A DNA stretch of 63,999 nucleotides, the filler included, from Perkinsus olseni (lineage: Eukaryota): NCBI GenBank assembly GCA_013115125.1. It is 16 parts of 16 records of this genome, joined end to end, with 100 filler letters (N's around TTAATTAATTAA, not from the genome) between each part and the next. Parts side by side here need not be neighbours in the genome. Positions count along the whole stretch, not along the records: positions 16,509 to 20,504 come from JABANN010001326.1; 15 more parts are not named here. One strand, written 5' to 3'. Positions 1 to 63,999 of this stretch are shown here, piece by piece. How positions within the stretch are numbered: position 1 is the first letter of the stretch; each line of letters starts with the position of its first letter. Position numbers and translations under genes: made by a program. The notes beneath the pieces were generated by a model. The model did not search any database. It saw only the letters and a list, made by a program, of their open reading frames with translations, and was not told the DNA's origin.

Positions 1-440
1 CAACTGTTTTGTCTCCGACTATGATCGTCACCAATGGGTTGCCGTTTCTCTGCTAAGTCACACCCCGAAGACGCCATGGCTGATGCAGCGAGTGTAGTAC
101 GGGAAGGAGCAGCAACGGGATCTATAGCAGGCATCGTAGTGAATAGCGAATGTCCATCAGTCGGTCTATCAAGGCAGGGCCAAGGTCTTTGAGTAGTACC
201 TCCTGCCCGTTGGAATACGGCATGAGACCATGGATTCCTAGGTCGTATTATATTTTAAAGTTCATTATTCAATAATACCAGCTTCTCGGGGTTTCTAGCC
301 GCTCTGACGGATACTCGACGGAAATTTTATATTACTTTATGCAACAATACCACCGCAAGACTTTGTGGGTCTCCAAACATTATCGTTAATTATGTATGTA
401 AAACTTTTCAATATCGGGCGTGTTACAGCAGAAGTGAATC

Positions 441-893
441 CTAGGAAAGGTTAGATTTGAGACCAAGCGCTCTCGCAAAATCGAGCACAATTGTGCCTCG
501 TGTTACATGGTCTCGTTGTTGAGAATGTGTGCATAGGGCTGACCCGTTGAGTAAAGTTGGTAAAGTTGTGGTATTAGATACTGCCGCGTCCGCCGGCGGA
601 GCATGGGAAATTGGGTAAGCTGCAAGCGGAGCGGATCCGTCGCAGTTCTGCATGTCTCTGTTTTTCCCCGCAGATCCACGTCACTCCTTGACGAGCCTCG
701 GCTCTATGCGAAATCTGACTCGGCGGGTAGGGTTACGGGTTTTCTGAAGAACTAAGTGCTTGCCTCCTTGGGATCTCGACGGCCTGGCTTCTCGAAGGAT
801 CCGAGGTTTCGTGGAATCCTGTGGGGCGCTATGGGAGTAGTTCTCCGAGTTTTTGGTGAGACCTTCGTAGCTGCCGGAAGTGAGAATTGACAT
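441..893 (-). CDS. Possible spliced hypothetical gene divergent from the kinase
   Basis: Successive minus-strand ORF segments (MSILTSGSYEGL...; MQNCDGSAPL...) separated by intron-like gaps; no recognisable domain. Confidence 0.25.
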
Positions 894-1071
894 CACTCGT
901 GGGCTTGCATCTCGGAAACTCGATGGTGACTAAAGCTTCCATTTTCTAATGTGGTCAAATCTTTTGGGTGTGTTTCTCGTATTACTCGGCTATATCCGTA
1001 TCTTGCAAGGTTGAACCTTAGATACCCGTTCAATAAGTGTTCGGTTATGCTTGCTTCAGTTGAGCTCGATC

Positions 1072-3991
<2,920 letters not shown>

Positions 3992-4055
3992 GTAATGAGG
4001 GATTGTTGTGCTATGGGGTTGGCTTCCCTCTTGCCGCTCTCAATTCTCCTCTTCT

Positions 4056-4155
4056 NNNNNNNNNNNNNNNNNNNNNNNNNNNNNNNNNNNNNNNNNNNNT
4101 TAATTAATTAANNNNNNNNNNNNNNNNNNNNNNNNNNNNNNNNNNNNNNNNNNNN
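4056..4155. other. Artificial scaffold linker (44N-TTAATTAATTAA-44N); same linker at 8186, 12312, 16409, 20505, 24589, 28668, 32727, 36783, 40838, 44881, 48915, 52935, 56954, 60967
   Basis: 15 identical 100-bp spacers with stops in all six frames; intervening lengths fall monotonically 4030, 4026, 3997 ... 3913 bp. Confidence 0.99.
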
Positions 4156-4873
4156 CTAGCTCAGCGTAACACAATCAAATGGAGACAGTATCCGTAGACA
4201 GGATCGCACAATTGGAGACATAACACTACTACATCATCGTTGGCATTGTTGGTATGCAATGCATACTATGCATCCCGAGTTGTGTTATTAGTGGTTATCG
4301 CAATACGAGAAGTACTTCAGTATCTTCGAAAACTCCCAAATTGAGTGACCTTGCTCGTGAGCTTTGCCTTCCGTGTTCGTGTCCCACGGTCGACTTCCGA
4401 TGAGCTTCGGCGTTCGCTTATCAGATAAAGTGCCGCTCAAGACTCACGGAGCCGAGTGATCGGACTGAAGTTTAGTCAGTAAACCACTTTGAACACGACC
4501 GGACCACTTTTACCGACACGCTTTGTCGGTATTTTTCCAACAGGAAAACTACCTAGCTAAGTTTGCAGAACTTAAATATTTGCATACCAAACGGAGTAAG
4601 GCTCGATCTGAGCTAACCGTTCGTAGTGGAGTCACGAGGGCGTGATGTTCAGACTAAGCGTGTCGCTGCCAGCGTTACGCTGGAAACGACGAATCTTCGG
4701 AAATGTCTCTGAACTAAATAAGAAGTGGTGTTATTGTGCGTCATTGCTAACACCATGACACCAGTCGGTGACTGTTATTTGTACAAGAGTTTGGCTTTCT
4801 ACGCTCATTCTTGTTTGACTTGAACAGCTTGATCCCCTGCTCACTTAGGCCGCGTGAAAGAGTGCACCAAGGA

Positions 4874-5611
4874 CTCACTGAGTACTAGGGAGTCCTAGTA
4901 TTCAGTGAGCCCTGACTCCCTGAATTCGGTGTTTAAGACTTATTCGGCTTAATAGGTTCGGCTGCCTTCGTGTATTTACAACCCCATAAGGCCACGAAGA
5001 AGTCAGAGCACCTCCCCCCAAGGCCCAGAGGTGTGCTGAAGATATTTCAGCACACCTCTGGAGATTTCGCAGTGAAGAAAAGGCCGTATGAGCGGAAAGA
5101 TTAGAGGAGTCTCTGTAGTGCGTGAGACGGAGGCTCAGCCGCTGAGCTTCGGAATGGATATGGTCTTATGCGTTTCGACCGATCGATTGAGATTCTCAAT
5201 TTGAGAAGAATGGACCTGTGAACATCCAGTGCTTCAGTCGCGGAGCCCTCCTGTCAGGAGGCTCCTGAGGTTACCACTACAGAATACGGATATTGAGATT
5301 ATCTCAATGAGATAGGAGCTTCGCAGCTGCTCCGTGAGTCTTGCAGTATGGGATCCATACTATGGATCATTCGATGGGCCCCATCGACCATCGGCCCATC
5401 GGGCCCATTCGTCCTGCCGCAGGACGGATTTTACTGTAGGCTAGTGTCACTGCGTAGGTCTTCTTGACTAAGCCGAAGATTTCTGTGTGCAAGAAGGATC
5501 CGAGTGATCAAGCAAAACACATTAAGAGTCTCAATTCAAGACTCGTTTTGGGTCCCAAGGTACGTACCACCTACTACGTACCCGGCTCCATATGATTGTA
5601 GAGTCTACAAT
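4874..5611. repeat. Dense cluster of short inverted repeats/hairpins
   Basis: 16-bp stems at 4874-4889/4894-4909 (one G-T) and 5025-5040/5046-5061 (perfect); palindromes at 5292-5308, 5410-5426, 5595-5611. Confidence 0.85.
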
Positions 5612-6156
5612 GTAGACCAGAGTCATCCTGCTATCAGGACGGGCATGAACTCTCCGAGCTCCCGAAATTTGAGAGATCTATCTGGGCCCGTTGTATTTGC
5701 TCCGTATTGAAGTACTTATTCCAGGGGTAGCGAAAATTCGTTAAAGTTAGTCGAGCTGTCAGCTCATCAGGATGGGGACAAGAGTACAGATGGTAAGTAC
5801 CTAGTACGTGCCACGTGCACTGCTATCACGCGCATTCAATAAGGCACCAATAAACCGTCTGAGATGGTCCGGCTCTCCTCGTGAGCCAACTTGGTCGTTC
5901 TGTTCAGCAGACAAGCTTCATGCTTCGGGCAAAGATTGCATCTCGCGCAACTGATTCACTTAAACTCAGCTCAGTGAACTGAATCCGGGAGTCAATGAAT
6001 GGCATAAGGATTGCGCATTCTACTGTCACTAGGCCGAACGCAAAGGTCAATCTCGAGATACCTCAAGCGCGATATGATACCGACCAACTTGACGAACACT
6101 TCGTCTGGCGAATAGAGAGTGAAGTCAGAAACTGGTCGACACATTCGCGATTCAAT
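5504..6156 (+). CDS. Possible multi-exon hypothetical gene fragment
   Basis: Short open segments bounded by AG/GT (IKQNTLRVSIQDSFWVPR; GSENSLKLVELSAHQDGDKSTD; PNAKVNLEIPQARYDTDQLDEHFVWRIESE); no domain recognised. Confidence 0.3.
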
Positions 6157-6590
6157 GTGAGCAACGTTTGAAAACAAATTCCAGCGATGAACATCAGCTA
6201 TAACATCGCTAGCAGAGAAAAGTTGAACTGCGTGATGTTGAAAGTTGCCCCTCCGTGATACCTCTGCTGATGTGAAACTTGACTGCGCCTTCCATCTCCG
6301 CTTGAGAACAAAGTAGAAAGAGACTCCACACGAGCTCCTGCTGAGCAGAATCTGCTCCTAGAGTGGAGTAATCGGGTGAGAAAAAACGAAATGACTCAGC
6401 TGGGATGAGATTGATAATATCGTAATGAATGATATATGGTACGGACTAAAGAGTTGTTGATCGAATCGAATACTCGCCTTTTTACCAAGAGATGCCCGGG
6501 GCTCGCATACGGAGGGATGCTAAGCTGAGCATGGTCTGGTACATGAAGACTCGACCTCTCTCCTGTAGAGTTGCTGTAGTAGCAGCTGTG

Positions 6591-7241
6591 CTACTGCTCA
6601 AACATGCAGCCGAACCCCTGGGACCCATATGACCCGAAATCTTCGCAGACACCAGAGGCCGGGCAGTCCTGAGAATACGTGGAACTGGGCAGCGGTGGGA
6701 GAGCTACGATTGACTCACCTCGTCATACTCGCATTTAATAAAGCAGTATCCGAAGAGACACTCTGCCGCCCCGCGGGGTGGCTTAGGGCACCCGCTTCCG
6801 CACGACTGTGTGCACACGACCGACACAACCGTGCCACCGCTCTGAGTTGGACGGACCAATGGCTTGAGAAGATCGAGCATGTTGCTGCACTCACTGTGAT
6901 AGCGACAGCCTGGTCAGTGATGCAAGAACATCCCAGTATGTCAGAACCTTTCACGTAACATTTTCCTCCCGTCGGCTTCTCGTAGGTATTCCCTCCTGAG
7001 TCACAGAAATGCTGGATAAATCGTCTTCGAGCATCTGCCTACCCTTAGTGAGCTCCGCTGAACTTGCATTCACGGACACCATACTGAGCTGAGGTTTGCT
7101 TCCCCTGAACAGGACACTAAAATGTTATTCGGAAAAGGCGATAGATTTCGCTTACAAATATCCATCGGAAGACTCGATCTTGATGTCAAGGATTGCGCCA
7201 CAAAGGCCAATGAGGCTCATAATCTGGGCGATGATGTACAT
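6591..7241 (-). CDS. Small secreted cysteine-rich protein, 5 exons, ~150-160 aa
   Basis: GT-AG splicing keeps frame: MYIIAQIMSLIGLCGA (signal-like)...GNTYEKPTGGKCYVKGSDILGCSCITDQAVAIT...VCTQSCGSGCPKPPRGAAECLFGYCFIKCEYDEDCPASGVCEDFGSYGSQGFGCMFEQ*. Confidence 0.82.
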
Positions 7242-8318
7242 GAATGGGATGCTTCGTGGTAGCGTCGTGGCTGCTTGAATCAACTTTTGGAATGCTGTGG
7301 TTAGCTTAGCTCTCAGTCTGCACGCCGAGATGTCCCGTCTCGGCTGTCCCTCCTCTTGGGCAACGTATCATGCTGAGAGAGGTAGAGTGCTCCTGTCACA
7401 ATGCCGCTAGTGTGTGGTCAAAATTGAACAACACTATTAAGCCTCATGAGTCATGAGTCATGACCCTCTCCTGACTCTTGGCTCATATGAGGATGACAGC
7501 GTTCTCTCCGCGTATGATATCGTCGGGTTGGTAGAGCTAGGTGATGACGAAAATGAGGACACGCAGTGCATGCGCACTTGCCATGCGAACGTGTATTCTC
7601 ATTCGAGAGTGAACTTCCTTCGAGCGAACTACCGACTGCAGCCGCGACCATGTTCGCCTCATAGAGACGCTAAAGGTTCTGAATAGCATCCTCCATGTCG
7701 TAGGTGTCGCACGACTCTCACGCCACGATGGCTACTAGCTTAGCTGATTCGTCGAACTGTGCGGTCACGGAAGCTAGGAACTGACTTCGCTGCTGCCCCT
7801 CAATAGCCTCAGCTGTCCCAGGAACAATGGTCCGTGGAGAATCGACTTGCGGAACACCTGATCTCCCTACCTACGTATGCGCGTGGAAACTTACGCCGGC
7901 TTAACTCTGCATTGCAGGGTCTGCAACTACCGTTGATGATGTCGTAAGAAGTGGAAACTCAAGAAAGCTGATTGGGATTTATTTCGGGAGAGATTGAGGG
8001 TATATTGTGTTGATTCGATGAAGGATGGCGGTCGATATCAAAATGCACAGGAGTTGTATAACTTGCTGGAATCCAACATTAAATCTGCCTTAACTGAGGC
8101 GGTGCCGAGGACAACTACACCATTTCCAGACCTACTTAGTAAAACCCCAGAGCAATTTAATAAAGCCCAGAGCAAATTAGTAAAANNNNNNNNNNNNNNN
8201 NNNNNNNNNNNNNNNNNNNNNNNNNNNNNTTAATTAATTAANNNNNNNNNNNNNNNNNNNNNNNNNNNNNNNNNNNNNNNNNNNNCCCAGGCTCGCTGAT
8301 GTGTCGCTTGCGCGACAG

Positions 8319-11300
8319 TTTATGGTTTTTGGCAAACCCGGCGCCTTACCACCAAGCAGAAGGTCCAACTGGTGAAGGAGACTTTAGCGAATATGAAAAC
8401 TCCGTGGCATGCCCTTGTCGGGCTGGCCCATGGTGATCTGAACGGTGCCAATATTATCATTGATGCCATGGACGCCGTATGGCTTATCGACTTCGCCACT
8501 TCCGAGAAGCTCCCACTTTGTACCGACCTCGCCAAGATGGAAGTCTGTATGTTTCTAGAGTATGCCTGCATTCCCATAGCAGTCAGCATGCTTCTCAGCT
8601 CGCTGCAGGCCTGCGGTCCTCCCCAGGAGCACGCCAAGTTGATGTCCGATTGGCTCCGAATTGATCCGGAGTTGGCAGAGCGGCTATACCCCCGCCTTTG
8701 TTCATTACGCGGGTCTGAAATCGCGCTGCATTCGGCTATAGATGCTGCTTGTAAGGACGGCTTCGAGGACAAGGCACCGGTGTTGAAGGGACGGCTGACG
8801 ACTGACGCCAAGGTCACCATCGATACAGTACGGCAAGCTTTGCAGTATGTGGATAGAAACTTGGTCAGCACGGGACCTCGGCATGATGGTTTGGACTCCG
8901 CTTTGGATTGCGAGCCCAAGCGGACCATTTCATCGGCCTCGACTGTGAAGTCGTCGGATATCGCTCCTCCTGGGATGCCTTTGAAGCAAGTGTCTATGCC
9001 GGCGACATGTTTGAGGCCGGATACTGGCTATCAGATTCCCCCGAGTCGAGAGACTACCAACTCTAGCTACGTGTCGGCGGCGAGTGACAGTCAGCATGAG
9101 CCGAGAGTGTCACATGACACTAGTCGAGCGAGTAGTGGCTGCCGTTCAATCAATAGGCTTAGCCGATACTCGAGCTCGAATTCACGACGTGTCGGTAGTG
9201 ACTCGCCATGGGCATCTAGAGTACCCGTATGTAGGGGTGGCCGAGGGCTAAGTTATGTGATGACCAACATCAGGCGTATGCGTCGTCTCTTCAAGGAGGG
9301 ATTTCGCTCTAGCCTGAAGTATATGCTGCACAAGCGGTTACTACAGCAGCTTGGAGGACTCAGCTCCGTTGATCTGGACTGTTTGCAGCTCTGGTTGCCG
9401 CTGCTTCGGGAGACATCTCGCATTATAGGCTACCGGGACGTTCCTCCGTGGATGAAGCTGATCGCCGTTCACTACATCGACATGCTTTGCGACAAGATCC
9501 TGCTCGCGCTGGGTGGATCCTTAACTGAAGAATGCTCCGTTAATCTGATTAATTGGATCAATGCCGCCCCGAGCTACTCTCTGAGACTGCCTCTTGTATG
9601 TCGGACAAACAATCAGGTGTCGGAGGAGTTCATGGACATTGTCGACGGCGGTGAGGAGTTGGCACCTCTCTCTCTAGAGGATATCACAGGTGATCCGGCA
9701 TCGCCAGAGAGTCGGCTCCGGGCTGGATCTTTGCTGAGTTCCGCTGAGTTCGAAGAAGAAGCGGTGCGATATAGAGCCATGATGAAGTCTCAGTATGCCT
9801 ATGAGGTTGACTCTATCAGTGGTCATCAGATGGACGTGATGCAGGCCTGTGCGAACTTCCGTTTGGTGCCGTGGAGGGACGGTGCTGGTCATAATGCTAT
9901 GTTCGACATAGAGCAGTGCATTCGTCGGGTAGACGATCGCCCCAACGGCAAGTGCTTTGCACGGCAGTTCTTAGTTTCCGGCCCGCCAGGGTCAGGAAAG
10001 AGCTGCCTGCTCAGAAGGCTGGTTATCTACTGTCTGAATAGCCAGAATGATCTCTTGCCCTTGGTCATCCCGGTTAGAGAGCTGGCCAAGCACCATGTCC
10101 TGATGAGCCAGCATGTTGACGAGCGTTTGAGCACCTCGTCCTCTTCGAGTGCTGCCGCTGGTGATACCTCCTGTTGCCTGTCTGAGAGTGAAAGCGACGG
10201 TCCGGACCCAGAGACGCTTCTAGAGGCTTGGATGAGATCCCGGCTTGGTGATGAGTCCAGCCGTTTGTACTTGATTCGCATGATGCTCGCTAGTGGCCGG
10301 TTGTTGATTCTCATGGATGGTCTGGAAGAGGCCGGCTCTGCCAAGGAGACAATTGAGAGTCTCCTAGCGTTACTCGCTGTCAACAAGCATCGTGTCGTCT
10401 GCACAGTGAGGGAGGGCTACCTCAGTGACCGCTCGCGGAAACGTCTCACGGCAGCAGGCTTTGAAGGGTCAAGTCTGTCTCTACTGGATGCTGACCAACG
10501 CCGGTTCGTGGCAACGGCGCGGTTGGGTCAGGCTAGCGCTGAGAAGTTCGAAGACTTTCTGAATGAGTTTCAGGAGAAAGTTGCTAGTTCTCCCGAGGGT
10601 GTTGAATTTATCAACACCCCAGCTTGTCTGAATATGCTGCTATGTTATTGGGAGCAGAAGCATCCTATCCGTACCGATGACAGGAGGGGGAGTATCGCTT
10701 CTCTGCGGAGAGACCGCTCGTCCGGTCGGGGATCTAATATCAACTTCAGTAATGTAGGGAGGCTAGAGTCTCAGGCTATCGACGAGGAAGACTCCCCGAA
10801 CCCGATGCCACCCCAGGCTCCGCCAATGCTCACGTCATCGCCAAGCCGGATGATCAGTGGACTGTCTACGCCGACGGATGACGGTTCACCGGGCGACGGC
10901 GATAGCCTGTCCATCTCTGATGTTTACCGGGTTTCCTTGTCAGTATTGCTGCAGAGAGTCGTCATGAAGCACCAGGCCGACCGTGCCAAGGTGAAGGACA
11001 CTGTTTTCCGGTACAAAACTCTTCTAGAGACGATCGCCTTCTTCATGATGGTTGAGCGGAAGACCCATTTCTCGGAAAATGATGTCAAAAGATGGGGCCT
11101 CGTCGACACTGAGTCCAACTTGGCGGCCTGGAAGAGTCTTTCACTCTCGATTTCTAGAGGGCGACTCCCACTACTGGCAAGCTTGACGGGTTCCAAGGAA
11201 GTCTCCAAGCTCTATCGGTTTGTGTTCGCCTCATTCCAGGATTTCCTGGCGAGTGAGGCGTTGACGAGGGACCTTCGAAGCGAAGATGAACTGCCTTCGC

Positions 11301-12240
11301 TAGAAGAGTTGTTAGGGTCCGGCCCGGATGGCGACGATTGGTGGAACACCTTCTTGAACATGGTCGTTGAGAGAAGTCCGTCGAAGTTCAAGAAGCTTTT
11401 CGAGAGTCGGTCTTGTAGTTGGAAGCCCAGTGAGCATAACGGTGACACGCCTCTACACGCAGCTGCGCGGAATAGACGCCTGGTCATCTTTGCGGCCTTG
11501 CCGAAGATGAGCGAGTGTGTACGGAGGAACATGAATGTCTACAACAACGAAGGGCTGCTGCCTTTACACGTAGCGGCCAAGGCGGGCAATGCCATGGCGT
11601 GTGAAGCTATGCTCTCTGGAGGCTATGCCGACCTTTGGGCTCAGGCCAAGTACTCGGGCTGGGTACCCCTACATTTTGCTGCCGCTAACCACCAGAAGGC
11701 CGTCATCGACGTTCTCCTTGAGGCGGCCAGGAAGGAAGGTGAATGGAGTCGAGAAGGACGACGGGTAGCTCTGCCGAAGCTGCACGACTGTGGCCGTCAG
11801 TTAGCTATGGACATCCTCTCTAAGGACTGTTCACTGACAGATGAAGAATTCGTTCTCAGAGCGAAGAAAACCTTCCCTGAACTCTCCTACTTCCGAGGGC
11901 GGAGCGACACCACTCCTGATCAGAGCGCTGCTGTTGCCCTTGACCCAGCTGAGATCGAGTTCCGACGTACTATGGGTGCGCTACTGTCGGTCTTCTGGGT
12001 ATGCGCTGATCGGTACGATGACTTCGTGCGGAATCAGCCACCGAACAACAGGCTCTCGAGGGAGAACTGGAATCACATTCAGAGGTGGGCTAAGAATGTA
12101 ATGAAGCTGACCGATCCCAATGAGCCTGATGCTGTTGACGCAATGCTGTGCTTCATGTCGATGCACGACTTGGGTAAGATGAAGGACTTCAGGGAGGAAC
12201 TGGCTCCAGGGTATCAGGACCACGACGCTGGTCTGTCACT
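8319..12240 (+). CDS. NLR-like STAND protein: APH/ELK-type kinase-like segment + NACHT NTPase + 3 ankyrin repeats + HD-like domain; one ~3.9-kb exon, partial at both ends
   Basis: 1290-aa ORF; HGDLNGAN (8429) and LIDFA (~8483); Walker A GPPGSGKS (9980-10003); Walker B LLILMDGLEE (10301-10330); VCTVR sensor-1; YRFVFASFQDFLA WHD-like motif (11213); GDTPLHAAA, GLLPLHVAA, GWVPLHFAA; MHDLGK (~12161). AG acceptor at 8317-8318, GT donor at 12241. Confidence 0.88.
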
Positions 12241-13149
12241 GTAATGATTTTGTTGATTTTGATCTGGTTATGGTCACGTATTCCAGTGAGCCGATTATAT
12301 TATGATACGATNNNNNNNNNNNNNNNNNNNNNNNNNNNNNNNNNNNNNNNNNNNNTTAATTAATTAANNNNNNNNNNNNNNNNNNNNNNNNNNNNNNNNN
12401 NNNNNNNNNNNACTGAACAGAAAAAGGCTTCGGTCAGTCCTGGGATTGATCCCGAGTCCCGGGATCGATTTACTGAACAGCCCGAGCGTATTTATGGGAA
12501 GTTCTATAAACAGTCCGCACGCCATTGGAACTTCCTACGAATGTCTCTGAAACTCAAGTCCGGTGACTGAGCTTCCGAAATGTTAAGTTGGCTTCTGCCG
12601 TGACGATCGAACACCGCAAAAATTAGTGAGACTCCATTAGCGGGAGTCGGGAGCAAGACTCTCCGGGTGCGGTGTACAGCAGAAATTTTGTTACTTAACG
12701 CTTCACGCGGCACCAGCCATGAGACTCTCATGATGAGAGTCAGCGCAACTTGCAGAGCGCCAGTTCATCAGTCGGGCAACCCGAGTTTAAGTCCTGGTGG
12801 AGCCCCATTGAAGGGCCGCACACAGAGTAACGTGAAAATCTCGAAGTGCAGCAGCGCTGGACAGATGATGTGGGGGGCTAATGACCCTGGGGAGGGGAAC
12901 GATTACTTGACGGAGAACGCCATCGGCCGTAATGGCTATACGGTATAGCATAGTGAGCATGTTATCAACGTGATTGTAGCGGATTCTCTCCCAGTATAGC
13001 CTACGGCTACCGTGGTAGTCGCTACAGGCTCTATGCACCCCCCTTTAGCGAGTCTAGTGGCTTACTTCGTTAGCCCGGCTACCTTACTAAGGCAAGCTTA
13101 GCCGCTGGAACTCCCAGCCCCTTCCAGCCTGGAAGGCGCGGGGATGTCT

Positions 13150-14960
13150 CAGGAGTCCACCAGGGTGATGATTCCCGAATCAGATTCCCGTTAACTTGAT
13201 CTCTCGTACGCCTCTCGTAATCATTCCATAACTTTTTCATCTGATTCGATACTTTTAGATCATTCGAAGCTGAGCTGGACCTCAGGAGCTTGCGGATGGC
13301 GTACCATCATGACGCACGGCCCTTCCTCGGCTTATTTTCGGACTGGTCAGATCGTGCTGCTAAAAGTTACTCGGCGAGCTGTGGACAGAACTATTTGAAG
13401 CAGTGAATTAGGAAGAGTTTTCGAATTGTTAGCTGTGCCAGCGCCGAGTAGCTCATTGACTTCATATCATAACACAGCTTCCCAGCTAAAGATAACCCAT
13501 CATTGATGTGAATAGTGAATCACTCATGCTCGTGTTATAAAGATCGCGCTCGGATGAATCAACGTGTGTACCTGATCCGTCCGCGATTCGGACCTCGAAA
13601 ACACTTCGAACAGCTCGTAGTAGTAATAGAGAACTCATGCTTGGTCCACTGGAGGTTCACCGGCAAAACGTGTAAAAACGGTTTTGCGCGGCACTTGTAA
13701 CTCGAAGCAGGCCATGTGTTGCCTCGTCGTAGAGCTTTGCGTTGTAACGGTGAAAAGGCATTTCGCACTCCGGTCAAGAAGACTGATCAATCGGCTGAAT
13801 TCCGCGTTAGTAACGCGGCGTTACGGATGGTCGGGAAATTCACTCATGCTGGCTTCCGCTACGAGTTTTTATAACGGAGCGACGCCCCAGGAGCATCGCG
13901 ACGTCTGCCATCACGTGTGCCTACCGCAGGGTCTCCGCTCTTCTCCCCGTCAACTGAGATCTTCCTTTTGAACTTTTCACGTGAGCCGTGAGTGTGTTCT
14001 CCAGAACTCACCACTGGGAAGCGGGAAACTGAACCTGAAATGAAATGATGGCCTTTCTTATCGAGTCCTTGGCCATCGAAGCATTTGTGGCGATTAAAGT
14101 GACGCAGTCGAAAAAACGTGAAACATCTGAGTTTTCTCGGTGAATCACCGACGGTGATGTTTCATAAGGGGTGAGACCGCGGATACAACTTGACGTTGAC
14201 TGTTGCATGATGCTCCCACCTGTTGTTCCGTAGTTCTTCCCTCCAGCGAAATACTTGTATCGTGGCCAGACATATCCACCAAACTGAGCTTGGTTCCCAC
14301 AAGCCACCGCCCGCTGCCTTCCACAGCCATAGGCTTTCACGGCCTGAGCTCGAAGCTTGACTAAGTCAAGTTGACTTGGAAAAGACGAAAACAAGACGTC
14401 TTTTCATGTGGAAGAACCGAATGTAGGCTTTGTTTTGTCCATGGTGGGCTCAAGTTACAGGATGCAGGGTGGCCCAAAACTGGGAAGAATGGATCATTCT
14501 TCCTCTTCCCGGGAATTCCCGGGAATATAGCCGGGAAGAAAGATTGCATTCTCCCCCATTAAAGCAAGCCCCCCGAATTTTTTTCGCGCGCATATCCGCC
14601 TTTCCTGGCTGCTCCGTCAAGCGGAAACATCGAAATGAAGCACCTAAATACCCAGAAAGAATCACGACTATTCTTCCAGGGAATATTGAGTATTCTTTCT
14701 TCCCGGGAATTCCCGGAATTCCCGATAAGAAAGAATAGCATTCTTTCCCGCTGGGCCATCCTGACAGGATGGACAGTCCGGAGAAAGCTTTTCCGGGAAA
14801 CAACAATAAAATTTGTCAATTGTTTCGGGTGATAAGAAGATTTTTTTCACTAGCAAATCGAGAGATTTACCTCTTTCAAGACGCTGTCATAACTAAGATC
14901 TCTCTCCATCCTCCGCACGTACTCCTCTTTACGACCACGGAGTTCATCCGATGTGGAAAG
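13150..14960 (-). mobile_element. Highly decayed Penelope-like (RT + GIY-YIG) retroelement relic
   Basis: Degenerate motifs in the expected order, broken by stops/frameshifts: KEEYVRRMERDLSYD (~14900), YKYFAGGKNYGTTGGSIM (~14230), SRFFDCVTLI (~14110, RYxDD-like), NAEFSRL (~13800), HPQAPEVQLSFE...LREAYE...DSG (~13180-13300). Confidence 0.4.
14465..14763. mobile_element. 299-bp non-autonomous hAT-type MITE
   Basis: TIR CAGGGTGGCCCA (14465-14476) / TGGGCCATCCTG (14752-14763), 11/12 match; perfect 8-bp TSD ACAGGATG at 14457-14464 and 14764-14771; subterminal TTCCCGGGAA repeats at both ends. Confidence 0.93.
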
Positions 14961-16508
14961 AATTGGATCTGTTTTATTGCGCATCTGAACCGACAACGGT
15001 GATGAGCGACGCTGCTTGAAGGTTTATTTGCGAACTGCAGAAGATGGTGCCTATTAAAATGGCTGCCGGCAATCTGCTAGTCATCCGGACGACCAGGGAA
15101 GCTGCTAGTCATGCGAGCTCTAGCTTACGTCGAATAACTTGTTCATCCGGTAGCCGTTGAAATGCTCGCATTGGTGTTGGGTGACGTTATACGGGCGTGA
15201 GAAAAATCGATAAGTCTCTTCGAAGTCACTGAGGAAACCATGGCAAGGTTTCTTGGATTCTGCAATGGAAAATTCTCTCACTCCCTCTCCTTGCGGGCAG
15301 CTATTTCCGCCTCGGTGAAGCCTTCGTATCGCGACGGCAGCGCGAACTTCCCAGGCGGTTTCTGGAGACGATAAGCAGTTACGGCTGATAAAACTGCGAT
15401 AGCCCGAATTCACTTGAGAATCAGCGGTCAATTGCTGTGGCTTACTTGTCGTTTCTGAATGGTTGCCTCCGGAACGACGACAGAGCCAGCTGGGACCATC
15501 CGCGTGTACGTGACGTACCTAGCTTTCCAGCTCAAAACTACTTCGAGATTGGGAGCTGAAAGCTGCTCTCAATGGTTGGCACAGGGACCGATCACCGTCT
15601 TGGCACGTGGTGCGAGTTCAAGAAAATGCTGTCCTTTTCGCACCGAGCCACCATACTCGGAGTCCGAATATTATGGTTCCGAATTTCCGACCGTCCGAAT
15701 ATTTTCGTTCTGTGGAGCTCTCACACCAGCGAGCTTCTATTACTGCTGGCTAAGTCCTGTGGTAGTGCGAAACATGCATCCCTGCACGTTCCAAACCGTT
15801 GGACCGCACGGCGTTACCCGATGGACATAGATCCGTCGATCCGAGGTGATTGATACATAAGCCACTGGCAATCCCAGTCTGGCCTGTGGAATTCACATCA
15901 TGGTAAACTCGAGCGAATCAAAGCGAGCAGTGTTGCCAAATTCTTTGTCAGCAGTCTAATGAAATTGCGATTGAGCATGATCTAATTGGAGCCTTACTTA
16001 ACAACATCCACATCATCCGCGTGTCCATGATCGATTTGTCGCAATGGCTCCAGCCGCATCCCAGTGGTCTGAGGCGTTTGAGATTGGTGCCATCCTTAAT
16101 AATGATATTACTCACCGAAGTTCTCATGTTCTCGAGGTGTCTCCCTTCTTTCTCTACAATAGCCTTCCACAACGTCTGAGCTCTTATGGGGTTGAATTTC
16201 CTGACGTTGTCGGTAATCGCTCCGAGTGGAAACTAGAAGTTAACTCACTTGCTAACCCCAGGCAGGAAACCCATAGACGCTGAGGTTGGGAGAGGCATAC
16301 GCGAAACCAGAACCCGCGAGAGGGGACACCAGGTATCCGACACCTCCTCGAGACCGGATTCGCGAATGCAGACCCGGGAGTAGCTAGGGTAAGGAGATTA
16401 CGTCAAGANNNNNNNNNNNNNNNNNNNNNNNNNNNNNNNNNNNNNNNNNNNNTTAATTAATTAANNNNNNNNNNNNNNNNNNNNNNNNNNNNNNNNNNNN
16501 NNNNNNNN

Positions 16509-17381
16509 GTACGTACAGTGATAAGTCGTACAGTTCCGACTCGTACAGTTGAAACTCGTACAGTGTTATTTCGTACACCGAATTTTCGTACTTCTCGAAA
16601 TTTTCGTACAGCTGGGCAATTTTTTAATCATTATTTTTGCGCCGCGCAAAAATAATGATTATAAAATTGCCCGCGCGCTCCGCGCGCGACCCCCCGCTTG
16701 CCAAGGACTCCGTCCGTATTTCCTAATTGCCGACTGTCGGGATTGATCTCGGGTGATCCGCTGAATTACAGGCGCTCCTACCACTGCACCAGTTTCGCGT
16801 TCGCAAGTTTCTAAACCTTGAAGACTGAAGTCTATTGGACGGACAAATTTTTATCAGTTATTAGCTGTGCACTATACTCTGGGTCTTTTAGGTTCGTGGT
16901 CTTAAGTGCGAGCCCCTCTCATCGATAAATGTCACGAGCTTAGTATTTCGGGACTAGTATCTACCCGAGGGTATTGGACCCTTTCGCCTTCGAGTTTAGA
17001 AATGGCTTTTCAGGCGAGTTGGTTAGGCCAACGATTTTTTACACATGTGGCACAGGTTCGAGACTCCCTCAAAGAATTACAGCTATCGAAATAGCACCTG
17101 CCCAAATTTGCCGCGATGTGCGTTAGGAGGCAGCTGTACCGAATAACGCTGTACGAATGAAGCTTGTACCGCTGGATACTGTACGAATGGTCAGTGTACG
17201 GCTGGATACTGTAGACTTGTCTCTGTATCTGTGGATACTGTACTGAACGACACTGTATCACTGAAAACTGTACGAGCTGTCACTGCACGACTTATCACTG
17301 TACGGCTTGAAACTGTACGAGATACTCCTGTATGAATGAAAGGCGTACCAAATAAGGCCTGTACGAACCCGAGGGTGTACC
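16509..17381. mobile_element. Non-autonomous DNA transposon with arrays of CGTACAG subterminal repeats (MuDR-like), left end cut by scaffold edge
   Basis: CGTACAG repeats at 16512-16611 inverted relative to CTGTACG repeats at ~17135-17365; terminus GGGTGTACC at 17373-17381; ~16850-17381 aligns by eye in reverse with 44307-44880. Confidence 0.8.
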
Positions 17382-17690
17382 ACGGCCTAGTCCAGGGAGG
17401 GTTGAGCCATGTGGTAGCTGAGCCGCATTAGTCGGAGGAGTAGGTAAACCGTCGGGGCCTAGTTGCTGCTGCTGCTCACCACCACCACGGCCTAGTCCAG
17501 AGGGGGTTGAGCTGTGTGGTAGCTGAGCCGCATTAGTCGGAGGAGTAGGCAAACCGTCGGGGCCTAATTGCTGCTGCTGCTCACCACCACCACCACCACG
17601 GCCTAGTCCAGAGAGGGGTTTGAGCCGCGTGATGGCTGAGCCGCGTCTGTCGGAGGGATGGGCAAACCGTTGGGGCCTAGTTGATCTTGC
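17381..17690 (-). repeat. ~105-bp coding tandem repeat, about 3 copies (PDGLPTPPTNAAQLPHSSTPSGLGRGGGEQQQQLG)
   Basis: Units start at 17381, 17486 and 17597; a 12-bp repeat (RNDG x3) lies at ~17813-17855. Confidence 0.9.
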
Positions 17691-17909
17691 TCCGAAGAGG
17701 GAATGCTCAGTGGGGAGTGAAATGCTCCGTCCTGAGTGACACGTTGGCCGTCTGGTCCCAGTGGATGTTGTGGATTGCCACGACCGTTGCCCAGTGGCTC
17801 GTTGTTGGGGTTGTTGCGACCGTCGTTGCGACCATCGTTGCGACCGTCGTTGCGAGAACGGCGACGAGCCTCAAGCTCGAGGTGGCGTTGTTCACGAGGG
17901 GTAACCATG
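17382..17909 (-). pseudogene. Gag-like N-terminal ORF of a probable retroelement, frameshifted and interrupted by the transposon
   Basis: Starts MVTPREQR, low-complexity Pro/Gly/Gln repeats; 2-nt excess near 17610 shifts frame relative to the other repeat units; cut by transposon end at 17381. Gag identity is inference. Confidence 0.45.
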
Positions 17910-18057
17910 AAGACTGATAGTCCAGGAGTCACTGAGGAGATAGTCTTCGTAGTACAATACCCCTCGCGTGGAAACTATGGTCAGATAGAAGTCTCGCATA
18001 GTTGGCCTTCATTGAAGGCCCTTCAACGTGATCGCTAGTAAGAGTGGTTGATGATCA

Positions 18058-18760
18058 TAGCCGCCGAAGCGGCTACACCGTCCAGCCACTTAGTGATAGC
18101 ACCACAAATAAAGCCGAAGCTAAACTTGTAGTGACTGATCCGTAGGTTTCCCTACATCTCAGATTAACCGTAGCACTACAGGTATGGGGTCCGACCTCGT
18201 AGTGACTGACCACGGTGTTACCCGCAGCCAGATTTTCCTGGTATTATCAGCACAGTTGAGTAGAGGTATCCCTAGTCAACCGTGACTGTCTAGTAACACC
18301 GGTAACTAGACAGATTTCTCAAGCTCATCAGCACCATCTGATCCGAAAAGGGCCGGTTCTAGATGATGACTGACTAGTAGCGCCGGCCACTAGCCAGATT
18401 CACAACCTCAGTAGTGCGGTAGCATGCAGACGAGTCCACAGAGGCTACCACAACTGACTAGTACCGCCTCTAGTCAGGTGCTCGCTGTACAAAACGCATA
18501 AGCATAGCCTGGCCCTCGCTGTCGGAGTAGTCGTAACGGCGTAGCGAAGGTCCCTTTGCCTCGGGCGCTAGTAACCGGCGACGTCACCAAAGTGATTCAG
18601 GTTCACTAGTGAGTACCAGGCATGAATTAGCTCACTAGTGACCCAAGGATACGCAGCGACTCCCACCTGGCCCAGGTGACCTGGGCTCTCCCCAGTGTTT
18701 GCGTACCCTTAGTACCTACCTTGTAGTGGATGTGATTAATTGATTAGTCACTAGTGGAAA
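18058..18760 (-). ncRNA. Highly structured leader with five periodic hairpin units
   Basis: Plus-strand (G/A)TGACTG...CAGATT units at 18131-18165, 18202-18234, 18282-18316, 18366-18400, degenerate at 18451-18480; c(UUCG)g-capped 7-bp stem on minus strand at 18058-18075; further stems at ~18603-18640 and ~18646-18708. Confidence 0.55.
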
Positions 18761-18824
18761 CGTCACGTGCCAGCCCTTAAACAATTGTGAATATCTACTA
18801 TCGTCTTAATAATTAAAAATCATC

Positions 18825-19951
18825 TTAACTGCTATTGCTCATAGGCTTCCAAATCCAACCCATATCCAAGTAGTGTTGAGTAGTCCGGTTGGGGGAACTG
18901 TTACCGTTGTCACATTGCTGACCAGTATCTCGTCGAGTCATGTAGTTCCGGAATGTCTGTAGTAGTGGTCCTGGGGTTTCCAACCCACGCGTCGCACAGA
19001 ACGTAGACGTAATTGGGATCCATCGGTAACGTCGTCGCGCAAGGGAATAGCAAGGCCTTCCCATAACCTTGGGGTCCATCGACTTAGTATACCGCACAAG
19101 TAGTCAAAGTTCTGGAGTCCATCGACGAGCGAGTTGCACAATGACATAATACAGGATGACTCGGGGTAGTGAACATAGTAGAGAAGAAAATACGGGTCAG
19201 AGGCCGTCACATAGTTACCATCATCGCACAGTTGGGCATAGCAACCAAGGTGCATCCATCACTCGCACAGAACATACTAGGTAGTGTTAACGTTATGGTG
19301 CAGCCATACTAGAGCCTTGGGGTCAGTTGACTCGATTACACCGCATTTAGTAAGTATCAGTGAGGAGGGGTCAGTCAGTTAGGAGGCCACACAGAAACAT
19401 CACCCTAGTAGAGGATCTGGAGTCCGTCGAGTTGTAGAGAGGTACCGTAGTGAGTCCAACTGGGGTCCGTCGACGATGATAATGTAGTAGTCGAAGATGA
19501 TCGGTTGAAATTCACAGTGAACCAAGTAGTAGCTCTGGAGTCCACCAAACGGGGATGTTGGCTTCTACTCGCAACGGTCATAGTCGCCAAAGAAAGTTAG
19601 TCCCACGCTTGCACAGAACATACTCAGGTATCGGCGTGAACTCGGTGCAATCAGTCTCCGTAGTAGTCGTAAGTAACAGCCTGTGACGCACTTGAGTGAA
19701 GTACAGTCGGTGTAGTTCTCAAGGTCGTCAATACCACCAACCAGACATAGTCCAACGGTAAAGGATAATCTCTTACACATGACGTCAAAGGTGTAGTAGA
19801 TAATCCCGGTAGAATGCGCGTGGTTAGTAGAGACATTGCAGGAATTCTCGAAAATAGTCGTCGCAACATAGTCCTCGGTGGTTCCATGGTTAGTCTCCCA
19901 CTTCCGCGGAGGGGGATGGACAACCCAACACTCTTGGAGTAGTGATATCAT
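18825..19951 (-). pseudogene. Frameshifted Cys/Tyr-rich ORF of unknown function
   Basis: Overlapping ORF pieces in alternating frames with a recurring motif (SMFCASVG ~19610, SMFCASDG ~19265, STFCATRG ~18995). Confidence 0.4.
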
Positions 19952-20378
19952 AGCAATAATCTAGTGATAGTAGGCAGTCATAGTGCGGGCAGCACGAAGG
20001 GGTAACAAAAAGGACAATAACAAAAAATCACAGCAGTAGTTTGGGTAGTTCGACTAGTCGTATCCAACCGTTTCAGATGGGACGCTTAGTAATGTTGGTT
20101 TAGTCACTAAACTTTAGTGCACTCGCGCTCGGTGTAGCGCGCACCGTCACGTGATTTGCACAACCTTTCGGCCTTTTTTGGGGGTGGTTCAAATTCAATG
20201 CCAAATACGGTGGTACAAACTCAAGCCAGCGTTTTAATTCTTCAGTAGGCTGATTGGAACCCACAACATATTTTTTCATTCTTATCATACTCTGACCGCC
20301 AGACTCTTGTGCTCCTTCGGCGAGCCTCCGTACTCGCTCACCTCATCTTCCTCTCAGGGTTTTCGGAATATGCCTTAC

Positions 20379-20504
20379 GGGGATGTTCGCGTTTCGTACA
20401 CCAAATAGTCGTACATTTTCGACTCATGTCACCAATACTCATACATCTTCGAATCGTACACGAAATGCTCGTACACCGAAAAGTCATACACAAAATACTC
20501 ATAC
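20379..20504. mobile_element. End of a DNA transposon with TCGTACAC subterminal repeats; a related end lies at 36883-36977
   Basis: Abrupt switch at GGGGATGTTCGCGTTTCGTACAC to repeated TCGTACAC/TCATACA motifs running into the scaffold end. Confidence 0.6.
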
Positions 20505-21495
20505 NNNNNNNNNNNNNNNNNNNNNNNNNNNNNNNNNNNNNNNNNNNNTTAATTAATTAANNNNNNNNNNNNNNNNNNNNNNNNNNNNNNNNNNNNNNNN
20601 NNNNTTCTGATTCGTGATTGTTACCGAGATATCGCTCTTTTTGGAAATATTCTAAGATTATTTGGAGCACTGTATAAGAGAATAAGTGGTAATGGAACAA
20701 TGTAGTAGGCAATAAGTGAGCTAAGCTAAGATATCTGTATCATCACAGCTAACACAGGAGTATTACAGCAGGCATGTAATGCGCGGGACGAAAAGTGTAG
20801 CGATCTGCTTGGAGGAACAACTCGTCAAGGACGCTAAGGAAGCTGGCAAGCGAAGTAGAAGCGTCAATGTATCGAATATGTCGCTGGAGCCTGGTCAGAG
20901 GGAGAGTCAGGTGAGGGAAGCAGTGAGGATCATCTACAATGCGTGGATGAAGTATGAATGAAAATCACTGGTGATTTGCCAACTGAGTTGACACCACACT
21001 GGATGTAATAGCAAGGGAATGCCTTAGAAAGCCTGATTTAACTTGATCAATGTAGTCTTTCTTCGCCGCTCAAGCTTAGCCATAGGCTTCCTTCACCCGG
21101 GAGAGACACATTGTATGCTACGGGGAATTGGGACAGCGATAAGGATGCACCAGCATCTTCCAGTATAGATGATGGTACCGTGGTGTGGTGGATTTTCGAG
21201 TCGTTCTAAGTTGAGTTCAGTCCGACCCTGGTGTAGGTGTGACGGGGGGCATGGACGAACTCATCTCCTCAACTTTCTGGATTAACATCTCCAGCGATTC
21301 TCTCCTGACGGGTTACCTTCCCTCATACCACCTTTGACCGGATGTACTCTCAATCACGCTACCTTCAAGATGAAAACGGGTGTTTAGGCAATGGGAGAAT
21401 CATCGAGGTAATAGCTATCCGAAGGAGGTTCCACTCGTGGGCCGTCTTGGGATGCCTCGGCGCGGGAGCTGGCGTGTTATGGTCATGCGCAGTTA

Positions 21496-24341
21496 TTGAT
21501 GATGATGGATGGGCCCTACAGAGTCAGGGCGGACTCGGAGCAGTCGAGGGACGTGTACGCCCGTGAATCGATACGTCCAGCGGTGATCATCCCAGAGCTC
21601 ACCATCCAAGGCTATGATAGAACGCTGAGGGCTGTGGCTGGCAGCGAGGCGGCCCTTCTAATCGAAGCGCTTCAACCAGATCGAACCGGTCTGGATGGCA
21701 GCCTCAGTATCCCCAGTATTCCGAAGGGTCCGATGCCGACGCACTAATCGTGGTTCGCGACTCGTGAGAGGGAGATGAGCTATGTTTTGGGTATCCTGTA
21801 CCAGCGTGTCCTTCAGTGTAATGCTTCTGACAACCATGTGGTCTTCGGGCCCCCCTCCATTATTCGTAACGCCCTGCCCGTTCTGAACTCACGAGGCGAT
21901 CCTTTCAGATAGGAGTAGTGTCGTCAGCGGCCCTCGTGGCAGGCTAGCTCGCCGTGAGTCTTCTCGTATCAATGTCCATCCATCACTGCCAGGCTGCAGA
22001 AACAGACCCTAACGGCAGACCAACCTGCTGACCGTCGAATTGTGACGAACTCCTTGGTCTGCTGCCAATCCGCCAGTTCTCTCCAGGATACCTGGCTGCC
22101 AGATTCTGGCATGAGCGCTGGAACTTCGGTGCGCCGCAGCAGCACTGCCGGTGGAAGAACGCGGAATCGAGCGCAAGAGGCTTCGACGGCTGCACGCTAC
22201 TACCGCCGTCTCGTCTCGCCTACGTTCATGAGGAACTGCAAGGTAGAAGGATACAGATACAAGCCTTGAGGGATGGGGATTCCCTTGCAACGTAGTGAGA
22301 GTCGCTGCCTCCGACGAAGACAGGACTGCATGGATTGGAAAGCGTTCGATGGACTTAATTCACCCAGCCGCACTACGGCCTGTACTAGGCGTATTGGCCA
22401 GAACGACTCCGGCAAGGCCGGTGCCCGCTTCGCTCCGCTGTGCTCGAGATGTAACCTTTCCATTGTGGATGAGCAGACGTTTCTTCGTGCTTTCGATTGC
22501 GTTCCACCGATAAACCCGACACTCGAGTGCCTAATGCCAAACCGATGGTCCGTGACTCCCTCCAGCTCAGAGTTGTGGCGGAAGCCGTCGATTTTCCCTT
22601 CATGCGTGCTCTCATCGTCGTTGCTGTCGGGTTGATGGTGCCAGCTGTGTATGGCAGCGGAAGGTGGAAGAAAATGCGCTCCCTGTTTAAGTCTAGAAAA
22701 TCTGGAAGAGCGGATTTGGCTACAGTAAGGAGAGGCACGGCTTAACTTTTCATCTGGGATATGCTCGCCTTCTCACCTTCTCCTGGCCAGGTTGACGACA
22801 CCCCCGGGGCCGGCGAAGCTGAGGGAGCGGTTGCCCGCAGGGTCAACAGGGGGCGGTCGTCTGATACTCTCGGCACCAATAGTGGTCCAATGTCTTATGC
22901 TTTCGGGGTCAACAGGGGTGCTACCGTCGGAGATAGCAGTAGCCGTATGTATGGTACTCTACCGGCTAGGAGGGGTGCCACCCTCGGACCTGGCAGAGAT
23001 GATCGTCTCGGGGCTAGCGGAAGTCGGCTGTCTTATAACCCCGGGGCTAGCAGAGATGATCGTCTCGGGGCTAGCGGAAGTCGGCTGTCTTATAACCCCG
23101 GGGCTAGCAGAGGTNNNNNNNNNNNNNNNNNNNNNNNNNNNNNNNNNNNNNNNNNNNNNNNNNNNNNNNNNNNNNNNNNNNNNNNNNNNNNNNNNNNNNN
23201 NNNNNNNNNNGTTCGTCTCGGGGCTAGCGGAAGTCGGCTGTCTTATAACCCCGGGGCTAGCAGAGGTGATCGTCTCGGGGCTAGCGGAAGTCGGCTGTCT
23301 TATAACCCCGGGGCTAGCAGAGGTGATCGTCTCGGGGCTAGCAGTGGCCGTATGTATGGTACTCTACCGGCTAGGAGGGGTGCTTCCCTCGGGACTGGCA
23401 GGGTTCCGGTGCTTGATAACCCCGGGGCCAGCAGGGGTGATACCCTGGGGGTTACGAGGATTCAGGTGGATTATACCCCGGGGTCCAGCAAGGCACAGGC
23501 GGCTGATGCCCCCAAGGTGAGCAGGACTCTCGACGCCGTTGAGGTGCCCCAGGTGAAGAGCCCCCTGGCTCAACCGTGCTGTTCCCTTTAATCGTATCCT
23601 GTCAGACGAAGGGAGCTCCAGTGAGAGCCGGGCCCAGTGCGGTACCAGCAGCTCAGGTTACCGTAGGAATCGCCGGACCCTAGCTTCTCGCTCATTCTTC
23701 GTTGTCAGAGGACCGCCTCTCTGGTCTACACCACACCGCTGGGCTCTAGGGATAAGAAACGTGACTTTGTACGCACTGAGTACGGGCCTTCGTCTCGGAA
23801 TCTGAATTCATCAGGGTGGCATCGTTGTCTACGGCAAGGAGGTGGCCCGTGGGGGCTCGATCGAGCACAGTCTCGATCACCTCTATTTCTGGGACAGCCA
23901 GTGAGTCTTACGGAACCAAAGCCAGACTGCTCCTGCCAATATTTTACCGCTGTTAGGCAGTATTACAATAACCGTAGCCGTCTGAACGTCCTGTTCGACT
24001 TGCCTGAAATATTACCGCGAAACTGCCCGACGGACGCCACAACAACACTGAGGACGTGGCTCGAGTTTTGGGGCGCTGAGGGGTACCACCAAATCTACAC
24101 ATTCGAGAATGAGTTCGCCGCCGAGTATATCAAAAACGAACATCTAATTGCGGGCAAACCGAGAGGCTTGGTGAACCATATTATGGCGATGGAAGAGGAG
24201 TTCCGGAATACTATGTATTGGGGATTCGACACCAGCAAGTTGGCCATCTGTCTCTGGGGTTATGTGTTCGACCTAGTGTACAAGCAGCAGAGGAAACGTG
24301 AACTCTTCCTTTGCCCGTCCGTTACCGCGGTAAGGCTATGA
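21496..24341 (+). pseudogene. Lineage-specific hypothetical gene, probably disrupted, containing a coding minisatellite
   Basis: Protein-like segments (21496-21747; ~22040-22295 LLPIRQFSPGYLAARFWHERW; 22761-23591; 23901-24341) separated by in-frame stops; no known domain. Confidence 0.4.
23001..23342 (+). repeat. 57-bp minisatellite (DRLGASGSRLSYNPGASRG), at least 4 copies, spanning an N gap
   Basis: Near-identical units at 23001, 23058, 23211, 23268; gap 23115-23210; flanked by a ~44-bp direct repeat at 22935 and 23340. Confidence 0.95.
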
Positions 24342-24517
24342 CTTCTCTTGGGGGTGATGGCGATTTATTTCCCAGGACGTCGGAGACGTGAAAGTGACCA
24401 TCACTCTGAGCGCGAAGGGCTTCGACGAGCTGAGGGTCCACGAGATAGAGGTCATGGGCTCGCGGTAAGGACTGAGGGGCTGGGCGAAGATCGGGGCAGT
24501 GCCTTATCGTTGTTCTT

Positions 24518-24588
<71 letters not shown>
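24518..24588. repeat. (TTG)n microsatellite at scaffold end; also 28768-28839 and 32657-32726
   Basis: Pure TTG tracts running into linkers. Confidence 0.98.
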
Positions 24589-24694
24589 NNNNNNNNNNNN
24601 NNNNNNNNNNNNNNNNNNNNNNNNNNNNNNNNTTAATTAATTAANNNNNNNNNNNNNNNNNNNNNNNNNNNNNNNNNNNNNNNNNNNNAGTCTT

Positions 24695-24757
24695 GTACGG
24701 TCGGTCGTTGAGAAATTTCAAGAGTTCAAAGTTGTTCACGAAGTTTTGAAACTCCCT
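24695..24757 (-). mobile_element. Terminal inverted repeat of a PIF/Harbinger-like element
   Basis: 24695-24760 is the exact reverse complement of 43505-43570; both read TAA|AGGGAGTTTCAAAACTTCGTG... Confidence 0.7.
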
Positions 24758-24839
24758 TTACGATAGAATTTTATGCGTGAAAAGGGTTTCCTGTGATTAA
24801 CTCTGAGCTTTAGGATCGATCTGTTGATTACTCGCATAG

Positions 24840-27800
24840 GTGTGCAAGAGGTGGAGCTCTGTGCTCCGGTCGGACTGGCTGTGGAAGGGCCACTGTGAAG
24901 CACGTGGTTTTCACCATTCAACCGAATCGACTCCTAAGACGAAAAGGTACTGCCCACTGGTCGTGTTTCCTCTTCTGAACTTACGTTTTGACGTTATTAG
25001 AAAATGTCGCATCACTAGTGACCGAAGGTTGATAAACGGAAGAGGTGGTGATCGTTCGTTGGTGCTATAATAAGTTATAATTTATAACAAGCTATCCGTC
25101 ATTTAGAGTATATTCAGTACTACACCATTTCCCGTGCAAGTTTGACAAGTGAACAGGCAAGAATGACGATGCCACGAGAGAGTTTGACAATGAACTTTGA
25201 CACTTGTCAAATATGTCAGTACCTAGAATGTCATTGTCAAGTCCCAAGACACGGAAGGGGAAGGGCATTCACCGTACATAGGCTCTACGGTAGAGTAGGG
25301 AGTTTAATAAATAACCCTACGCGTTACTACTGCATTTCCTCTTCAACGTTACTAGACAATTTCTAATTGGACGTTAATTTCTAAGAAACTAACGCCTTTC
25401 CGGCGATATGTGGTTATCGTTAGTGACCACTAACTTCTAATGATTATTATCGTTCCGGCTGATGAGGAGTTGTGTGTTTGTGCGGCGCAGTGGAGGTGCA
25501 GTTGCCGCAGTGCTTCGTGCTGGTGACGGGTTGGTTGTGTTTCAGAAATTGTCATTCCGAGGGTCATCGAAGTACTGCGGTCTGGCGAGACATCTATCGG
25601 AAACGCCACTCGGTTGAGAAAAGGTCAGAAGGGGGTAGGGGGTGGAAAAATGCCGAGCACCGGAGTCGATCCTCAGACAGTTGACGATATGCAAGGGTGT
25701 AATAGGGCCTCTTTGCCTAGGACTAAGGGCGACACTTGCTCTCTTGCAATTCCTCAACGCGTACCTTGTCAGCTTTGGGTTATACTTGTAGGTTCGGCCG
25801 TGGACAATACGTCGAAAGGAAGAGAGACTCGCGATCTGCACCTATACTGGATTTGAAGGTAGCTCACATGTGGATCTTGCAATCTTGCATTTCCTCAACG
25901 CCATCAGACTTTTTCCGCGTCGGCGTTAGCTGCATGCCGGTCTGGCCGGTTACTGGTGTACGATTTGTCGGGGAGTGCCGAGCCGCTCGGAGGGGAGTGG
26001 TGGACGACCGTCACCAAACCGAAAATGGAGCTGGTCAGGCCCTTACGGACAGGTGGTAGAGGCGTCCCTTCCCGGCTCTGTGTCCGGCGATTGTGCGGTT
26101 GCTCTCACACTGTTAACTACGATAAACGACCTGCGTCATTTCCTGATCAGTTCCAAGAATAGACACCTTCGTTTCATAGAAACCCGTTTCAATTTCTGGT
26201 GATCGAAAATTTTCGCCGGAAATTTGTCGATCTTTATAGTGAATGTAATACACGAAATGGGAGTGCCAGTTCTAGGAATTGATCGGAAAACGGTATTGTT
26301 TCTAATGAACGACAGACGAACTAGTCTATTAAAAACGACGGGCCAACTAGTATTGAATAAACGACCGAAGAATTAGTCTTCAAGTCTTTAATGATCGATA
26401 GAAGAACTAGTACGATCCCGGAATGTCTCTGGCCTGTCCAATAGATATCGATAAGGCCGAGTGTTGACCGGCGGGTATGTTCAGGTGAACCCTTCTCGGT
26501 CAAGCCAGTTGCTGCTTTCACATGCGCTCCGTTGTCTGAGGGATATGTTGGCGCTGGTTATGCTGGTAATGGGGGTAGGGTGAATTTCGTGGCGCGTGAC
26601 GACCTGTACGCTTTCGGATTCGATCTGATGGTCCGCGCGTAGCCAATTTCAGATCTCTCGGAGTTACCGACTGCTTCGCTTTCTGTTCTGATGGGGGTTG
26701 CATCTGCCTCGCACGAACAACAGTTTTCTGCGAAGTGAAAGCCTGATGGGATTTGAAGCTCGCGTCTTTCGTCTCAAGCGTATCGAGAATTTTGTGGCGA
26801 AAAATTTCCATCAGGGAGGCGAGTGTGGAGCTCGTTATTCTTATTATCCACCACTTGTAGAATTGTCCAGTGAATCTAGTATGAATCAGCGATGTTCTTT
26901 GTACTGCGGGTGTAGTTCCAGTGTTGCTGTCAGATGGTTCGATAACAGTATGGCGGCTGGGGACTAGGGAGGGCGTAGCGAATTGGATGGGCCATAGAGG
27001 AGGGGCAACCACATCAATTTGTCACGTGGAAGGTGACGAGTTGGGAGAAGAGTGGTATGCGCGCATGCGCATTTTCTCCGGCCAGGGTCGAAGCTTGCTT
27101 CTGCCGGGTCTGATGGATACTGCTGTGTCTGGGACCCGTCCGCGGCCGCCAAGTGTGTGTGGTCTTCACCACCCCCGGCGTGGGAAGGAGAAGATGTAAT
27201 TTCGTGGCGCGTGACGATGCTGCAGCATTTTCGGTACGAGCAAATTGATGCAGTCACTGGTTAGCAGGTCGGCGGAATTTGGAGTAACTCAGTAGCGCGC
27301 GAAAAATTTAGAATGATGGCTGCTCTTGTTTTCTTCGCGGGAAGGCATCTGGCTTCGAAGGGTATTCAACGCATGTTGCAATCGATTGGATATAGCTGGG
27401 GTGACAGCAGTTTCCGCGACCATGCGGTTGCTACAAGATTCGGTGGCCAGAGGACCACCACGTTGCGTTGTTGTGGTCGCTTGACCACTCGAAGTGAGTG
27501 AGGAATAATTTCCTGGCGCGTGACCAATCGATCTGAGTGAGGTATAATTTCGAGGCGCGCGCCTTTTTCAGCCGTCTATGCGCATCAGAAAGCAGTTCAC
27601 CAGCGTATCCCGAGTCGATGCTGCCGTCATCATAGCTGGTCGGAAAGATTCTTCTTGGCGGGCGTATGATACTCGAGTTGGAGGACGGCATACTGAGGTC
27701 TTAGGTCGAGGTCGCTGGAGTCCCGTGAAATATTTACCGTTAGGTGGCGAAATACGACATGAATGATTGGTGCATGTGCGTCGAAGCCGACGGCCAGGGT

Positions 27801-28569
27801 TCTCATACGGTAGGTCCAAATCGATCAGAATGGCGAGCGCTTTTGCGAGACCCTAATCATATAACACTTTCCTATATCCTCTTCTCTGCCACGGTTCTCT
27901 CCTTCGTCTCATCGAGCTCGAATTGGACCCGGAACGCTGTCATCCCCTCACTTTGAACCCTGGAGCTGGGCACGCAGCCGTTTCTGACACCCCTAGCCAC
28001 AGCAGCCACACTATCGAGATCGGAATCAACGAAAATTTCTGTCGCTCAACACGGTGAAATTTGCCTGCTGTTTTTGAAGCGTTGTTCATCCGCTCATTTT
28101 CATATTCAACACGGCGCGTTGCCAACGCGGCGTTGGATAAGACCTATCAGTTCGACTTGTCAAGTCTGTTCGACGAATCCGATTCGTATGAGCACGTGAA
28201 AGACACTAGGCCGGGGGCTCCAGGTGGCAGCCGTTGGTCTGATCACGCGCGGCTGCAGGTTCGGGCGAGCGACAAATCAGTGAAGATCTTTGATATCAGA
28301 CGTGTAGGTTCAGAAAGAGGAGAACCACTACAGGAGCGGCATCAAAGTACGCGATGCAATCGATCGGCCGGGCGAGCGCTTTTTCGTCTACAGGTTCTCG
28401 TTTGTTGACCCGGTTCTGTTCGGATGGGCGTTATCGTTTGGTAACGTGCGGATTGGACGGGCGAGTCCTCGTGTCCAGTCTCGAGAACGATTCGAAGCAG
28501 GTCTCGGAAGTTCACAGTGAAGACGTACGGGGGTGTTGTATCATTCGGTTGTATCACGTGCTGCCATGA
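24840..28569 (+). CDS. F-box/WD40-repeat protein, multi-exon, 5'-partial
   Basis: VCKRWSSVLRSDWLW (F-box C-terminal half, 24840), WRDIYRKRHSVEKR, then WD40 repeats DGSITVWRL...GH, LASAGSDGYCCVWD, ASDKSVKIFDIR, LVTCGLDGRVLV; 3' end approximate. Confidence 0.8.
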
Positions 28570-28767
28570 AACTTGGGAAACGTGGGAAAGTATCCTGTAG
28601 CGGGCCGTGTGAACCCCGCTGGGAGCTGAGGTCCAATGAAGGGCTGAGGCTCAAGATCTTCACCACTNNNNNNNNNNNNNNNNNNNNNNNNNNNNNNNNN
28701 NNNNNNNNNNNTTAATTAATTAANNNNNNNNNNNNNNNNNNNNNNNNNNNNNNNNNNNNNNNNNNNN

Positions 28768-28838
<71 letters not shown>

Positions 28839-28864
28839 GGGATGATTAGTAGTTGTTGTAAGCA

Positions 28865-29423
28865 ATGGGTGGTAAGAGGGAGAGGAAGGCACGTAACCCT
28901 GCAGAACAGCAGAGACGGTTAGAAAAGAGGAGAGAGAAGGCTAAAATCAAGAAGTACACCACCATGCCCATAACGATGGTAATCATCGCCGTTTACGAGT
29001 TCAGGAATAGACTGTCAGCGTTGGAAGGATGGGTTATGAAGAATAGCCCATCTCAAGTAGAGGATAGTATTAAATCATTACAGAACATGTTGAAGCGGGC
29101 ACGCAAGGAGGGACGGTAGTAGTACTAGCCACTGGGGGGGGAGGAGGAGACTGCTTAGGCCCGACTTTGAGATATCACATAAGCTGTCCCAATTGGAATC
29201 AGCATATGAGAGGCTGAAACCAAAGATGGTGGCAATGGATAAGAAAAGGCAGGAGATCGAGGTAATGATGATCGTAATGGGCATCATCATCATACTACTA
29301 CTGAGGATGCTCTTCCTCTGCAGGCTGCCAAGGCCACACGACAGATCAACGCTGATTGGGCAGACCCAGCTAGTAAGGCTAGACGTAAGGCTAAGAAGGA
29401 GGTAGTAACAGGGTGGGTGGGTG

Positions 29424-29455
<32 letters not shown>

Positions 29456-30557
29456 GTGTGATACTGTTACTGGTAGGCTAAATATTCGGTTTATTATGAT
29501 GAGCGATTCAACCCTTTTGGCATACCACCCCCTGGCAAACAGACTTTATTCCGGTAATACCCCCTCCACTGCGGCGGCGGCGGCTGCTGCTGTTGTGATC
29601 TGAGTATATGGTGTTAGACATAAGGATGGCACTTTACATAACTATCCACCACCGGACATTTCTGATGATGAAGATGATAGTAGTGATGATGATGACGACG
29701 ACAGCGAGGTCGATAGGGTTATGAGACAGGTAGGCTACTATCACCACCATCACTACAACAACAACACGCTCGTCATCACTCAGCGAGCTGCTGCATTACA
29801 GCGGAAGAGGGCAGGCAGCAGCAGCAGCAGCAGCAGTAGTGACGATGATGATAGCTCATCATCATCATCCTCATCTAGCAGTAGTAGTGATGAAGATGAT
29901 GGTATGTCAACACTACGGCTGTGGCTGGTCTCACCCTCCTTCACAGATGATGCAAGTGGGGAGGTAGACGAGGATGGTAGGAAGAAGCAGCGGCGAGAGG
30001 GAGAGGAGGACCAGGCCCCCACTAAGGAAGTTAAGGTAGTACTACTAACCACTAGTTCTATACATGATCCTCAGAGTATATCCTCAGATAACATCATCTC
30101 ATGTGCCCCTTGCTGCTGTTGGTGGCCCTCCTCCTCCTCTGCCTCCTCCTCCTCCTCCTCCTGTTGTACCACCTGTACCATTGCCTCCAGCGATGCTACC
30201 TCCACATGGAGTACCCCCACCATTCATGATACCTCCTCCCGGAGGGCCTCCTCCCGCTGCTGCTACCGGGGGCAGTCTACCTTTCATACCGCCACCACCT
30301 CTACCTTCCTTCCCTACTGCTGCTGCTGCTGCTGCTGGACTACCGTTACTCAATGTAATCAGTCTGGGTTATGATAGTAGTATAAGTATGCTGTATTATT
30401 AAGATACCCCCTCCACCACCAACGCTATTCGCCCCCCCTGGCAGTATCAGGCAGTTCCCTCCTCAGGGAGGTATCATGCCCCCTCCCCCTCCCCCTCCCC
30501 CTCCCCCTCCTCCAGGAAGGTAGTTGATAGTTGCAGGTTATCAATCTACTACACTCC

Positions 30558-30605
<48 letters not shown>

Positions 30606-30792
30606 CAGTTTACCCATCCCTCCTGCCCCTCCTGCCCCTCCTGCCCCTCCTCTTGTTGAACATAAGCCTATGCCCCCCGGGGGGAAGGGTTCGAACTCAT
30701 CAGACCCCTACGAGAGTACCACCTTACACACCAACAGTAGCTGTATGATGATGATGATGATGATGATGATGCTGTCAGGAGCCCGACAGGCC

Positions 30793-30830
<38 letters not shown>

Positions 30831-31306
30831 TAAGGCTGCCCAAGAGAGGGCACGGAAAGATGAAGCCGCGAAGAAATCAGTAGATGGGAAGGTATGGGTG
30901 GCCCCCTTCATACCACAACTTTAGGCAATCCTGGAGCGCTTTGCGGTGGAGGGTGGTGATTCGTCTAAGGCGGGTGTGGTAGCAGAGGCGAAGGCAGTTA
31001 AACCACAACTTAAGCTGTTTGTAAGTAGTCCCCAGAGGGCAGGAGAAGGGTCAGCTTCGATAACAGGTGCCCAGCCAAGTACGATCATCAACTTCTAAGA
31101 CAGCAGCAGCACCACCTGAACTCATCACTCTTGATAGCGATAAGGTCCACATCAAGAAGAAGGCAAAACAGGAGGTCCTTCCTGTGGGACAGCAGCATCC
31201 CCAGGGAGTAGATACGAAGAGCTCTGCTGCACCGCCTACCGGCAGTTTAGAAGACGATTTTGATCGCTTCATGGGGGAGGTTAACGAGATGGGCGTCGAA
31301 GAGTAA
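28865..31306 (+). CDS. WBP11: WW domain-binding protein 11 (WBP11/NpwBP/SIPP1) splicing factor, multi-exon
   Basis: N-terminal RNPAEQQRRLEKRREKAKIKK, acidic/Ser tract, poly-Pro region, C-terminal DDFDRFMGEVNEMG match the WBP11 layout. Confidence 0.8.
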
Positions 31307-31451
31307 CAGTTTCATCACGTTGACGCTTTGTGTTGTTGGGAGTAGACGGCTAGCCTGCAACCTTCTATGGACTGACCCTCCGTTACTACTTGTATAACAC
31401 AGACTTGAATGATAAGAACAACAACGTTAGTATTATGCATCATTATGGTAT

Positions 31452-32125
31452 CTACACCCGAGTATCCCTACTCAGTGGTAACTTATCCATAACACTGATA
31501 GTCTCGATACGTTTGGATATACCTGATGTATCCCATACCACTCCAGACGCAACTCTTACCCGACGACGGAATGATCGTCCAAGAGGGGTATCAGGTGGAT
31601 GAGGTGGGGTAGTTCGGGTATTGTATTGAGATGATATTGTCCGGGGCGAGTGGAGAACTCTCCGTTGAGGAGTTGATAGCAAGAGGGACGTGGACGCTGT
31701 ATCATTAATAACGCCCCTTCCTGCTGCTGCTGTCGTCCATCGACCTAGATCGGGTACACTACGGCTAGTACCGAGCAGTGTGGTGCTTCTAGATAGGGCT
31801 CGATGATGATGAGGGGTTGATGGTGTCCTCGAGATGAGGTTGTTGGTGTTGACCTTACCAACCGGAGTAGATAATAATGGCAGCACCTCCTTGGGAACGT
31901 CATCCTCCGAGAGGTTGTTGCCCACATACAAGGACACCTCCTCATGGGCATGTTGATGGGTGATACTCTCAGCATGATGACCATCAGCATGATGACCATC
32001 AGCATGATGACCATCAGCATGATGATGAGTGAGCATATGAGAGGATGGTGGCCCCTCGTCTATTACCTGTCGACACATCATCACCATCACCCCAATGCTT
32101 GAGCTCCTACCTTCCCATCATCATC

Positions 32126-32165
<40 letters not shown>

Positions 32166-32379
32166 ACAGGTGTAACATGGGTGATAGAATTATCATGCTG
32201 GGAGGGAGCTATCACTACGGCATCAGCAAGCTTCCTAAGAGGCCTTCTCCTCGCCATACCCTCATTGCCTGATAATGATGATGATGATAAGATTCGGGGC
32301 AGGCATGAGCAGCACCTACCAGGGGGAGGCGGCTTATCAGCGTCCATCCTGATACCATACTTATTGGAGATGTCCTGAA

Positions 32380-32425
<46 letters not shown>

Positions 32426-32611
32426 GATGGGAGTAATGTCGAGTACCTCCACCCTCCCTCCTCCCTGCCGTTGTTGCTGCTTATTGGATGCTATCCGCAG
32501 GGCGGTTGAACGGTTGTGGGCCACTACTGGTGGCAACTGGAGACTAGGGGAGTGGAAGGAGGAGGATGCCATAGTCTGAAGAATAACCCTAGGACCCACA
32601 CTAGGACCCAC
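31452..32611 (-). CDS. Low-complexity hypothetical protein convergent with WBP11
   Basis: Adjacent 174-aa and 212-aa ORFs with poly-S, poly-Q and HHADG x3 (15-bp repeat ~31971-32025). Confidence 0.45.
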
Positions 32612-32655
32612 ACTAGGACATTGACTAACAACACAGTGATGGTTGATGCTGACAC

Positions 32656-32726
<71 letters not shown>

Positions 32727-33577
32727 NNNNNNNNNNNNNNNNNNNNNNNNNNNNNNNNNNNNNNNNNNNNTTAATTAATTAANNNNNNNNNNNNNNNNNN
32801 NNNNNNNNNNNNNNNNNNNNNNNNNNCCATCGCAACACAATGAATGCCTAACTCGAGATCGCACGTCTAGCGGCTTTGCTGCGAGTGTGCCTAGTTGCGC
32901 AACACAACCGTGGGTGAGCTCGTAGGTAATAGCAGTAGTGCGGGACGAACGAACCTCAAGTCAAAGAGGCTCGAACGGAGGGAGAATCAAAAAGCTACTG
33001 AAAGTCTGCAATTCCGGAGAAAACCCAAGCTTAGAGGCACGCAAGTACATAGCTTGAGCAGAGCGAACCGTTGCACCAATACAAAGGCGAGCAAAGGTAA
33101 CACGAGTTCCTTCCACAGCCACGAAAACCAGCGCGCGCCACAGAGTTAGGCCCCCCCACAAGATATGGGTGGCATTCGAGAAAATGTTGGGTGGCCATGG
33201 CCACCAAATGCCATCCCCTGGCTACGCCTATGCCGAGAGGGTCTATTGTGTGGCCAGCCTGCGTTATAAGTGGCAGCACCATGAGCGGGGCGCGAGCTAT
33301 GAGCCTGATCGATATGAACAGAAGTTGCGTCACGCTCCTTTGTTCATTGATCTTTCACACTTCATTACTGTGTTGAGTTCCCCAGTGGGCAGGCACCCGT
33401 ACACTAAGCTCTTCAGCTTCACCCGAGCCGGTACATCCCATATTTTTAAGCATTGAGTATGTTACAGAACCAACACAAGTACCTCCGTGAAGTGATTGAG
33501 ACCTAGTAACCGAATGACGGATTGATGTCTGTTGACGCTCGGCTTCATAAGCTCTCTTACAACTGACGAAATCGCCT

Positions 33578-34224
33578 TTAGGACGAGAACGTCGTTGGAA
33601 CAGTAGCTGCTTTTCCTCGACAAAACAAAAATTCTTCGCATAATACTACTAAACCCTTAAGGATTGCTTGAAGAGCCTCAGTTCCCTTGAGAGCTTCATG
33701 AGCTTGTAAAAACACTCCGAAGGATGACGAAACAGATGACGAACCCATGAGAGTATCACTCTTAGAGTGACAAAAAAGTAGGTGCTGTCTCACACTGCGA
33801 CAAGTTCTCACCGGCAACTGACCGCAGCATAACCATAAAGAGAGCTATGAGCAAGGGCTACTATCGTCTCCACTCAGTAACCGGGCAGTCTTGCAGAAAG
33901 CTTATGTCGTACATATAACTTCTTTTCAAAGAACTCGGTCGATGATATGCCAAGGCAAAGCCGCTGTATATTGTACTCGGTGTACCTGTTTCTCAATGGA
34001 TCGGTAAAGTGTATCCCATCCGGATAGAAGCGAGACGGAGAGTACTCCGGATAGCTGCGCCACGAAGCTCCAGGATTGCATCGAAAACAGACTTCCGCTT
34101 TTTCTGGACCGTCCTGACGGTATTGAAGTTCGAATCCCTTATAGGAGTACTCGTACTTAACCACTTGGCCGTTCACCGCAGTGAGAAGGAAGACCGACAG
34201 GAGCGACTTCAGGATGGTAAACAT
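33578..34224 (-). CDS. Predicted secreted hypothetical protein, probably spliced
   Basis: Signal-like MFTILKSLLSVFLLTAVNG|Q, 116-aa first ORF, downstream open segment to 33578; 3' structure uncertain. Confidence 0.6.
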
Positions 34225-35728
34225 ATTTGAGAAGACAAGGTGGGTAATACTGTTTCTCTCAGCCCAAGGTTAAGCCCTCCCAGCACTGAACTCAAAGGCA
34301 TCGCTGGCTCCGGAGCCAACCGAAAATGGTGGCAGCGGCTACGTGGGGTACCGAAATGTTAACCATACTCACAACATGATAATTTGGCAGAGGTTCCTCA
34401 GCGAGGTTACGCGTGCACTAAGCGCGCTGCGCTTAGCCTAGCTCCATGGACATTGTTCACGCGTGCCCACGGAGCGTCATCAGCGTCGATTGACTTCAAT
34501 AGCAGGGCCCTTTCGTGGAGTGGGGCGGAATCCTCGTTAAACGAGCGACCTTCAATAACTATTCACAAACAAGTGAGCCCAGGTCAGATGGCAATCTCAA
34601 AAATTCAGCCCACAGCGACATACGCGGCGCATATTTGAGCGCCGGGGCTCGCAGCATTTTCCGTGCGACGCGACGTACTCGTGGCTAAGGCGTCTCGCTA
34701 GCTTAGCTCAACAACACTGCTTGTTTATCATTGTGTGGCTGAATTCTTAATGCCGAGACTCCCGACTCGGGGGCGGAGTGACTGATTGAAGTCGTTCGCC
34801 ACCGGTCTTGAATGTGCAAGACGGAATGGTATTCCGGCAAGTTTGAGGCTTCGGTAGCTCCATCAATGAATCACGATGAGTATACGTGCTAGCCCGAGTG
34901 GGACAGTCCCCGAATGGCCCGCTTTAAAGCATCCTTGGTAGAAGACCTTACCTTGAGGTAGGAATAACAATTGCATGCTAAAATTCGAGAGTCTGCACGA
35001 ACCAGTCTCGTTGAGGAGCGTAGAGTAGGAGCTTGAGACGTCGGCCCCAGTACTAGGTCCCTAACATGGCGCCACCGTTCCTGTCCCCAGCGCCACGGGC
35101 GTCACCATCATTACACATTGCCGTAGACTTCTTGCTCATACGTGAAACACAAGGCCAAAGGGAGCTTGAGAGATGGATCTTATGGAATTGCTGAAGCCCA
35201 GACTACTCTGCACGCATAAACCGGGACGGAGCGTAACACACATTTGTCTTAGTGCACGACTCCACGTCAGTACTGAGCCGATGTGATTGCGAGTATGGCC
35301 GGGGATTGAATCAGTGAGTACGGGTCTGCTAGACCCGGTCTAGGCCTGCGGGCCTCTCAGCGCGAGGAAGGCGAGATGTGATGGGGATTGCGTAAGTCCA
35401 CTGGCACATGTTGCCAGTGGACTCACCGTCACAAATATAGATAAATTCTGTCAGACAGTTTATGCGCAAGTCGATGTAAAGTGATTATCAGATGGTTCAT
35501 TAGAAGGCTTCCCTCAGAGTTCTTCTAACATGAGGCCCTTTCCTCGAGTGGGCGTCTCTAAGTCCGAGAGTCTCAGAGATGAATACTTCACCTCTTTGTC
35601 TGTCTTTTTTCAACTGTTGAACGTCCAACCCTATCAAAGTTCGACATTCCATTGCCGCACCTGCTTAAATGCTGCGGCCGGCCTACGGATCAGCACGACG
35701 TGTTAGTACTGATCCTGTCAGTCTGGTA

Positions 35729-35910
35729 GTTATCATTGATAACATCGTTAATAACGATGTCGATAATCAGTCGATATCATCGTTGATAACTTATCAACCA
35801 GGTTGGAGGAAATCTGCTTCGATCGACATGCAATCGAGACTCGATTATCGAGTGTCTTGCTCAGTACTGAACATTGTTCAGTGAACAAAGTCACTGACTT
35901 TGAATCAGTT
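35729..35910. repeat. Chain of abutting short palindromes
   Basis: GTTATCA-T-TGATAAC (35729), ACATCGTTA-A-TAACGATGT (35742), GTTGATAA-C-TTATCAAC (35782), ACTCGAT-T-ATCGAGT (35839), ACTGAACA-T-TGTTCAGT (35866), AAAGTCA-C-TGACTTT (35888). Confidence 0.9.
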
Positions 35911-36606
35911 GTTACACTAAATTGGGTACCTTGCATAAGTCAGAACTTCATGAGTCTCAACGATTTCAAGTCCGTAGCGTAACGTTGTAGTCGTCTCTCC
36001 TCAGTTCTAACTTCGGAACTCGACATAGGGAGGCGGGAGGCCAAGTAAAGAGGGCCCGCGCGCTGGCTTGGCGCGAATGCGGGCCGCTAGCTAATATAGC
36101 TAATCTGTCTACTTCATCTACCGCGCACGACGTCACGCTGTCTCCTTCTCAACGATTCCACCACAAACGTTCAACTTGATTGACGTTCAACATTCCATAG
36201 CGGTGACTTCTGTCAGATTGAAACTGTCCTTATATACGAGCAATACATGATTTAGTTATCACGACTTCCTGCTCTGAGGCTTCGACCAGCTTCTTCTGCG
36301 TCTTCCTCCATCCTCGCGGCCTTCGTCCCAGCTGCTGCCGTCAAGAGGTCACCCGGCCTTGGTCAGAGCTGCAAGTTTTTTCTATGCAAAAATCCAATAG
36401 TGAGCCTCGAACGGAGGCAGGTACACAAAAGCATGCCTATCCCGCTCTACAATAGGCCCCTGCGAGCATCAAGATACTGCATGAGAGCTAAACAAAGTTG
36501 ATTAAAGGACTTGCGTCGCTTTTGGGGTTGGGGCTCTTCCAAATACAACGGCACTGCTAGCTGCCGTGAATTCACCACAGACCCACAGAGTCTGTGGCAT
36601 AGACGT

Positions 36607-36775
<169 letters not shown>

Positions 36776-38815
36776 AGTGGGTNNNNNNNNNNNNNNNNNN
36801 NNNNNNNNNNNNNNNNNNNNNNNNNNTTAATTAATTAANNNNNNNNNNNNNNNNNNNNNNNNNNNNNNNNNNNNNNNNNNNNATGTATGAATCCGATGAG
36901 TGAACGAGTACTCAGTGTACGAGCCGTGTACGAAGCGATAGTGTACGAGTTTTCGATATACGAATCGTAATACACCCAACCCTAGTAGGGTTACCCTACT
37001 TTTCTGCCGCATCGGCTGCACCGACACATATCCGGCACTGCCGGGCCTGCTTTCCCGCTATATTCCTGCGGACCAAGGGTTGCCCGGGCTCTGGTTCCTC
37101 AAGTCTCTTGGGTTCGTCCTTCGCGCAGTTCGCATGGACCTTGGGTTTGCAGACTTGCCAGTCCACGCTGTGCCTACCCCAGAGTTGGTCCCTGTGTGTT
37201 CCGCAGTGTGGACAGCGAAGGTTTCCGCGATGGGCTGTTCGCTCGCTTCGAGTACCTGCGGCAGTCACTGCACACCGCGTCGGTCCTTTCCGCTCTACCC
37301 CAGTTCGTTACCCGGCAGTGGTTCGGATCGCCTGAGGCAATTGGCCCGGCCATGTTGGCCCCACTGCACCTTGCACGGGTCAGGGCTCCCAGATTAAGGA
37401 TGACTCACTGCTCTGCACCATGGCACCTGGGTGGACGGCCTTCATGCTGTGCATCATGGCGTCCTGCTCCATGGAAGCCTCCACTGATAGTGTCCTGCTC
37501 TTGCAGACTAGGGGAACGGATTACTCATTCGCTCTCAGCCTCAGAGCCAGAGGTAGGCTCCCGGCGGGTTCCCGCCCGCCCGCGAGTCGATCAGGCGGTC
37601 GAGGAGGTGAACTCCTGGAGTAACTCCAGGCTCCGCTGACCCGTTCAGCCACCGCGGCTACTCTGTCGCTTGTAGCGCCTGCGCGGACTCATTCTCTACT
37701 TACGTGACGCTAGTTGCGTCATGAGCTTCGGTGTCGTTATTGCCAGTGGCGACTCGTCACCATTTGTGTGTCCACTTTATACGCGTGCTTTGTGACAACT
37801 CCTTTGTCTCATACCAAAGGCTGTGGTCCACAACCACCATCTCTTTGCGTCACACAGTTCGTGGAGCTACGTGCCCATTCACGACGCTTTGAGTCGTCTA
37901 CTTCGCCACTGACTCGTGCTGCTTCGGCAGTAGGCACGGCCTTCACAAGGCCTTCCCGGAGATTCTTCCTCGGTGGGTGTCGGGGTTGTACTAGCACCTC
38001 GCGCATACGGCCTCCCGACCAGCTTCTCCTCGGGGCCCCCGAGTCGGAGGATATCACAGCTGCTGTGATTGCTGCAATCAGCGTCTCCGATCTCCTTCTA
38101 CGTTCGTCTCAACCCACGCGGCGCTACGCTTCAAAGCGTCGCGCATACACCGTATCCACGGCACAGCACTCGGTAGGCACTCGTTAATCTCGCTAGTCAG
38201 CGGCTCCTCGTTCCAATCGTGCGCGGGCTTTGTGCCGCAGTACTGCCAGGGCACCTCTGCGCTCGCCACTTGACTATGCTACAGTTCCGATTCTCGGCGC
38301 GACATTTGCATCAACGCGCAACCTCACCAGTGCGGCACTGGCAGTGCCTGCCTGGAGCCCCCAGTCAGTGTCTCCTCCAGTCTGGGGGCGACCCTGATCC
38401 ATCGCGTTCCTGTGTATCCAGCAGCTTCGACAGAGCTATGCTTCACCTCAGCCTCAGGCGGCGGGGTTGCCCCATTCGGTTAGTTTGGCCGTTAAACCGG
38501 CACGAGTCCTGCAACGTCGTGGCCCTACCCTGTAGGACCTACAGCAGGTGTGCTTCACCCCGTGTGGAACTCGCGACGACGGGATTTCCCTCACTCGTAG
38601 CATTTTCTGAGCATGCAGTGCTGAACCAGACCACATTATGCCTTTTTCGTCGGAGCTCCGGGGCGCATCACAATGTCTTCACCATCATTTGGTCACGTTC
38701 CGTCATGTTGAGCTCGGTCTCGACTCGATCGTACCGTTGGTTGGCGACCAATGGTCGCCAGGCAGAAGGGCCTTCTCCCCGGCTGTTCGATTCGCGACAC
38801 GAGCTCTCTTCCCAT

Positions 38816-39253
38816 GGGTGGCGCGGCGGCTTCGAGTCCCTTCAACGTTGCTATTAGCATAGGGCTACTCGTGTTAATCTCAGACCCCAGCAGCTCATGC
38901 GCATTCTTCAACCCCATCAAGTACGTCTTAGCGGTCCCAGCGTTCCCTATGTTAGCAATTCAGTACTGGATCTCCTGTAGATTGGCTGGCATCGGTGCCC
39001 GCATCCTCTTGTCGGCTTTAGTCAACTCGACCGTGAACCTGATCCACGACCGCACCCCCACCGCGTACGTCTTCGCCGTGGCTGGGCGGATACTGCGCGC
39101 TGCGACCGCCCACGCATCTTGCTTCAACCGTGCCACATCTCTGTCGCCCTCTCCTTTCCACCGCGGCACCGTGAGTTTAGCCCGCAATGTTCCTTCTTCT
39201 CCCCAGTCTTGCCATTTTGCCAGTAACCAGCCTAGCGTCGGTGGCTCATTCAT
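38816..39253 (-). mobile_element. DIRS-type tyrosine recombinase N-terminal (SAM-like) domain, pseudogenised
   Basis: SIRPATAKTYAVGVRSWIRF...PMPANLQEIQY*IANIGNAGTAKTYLMGLKNAHELLG...MLIATLKGLEAAAPP with one in-frame stop; catalytic half (~37800-38700) too decayed to confirm. Confidence 0.65.
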
Positions 39254-40207
39254 CTCAATCTAACCTCAACTGCACAGCAGCCTCTTCTGCCCCCTACTAC
39301 GATGGGCATGGGAAGAGACCTCGTCGTCTCGAACCGATCTCAACGATGGGGGTCGCCTGGTAGGAGTGTCTCCTCCCCGGCTGATCGATTCGCGACTTGA
39401 GCTCTTTTCCCATTGTATGTTACGCAAGGTCGCGGACGAAGAGCCGGGATTTTCAATAGCTAATGATGTGTATGCGTGCAACTACAAAGGCATAGACATC
39501 TAAATGAGAACAGTCAACTAAATTTATATCATAGCGCAAATCTCACAACTTCAGATCGACTTGTTGCCCTGTGAAACTACTGTGTAGACGCAAGTCTGCA
39601 TGGTTGGCCCGAGAGCTACGACTTGGCATGAGAGCAATGGAGCCGGGTCTGATTAGTGGCAACAAGAAGGTCTGAGAGAAACCATGTAGTTCATGACGAG
39701 GAGTTCATCCACACTTCCAGGCTGGAAGTTCCAGCCGCTTTTGCCGAGGAGTCTGACCATAGCTCTGTGAGAGAAAATTTAACTCATCCGGTGAGACTCA
39801 CCTTCTCATCGGATGAGTGGAGCAACCGGCCTTTGAGAAAAAGCTGCGTCTGGTTGACAGCGACGAAGGTCTATGATACTGGGCGTTTTTGATGCTTAGC
39901 GGGGCATCTAAGACGGCCAACACTGCAATACCTCCCTTCTTTCTCGAAACTTGAGTATGCACAACTGGATTACTTTCTGATTGGGTTATGTACCGACAAC
40001 GAGCTCAAAGCGAAGACCGCAGCATTCTGCCTTAGAGAGTAGCCTTTCCTGTGCCTGTGTAGTATGTAAACGATATCCCCACCTTTGAGGAAGCATGACG
40101 ACTCGGGCATCGAAGTTGCCCGACCTGCGGCCGAAAAAAATCTTCGAGACGAATGCGATGTTCAATGACCTACTGCAGCCAGTTGCAAAACTGTTGACTC
40201 ACCGCGA

Positions 40208-40302
40208 TCCCCCCCACCACCCCCATCCAATGTTGAGTTTTCTGTCGTAGAACTCGTGGGTGCTGGGGAGATTCTCAACATTGGACAGGGGGTGAGGGGG
40301 GA
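40208..40302. repeat. 95-bp fold-back element with ~30-bp imperfect inverted arms
   Basis: TCCAATGTTGAG (40226-40237) / CTCAACATTGGA (40274-40285), extended by C-rich and G-rich arms. Confidence 0.7.
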
Positions 40303-41177
40303 GAGACGACAATGGTGGCAATGACGCACGGCCACTGACGTACTGACTTATGAAATTGACTGTAGTCGCCTTTCTCCTAGCTTCACAGAGAGGAGCCGCT
40401 TCAATGTTTCATGGAAAATAGACGTATTCATGACTTACAGCCACTTCAAGCAAGCACCTTATCTCAAGAATTGATGCCGCTTGCCTCCAGTTGACAGCAG
40501 CCCAGTCAGAGATCGGCTCTACAACGTAGACTCCTCCCAAGCCTTTCATTGAAAACATGTCAACACAATGGAAAGTTTAATGTGATCAATACATCGTAGA
40601 TGAGTAGCATCGATGTGATGGTCAATGATGAGCAGAGTATTCCTTAGGAAGTTATGACGCTCAACGGCTTTGAATCTCCCTGAGCTATTTTCAGGAGCTC
40701 CCGGACGAATGATGCCTTCTTCTCTCCCACGTGCCTGAGGTACAGCATTGGGCCGCATTCATCGTATTATGATGATAGAGATAATACTTCTCCAATGATG
40801 CCTGGATCTTGTGTCGAATTCTCTCCACCAATGAGGCNNNNNNNNNNNNNNNNNNNNNNNNNNNNNNNNNNNNNNNNNNNNTTAATTAATTAANNNNNNN
40901 NNNNNNNNNNNNNNNNNNNNNNNNNNNNNNNNNNNNNGATTTTACCACTCTTTGAGCCCTGTCTCGAATAGCCACGGTGTACTGAGTTATGGTGCACCTG
41001 AATCAGGGGCCCTGTTCCTTTCTGCGGCCGGAACTCTCCTGCCTCCTACTTTCCTCCGATAAGCTCAATGAAACCGCCCCATTGAAGCCCAGCCCGGCCA
41101 GACAGCTCATACGTTGGAAGCCGGAAGTGGTCACTTCGAGTAGTTGACAGAGATAATCAGATCTAACTTTTTTTCAT

Positions 41178-42649
41178 ATGCGCATCAATAGCCAAACCCG
41201 CTGTGTCGTCACCGGTGGGGCATCGGGCCTCGGCGAAGCGGCTGCCCGGGCTCTGGCTGGTCGCGGGGCTAGCGTAGCTATTCTTGACGTAAACAAAGAG
41301 AAGGGGGAGGCAGTGGCCGAGTCTATAGGTGAGGCAGATTCCGATTCTGCGAAAACTTTGTTTTCGTTCGCTTGAATGTTTAGGCGGTTTTTTCGTCTAC
41401 GTTAACCTGTTGGATGAAACAGCAGTCGATTCGGCTGTGGCAAAAGCCCTGGATCTTCTAGGTAGGGTAGCTCGGCTAACTCAGCCAACATCGTCGGTTC
41501 GAGCGGTTCACGTTTCTGAAGCATTGCTTCAGGAGGATTGCATATCATTGTGAACGCGGCCGGTGAGGGCCTTGTGAAGCCCGTCGTGGGTCGTAAAGGA
41601 TATCCACACTCTATGCAGGTCGGCCATCGAGTTCTTCCGTCCTTTACTATTGGCAAGTTGAGATTTCCTCTGCTGTAGGCCTTTTCTAGGAATGTCGCCA
41701 TAAATCTGCTGGGAACTTTCTCAGTATCTGCTAAGGGAGCTGCAGCCATGATAAAGCAGGTGAGGTCTACAGCGGCTGGAGTACAGCCGATACATCCGGT
41801 GCTGCCGCTTCTATTCCCAAGATATTTAGAACGCGTGAGCTCCATATCTTGCCGTAGCATTTCCGTTTCCAGCTGTTTTCCGACATGTCTTTATCGTATT
41901 CGTCGGGAATATGCTTCACCAATCTGCAGTAGCGAGCGGCTGAGAACAGCTGATTGTTCAAAATCAAATTCGTTCGGGAATTCACTTTGATCGTACTCTT
42001 AACTTGAGTGTTGCATCTGTCATTCTTTTAGGACCCCGTCACGGAAGATGGCGAACGCGGGGTCATCATCAATGTAGGTTCAGTGTCTGCCTTCCACGGG
42101 CAGGAGGGACACGCAGGATACTCTGCGAGCAAGGCTGGCGTGGTAGGCGACACGGAGACTAGGGGGAAGCATTCATCATAATTCTATCACAGGTTGGAAT
42201 GACCCTCCCGATGGCCCGCGATCTTGCACGTCATGGTATAAGAGTAAACTGCGTAGTCCCTGGTCTCATTAAGACTCCTATGAGCGACCTCATCCGTCCC
42301 GAAGTAAGATGTGAAGATTCCCGGCGTGCCTGAAGAGAGAAACTCTGAAGTTTCACAGTGTAAACTAGACGTACATTTGGGATCCAGGGAATAGAATAGT
42401 CATTCGAAGACTCTTAGGGGTTACCTGTTGCCCTCCAAACTTTTTAGATCCGAATTCGACCAGAAAATGGGCGCGGATCGTCACTGTTGCTTTCAGAGAC
42501 TGGAGCTCATACTAGACGCTCAGACCTTCCCCATTCGGCCTGGCAAACCAGAGGAGTGTGCAGCATTGATGTTGCATATCATCGAGAACCCCTTCATGAA
42601 CGCAGAGATAGTCCGTTTAGATGCTGGGTTCAGAATCCCCAAGCTTTAG
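41178..42649 (+). CDS. HSD17B10: 3-hydroxyacyl-CoA dehydrogenase type-2-like short-chain dehydrogenase, multi-exon, complete
   Basis: [95 protein letters not shown]. Confidence 0.93.
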
Positions 42650-43507
42650 TGGGCCACTATTGGTGACGAACCCAATGTTTTTACGCCCAAGTTCAGTGAA
42701 CCATTTTGGTTCAACCAAGTCCAGTCAGTATTAGACTCAGAACTCCTGAGTCAGGTGTTGAGTTGAGTCACGGGAGACTGGATCCAGTGCGGAATGAGCT
42801 CTGAAGAGCCTCAACTTGAGGCCCATCTGTTTCACACTGCGCGGCGCGTAGTGCACGCCTAACAATACGTGGACTGCTCACGGCGGCGCCGTGACGACGC
42901 ACATTTGCATCGCATGCTTCATGAATTATATTGAAAAGTGCTCACACAAGTTGTCTCTCAATTGAGAGAAGAGGCAATCGGGCCACGATTGGCCGCGATT
43001 ATCGTGGCCCACGATCCGTGGGCTACCTAAGTAATGGCGGCGTCGCTAAGCCGACAACGATATTATAATCCATTGGATTGAATCCAAGAAAATTTGACGT
43101 AGGCCAAAAATCTATCATCCATCACGCGATGTAAACCCAATATCTTGGCATGAATTGGATCGTGTTATGATTGAAGTTGGATTACAGTTGGTGCCAGCGC
43201 CATCTCCTCGTTTACACTACGGCACCTCTACCAGAAATCTCGCTGTGGAACCCACACTTAGTAGGCCTTACAGTCTTTACAGTCCTCAGAAGTCGTGCAG
43301 TGAGCTGTTCCGCCCCTCGAGAGCGAGCTGCTCGAGCCTCGCCTCACGGCAGCCAGGTAAGTTTGAGCACAGGAAATAATCAATTATCACAGGACATGAT
43401 ACACCCAGACTGGGTGACCCGGTCAACATGCCAAACAACAAATAATCTGTCCTATCTGGCGGACTGGGTTGAGGACTAAGCGGTCGCACAGCTGGCCGCC
43501 GCACTAA

Positions 43508-43570
43508 AGGGAGTTTCAAAACTTCGTGAACAACTTTGAACTCTTGAAATTTCTCAACGACCGACCGTAC
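43508..43570 (+). mobile_element. Terminal inverted repeat of the same PIF/Harbinger-like family as 24695-24757
   Basis: Identical 63 bp, preceded by TAA (43505-43507). Confidence 0.7.
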
Positions 43571-44306
43571 GAAACTGAAACTTTGCGAGAGTATAGCTAG
43601 CATGGTGACGAATGAACATCTCGGTGCCGCGGGGGGGTGTCCAACCAACCGCCTGCCCCCATCGCCTGAGGCGATTCGCCTGGCTCAGAGTAACATCCCG
43701 GAGGCTATGCCGAGGCGATCCGGTGTGGAGCTTGCCACGCCACCGGCACGGTCCGGCCTTAAGGGAGTCAGCGTCGAGTCAGAGGCCCGGAGACGAGTCG
43801 CCGCAGAGCTTCAGGGACCGGAGGAACCTAACCATCCACACACGCGAAACAGCCTTCCGCGGATCTCACCGATACTGACCCCTTTCCTGAGGTGCGACAG
43901 CGTTGCTCTGCTTCCGACTGCCGCCGTGCTTTGTAGGCCTTGGTCGCTGGGAGTGGTAGTGGTAGTGGATCACCGCTTTATAGAGCGATGGATGATCTAT
44001 ACCATACTACAGGGTGCCGACTTAAAAAAAGTAAACCTCTCATGATTTTCCCGTGCGAAAAAGTTGAGAGTTGCAACGCACACCAATCGAAAGCTCTCGT
44101 CAAGTTCTACACAACCCCGTTCTCAGCGTCATCTCACTCACTCGTATCCTCCAAATAGCGAACCAAACGCCAAAAAAATCACGAAAATTCGTTGGCAGAA
44201 TCACAGACGCCTTGCCGACACTGTGAAGTGCCGATGTGAGATCCCGACGTCGCCTCGCAGAAAACGGTCAAAATGCGGGTGAGTGACAAGTGGTACAGTG
44301 ACAACC

Positions 44307-44880
44307 GGTACACCCCCGGGCTCGTACAGGCCTTATTCGGTACTCCTTTCATTCATACAGGAGTATCTCGTACACTTTCAGGCCGTACAGTGATAAGCCG
44401 TGTAGTGACAGGTCGTACAGTTGCCAGTAATACAGTGTCGTTCAGTACAGTGTCCACAGATACAGTGACAAGTCGTACACTATCCAGCCGTACACTGACC
44501 ATTCATACAGTATTCAGCGGTACAAGCTTTATTCGTACAGTGTTATTCGGTACAGCTGCCTCCTTACGCAAAATTTGTGGAGAAGTAATTTAGATAGCTA
44601 AAACTCCTTCAGGGAGATTAGAACTTATGCCACTTACGTGAGAAACCATTGTCTTAACCAACTCGCCTGAAAACCCATCTCCAATTCAGAAGGCAAAAGT
44701 GTTCAATGCCCACGGGTAGATATTAATGCCCAGGGTATCCCCGGCGGGGATACCTCCAGCTCCTGACACCTATCGATGAGGAGGGCTAACACTCAAGGCC
44801 ACAGACATAGAGGACCCAGAGGTTGATGCACTGCACACCTGGTAACTCACAAAAATTAGTCGGTTTAATGAATTCTAATG
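44307..44880. mobile_element. Second, diverged copy of the CGTACAG-repeat element at 16509-17381
   Basis: Begins GGTACACCC; same repeat order and unique internal sequence (TAACCAACTCGCCTGAAAA) as the reverse complement of 16850-17381. Confidence 0.85.
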
Positions 44881-44980
44881 NNNNNNNNNNNNNNNNNNNN
44901 NNNNNNNNNNNNNNNNNNNNNNNNTTAATTAATTAANNNNNNNNNNNNNNNNNNNNNNNNNNNNNNNNNNNNNNNNNNNN

Positions 44981-47834
44981 GACCAAAGGGGAAATCGAGA
45001 CGCGAGAAGAGAATCATCCCTGAGTGTGATCGAGGTACCATCTGACTTACTGGAGAACCATCGGCATTCCTCTCCCACAGCGCACCACGACGGGAGCTTT
45101 GCACCACCCTCTCTGTGAGCCCTGCTATCAGCCAGCGCAGCCCTCAGAAGCGCCTGCGCGGATAGGCTGCTCTCTAACCTCGCAAGGGCACCGGTACCAT
45201 GTTGGTGTCCCCACGCCCCCCGCTACTGCCCATCGACCGTCCGATGCCAACTGTTGAGCATATGTGATCGAGCGTCGTAGCTAGATCTGCGACCTTCTCG
45301 GCAATCGAGGACCCACTGGCACCTTCTCAATGAGCCACATGCAATGGCAAGACGCTCAGGGGCGAGGCCACACCAGCGGCATTGTTCTCTGATGCTCCGT
45401 TCAGTGTGGTTTCGATGGCCTTCTTCTCTCTTTCGCAAGAATAGACCATCCTCAGTAGAGCAGCTCGGAGCGATGCGCTCATCTTGTACTCCTGTAGTCG
45501 ACGTCCGTCCGCCTGGTGCATCGGATCGTGGTCCAGTATAGTGTCGGGGACCTAGCCATTGCGCTGCTATTGTGATAGATCACATAGTAAGCCCTAGACA
45601 CCAACTTTCAGAGCAGTCTCAACTACGAACTGTACCCTAGGTGTTCATGTAGTGGGCAGGTATGCGCAATACGGCATGATGCGGGATGAGAAAGGGCATC
45701 TACCCAGCTCTCGCTTTGGACCCAGCTGCCGTCCTTCTCCTGGTAAGCCTCCTTCATTTTCACAAGTGTCCATCCCGACGAGTGCCTCTCCAGCACTTCT
45801 ACAATCTGCCCATCATCAACTTCGAATCCTTCTCCAGTGAAGGTCCCTAGCGTATGGACCTGCGATCTTGCAGAGCTTCGGACCCCTCCGCGAATGAGCG
45901 TCTACCAGCTCGGTTTCAACGAGGATCGAGTCGGGCAACCAGCATCTCCGTGGGGGCGAATCGGAGGTCGGGTCAGTTATCTTCACGAAGGTCCAGCCGC
46001 TGGCATGCCTCTCCTTCAGCTGGACGAGATCCCCAACAGCGACCTGAAGATGGCTCGCAGTCCCCCAACCAGGGCATCAGGTCGATGATGAATGCTCGAA
46101 CTGCTGAACCTTCTAATAGAAGGCTTAGGCTTCTATCACGGAGAAGCTGCATTGTATATGGGCTTCTCCAGCCATCGTCCCCCTCAAGGTTACTTACATC
46201 GACGTCCGCGTACGTGCCGTCTGGCTGCTCGGCTCCTTGTGCGTGGTAAGGATGATTGATGATGCATGTCCGCAAGAGAGGTGCCAAGACGTTATCAGGC
46301 AGCCACCCTACACGACAAGATGGATAGGCTCCTCGAACACACCGCCAGTGCAGAGATGCTAACCTCCAATCTCACCTTTGGTTTTTCGCGACTTTCGAAC
46401 CAATGTCCAACCACTGGCATGCTGCTCTAAGATGGCCAGTAGGTCACCTGCGAACGATNNNNNNNNNNNNNNNNNNNNNNNNNNNNNNNNNNNNNNNNNN
46501 NNNNNNNNNNNNNNNNNNNNNNNNNNNNNNNNNNNNNNNNNNNNNNNNNNNNNGCATTGCTCACCCTTCACCGCAGATAACTGTGACTTGTCCTCTGGCG
46601 CAGCATCAAACCGGTGTCGACAGTAGACGGCATTCAAGGGGGGCTTCGACGATTCCGAGGGTTGCCACTTGGGTGTGAACTCGTAACTAGGAGCAGAGCT
46701 GCCTTCCTTTCTAAGGTCAGGGTACGAGCAAGCAGTACTGTGCTCAATATTTGACCCTAGGTTTTCTTGCAGACCGGGGGTGCCAGACCCCGTTTCCTGC
46801 TCATAAACTTATCCGTGCTGCTCACTTCCGAACCCTCTTTGTCTGAGCTTCTCCTTGAGGCATTATCAACACGTGATGGTCCTCTACGGCTTCTACCCTC
46901 GCTGTTATGGTTTTGTTTGCTTCGAAGTCCCAAATATATCCTACAACATCGCATTGTACGATAACCCTCCATGCCGTGCACCTTCGCTACGGCCGATTAA
47001 GAAAACATTGCATAGCTTCTAGCTCAAACAGACAAGATTTAGAGGTCAAATTCTCTGAACCCCACGGCTCGAATTCAAGGGTGAACTACGAATGACGAAG
47101 GAGTGCTGAGACCTCGATAAAACGCCTTTCAAAGCTGGCAAACACTAACAGCAAACATTCTCACACCAGGGGTTTTATATCTTCCATAATACAGCAGAAT
47201 TCGAGAACATAAATTACATAATGCATCATCTGGAACCGAGCTGACCGAGTGCGTGAAATTCACACCCACCCTCCGTGCCGATCGTAAGTCCCCCCAGGCG
47301 AGGTCTCGTCGACAGTAATATTTCACCAGCACGGTACCTACAGAAGGCCGTACAGCTTTATAAAAGCTTTGTGCACTGCGAAGTCTCATTATCCGCGGGG
47401 ATAGTGCTCCATTGCTGTTAGCATGAAGCACACAAAAACTGAAAATGACGGTCACCTACGCGATTCTTCCGAGAGATTCTCCAATGGTCTCAAGCGCGTA
47501 AACGTCCTCGGCTGATATCTCAGGTGTTGCGCCTTCGGCTTCGAACAGGTCAGCATGCACCGGCGTCGGTGGTGTCGCTAAGAAGCCATCGCGGATACAC
47601 GACAATCGAACGCAATGCCTTGCACGGCAAGACGGCGCACGGAGCGCCGTGCCGTCCCATCACAATAAATCGGTTCAGTATCAGCAACTAACGTTCCCAA
47701 GGAGGCGGTGGGGTGATACTATTTCAGTGGGGTGATAGCGAGGACAGCTTACCTGCTGCTGTGGAGTCGCGCGGGTCAGTGACACAGTACTTCTGGACCG
47801 GATCTCCGCTCGGCTTGGAGAGAGAGCACCCCAT
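44981..47834 (-). CDS. Predicted N-myristoylated/palmitoylated protein with three tandem SH3-like domains, multi-exon, probably 3'-partial
   Basis: Start MGCSLSK (47834); HRFDAAPEDKSQLSAVKG|DLLAILEQHASGWTLV...GWLPDNVL; HPYHAQ...|VAVGDLVQLKERHASGWTFV...WLPDSIL; GQIVEVLERHSSGWTLV...W|VPDTIL. Linking the first exon to the SH3 exons is inferred. Confidence 0.75.
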
Positions 47835-49200
47835 TGCAATAGAGGTAGAACTGTGTCTATTCGCACAACGGCGGAGGTCGCACCTGTGAGCACTAGAAGT
47901 TCGCTGGCAGCTCTTTGCCACAACATTCCTAGCAGCCAACAGGGAAGAATTGCCCCGGAGTGGGAACCTGCGACTGATAATGCTAACAGTAGTGATAGAG
48001 ATGGTCGCAGGTACGGACTACCAGCGTAGGTGTATAGTGGTTAGTTGTGCAGAGTAGCCCCACTTGAAGTGATATAAGCTAGGCTTCTTGAGGCCGAGGC
48101 ACCACACCGTCACGGGCTCTAATACAACCGGAATTTGTAAGAGCATCACGAGGTTCCATCGGAATGCGTTATCGCGCATCCGGGTGAGATAGTCGTACTC
48201 CATGCCAGCCGCGTGTAATCATTATGTGTCGCGTGTATGTAATATGCAACCGAACACCCAAGTTGCGGTCAAGCGAATTTACCACCAGCGGAACTCGATC
48301 CCAGATTTCAAACGAAGACGTGCTGACCTGCAGTTGGCCGCTCTGCCACCCGTCGGTGGCGCCCGGGAAAATGGGGCTTTCCTAGCCCACGGGTTTCCTT
48401 GACAGCCCTCAGATTTGCAATCAGCCTCGCAGCGCAGTCCGCCCTTTTAGGACGAGAAAGCGAGAAAGACTTGCTGTGTAAAACGTGAGCGGTCCGCCTC
48501 ACGGAGCGCGATTCAGGGCATACATACTCCGAGAATGACAGCTTACAGTTCAAGCAGTCGACAGTTGAGCTTCCGCGCTCCCAGTTATGTCACTAACGCT
48601 TGATACTTCCGAGATCCGGGCTCGGTTTTGGCACACTACCACGGCATTGAGTGGAGAACATTATGGTAGCGCGTCGGAAGCGAGGATTTCCACTACGCGA
48701 CTTGCCGGCAGCAAGCTACTGCATTGGCCAGGCGACTGTCGACTTCTGCCTTCTCACAGTCAAAGAACGTCACACACGAGCGATGGCGGTGAGGGCGGGC
48801 TTCTCATTCAAACCCTCATGAACACAACAACATTTGCTTATCAACTCACATCATCACAGTAGGCTCATCAAACATCGTTCTGTCATGGCGGCCATGACAT
48901 GGCCTCGTCCACTANNNNNNNNNNNNNNNNNNNNNNNNNNNNNNNNNNNNNNNNNNNNTTAATTAATTAANNNNNNNNNNNNNNNNNNNNNNNNNNNNNN
49001 NNNNNNNNNNNNNNCTTCAAACACGCAATATGGCATGAATTAGACTGATTTTAGTGATTTGCATATCGAATTGGAACACCCTGTAGACGATCCCTCCATC
49101 CTTCGGCCAGCTTTGTGGTTTCGAAGTTTTGTGGTGGTAATCTGACAGTTTTTCCTGTTCATTAGCCTCGATGGTGTTTACTCGCACCCAAAGAGCAACC

Positions 49201-50991
49201 ATGTCTAAACAACGCCGCCCCAAGAGAAGATCGTCATTTTCCTCTGCCGACTCGACGATCGGGATAATGACTTTTAACACCTGGCTCATACCAGTGAGGC
49301 GGCCCCTTCTCTTCTCTGTCTCTCCGACACCACTGCAACAGGTCCGTGCCAACTTCCCATGCTGCCTCGACTGCGACCTGCCATCACGAGCTGACAGGGT
49401 GTCCGATCATGTCACAGAGTCTGTCTTTAAGGACAACATTGACGTAGGTCCATCCAATACCACACCAAACGGAAATCGTCTATTATTGTGCAGATTGTGA
49501 CACTACAAGAAGTCTGGTCGGGGTCGCAGTCCGTAGTTGCTAGTTGCATCAATTGTCTCTGCTGCTGCTGCCGTATGTTCCAACGAGCAAAGGTTATCGA
49601 AGCACTCAAGACAAGTAGACCTTCCGTCTAAGAAGAGTTCCCCCACCTTATCATGCAGGCACTCATCTACGCTACCACACGAGTGCTCACGGGACTCGGG
49701 TGTGCGAGTGCGCCTCGAGGTTCCTCGATAGCGGTCTGATGATCATGTCAAAATGGCCGATAGTGACTGAAGAGTCCGCCCGGTCATCGTCAAACCTTCG
49801 CCATTCTATCAATCTAGGTTCTCTCGGTTTGCCGAATCAACAAGCGAGGATTCTTTCGCATCCAAAGGCGCTCTCTGTGTGGTGCTAGATCGTGGCAAGG
49901 ACGTGAGAATTTATTCCGTTCTTTTTTCAATGAGACTTCATTCTGCTCAGCTGGTTATTGTGGTGACCACCCACATGGACGCTGGAGACGATGCCATGAT
50001 AAAACTGAAACAACTGGTAAGATCATACTTGATCTTGCTTCTCGGACTCCTCGATGCCAACGCCTTCAGCAACACGCGTTAAGGCTCTATGAGCGAGTTA
50101 AGAAGTCGACTGTTGAGGATGAGAAGCTTGGGAGAGGGAGGGATATCGTTGCCGCCTTTTTCACCGGTGACTTCAACATCGACGGCACCGAGAGGGAGCA
50201 CAACTCCATAGTGAGCCAATTTGCCTCCTGAATTGATGAGTTCTGCCGGACTCAGGGGCCTGATGGAGAGTCGCTCTATGCGCTTGCTCGCAAGGAGATG
50301 CAGGAAGCCGGCTTCAGCGACGCCTGGGCCGAGTTCGCTCACCAAGCCGGCTATAGGAGGCCTCAGTCCTTCAGGGGTGATTGGAGCGACCTGCGCAACT
50401 CAATCGTCGCTTGCTACGGTGCCACAAACGATGAGGTGGGCCTACCACAATCGTTTCCGTCGGGGCGTCGTGATTTAAAAATTCCCCCCGTAATCGATAA
50501 ATTTAATCGTCATTATTGAGTGTCATTGTTGTTGTCTTTTCAGAGCATACCATCTTTTCCTACTCGGCTAGACTACATCTGGGCTACTCACATTACCGGT
50601 GCTGTTCAAGTGGAGCTTCCCCCGCCTCAACAGCGGATGGCAAACTCCGATAACAACGAGCTAGAAGTGAGTGCCTCAAAGTCCCGGGCATTCAGCGTGC
50701 TTCTTAGTTGATTGATGTCAAAGTCGCGGATGCTACGTTATGGCGAGGGAACTTGGACCTTCGGAATGACATAGAGAAAATTCAGTGCCCGGATGCCTAC
50801 GACTCGTCGGAGAAGATGGATCTACTCAAGGAATATCGTCAGCAGTTCGTGTAAGTACCAGCCAGGCTGGTCCAGCCTCGACTCGAGGCCCTCGAGTGGC
50901 TGCCGAATCGGGTGTTGCCAGGAATCGAACCTCGGACCATGCCTCGCTCACGGCCAAGGTGAGACTGAAGAGAGTTGAGATCGAGCGGTGA
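49201..50991 (+). CDS. EEP-superfamily phosphodiesterase, neutral sphingomyelinase-like, multi-exon
   Basis: IMTFNTW, VTLQEVW, DSGLMIMSKWPI, EDSFASKG, TTHMDAG, TGDFNI, RLDYIW, SDH in canonical order. Confidence 0.88.
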
Positions 50992-53034
50992 ATAGCTAGG
51001 TTGTTTCATCGCGCTTACGCATGTCACCTGTTGCTGACTTTGTTGTACTTCCAGGTTTCGCTTGTCTTGTTTGCAAAATGCTCGAGCGGAGGGTGTGTTT
51101 TAGGCATACAGACGACGTAGTGAGATAATGAGAACCCTATCATTACGCTTAGAATGTGAACACGTCCTCTATACTAGGAACGCCTCAGCGGGCCACCAGT
51201 GGCTCTGTTACTCGTTGCGCGCCGATCATCTTGTGCATGCGTGCATAGCTAATACTCCCGCCCCCGGAATACTGTATATCCAAGTAGAAGACTTCATACT
51301 CTTTCTCTCGCCTTGTGTTGACTATGAGCAACACCGGAGAAGCAACAGGCCCTCAACTGGATCTAGCTCTTGAGTTATCTCGAGGCAGCGCGAGAACAAA
51401 AACTTGGATCCACTCTCTGTTCTCAACTCGGTTGAGGGAAGTGCGAGGGAGTTGATCATTGAAGAATGAAGGAGCTCGGGCACTTTCGGCCGAAGATCTC
51501 CTTGGCGGGAAGTTCTCAGCGTCGTCTGCAGGTGGACAATGACTCTCTCGACACGAGTCTCGTTCTTTGACATCTCGAAGACCCGTCACGCTATGGATTA
51601 CGCAACTGTACAATAGAAGGTTACCAAATACACTCAGGATCTGTTCGAAGCCGAGCGTGTACCAGATACCACTCACCCAGGACCAGATCTAGTTATGGTT
51701 CAGAAATGGCATGCAGCATACATGCTGCATGCAGCATTTTGAATGCATTTCCGAGTTGCACACGACTTGCACAGTGCAATTCCTGTGCAAGTCGAAAATG
51801 CCTCGCTCACGTGAGTCACGTGACGTGACGTAATGATACTCATGGTATGGGGTCTATTAGAAACAAGCTGTTTACTGTAGTCCACAGTGAATAGATGGTC
51901 TTTAATATAGTCTATATAGAACCTATTTAATAGATTCTATGTTTAATATAGAACCTATTTATAGCATGAGCACCATCATGGTAGTAGCACGTGCCAGGCA
52001 CATTGTGCCTCAACATCCAACCTGCGGACAATATGGCACCGTCGTTAGTGGCTCAGTCTGACTCTCGTAGGATTACCAGATCAATTCCGGCATATGAGTA
52101 TTCTCGTTCCTCAATCAGCAGTTGATGATATCCGTTTCGGGCGCACGCTTCCTATCTAGGATCGAGGTCCCCCTAAGTTGGGCGCCCTAAGGGGCCTCCT
52201 TAAGGTGAGGAACCTAACCTCCAACGCCTTTTTTTAGTGAAATACCCTGAACTTCCCTTAAGTCTCCTGAGGTTAGATCCCTCACTTTAAGGGACCTACA
52301 TCCTTAGGGCCCCTATGAAATAGGCCCTCTGTTTCCTCATTAGGGTTCGTGCAGTTTGCAGAGTTGCTGGCAGCGTGTGCATTAGATACATCGCCGAAAG
52401 GCGGTCCACTGGACACGCTGGAAAAACCAACCGATAGAATGTGGGTAAGGACGGTCTTCATCACTCACAAGTCAATGGGTATCGAGTTGGTCCGCTCATA
52501 CCGGAAAGCTTGCCTAGCAGCGCAGCGACGCTCTTCATGAGGGCGATACGTTCAGTGTGGAGGGCAGCAGCTTTATCGGTCGTAGCTTTCTCGCTAACGG
52601 CTTGAGGCTCCTCATATGACGACTCGGCCTCCAATCATATCGCCACTCGGCCTAATTTCCTCTCCGCCGGAGGGGCACTCCGCAGCCTGTATTAATAACA
52701 GGTCACCATAAAGCTATAATCAACCTATAGGGTAGATTTGAATGATCACCCAACCTCGCCTTATTACCTGTATACTGGCCATGACCCCCGGCAACCGGCC
52801 CTGGCTCTTTGACAACGGAGGGAGGAGGGCAAAAACCTAAACGAGCGAGACTGGCCCCAGCGCCCGACTGCTGATGCACTACATCATGCTTGAGTGCATC
52901 ACTCATGAGAAGCAGATTGTTGGGGGAGTTCTTGNNNNNNNNNNNNNNNNNNNNNNNNNNNNNNNNNNNNNNNNNNNNTTAATTAATTAANNNNNNNNNN
53001 NNNNNNNNNNNNNNNNNNNNNNNNNNNNNNNNNN

Positions 53035-53503
53035 TAGGATGGGAAACACCTTCGCCTTGAATACAATGTGTGCAATCCGTTAGAGTCAGGCCTGCACTCG
53101 GTGACTGGTCGATGTAACAGTAGTCATCATTGCAAGATACTCCATCGTGACTGAAGCAGGATAGATCCACTAAGACGTCTAGGTTGTACTGAATACGATG
53201 AACAGCTCCTGACAGCAGCTCCGCTGTATGCTTGATCTAGGGCGAGGTTAGAAAGGAGGAGGGGGATGAAGATGAGCAGCGCCACACCTGAGGGAGAAGC
53301 CATGGGTGGTCAAGAAGCCCCAAGCAACGACCTCGGGGCATACCGACAACAAGATGATCCAACTGACCTCCTATAGCAGAATTGCCGGCATCGTAAAGAT
53401 ACCAGGCTAATCGCTCTTTAGAGAAGAGCTTCCCACAAAGAGACGTATCCTCCGTACACGAGGTCTCGTCAGTCACTGCCGGAGTCGAGTCCGTCCCAGA
53501 CAT
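53035..53503 (-). CDS. Atg22/UMF1-like MFS transporter, 5' part, apparent frameshift in exon 2
   Basis: KERLAWYLYDAGNSAIGG|VALLIFIPLLL; frame closes near 53130 while a Cys-rich reading continues in another frame from ~53195. Confidence 0.7.
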
Positions 53504-54285
53504 GGTTGAACAGTAGGCTTCCAAAATTCTAGAACCATGACAGCCTTTTCACAGAGGAAGACGATGACGATGATTCACGAAGATCACAGAGATGAATTTC
53601 CGCGCGGAGCAGCCTACCAGGCTTTTCTGCGACGAGACAGAATAAAGGGAACAGTTATAACGTGATCGAAAACGCCTGCGCCGCAAGAACCGGATGGTGG
53701 CTCTATCAAAAGGGGGTGGTGAGTCAGGTACCGGACTCAAGAGTTCGAGGCAGGAGGAAGTCCATAAGTCATGGAGTCCATAGCGTCGACTGCACGCATG
53801 CACTCGCAGACAGAAAAGAGCTACCGCAGAGAGAGAATCTGGGACAGATGATATGCAGGAAAGACGATGTCTCCTAGGAGGGTCCTAACGATAGTCTGAT
53901 GGCTGAGTACAGCGGAGCATGTGATTAGTGAAGTGTAGCGCAAACAGCCTTTTTGCACTTGCATGCTGTGGTGGAATCGTTGGGGCCCTCTTTACTCGGC
54001 CTCTCGACTCCCTATGTCGCGTTCCGAAGATAGAACTGAGAAGAGAAGACTACACATGAAGACACAGAGGTTGGAAACTTCACGGTATCTATGACTGTGT
54101 TGAATCTAGTTCGTGAGATTCATTAAACGTGTGCAACCGAATCGGACGACGAACCTACCACACATGACCCTTGAAGTGTCCGACGCCGAAACGCAGGGTC
54201 CGCGTCGGACAGACCAAAATCGCTCACTCTAAAGGGTGTTTCACTGCGGTACGAGTGACTTCAAGCGTGTTTCCGCAAACAAGAA

Positions 54286-54744
54286 ATGAACTTGACGATG
54301 AGAATCGGGCCAGGCAGGCTCGATATCATAGGAGATGCGACGCAAGAGTTTGATAGATTCTCGAGGTGTGCAGCCAGAGTTGTAACGCGAAACGACTTCT
54401 TAGCGGAGCGGAGGGGTCCGCTTGCGGAGACACGCTCAAAGTCACTCACAGACCGCAGGGAAACACCCCTTACATGTCACGCTCCCATGAATGGTACAAT
54501 ATAGGAGACTCGGTCCATTCGTGAATGGAACACGTATCCAGGGCCCTCTGAGATGTCCTTCATACTCTCTGTGACCTACAAGATGCTGTTGAAGTTGGAA
54601 AGAATCTTACGGAGCATCTCTCGTCGGCGACTTGTCCCGGTATCATCCTCTGGAGATAGGGTTTTCCGAGCTGGAGTAACACCTCGTCTAACAGTGTATT
54701 TGAAGTACCACCCTCCGGCTCTTGAGAGCCCGAGGGATGGATGA
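54286..54744 (+). mobile_element. Possible decayed Penelope-like RT C-terminal fragment
   Basis: Weak motif order only: IIGDATQEFDRF...DFL...KSLTDRR...CH, then LTVYLKYHP. Confidence 0.25.
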
Positions 54745-56232
54745 TGCATCGTAGATTCAATCGAACGCTCGATCCTACCAACTACCGCGTCAGCTCTCCA
54801 AGGTTAGACGTCTCCAGTCCGCAGGACAGAGTAGATAATGAAGGATATAGTGATGCAGAGATAAGCAAGCCATGGGGAGACTCCATATTATGGCCTGTTA
54901 CGATCGTCCGCTAAGCGTTGAGTGTATGTCAAAGTGCTGAGCAATGAGCAAATTGAAGATCACAAACAGAAGGATAAGGACATCTACATTATCTCAAGAT
55001 GAAGTCTCAGGCCAGAAACTGCCTGGATTGAGCGCTGGATGACATACTGAACGCATCGGAGAATTGGGAGCGCCTTCAATGTAGCTAGTCGTGAATGTCT
55101 TGACGCAGCTTCTGATATGGCCTCCCTTACCAAGTGTCGAGCTTCGTATAGAGGCTCGGCTTCGACCTAGCTGTCTTCCTATAGCTGTCCCTAGATGTGG
55201 AAATAGGACACCAGAGACCGCCACCCTCAGTCTGTACGTGACATGGAGTCTGTCAGCTTGTGGTGTACTACTGAGCAGTGGTGGTAGACACCGACCGTCG
55301 TCCGGCTCTGACAGTGAAGACTTAAGAAATCTTGTCATGAAGCGGACTTTAAAGCGGGAGATCCACCACCTACTGTTCCTACTCCCAACCCTCTGCGTCA
55401 TAGGAATTTCATGCTGAATGGTTCCCAGTCTCAAAAGTACGCCACCTGACATGCCACGCCCGGTTCAACCGTATCGAAGCATTATCTACTAGATACTACA
55501 GTAGATAATATCTACCACTGAGACAGCCTGCTCCGCTCACTTGAAGCAGCGGAGTACGTGCAGGGGCCAGCAGCGAGAAATGGATCAGACTCTTCCGCAG
55601 AAGTGGCAGCTCATCCTGGTACACCATGACGAGGATAAGTCACTGATGCCTAAGGCTCAACATGCCATTCCCTCGGCATCGAGCTATCTAGTTGGCCACT
55701 TTGGACCTGGATCACCAATCTACGCAATACAGGTGGATACTCACAAAAATGGTAATAGATAATGAAAATAGGAAGGTTGGAGCGAAAATCTACAGTACAT
55801 CGACACTCACCTAGCATATGGGCAACTTCTTCCTTCTCTCGTGTAAGACACCATGGTGCTAGGAGGACAACCTTCAGCTAATTGCAGATGGTTGTACTTC
55901 ATAAAGTGAATGAGCCGTACTATAAACCACAGTAGAGTGTGCTTCTCGCCGGCGGTAACACGCTTAAGTCACTCACACCGGCGTAAAATACCCTTTAACA
56001 TGTCCACGTCAATCACAGCCTCGCTTTCTTGCTCTGGAGCCTGATTCGGGGGACGGATCCCAGTCGACAACTCAATACCGGTAAGATCTACGATAACGAA
56101 GTGGCTGCGAACGGCGTGGTTGATAACGAAGCGGATGAATAACGAGTGGACTATAACGGAGCGAATGAGAACGACTGTACCATTATGATCGTGACAACTG
56201 CGGCCGGGGACGATGACTCGGTGATCATGTCC

Positions 56233-56952
56233 TCAGGGATCGGGTAGTCTATCACTGGGCAGGGAGGGGGCTTTGCCCTGACTCTGTCGGTCAGCCCTGT
56301 CCGACATCCCCATGGGAGTCTCAACTAGCAACCTGCCGACATCAATCATACCTTGATCATGATCGACGAAGAAGGCCAACCCTAGTGAAGGGAGAACTAT
56401 CATGATGAACAGGTAGACGAAACCGCCCCTTAGAGAGCCGGTGGTATTTCTGATAATACCCACAACCAACGGCCCTAGCCAGCTAGAGCCTCTGTCGGTT
56501 ATGGCGTAGAGGGAGAAGAACTCAGTTTCCCTCCCGGGGATGGTCAAATCAGCGAACAAAGCTCGCTGGAACGACTGCGCCGCCCCAATGTGAAAGCCAA
56601 ATATAGCGGCGTAAGTGTACATCTCAGGGCTTGACCGGAAGCCGAGCGGTAGATTGGGGATGAGACTGAGGCATCCGTAGAAGTTGAGTAAGGCAAACAC
56701 AGCGAGATTTATCAATAGGACGGTCTTAGTCCGTAGATCTAATCTCTTCTTGACCCAGACATAAAAATAGTTACCAAGCACTGCAGCCACCCAAAGCGTA
56801 ATGACCAAAATACCTTGTTGGACAAAGCCGAAGCATAAAGCTTCTTGTGCGAATAGTACACCGATGTACGTCATAGTAGACAGCGCATCGCTGTAGAAGA
56901 AATAACAGATTAGGAAAATACCCGTGTTGCGGTAACGAACTGCATCACGCAA
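56233..56952 (-). CDS. ATG22: Atg22/UMF1-like MFS transporter, C-terminal half, 5'-partial
   Basis: FLICYFFYSDALST, GAAQSFQRALFADLTIPGRETEFFSLYAITDRGSSWLGPLVVG, about six hydrophobic helices. Confidence 0.88.
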   Translation of the reverse strand: MRDAVRYRNTGIFLICYFFYSDALSTMTYIGVLFAQEALCFGFVQQGILVITLWVAAVLGNYFYVWVKKRLDLRTKTVLLINLAVFALLNFYGCLSLIPNLPLGFRSSPEMYTYAAIFGFHIGAAQSFQRALFADLTIPGRETEFFSLYAITDRGSSWLGPLVVGIIRNTTGSLRGGFVYLFIMIVLPSLGLAFFVDHDQGMIDVGRLLVETPMGMSDRADRQSQGKAPSLPSDRLPDP

Positions 56953-57053
56953 ANNNNNNNNNNNNNNNNNNNNNNNNNNNNNNNNNNNNNNNNNNNNTTA
57001 ATTAATTAANNNNNNNNNNNNNNNNNNNNNNNNNNNNNNNNNNNNNNNNNNNN

Positions 57054-57311
57054 GATGATACCAGTGGTACTGTTATACTGGTAGGGGATACCGGTTACCA
57101 GCGGCCCACGGATTCTCTTAGACCCGCACTTGGAACCGTAATACGAAGTGAGATTGTAGGTCATGTGAGTAGCATTAACAAAGGATAGACGGACCTCCAA
57201 GCCACCAACCAACAGGCTACCGAAGTAGCAATAGTCCTTCCCAACCGGACTGTTGCGGGCGGAGAAAACCAAGCCGAGGATGACGAAGATGAAGGAAGCT
57301 AGCCTGGGCAT
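57054..57311 (-). CDS. Secreted protein, lineage-specific family, 3'-truncated by scaffold end
   Basis: Signal peptide then SPVGKDYCYFG...RLSFVNATHMT...GIPYQYNST; paralogue of 58622-59092. Confidence 0.85.
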
Positions 57312-58621
57312 TGAGAGCTTAGTATGAACGACTGAGAGAAAACTGTAAGGGGTGGAGTGTAAGTGGACCAGCGCCTACGATTGGTCCAATCGGATTAGTC
57401 CAATCCAGCTCCCCAGCATGGGAGCTGGGGGAAAGAATGCGCGACGTCATCAGCGTGACACCGGCCACGTCTCAGGGAAGTCGGTGGAGCATCTGTCCCT
57501 GTAGGGATTCACAGCTGCTGCCCAAGTTAATTCAACCGTGGGAAGCGGTAGTAATGAGAGGTAAAAAGCGGGAGCTTCTCACGGGAGAAGCGGGGCGTTG
57601 CCGAAATTTGGTTTGGTCCAAATTTCTGCTGCCCCTGACCCTAACTGAGGCCCAGGAAGGTTCCAAGCCATGGCTTCACCTATGAGAGTCCTACGGTGAC
57701 GGCAGTTCACAGTTGTAGGCCCGAGGAATGTTCGGGGGCTAGGGAAGCTAGGAGAGTAACTCGAAGCGAACGTTGATTACACCTCTGCAGCATCAGCGGG
57801 ACAACAACGAAAATACGTTTTGTCGATTATCATATGACCCGTCGATGGCTTCTTCTGATGCGGAATCTTCGAAGTCCTTAAATACGAAGATCGGAGGGTG
57901 GTAACTCGTTACTGAAGCTAGTGATGGCATGCTGTTGTGGGTGAGAGCTGACTGTGCCCGGGCATGTGAGATCATGGGTTATGTACGAATGGCAACATCA
58001 CACACGGGACCATCGAGAAGAATCGTCAAAGACACCTAGTGAAAAGTTTGCAGTGACTTCCACAGCATGGGCTGTGCTGCATAACAGGCTATTATGAATA
58101 ACGTTGTACTATGGGGCAGCCATGGTCCTTCAGTTCCCTCTCACCTGCAAAATGTATTCTTGGTGACATCCTCACTCACTCAAGTGTAGACGTCGTCGTC
58201 GCTCCGAGCTGACCATCTCAAGTTGGAAAGTTTTAAGAGTGTCTTCAGAACTTCCGTCTTGCCATATATCCGTTTCGAAGATGTAAGCCGAAGAGGAAGG
58301 TGTTGGGGGTAAAAGCCCAACAGGTCGCATGCGTCCCCCCACGGACGAAATTGCCCCATCCTGGAGCCTGTTAACTGTGAGGACCAAGATAATTCTGAGT
58401 CGAGCTGCGACTGCCAAGTCCACGTCCCTATCCGGACTAGTGCTCGAGTTGCCTGCCGATATTGACTGAACGCAAACCTCGTCTTAGCGGACGTGCCTTA
58501 CGACTGAAGCTGCTGGGCACCGCTCATTCAGTCGAGCGATCGGATCGAACCAGGATAAAAAAGAGTTAAAAGCCGAGTAAAAAGTCCGTAACAAAAATCT
58601 AATGCAGTACATGTATCTTGC

Positions 58622-59092
58622 TTAGCATCTCCGGAAGGTTCGCGCCCTTCGCCTGGAAATAACCGGTCCTCTTTTAACCTTCATTTTCACTTCATCCACC
58701 GAGCTATTATACTCCATGCGGCGAAAGTCCTCAGCCTTGACGTGATTGATGAAAGGGTACCAGCGATAAGCCCTCAACTCCTTAGCCCTGCTGCTGCTGC
58801 TGCTGCCGACGTCGGCGTCGATAATGCCGGAGGTGCTGTTGTATTGGTAAGGGATACCGGGTACCACTGGTCCTCGCATGCTCTTGACGTTGCGCTTGGA
58901 GCCAGACTCAGAACCAAAGTACGAAGTGAAGCTGAAGGTCATGTGGGTAGCATTGACGAAGGATAGGCGGAACTCTTCGGTCACGGCAAACATCAGGTTA
59001 CCAAAATAGCAGTAGTTCTTCCCAACCGGACTACTGTGGCCGCACAACAGCAAACCTAGAACGAAGGTGATGATGGAACCTAGCTTGGACAT
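58622..59092 (-). CDS. Secreted protein, 156 aa, intronless tandem paralogue
   Basis: Signal peptide then SPVGKNYCYFG...RLSFVNATHMT...GIPYQYNST; several N-x-S/T sequons. Confidence 0.85.
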   Translation of the reverse strand: MSKLGSIITFVLGLLLCGHSSPVGKNYCYFGNLMFAVTEEFRLSFVNATHMTFSFTSYFGSESGSKRNVKSMRGPVVPGIPYQYNSTSGIIDADVGSSSSSRAKELRAYRWYPFINHVKAEDFRRMEYNSSVDEVKMKVKRGPVISRRRARTFRRC

Positions 59093-59928
59093 TGGCGGAT
59101 TGGGGTGGCGGAAGAGAGTAAACTGTATGAGATAACAATATGACTATCACGCTGAAGGGGTGTAGTAGAGGAAGGAAAGCTGCAGGATCAAAGCTGCGAG
59201 CCATCATCGAACGGATTTGCAGAAGGAGAGCTGCACTGAGAGTCACGAGGGGAAACAACGCGTCACGTCACGTGACCCACGCAATGGCTGTGACATAGGT
59301 AGCGGCACAATTGGAGTCGCCCTCGCGCCTGGCTTGGGAGGAAACCCTCGAGTACGAATGAAACTGTTGCTTGCAACGAAAGATAGACGCATCGCCGAGA
59401 ACCAGACCGGCATAAGGCATAGCCATGGAACCTGTCCGGGCATACAGCCCGTCCAACCCAAAATTAGAGAGTAACAGCAGGAAGAATCGTTCCTCCCGCC
59501 GTGATCCCTTCTTCATTGCGCCTGAAGCAGCGGCTTGACGATCCACAGTGTAGAGCGATAGCCACCTGTCAGAAAGAGAGAAGGACACTATGACACGGCG
59601 AGGAAACTACGCAGCCGGGACTAGATTGATACACGAAATGCTTCAAGCCTTAGACCCAACCCGAGTCTTGGTAGGGAAATTCACAAGGATGCCTGGGCCG
59701 GTGTGCGGATCCAGATCATGATCCGGGAGCAATATTGATCCGCCGCCCTGAACCAGATCACATCAAGATCCGTGAGCTATTATCCAAGATTAAACCGGCA
59801 ACTCACACAACCCCACTTCTCTTATCACCACAACGAGAGGGTCTAGGAATACATGGTAATGTTGCTGGGAGAAGGGTCTGGCAATCAGGAGCTGACGATA
59901 CTCACGAGCTATCTTCGTTTTAAGCTCC

Positions 59929-60966
59929 TCACCGCTCGTCAGATGGCCAGCGGCCGTCCAGTGAGTCACTGTATGGTGAGCTCATCACCGATACGTACTC
60001 ACTCTCCGGCGAAAGGTCCACATCATCAGACTCTCCACCGCCTTCCTCGGGCGGTCGTCCTGGGGTGCTGTGCCAGGCACTATCACACACCGGAGCCGGA
60101 CAGCCTGCCGTGGGCGCCTGGTCGGCACCTATCCGATGAGGCTTTCTCTCGCGGTCGATGCTGCCATAATCATCTGGTGCGGCTTCATGATGACCTGCTA
60201 CATTTTCCATGCCACACCGCTGTTGGGGAGCAACCTCCACCTCCTCTCTCCAAGCCTCAGAGATCGGAACGCTTCCTCCGTCATTCATGCCCAGCTGCCA
60301 TGAATCCCGCTGTGAACCCCACTGCCTTCCATGGCTGGGGCTAGATACACTAGCGTCCTGAACAGTCGATCGTCGCCTCACAACGCTTCCATCGTTCCCA
60401 ACAGAATATGAGTCCCGCCGATTCTGTTGGGCTCGATCAAGACCGTTACCGATGGCAGGAGGCAAGTATATCGAACAGGGTATGAGTTCAATGCCGTCGG
60501 GGACGTCCGGCACGAAGGTGATGTCCCTCCAACCGCCCGCTGGTATGAATATAGTGTGCTCTACGTAGCCCTCCAATCGTGCTCCCATAGGGGCGAATAC
60601 CACCCGTGTCGGTGCCGGCGGTTGTGCAGCAGGCACGGACTCAACGCTCGGAGCTGGAGGGGGCTTCACCTCGAACGGATCCTCCCATTCATTCTCGGGG
60701 TTACGTGACCGGAAGGAGCTTGCAGCCTCGTGCAGTTCCTTTTTGAACTGCTGATAACCATCGGTACGATAATCTGATGCTTGCCGCCTCTGGCGAGGAG
60801 AGAGCTTCCACGTAGAGTGAATCCGTGACGCTCGAGCCTGCCAATCGAATGGAGCACTGAAAGGAAATGATGCACTGACAAGAAGACTAGTACACGAAGA
60901 ACTCACCCAAAATCGGTGGTTCCAGCACCGTACTGCCGAGGAGTCTCTTTGGTATCCACACGCCCC
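59929..60966 (-). CDS. Hypothetical protein, 5'-partial, long exon with Pro/acidic low complexity
   Basis: 325-codon ORF whose first codons look like an intron (GTGAGT at 60906 ... GGCAG at ~60838). Confidence 0.55.
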   Translation of the reverse strand, partial: GACGYQRDSSAVRCWNHRFWVSSSCTSLLVSASFPFSAPFDWQARASRIHSTWKLSPRQRRQASDYRTDGYQQFKKELHEAASSFRSRNPENEWEDPFEVKPPPAPSVESVPAAQPPAPTRVVFAPMGARLEGYVEHTIFIPAGGWRDITFVPDVPDGIELIPCSIYLPPAIGNGLDRAQQNRRDSYSVGNDGSVVRRRSTVQDASVSSPSHGRQWGSQRDSWQLGMNDGGSVPISEAWREEVEVAPQQRCGMENVAGHHEAAPDDYGSIDRERKPHRIGADQAPTAGCPAPVCDSAWHSTPGRPPEEGGGESDDVDLSPESEYVSVMSSPYSDSLDGRWPSDER

Positions 60967-61099
60967 NNNNNNNNNNNNNNNNNNNNNNNNNNNNNNNNNN
61001 NNNNNNNNNNTTAATTAATTAANNNNNNNNNNNNNNNNNNNNNNNNNNNNNNNNNNNNNNNNNNNNACAAGCGGTATCAAAAGTGAAGTTGGCTTAAAC

Positions 61100-61500
61100 A
61101 TCGGAAATCGTTGGGAAAGGACAGTATGTCAACTGCGAGAAGGAAATTCAACCAGTTGGGCAGAACCAGGTTGAGATTGACTATTTTCTCTCTTCCGATG
61201 GGCTCGTAGTTCGTCTACCCGGTAGACTCTACCGGCTCGATTCTGTCCCCTTAAACACAACCTCAGCTTGCGGAGAAATGAGCGTTCATTAGGATGGCAG
61301 CGTTCAATCAAAAGTTTTAACATCAAGTGTAATGATTCAGCCGCATCGTTCTTGCGATGAAGCTCACGAACGCAGAGCAATAAAGTTTATTGAATGAACT
61401 GGTGGGCGAGTCGAGTTGCTCAGCATGGCGCACTCCACGAGCTCCGCCACGTTCCCCAGGCCGTCATTCATGGCCCATGTATCATGGGCCAAAATACAGT
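61100..61500 (+). mobile_element. Possible decayed DIRS-like RT/RNase H junction
   Basis: VNCEKEIQPVGQNQVEIDYFLSSDGLVVRLP resembles NxxKS...LG...D...V.LP; followed by NWWASRV...G; frameshifted. Confidence 0.3.
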
Positions 61501-62894
61501 CACTGTGAAATCCAGTAGGCAAGGCGATTTCTGCAAACGTAACTCCAAGATGACGCTTCCTCCACGAGTACGGCGCGAGATCGAAACACGTATCCAGAAT
61601 GTCAAGCCCCAGAGAGTGGTGGCAGAGGTAATACGGTGCACTAGTCGTGTATCCTTGGGGGATGTACGGGTTTCAGAGCGTCCTCATGCCAAGGCATGCT
61701 CGGGGGAAGCTCAACCGCTACAGCTTCGCCAGCGGCTGGCGGCCAGCCGGTAACGCTGTCGAGTGGTAAGACTGACTGGAATTATCCTACATCTGAGAAG
61801 AAAGAATGATTAGTGCGGGTTTGCTTCCCGCTTGCCCAGTTTTCCCTCCCGCCTTGGTAAGGCGGCCTTGCCCAAACTTCTCTCCTCTTCCGCCAAAATT
61901 TTCCTCCCACGCGCCCAAATTGCGCCAGCTCGGCAGCTCTGTTCTTGGGCTGGCGACTCAGATCCCGGGATCGAAGTGAGCGAGCGACGGCGTTGCGGGT
62001 CCAATCCGAGATCGGCAATACTGTTTAAGCCTTGGGTTGGGCGACAAGTGAGGCGGGCGACGGCCCACCCACTCGTGAGCTCGTGTAAGAAGCCGTCGCC
62101 CACATGAACTCCGCCCAGTGCCTGACGCCTTCACACGAAGGCCCTTAGTGAGAAACTTTAAAAAGAACCAGCCCATAGCATATGACTTACAGTGCAAGTC
62201 TTACACGCACCGTGAGAAAGAAGCCACTCATCGATGATGATGACTCATCATTGATGAGTCAACATCACCACACGCTGCAAGGTTCCACTAGGGTCATGTG
62301 ACACGCTGTGAGCGCATACGCCACCGGCCGCCCGACGCCGACCGGACAACCACTGTTCGACGAGCGCAGTGAGAATTTCTGCATTTCAAGCCAAAACAAA
62401 ATGGCCCCAGTTACTTAGAGAGCCCACCTGACTCCCGGCCTGACAACCTGGCATCAGTGATTAAAAAGGCTGCAGGTATCATATCAAATCTATCGATCAC
62501 TCAAACACTGATATCCACTAGACAGTAAACTAAACATGCACTAAACATGCATTCAACGGTGCATTCTGATGCACGAGATCAACGCTCACCACGGAGGTGC
62601 ATCAAGCGGTAATTTATCCTCCTAGGGCGGCGCAGTATCATACCGTGAGTACCGCGCCGAACGCGGGTCTGCGAGAGTACTAGGAATCCTGGTCCAGGAT
62701 TGATGGATAATCCAGCCTGGATTACGACAGTACGACCCAACTCATCATTCGGAGCAGTTGGTCTCGTCTCGACTCGCGAAAAGCTAGGAGACTGGTCGGG
62801 GGACAGACGAAAAACGCGAGCGAGCGAGATCTGCTGCAAATCATTTGCATCCTTGACAAATCAGTAAGTTTCTTGAGAATATGAGTTTACCCGC

Positions 62895-63720
62895 CTAGGG
62901 CCGTATGCGGATACTGATTCGAGGGGTGAGTCAGATTTTTTACGCAGAGAAGAAATCAGTGTGCTTTTTTACATCGTGTATCACAGCGTATTACTCACTG
63001 TGACAGTAATAGTAATGTGAGTGAGTAATACGCCGTGATTCAGTGATTTCTTACTCCAGAGTACTGCACGAAATCAGAATCTTTCGAGCTCGAGTTGAAT
63101 CTCGACCGTGATAATCACGGCGTGATTCAAAAGTTTGCTTGATTTTTACTCAGACTCTTCGCATCAGATTCTACCCTCATTCTACCCTAATGAGATAGTT
63201 GATTCACCGAATTGCTCGATCACTAATCACAAAAGTGAGTGTGTGTGGGCCTGTTGCCAGGTATTACATTCCTATAGGCCTATCGGCCTTAAACATACAA
63301 TAGCCGACTCTGAGCGATCGCGATTCGCGAGTGGGCCCGACAACCCCCTGCTACCAAGTAAGACGGATCGAGGGAGCAAACAACGACCGGCGAGGGAGGG
63401 AGAGATACCGTAGCGATAACCTCTGCAAGCAGCGTGATAATATCACGCTGCTTGCGGAGGTTATCACGGTGATACGTAGAGAACCGGTCGGCTACAGACG
63501 TTTCTCCTTTTTTCCTCAGAAAACCGGCTTTACTCTCCGGGCCCCCGGTACGAATCAAGCGAAAATAACGTGCTAAAAAGGAGATACTCACAACGTGAGT
63601 ATGATTCGGAATCATACGCTGAGTAAAAATATAATCCGGAATCTGCGGCGTTCTCGAGTCGAGTAAAATACTCACGAGTACGAGTTTTGAATCACAAGTT
63701 CGGTAGTATCCCAACTCACA
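62895..63720. repeat. MITE-like region with GATTC/GAATC and TACTC/GAGTA motifs and internal palindromes
   Basis: 14-bp stem GCGTATTACTCACT/AGTGAGTAATACGC (~62987-63033); 51-bp palindrome 63415-63465 with one mismatch; no clean TIR/TSD found. Confidence 0.5.
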
Positions 63721-63999
63721 CAGTTTAAACCCACTTTTAGGCTAGTTTTCTCATACAACTTCAAACTTGTACAATGTAACGGAAATAGCCTTGAGCAGAG
63801 CGTTGCTACCGAGAGCCTATGGATAATTCCTCTCCTTCCTCTACGAGAGGAAACGCTTCACCAACGACGCGATTGAATGCCCCTACGACGTCAGATGTGA
63901 GTGTCTCTCACTGACTGAGAACACGGTTACCCGGCTTGAAGAAGGGCATCAGTTTATTGGACTCCCTGGTTGCTTTAACACTTCACCGCCAATCTTCGT

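What the first reader, a model, noticed from the sequence alone, without database searches (positions are those of the whole stretch)
18058..18760. Periodic array of hairpins with fixed flanks upstream of a gag-like ORF
Seen: five 30-35-nt units at spacings 71, 80, 84, 85. On the minus strand they read AATCTG-[variable stem-loop]-CAGTCA(C/T), the fifth being degenerate. Interiors differ but still pair (CTGTCTAGT/ACTAGACAG; CTGACTAG/CTAGTCAG). Intervening segments form their own stems (GTTGA/TCAAC, CATCT/AGATG, GGTAGC/GCTACC), and a c(UUCG)g hairpin at 18058-18075 points to minus-strand RNA. Inference: a repeated protein-binding or processing module, such as a packaging signal, IRES, or precursor cut into small RNAs. 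Repeat/spacer sizes are CRISPR-like but structure rather than sequence is conserved.
Basis: partly seen in the sequence, partly recalled or inferred. Interest (0 to 1): 0.72.

Follow-up and report, generated by a model that had tools for sequence, protein, structure and literature searches.

The report
Tandem two-hairpin RNA modules, Perkinsus
Upstream of a repeat-protein gene of the shellfish parasite Perkinsus olseni lie five tandem copies of a two-hairpin module that looks selected to fold as RNA on one strand; it matches no known RNA family, its job is unknown, and the neighbouring gene is not gag-like.

Summary
On the minus strand, 18096-18482, five ~70-84-nt units each consist of hairpin A (AAUCUG...CAGU), one U, hairpin B (CAY...RUG) and a CU(G)A linker. 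A c(UUCG)g hairpin follows at 18057-18076.

Four lines of evidence point to a selected minus-strand RNA fold:
- Folding z is -6.6.
- The hairpins hold 16 G-U pairs on the minus strand against 1 on the plus. Background hairpins in the window are symmetric, 118 against 123.
- Among the units, 10 of 21 pairs changed on both sides and stayed paired.
- The six listed strain differences break no pair, and one is an A-U to G-C double change.

No Rfam family matches. The ORF downstream is not gag-like. It is a P/Q/G-rich repeat protein, 83-85% identical to a hypothetical Perkinsus olseni protein. There are no LTRs.

My best reading is a cis-acting structured leader (outron) whose conserved helix junction is a repeated docking or processing site. 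Transcription, binding and cleavage are untested. I could fetch no other Perkinsus genome, so cross-species conservation is open. The scan holds no earlier look-alike.

The parts
18411..18482 (-). Unit 0 (degenerate flanks): hairpin A0 18454-18477, U, hairpin B0 18415-18452, linker
   Evidence: It was held out of the model, yet it is the best non-training match of model R1: 22.2 bits, E 0.0037, full length.
18328..18402 (-). Unit 1: hairpin A1 18370-18397 (12 bp, 2 G-U), U, hairpin B1 18332-18368, linker CUGAUGAGCUUGAGA
18247..18318 (-). Unit 2: hairpin A2 18286-18313, U, hairpin B2 18251-18284, linker. It carries the strain-level A-U to G-C double change at 18303/18296.
18170..18236 (-). Unit 3: hairpin A3 18206-18231 (10 bp, 3 G-U), U, hairpin B3 18174-18204, short linker
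18096..18167 (-). Unit 4: hairpin A4 18135-18162 (GAAA loop, tandem G-A/A-G), U, hairpin B4 18100-18133 (UUCG loop)
18057..18076 (-). Terminal c(UUCG)g hairpin closing the array
   Evidence: -12.2 kcal/mol, 0 of 300 shuffles as good. The strain change at 18071 keeps the pair as U-G.
18500..18774 (-). Upstream structured domain with CACUAGUGA hairpins (motif at 18757, 18641, 18612) and a branched stem. It is partly multi-copy in another strain.
   Evidence: Local fold. In DNA run X8, summed contig depth is 373-739 here against about 157 over units 3-4, and one contig of another locus matches 18559-18774.
17603..17908 (-). Downstream ORF (ATG 17908): a P/Q/G-rich protein with 35-residue repeats. 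In this copy the repeats continue out of frame down to 17298.
   Evidence: No Pfam family.
18006..18019 (.). A 14-nt forward-reverse-forward palindromic stretch between the array and the ORF, absent from the contigs of runs X7 and X8
   Evidence: 14 letters left out at 18006; sequence read.

Best explanation
The array is a selectively maintained RNA structure on the minus strand. An ancestral ~80-nt module was duplicated in tandem to give five copies. Each module is two hairpins that abut across a single U. The helices have drifted freely but always with compensation. The letters at the helix junction stayed fixed: AAU|CUG...CAG|U|CAY...RUG|CU(G)A.

The array lies 148 nt upstream of the start codon of a repeat-protein gene on the same strand, and Perkinsus replaces mRNA 5' ends by spliced-leader trans-splicing. 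I therefore read it as a cis-acting structured leader, most likely part of the outron of that gene's pre-mRNA. In this reading the five identical junctions serve as a multivalent docking or cutting site for one factor that recognises both sequence and shape, and so influence processing or output of the downstream message.

Shown here: the periodic anatomy, the strand, the pairing, and the signs of selection on pairing. Inferred: that it is transcribed with the gene, that a protein binds the junction, and that this affects expression.
For: Anatomy and chance: the two flank patterns each occur 4 times in the window, only here (expected 0.23 and 0.68).

Folding: z is -6.57 on the minus strand against -4.11 on the plus. 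In a 200-nt sliding scan the minus strand reaches z -2.2 to -5.0 only in windows from 17800 to 18499 and in 18600-18799. From 18700 to 20399 z lies between -1.7 and +2.8.

Single hairpins: for 7 of 11, 0 of 300 shuffles fold as well; for 2 of 11, 2 of 300; for 2 of 11, 13-17 of 300.

Strand: the 11 hairpins hold 110 Watson-Crick pairs, 16 G-U pairs and 0 A-C oppositions on the minus strand. That is 16 G-U on the minus against 1 on the plus, and 8 of 11 hairpins are more stable on the minus strand. The 110 comparable hairpins elsewhere in the window are symmetric, 118 against 123.

Loops: 3 of the 7 four-letter loops are UUCG (twice) or GAAA.

Covariation among units: 91.5% of 82 cells pair, against 74.7 +/- 3.4 when partners are shuffled (0 of 500 reach it) and 22-46% when partners are slid. 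Ten of 21 pairs changed on both sides. RNAalifold on its own predicts the same two helices. Each unit's own arms pair in 38 of 40 cells (A) and 30 of 30 (B); swapped arms reach at most 31 and 27 (0 of 44 derangements).

Held-out test: a model built from units 1-4 finds unit 0 as the best other match in the window.

Between strains: of the 6 differences listed inside the array for DNA run X8, 5 fall in pairs of the local fold and none breaks a pair. 18303/18296 is an A-U to G-C double change, present in X8 and absent in X7. Simulation gives P = 0.0018 for no broken pair together with a compensated double.

Position: the array is on the same strand as the ORF, whose ATG is at 17908. Outrons are removed in Perkinsozoa (passages of PMC9399869).
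Against: Transcription is not shown; no run on record as RNA holds the stretch. No other Perkinsus species could be compared, so all covariation comes from five paralogous units and one other strain. The list of strain differences was truncated: 164 are not shown, and contig 12 of X8 has 17 differences of which I saw 8. A pair-breaking change may therefore be hidden. The fold used in the simulation was derived from the reference sequence. The locus is crowded with tandem repeats and the genome with short palindromes, so a DNA-level origin of the hairpins is plausible. Unit 0 scores only 22.2 bits, no more than the best of 80 chance loci preselected for the exact flanks (21.9 bits). Nothing identifies a binding factor or an effect on the gene. 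If the array is outron, it is discarded, which makes a function less obvious.
Confidence: 0.4

Rival explanations
1. It is an independent non-coding RNA or precursor. The roughly 0.4-0.7-kb structured RNA would either be its own gene product or be cut at the conserved junctions or linkers into phased two-hairpin RNAs of about 70-84 nt, in the manner of polycistronic snoRNA or miRNA clusters.
For: The conserved letters sit exactly at helix junctions and linkers, where processing enzymes usually read. Unit size is regular at 69-84 nt. Structure ends abruptly on both sides. A partial paralogue of units 0-2 exists in another strain, with the flanks kept and the hairpin B interior changed. This rests: a 202-nt contig over 18367-18561 with 38 differences, and the loose end at 18277, which I read by eye.
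Against: There is no match to any of 4227 Rfam families even at E up to 10. No C/D or H/ACA box arrangement is visible by eye. Stems of 8-15 bp are too short for Dicer-type products. No small-RNA data could be consulted.
Confidence: 0.22
2. It is a neutral DNA feature: an old minisatellite whose palindromes arose at the DNA level, for example by hairpin-mediated repair after transposon excision (reported as frequent in this genome), and have no RNA function.
For: The locus is full of tandem repeats, with periods of 12, 15, 105 and about 300 nt. A forward-reverse-forward 14-nt indel lies 38 nt below the array (18006-18019). A transposon-like element with 15-nt subterminal repeats lies at 16510-17381. 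Earlier notes of this scan describe excision scars in this genome (these are unchecked notes).
Against: Decay of DNA palindromes should give G-T and A-C oppositions equally, as seen in the rest of the window (118 against 123). The array has 16 against 1. The helices differ completely between units yet keep pairing. UUCG and GAAA loops are present. The strain differences preserve pairs. Fixed junction letters at a fixed period are not expected of scars.
Confidence: 0.15
3. It is the first reader's specific options: a retroelement leader (packaging or dimerisation signal), or an IRES for the downstream ORF.
For: It is a multi-hairpin leader directly upstream of an ORF with an arginine-rich N-terminus. 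Hairpins A1 and A2 carry self-complementary GCCGGC and ACCGGU at their tips (read by eye).
Against: No gag, protease, RT, RNase H or integrase domain appears in 61 ORFs around it. No LTR-type direct repeats are present. The ORF has no cysteine, so it has no zinc knuckle, and it matches a hypothetical cellular repeat protein. Units 3-4 are covered by a single contig in DNA run X8.
Confidence: 0.03
4. It is a degenerate or atypical self-cleaving motif. The junction between units 1 and 2 reads CUGAUGA-N6-GAAA-[hairpin A]-GUC-[hairpin B], the letter order of a hammerhead core.
For: The letters are seen. Helix III, the H17 site and helix I of a hammerhead would map onto hairpin A, the single junction nucleotide and hairpin B.
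Against: There is no helix II; only 6 unpaired-looking nt lie between CUGAUGA and GAAA. An extra U precedes the first pair of 'helix III'. The core letters are complete in only 1 of 5 linkers, and partial (CUGAUAA...GAAAA) in a second. No hammerhead or other ribozyme family of Rfam matches at E up to 10.
Confidence: 0.03

Closest known systems
Xist A-repeat and similar modular lncRNA repeats (recalled, not tested by any search)
   Same: Several tandem copies of a short module able to form two hairpins within one long RNA, thought to act as a multivalent protein-docking platform.
   Different: In Xist the core sequence is conserved and the spacers vary. Here the junction letters are conserved and the helices vary. 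The organism, size and context are different, and no partner protein is known.
Polycistronic snoRNA and miRNA clusters of protists, plants and animals
   Same: Tandem structured units of 70-90 nt on one strand, with conserved letters at unit borders that could guide processing.
   Different: No C/D or H/ACA boxes are present, the stems are too short for Dicer products, and no Rfam match exists. Processing has not been shown.
Duplicated structured elements of viral UTRs (flavivirus xrRNA and dumbbell pairs; recalled)
   Same: Tandem ~70-80-nt modules with a conserved junction and co-varying helices in an untranslated region.
   Different: No consistent loop-linker pseudoknot was found by eye, there is no Rfam match, and the locus is cellular.
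Retroviral and LTR-retrotransposon leaders (Psi, DIS)
   Same: A multi-hairpin leader upstream of an ORF, with palindromic tips on two hairpins.
   Different: There are no LTRs and no gag or pol. The ORF is a cellular repeat protein.
Transposon excision-scar palindromes reported for this genome
   Same: Short inverted repeats in non-coding Perkinsus DNA. One such forward-reverse-forward indel lies next to the array at 18006-18019.
   Different: The array hairpins show a strand-specific G-U excess, periodic fixed flanks, stable tetraloops and compensatory change.

Membership tests
LTR retroelement leader / packaging signal | Flanking long terminal direct repeats | tested here: not met
   Self-comparison of the window finds only tandem repeats and a transposon-like inverted copy (16839-17381 with 44307-44864). 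No LTR pair surrounds the locus.
LTR retroelement leader / packaging signal | gag and pol domains downstream | tested here: not met
   Of 61 ORFs between 12.4 and 24.6 kb, none has a retroelement Pfam family at E up to 0.1. The ORF matches a hypothetical P. olseni repeat protein.
LTR retroelement leader / packaging signal | Primer-binding site complementary to a tRNA 3' end | not tested
   No tRNA set of the organism was available. ARAGORN finds no tRNA gene in the window.
Hammerhead ribozyme | Three helices around the CUGANGA / GAA / NUH core | tested here: not met
   Helix II is absent, helix III has an extra U, and the core letters are complete in 1 of 5 linkers. There is no Rfam hammerhead match at E up to 10.
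Box C/D or H/ACA snoRNA cluster | C (RUGAUGA) and D (CUGA) boxes brought together by a terminal stem, or a hairpin-hinge-hairpin-ACA layout with pseudouridylation pockets | tested here: not met
   No snoRNA family matches. By eye, the letters flanking the one UGAUGA and the next CUGA do not pair in register, and the hairpins have no pockets.
pri-miRNA / Dicer-substrate cluster | Hairpin stems long enough to yield ~21-nt duplexes | tested here: not met
   Stems are 7-15 pairs long.
CRISPR array | Near-identical direct repeats separated by unique spacers, in a prokaryote or its virus | tested here: not met
   The genome is eukaryotic: the protein hit is named Perkinsus olseni and no prokaryote genome is held for the window. 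Only 5-7 junction letters are conserved and the units are only 65% identical.
Transposon excision scars (forward-reverse-forward palindromes) | Short near-perfect palindromes with no strand preference and no periodic flanks | tested here: not met
   G-U pairs are 16 on the minus strand against 1 on the plus in the array, against 118 and 123 in background hairpins. The flanks are periodic.
Telomerase RNA | Template of about 1.5 telomere repeats | tested here: not met
   No 10-mer of the assumed repeat occurs on either strand of the window. The repeat unit was recalled from memory, not verified for Perkinsus.
IRES | Cap-independent initiation activity | not testable with these tools
   This needs a bicistronic reporter.

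The most novel reading that the evidence does not exclude
The array could be a new kind of eukaryotic 'repeat-and-variable-helix' RNA precursor. The invariant junction AAU|CUG..CAG|U|CAY..RUG|CU would be a cutting site, and the array would be diced into five different ~80-nt two-hairpin RNAs. A second possibility is that the junctions are operators bound by the arginine-rich N-terminus of the downstream protein, as an autoregulatory loop.
Probability: 0.12. Interest if true: 0.8.

Novelty: new variant of a known kind. Interest (0 to 1): 0.47.

Why it matters
I found no paper describing structured non-coding RNAs in Perkinsozoa. Four literature searches gave nothing on such arrays. Gene regulation in this lineage is thought to be largely post-transcriptional; that is general knowledge, seen in the abstracts listed. 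A locus where RNA pairing has visibly been kept through complete turnover of helix sequence is therefore a concrete, testable handle on a cis-regulatory or processing signal in a trans-splicing parasite. The repeated, invariant junction gives a ready bait for finding the factor that reads it. If the array proves to be neutral DNA, it would instead show that strand-biased hairpin arrays can arise without RNA function, which matters for scans like this one.

Tried and rejected
Whole-genome search: no genome is held for the window.

Other copies elsewhere: the joint pattern of the three flanks found 118 metagenome and 120 viral loci, each with a single match and no array, as expected by chance. 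Model R1, run on 80 of those 198 fetched loci, gave at most 21.9 bits.

Expression: no RNA holder is listed. Runs X7 and X12 are RNA only by the tool's guess. X7 contigs cover 17938-18184 and 18172-18648. X11 and X12 cover only 17755-17988 and 17690-17886. I draw nothing from the parts without cover.

Known RNA families and elements that gave nothing:
- Rfam at gathering scores over the whole window gave 0 matches.
- Rfam at E up to 10 over 17600-19200 gave one weak mir-2032 match, on a 12-nt coding repeat.
- No tRNA genes.
- No spliced-leader motif within 3 mismatches (motif recalled).
- No telomerase-type template (repeat unit recalled).
- Hammerhead, C/D, H/ACA, K-turn, SRE, IRE and loop-linker pseudoknot readings were checked by eye and dropped.

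Upstream 'genes': the 106-aa ORF has no homologue of near length. The 131-aa ORF has only 2 hits among 1.84 billion representatives. I inspected the better one, and it is an artefact of a repeat protein. That DNA is diverged ~300-nt repeats read in shifting frames.

Method failures: my own two-hairpin descriptor was too lax, giving 103 and 104 hits, and told nothing. MAFFT alignments A1-A3 misplaced the arms. I replaced them with a script and alignment A4.

Earlier findings of this scan: nothing at or like this locus.

Literature: search listings only; passages of PMC9399869. No paper describes such an array.

Full report
WHERE WE ARE. The window is eukaryotic. No prokaryote genome is held for it. 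A protein encoded next to the finding is 83-85% identical to 'hypothetical protein FOZ63_022873, partial [Perkinsus olseni]', which agrees with earlier, unchecked notes of this scan that name the genome Perkinsus. The window contains paired runs of 44 N about every 4 kb. These explain a spurious 4-kb 'repeat family' and are masking, not biology.

THE OBSERVATION. The minus strand shows AATCTG at 18400, 18316, 18234 and 18165. CAGTCA lies at 18372, 18288, 18208 and 18137, and GTGCT at 18334, 18253, 18176 and 18102. One more degenerate copy lies upstream, with CTG at 18477 and CAG at 18456. The two flank patterns each occur 4 times in the 63,999-base window, only here. The expected counts are 0.23 and 0.68, and 0 of 100 shuffles reach 4. 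The unit reads AAU-[CUG..hairpin A..CAG]-U-[CAY..hairpin B..RUG]-CU(G)A-linker and measures 69-84 nt. There are five copies (units 0-4, 18096-18482), followed by the UUCG hairpin.

IS IT MORE THAN CHANCE, AND ON WHICH STRAND?
- The minus strand 18050-18500 folds at -185.2 kcal/mol against -147.2 +/- 5.8 for shuffles (z -6.57). The plus strand folds at -149.1 (z -4.11). In both cases 0 of 100 shuffles do as well.
- A 200-nt sliding scan finds minus-strand z of -2.2 to -5.0 only in windows from 17800 to 18499 and in 18600-18799. From 18700 to 20399 z lies between -1.7 and +2.8.
- Taken singly, 7 of 11 hairpins beat all 300 shuffles, 2 of 11 are reached by 2 of 300, and 2 of 11 (A0, B3) by 13-17 of 300.
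- The 11 hairpins hold 110 Watson-Crick pairs, 16 G-U pairs, 0 A-C oppositions and 7 other mismatches on the minus strand. Folded on the plus strand, the same segments hold 1 G-U pair, and 8 of 11 are less stable there.
- As a control, 110 hairpins found elsewhere in the window with a transition-tolerant rule are symmetric, 118 G-T against 123 A-C. The 4 array hairpins that pass the same rule show 0 against 7.
- Three of the 7 four-letter loops are UUCG (twice) or GAAA. The energy model does favour these loops when it chooses a fold.

COVARIATION AMONG THE UNITS. MAFFT aligned the shorter pieces badly, so I first compared arms by script. Each unit's 5' arm pairs with its own 3' arm in 38 of 40 cells for hairpin A and in 30 of 30 for hairpin B. 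With arms swapped between units the maxima are 31 and 27, and 0 of 44 derangements reach the observed value.

An alignment of units 1-4 with both ends anchored (A4) gave the following:
- 91.5% of 82 cells pair, against 74.7 +/- 3.4 for shuffled partners (0 of 500 reach it).
- Ten of 21 pairs changed on both sides, against 5.3 +/- 1.4 for shuffled partners.
- With partners slid by 1-3 columns, 22-46% of cells pair.
RNAalifold, given no structure, predicts the same two helices: 20 pairs, 10 with two-sided change. The five basal pairs CUG/CAG and CA/UG never vary, so they say nothing about structure. They are the conserved junction.

A covariance model built from units 1-4 (R1) scores the training units at 60.7-78.2 bits, which is by construction. 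It finds the held-out unit 0 (18411-18482, minus strand) as the best other match in the window at 22.2 bits and E 0.0037. The next match is a partial palindrome at 16.1 bits (22 matches listed at E up to 10). No further units lie upstream.

BETWEEN STRAINS. Fifteen public runs hold part of the stretch, and none is on record as RNA. I laid four of them. DNA run X8 carries a variant of the locus. Six differences are listed inside 18057-18484.
- On the minus strand they read C>U at 18071, C>U at 18080, U>C at 18296, A>G at 18303, U>C at 18346 and C>A at 18480.
- 18303 and 18296 are partners in hairpin A2, so A-U becomes G-C. X8 has both changes and X7 has neither.
- 18346 turns a G-U pair into G-C in hairpin B1.
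- 18071 turns C-G into U-G in the terminal hairpin.
- 18480 lies just outside hairpin A0 and makes its flank more like the consensus.
- In the local fold, 5 of the 6 lie in pairs and none breaks a pair.
In 100,000 simulations of 6 random changes, no broken pair occurred with P 0.069, a compensated double with P 0.013, and both together with P 0.0018.

Two caveats apply. The table of differences was cut (164 not shown; contig 12 of X8 has 17 differences between 17700 and 18567, of which 8 are listed), so a pair-breaking change could be hidden. The fold was also derived from the reference sequence.

X8 holds a second, 202-nt contig over 18367-18561 with 38 differences. It also has a contig that leaves the window's sequence at 18277. 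Read by eye, its loose end keeps the CAC...GUGCU flanks and the basal stem of hairpin B2, with a different, still self-complementary interior. So at least one partial paralogue exists. Units 3-4 are covered by a single X8 contig, while 18536-18817 has two to five times that summed depth.

WHAT IT IS NOT.
- No Rfam family matches at gathering score anywhere in the window. At E up to 10 in 17600-19200 the only match is a weak mir-2032 hit on a coding 12-nt repeat.
- There are no tRNA genes.
- The 'gag-like ORF' is not gag-like. Among 61 stop-to-stop ORFs from 12.4 to 24.6 kb, Pfam finds no retroelement domain at E up to 0.1, and no LTR-type repeats exist. The ORF itself (ATG 17908 to stop 17603) is a cysteine-free protein with an arginine-rich start and 35-residue P/Q/G-rich repeats.
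- In this copy the repeats go out of frame after the third repeat, whereas the P. olseni homologue P0004 reads through.
- The ORF then runs into an 870-bp element (16510-17381) with 15-nt CGTACAGT subterminal repeats in inverted orientation.
- The hammerhead-like letters CUGAUGA-N6-GAAA-[A]-GUC-[B] at the unit 1/2 junction lack helix II, need a bulged U, and are complete in only 1 of 5 linkers.
- C/D and H/ACA layouts do not fit.
- No telomerase-type template and no spliced-leader copy is present. Both motifs were recalled from memory.
- The minus-strand ORFs upstream (18941-19258, 19568-19960) have no credible homologues. That DNA is a set of diverged ~300-nt repeats read in shifting frames. 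It is rich in ACTAC on the minus strand, with 25 sites between 17953 and 20049 and 22 in the 18-20 kb bin against 0-10 in the other 31 bins.

WHAT IT MOST LIKELY IS. The pairing, the strand bias, the stable loops and the compensated changes argue that selection acts on a minus-strand RNA fold. I put about 0.8 on that much. Helices that vary freely beside junction letters that never vary are typical of a site read by a protein or enzyme at the helix junction, and five copies give multivalency.

The array ends 148 nt before the ATG of a gene on the same strand. Perkinsozoa trans-splice a leader onto mRNAs and discard the upstream outron (passages of PMC9399869). My best reading, at 0.4, is therefore a cis-acting structured leader or outron element that docks a factor and affects processing or output of the downstream message.

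The rivals and their confidences are:
- An independent ncRNA or a precursor cut into ~80-nt RNAs (0.22).
- Neutral minisatellite DNA with scar-type palindromes (0.15). The G-U asymmetry and the covariation count against it, but the repeat-rich context and a forward-reverse-forward 14-nt indel at 18006-18019, absent in X7 and X8, favour it.
- A retroelement leader or IRES (0.03).
- A degenerate self-cleaving motif (0.03).

LIMITS. I could not fetch any other Perkinsus genome. The pattern scans of metagenome and viral collections returned only single, chance-level matches (118 and 120 loci; 80 of the 198 fetched loci scored at most 21.9 bits with R1). Transcription, ends, cleavage and binding are all untested. 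The scan's own records hold nothing at or like this locus. Four literature searches, seen as listings only, found no description of such an array.

VERDICT. This is a real, uncatalogued, modular RNA-type structure at a single locus plus one partial paralogue, with good internal evidence for selection on pairing and an unknown job. The retroelement framing is wrong. Interest is moderate.

Noticed in passing
window 4056-61066, about every 4 kb: Paired runs of 44 N separated by 12 bases recur at about 4.0-4.1-kb intervals, with two ~95-N runs at 23115 and 46459. They create the spurious 27-copy 'D1' repeat family. This is masking, not biology.
   Followed up: yes
window 16510-17381; 44307-44864; 20395-20460: An ~870-bp transposon-like element with arrays of a 15-nt CGTACAGT motif in inverted orientation at both ends and a central palindrome (16614-16672). 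A 78%-identical inverted partial copy lies at 44307-44864, and another end at 20395-20460. In DNA run X8 the summed depth there is 3354-4846, against about 120-160 nearby. The element abuts the 105-nt repeats of the ORF.
   Followed up: partly
window 18006-18019 and 17953: Between the array and the ORF, the window has a 14-nt forward-reverse-forward palindromic stretch that the contigs of runs X7 and X8 lack. Those contigs instead carry a 22-nt insertion behind 17953. The 14-nt stretch resembles the excision-scar pattern that earlier notes report for this genome.
   Followed up: partly
window 17298-17908, minus strand: The repeat-protein ORF goes out of frame after its third 35-residue repeat in this copy, whereas the P. 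olseni homologue P0004 reads through. This could be an allele-specific frameshift, a pseudogene or a sequencing error.
   Followed up: partly
window 17953-20049, minus strand: Strand-specific excess of the pentamer ACTAC: 25 sites, and 22 in the 18-20 kb bin against 0-10 in all other 2-kb bins. Diverged ~300-nt repeats are marked by ATGTTCTGTGCRAG at about 19620, 19275 and 19003, and by GGACYCCAG. This region is less folded than shuffles.
   Followed up: partly
window 8372-12244, plus strand: A 1290-residue open frame combines a TCAD9-like kinase-fold piece, a NACHT/STAND NTPase, ankyrin repeats and DUF6829. It looks like a STAND-type signalling or immunity-like protein in a perkinsid.
   Followed up: no
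window 19825-20001, plus strand: Contigs of runs X7 and X12 both leave the window's sequence exactly behind 20001 with the same continuation. The plus strand reads GT at 20002-20003, as at a splice donor. DNA depth there is 2-4 times the neighbours, so it may be an exon of a multi-copy gene or element.
   Followed up: no
window 22761-23591, plus strand: An ORF built of 19-residue repeats (GASGSRLSYNPGASRGDRL; 57-nt DNA period, copies up to 99% identical), interrupted by an N run.
   Followed up: no
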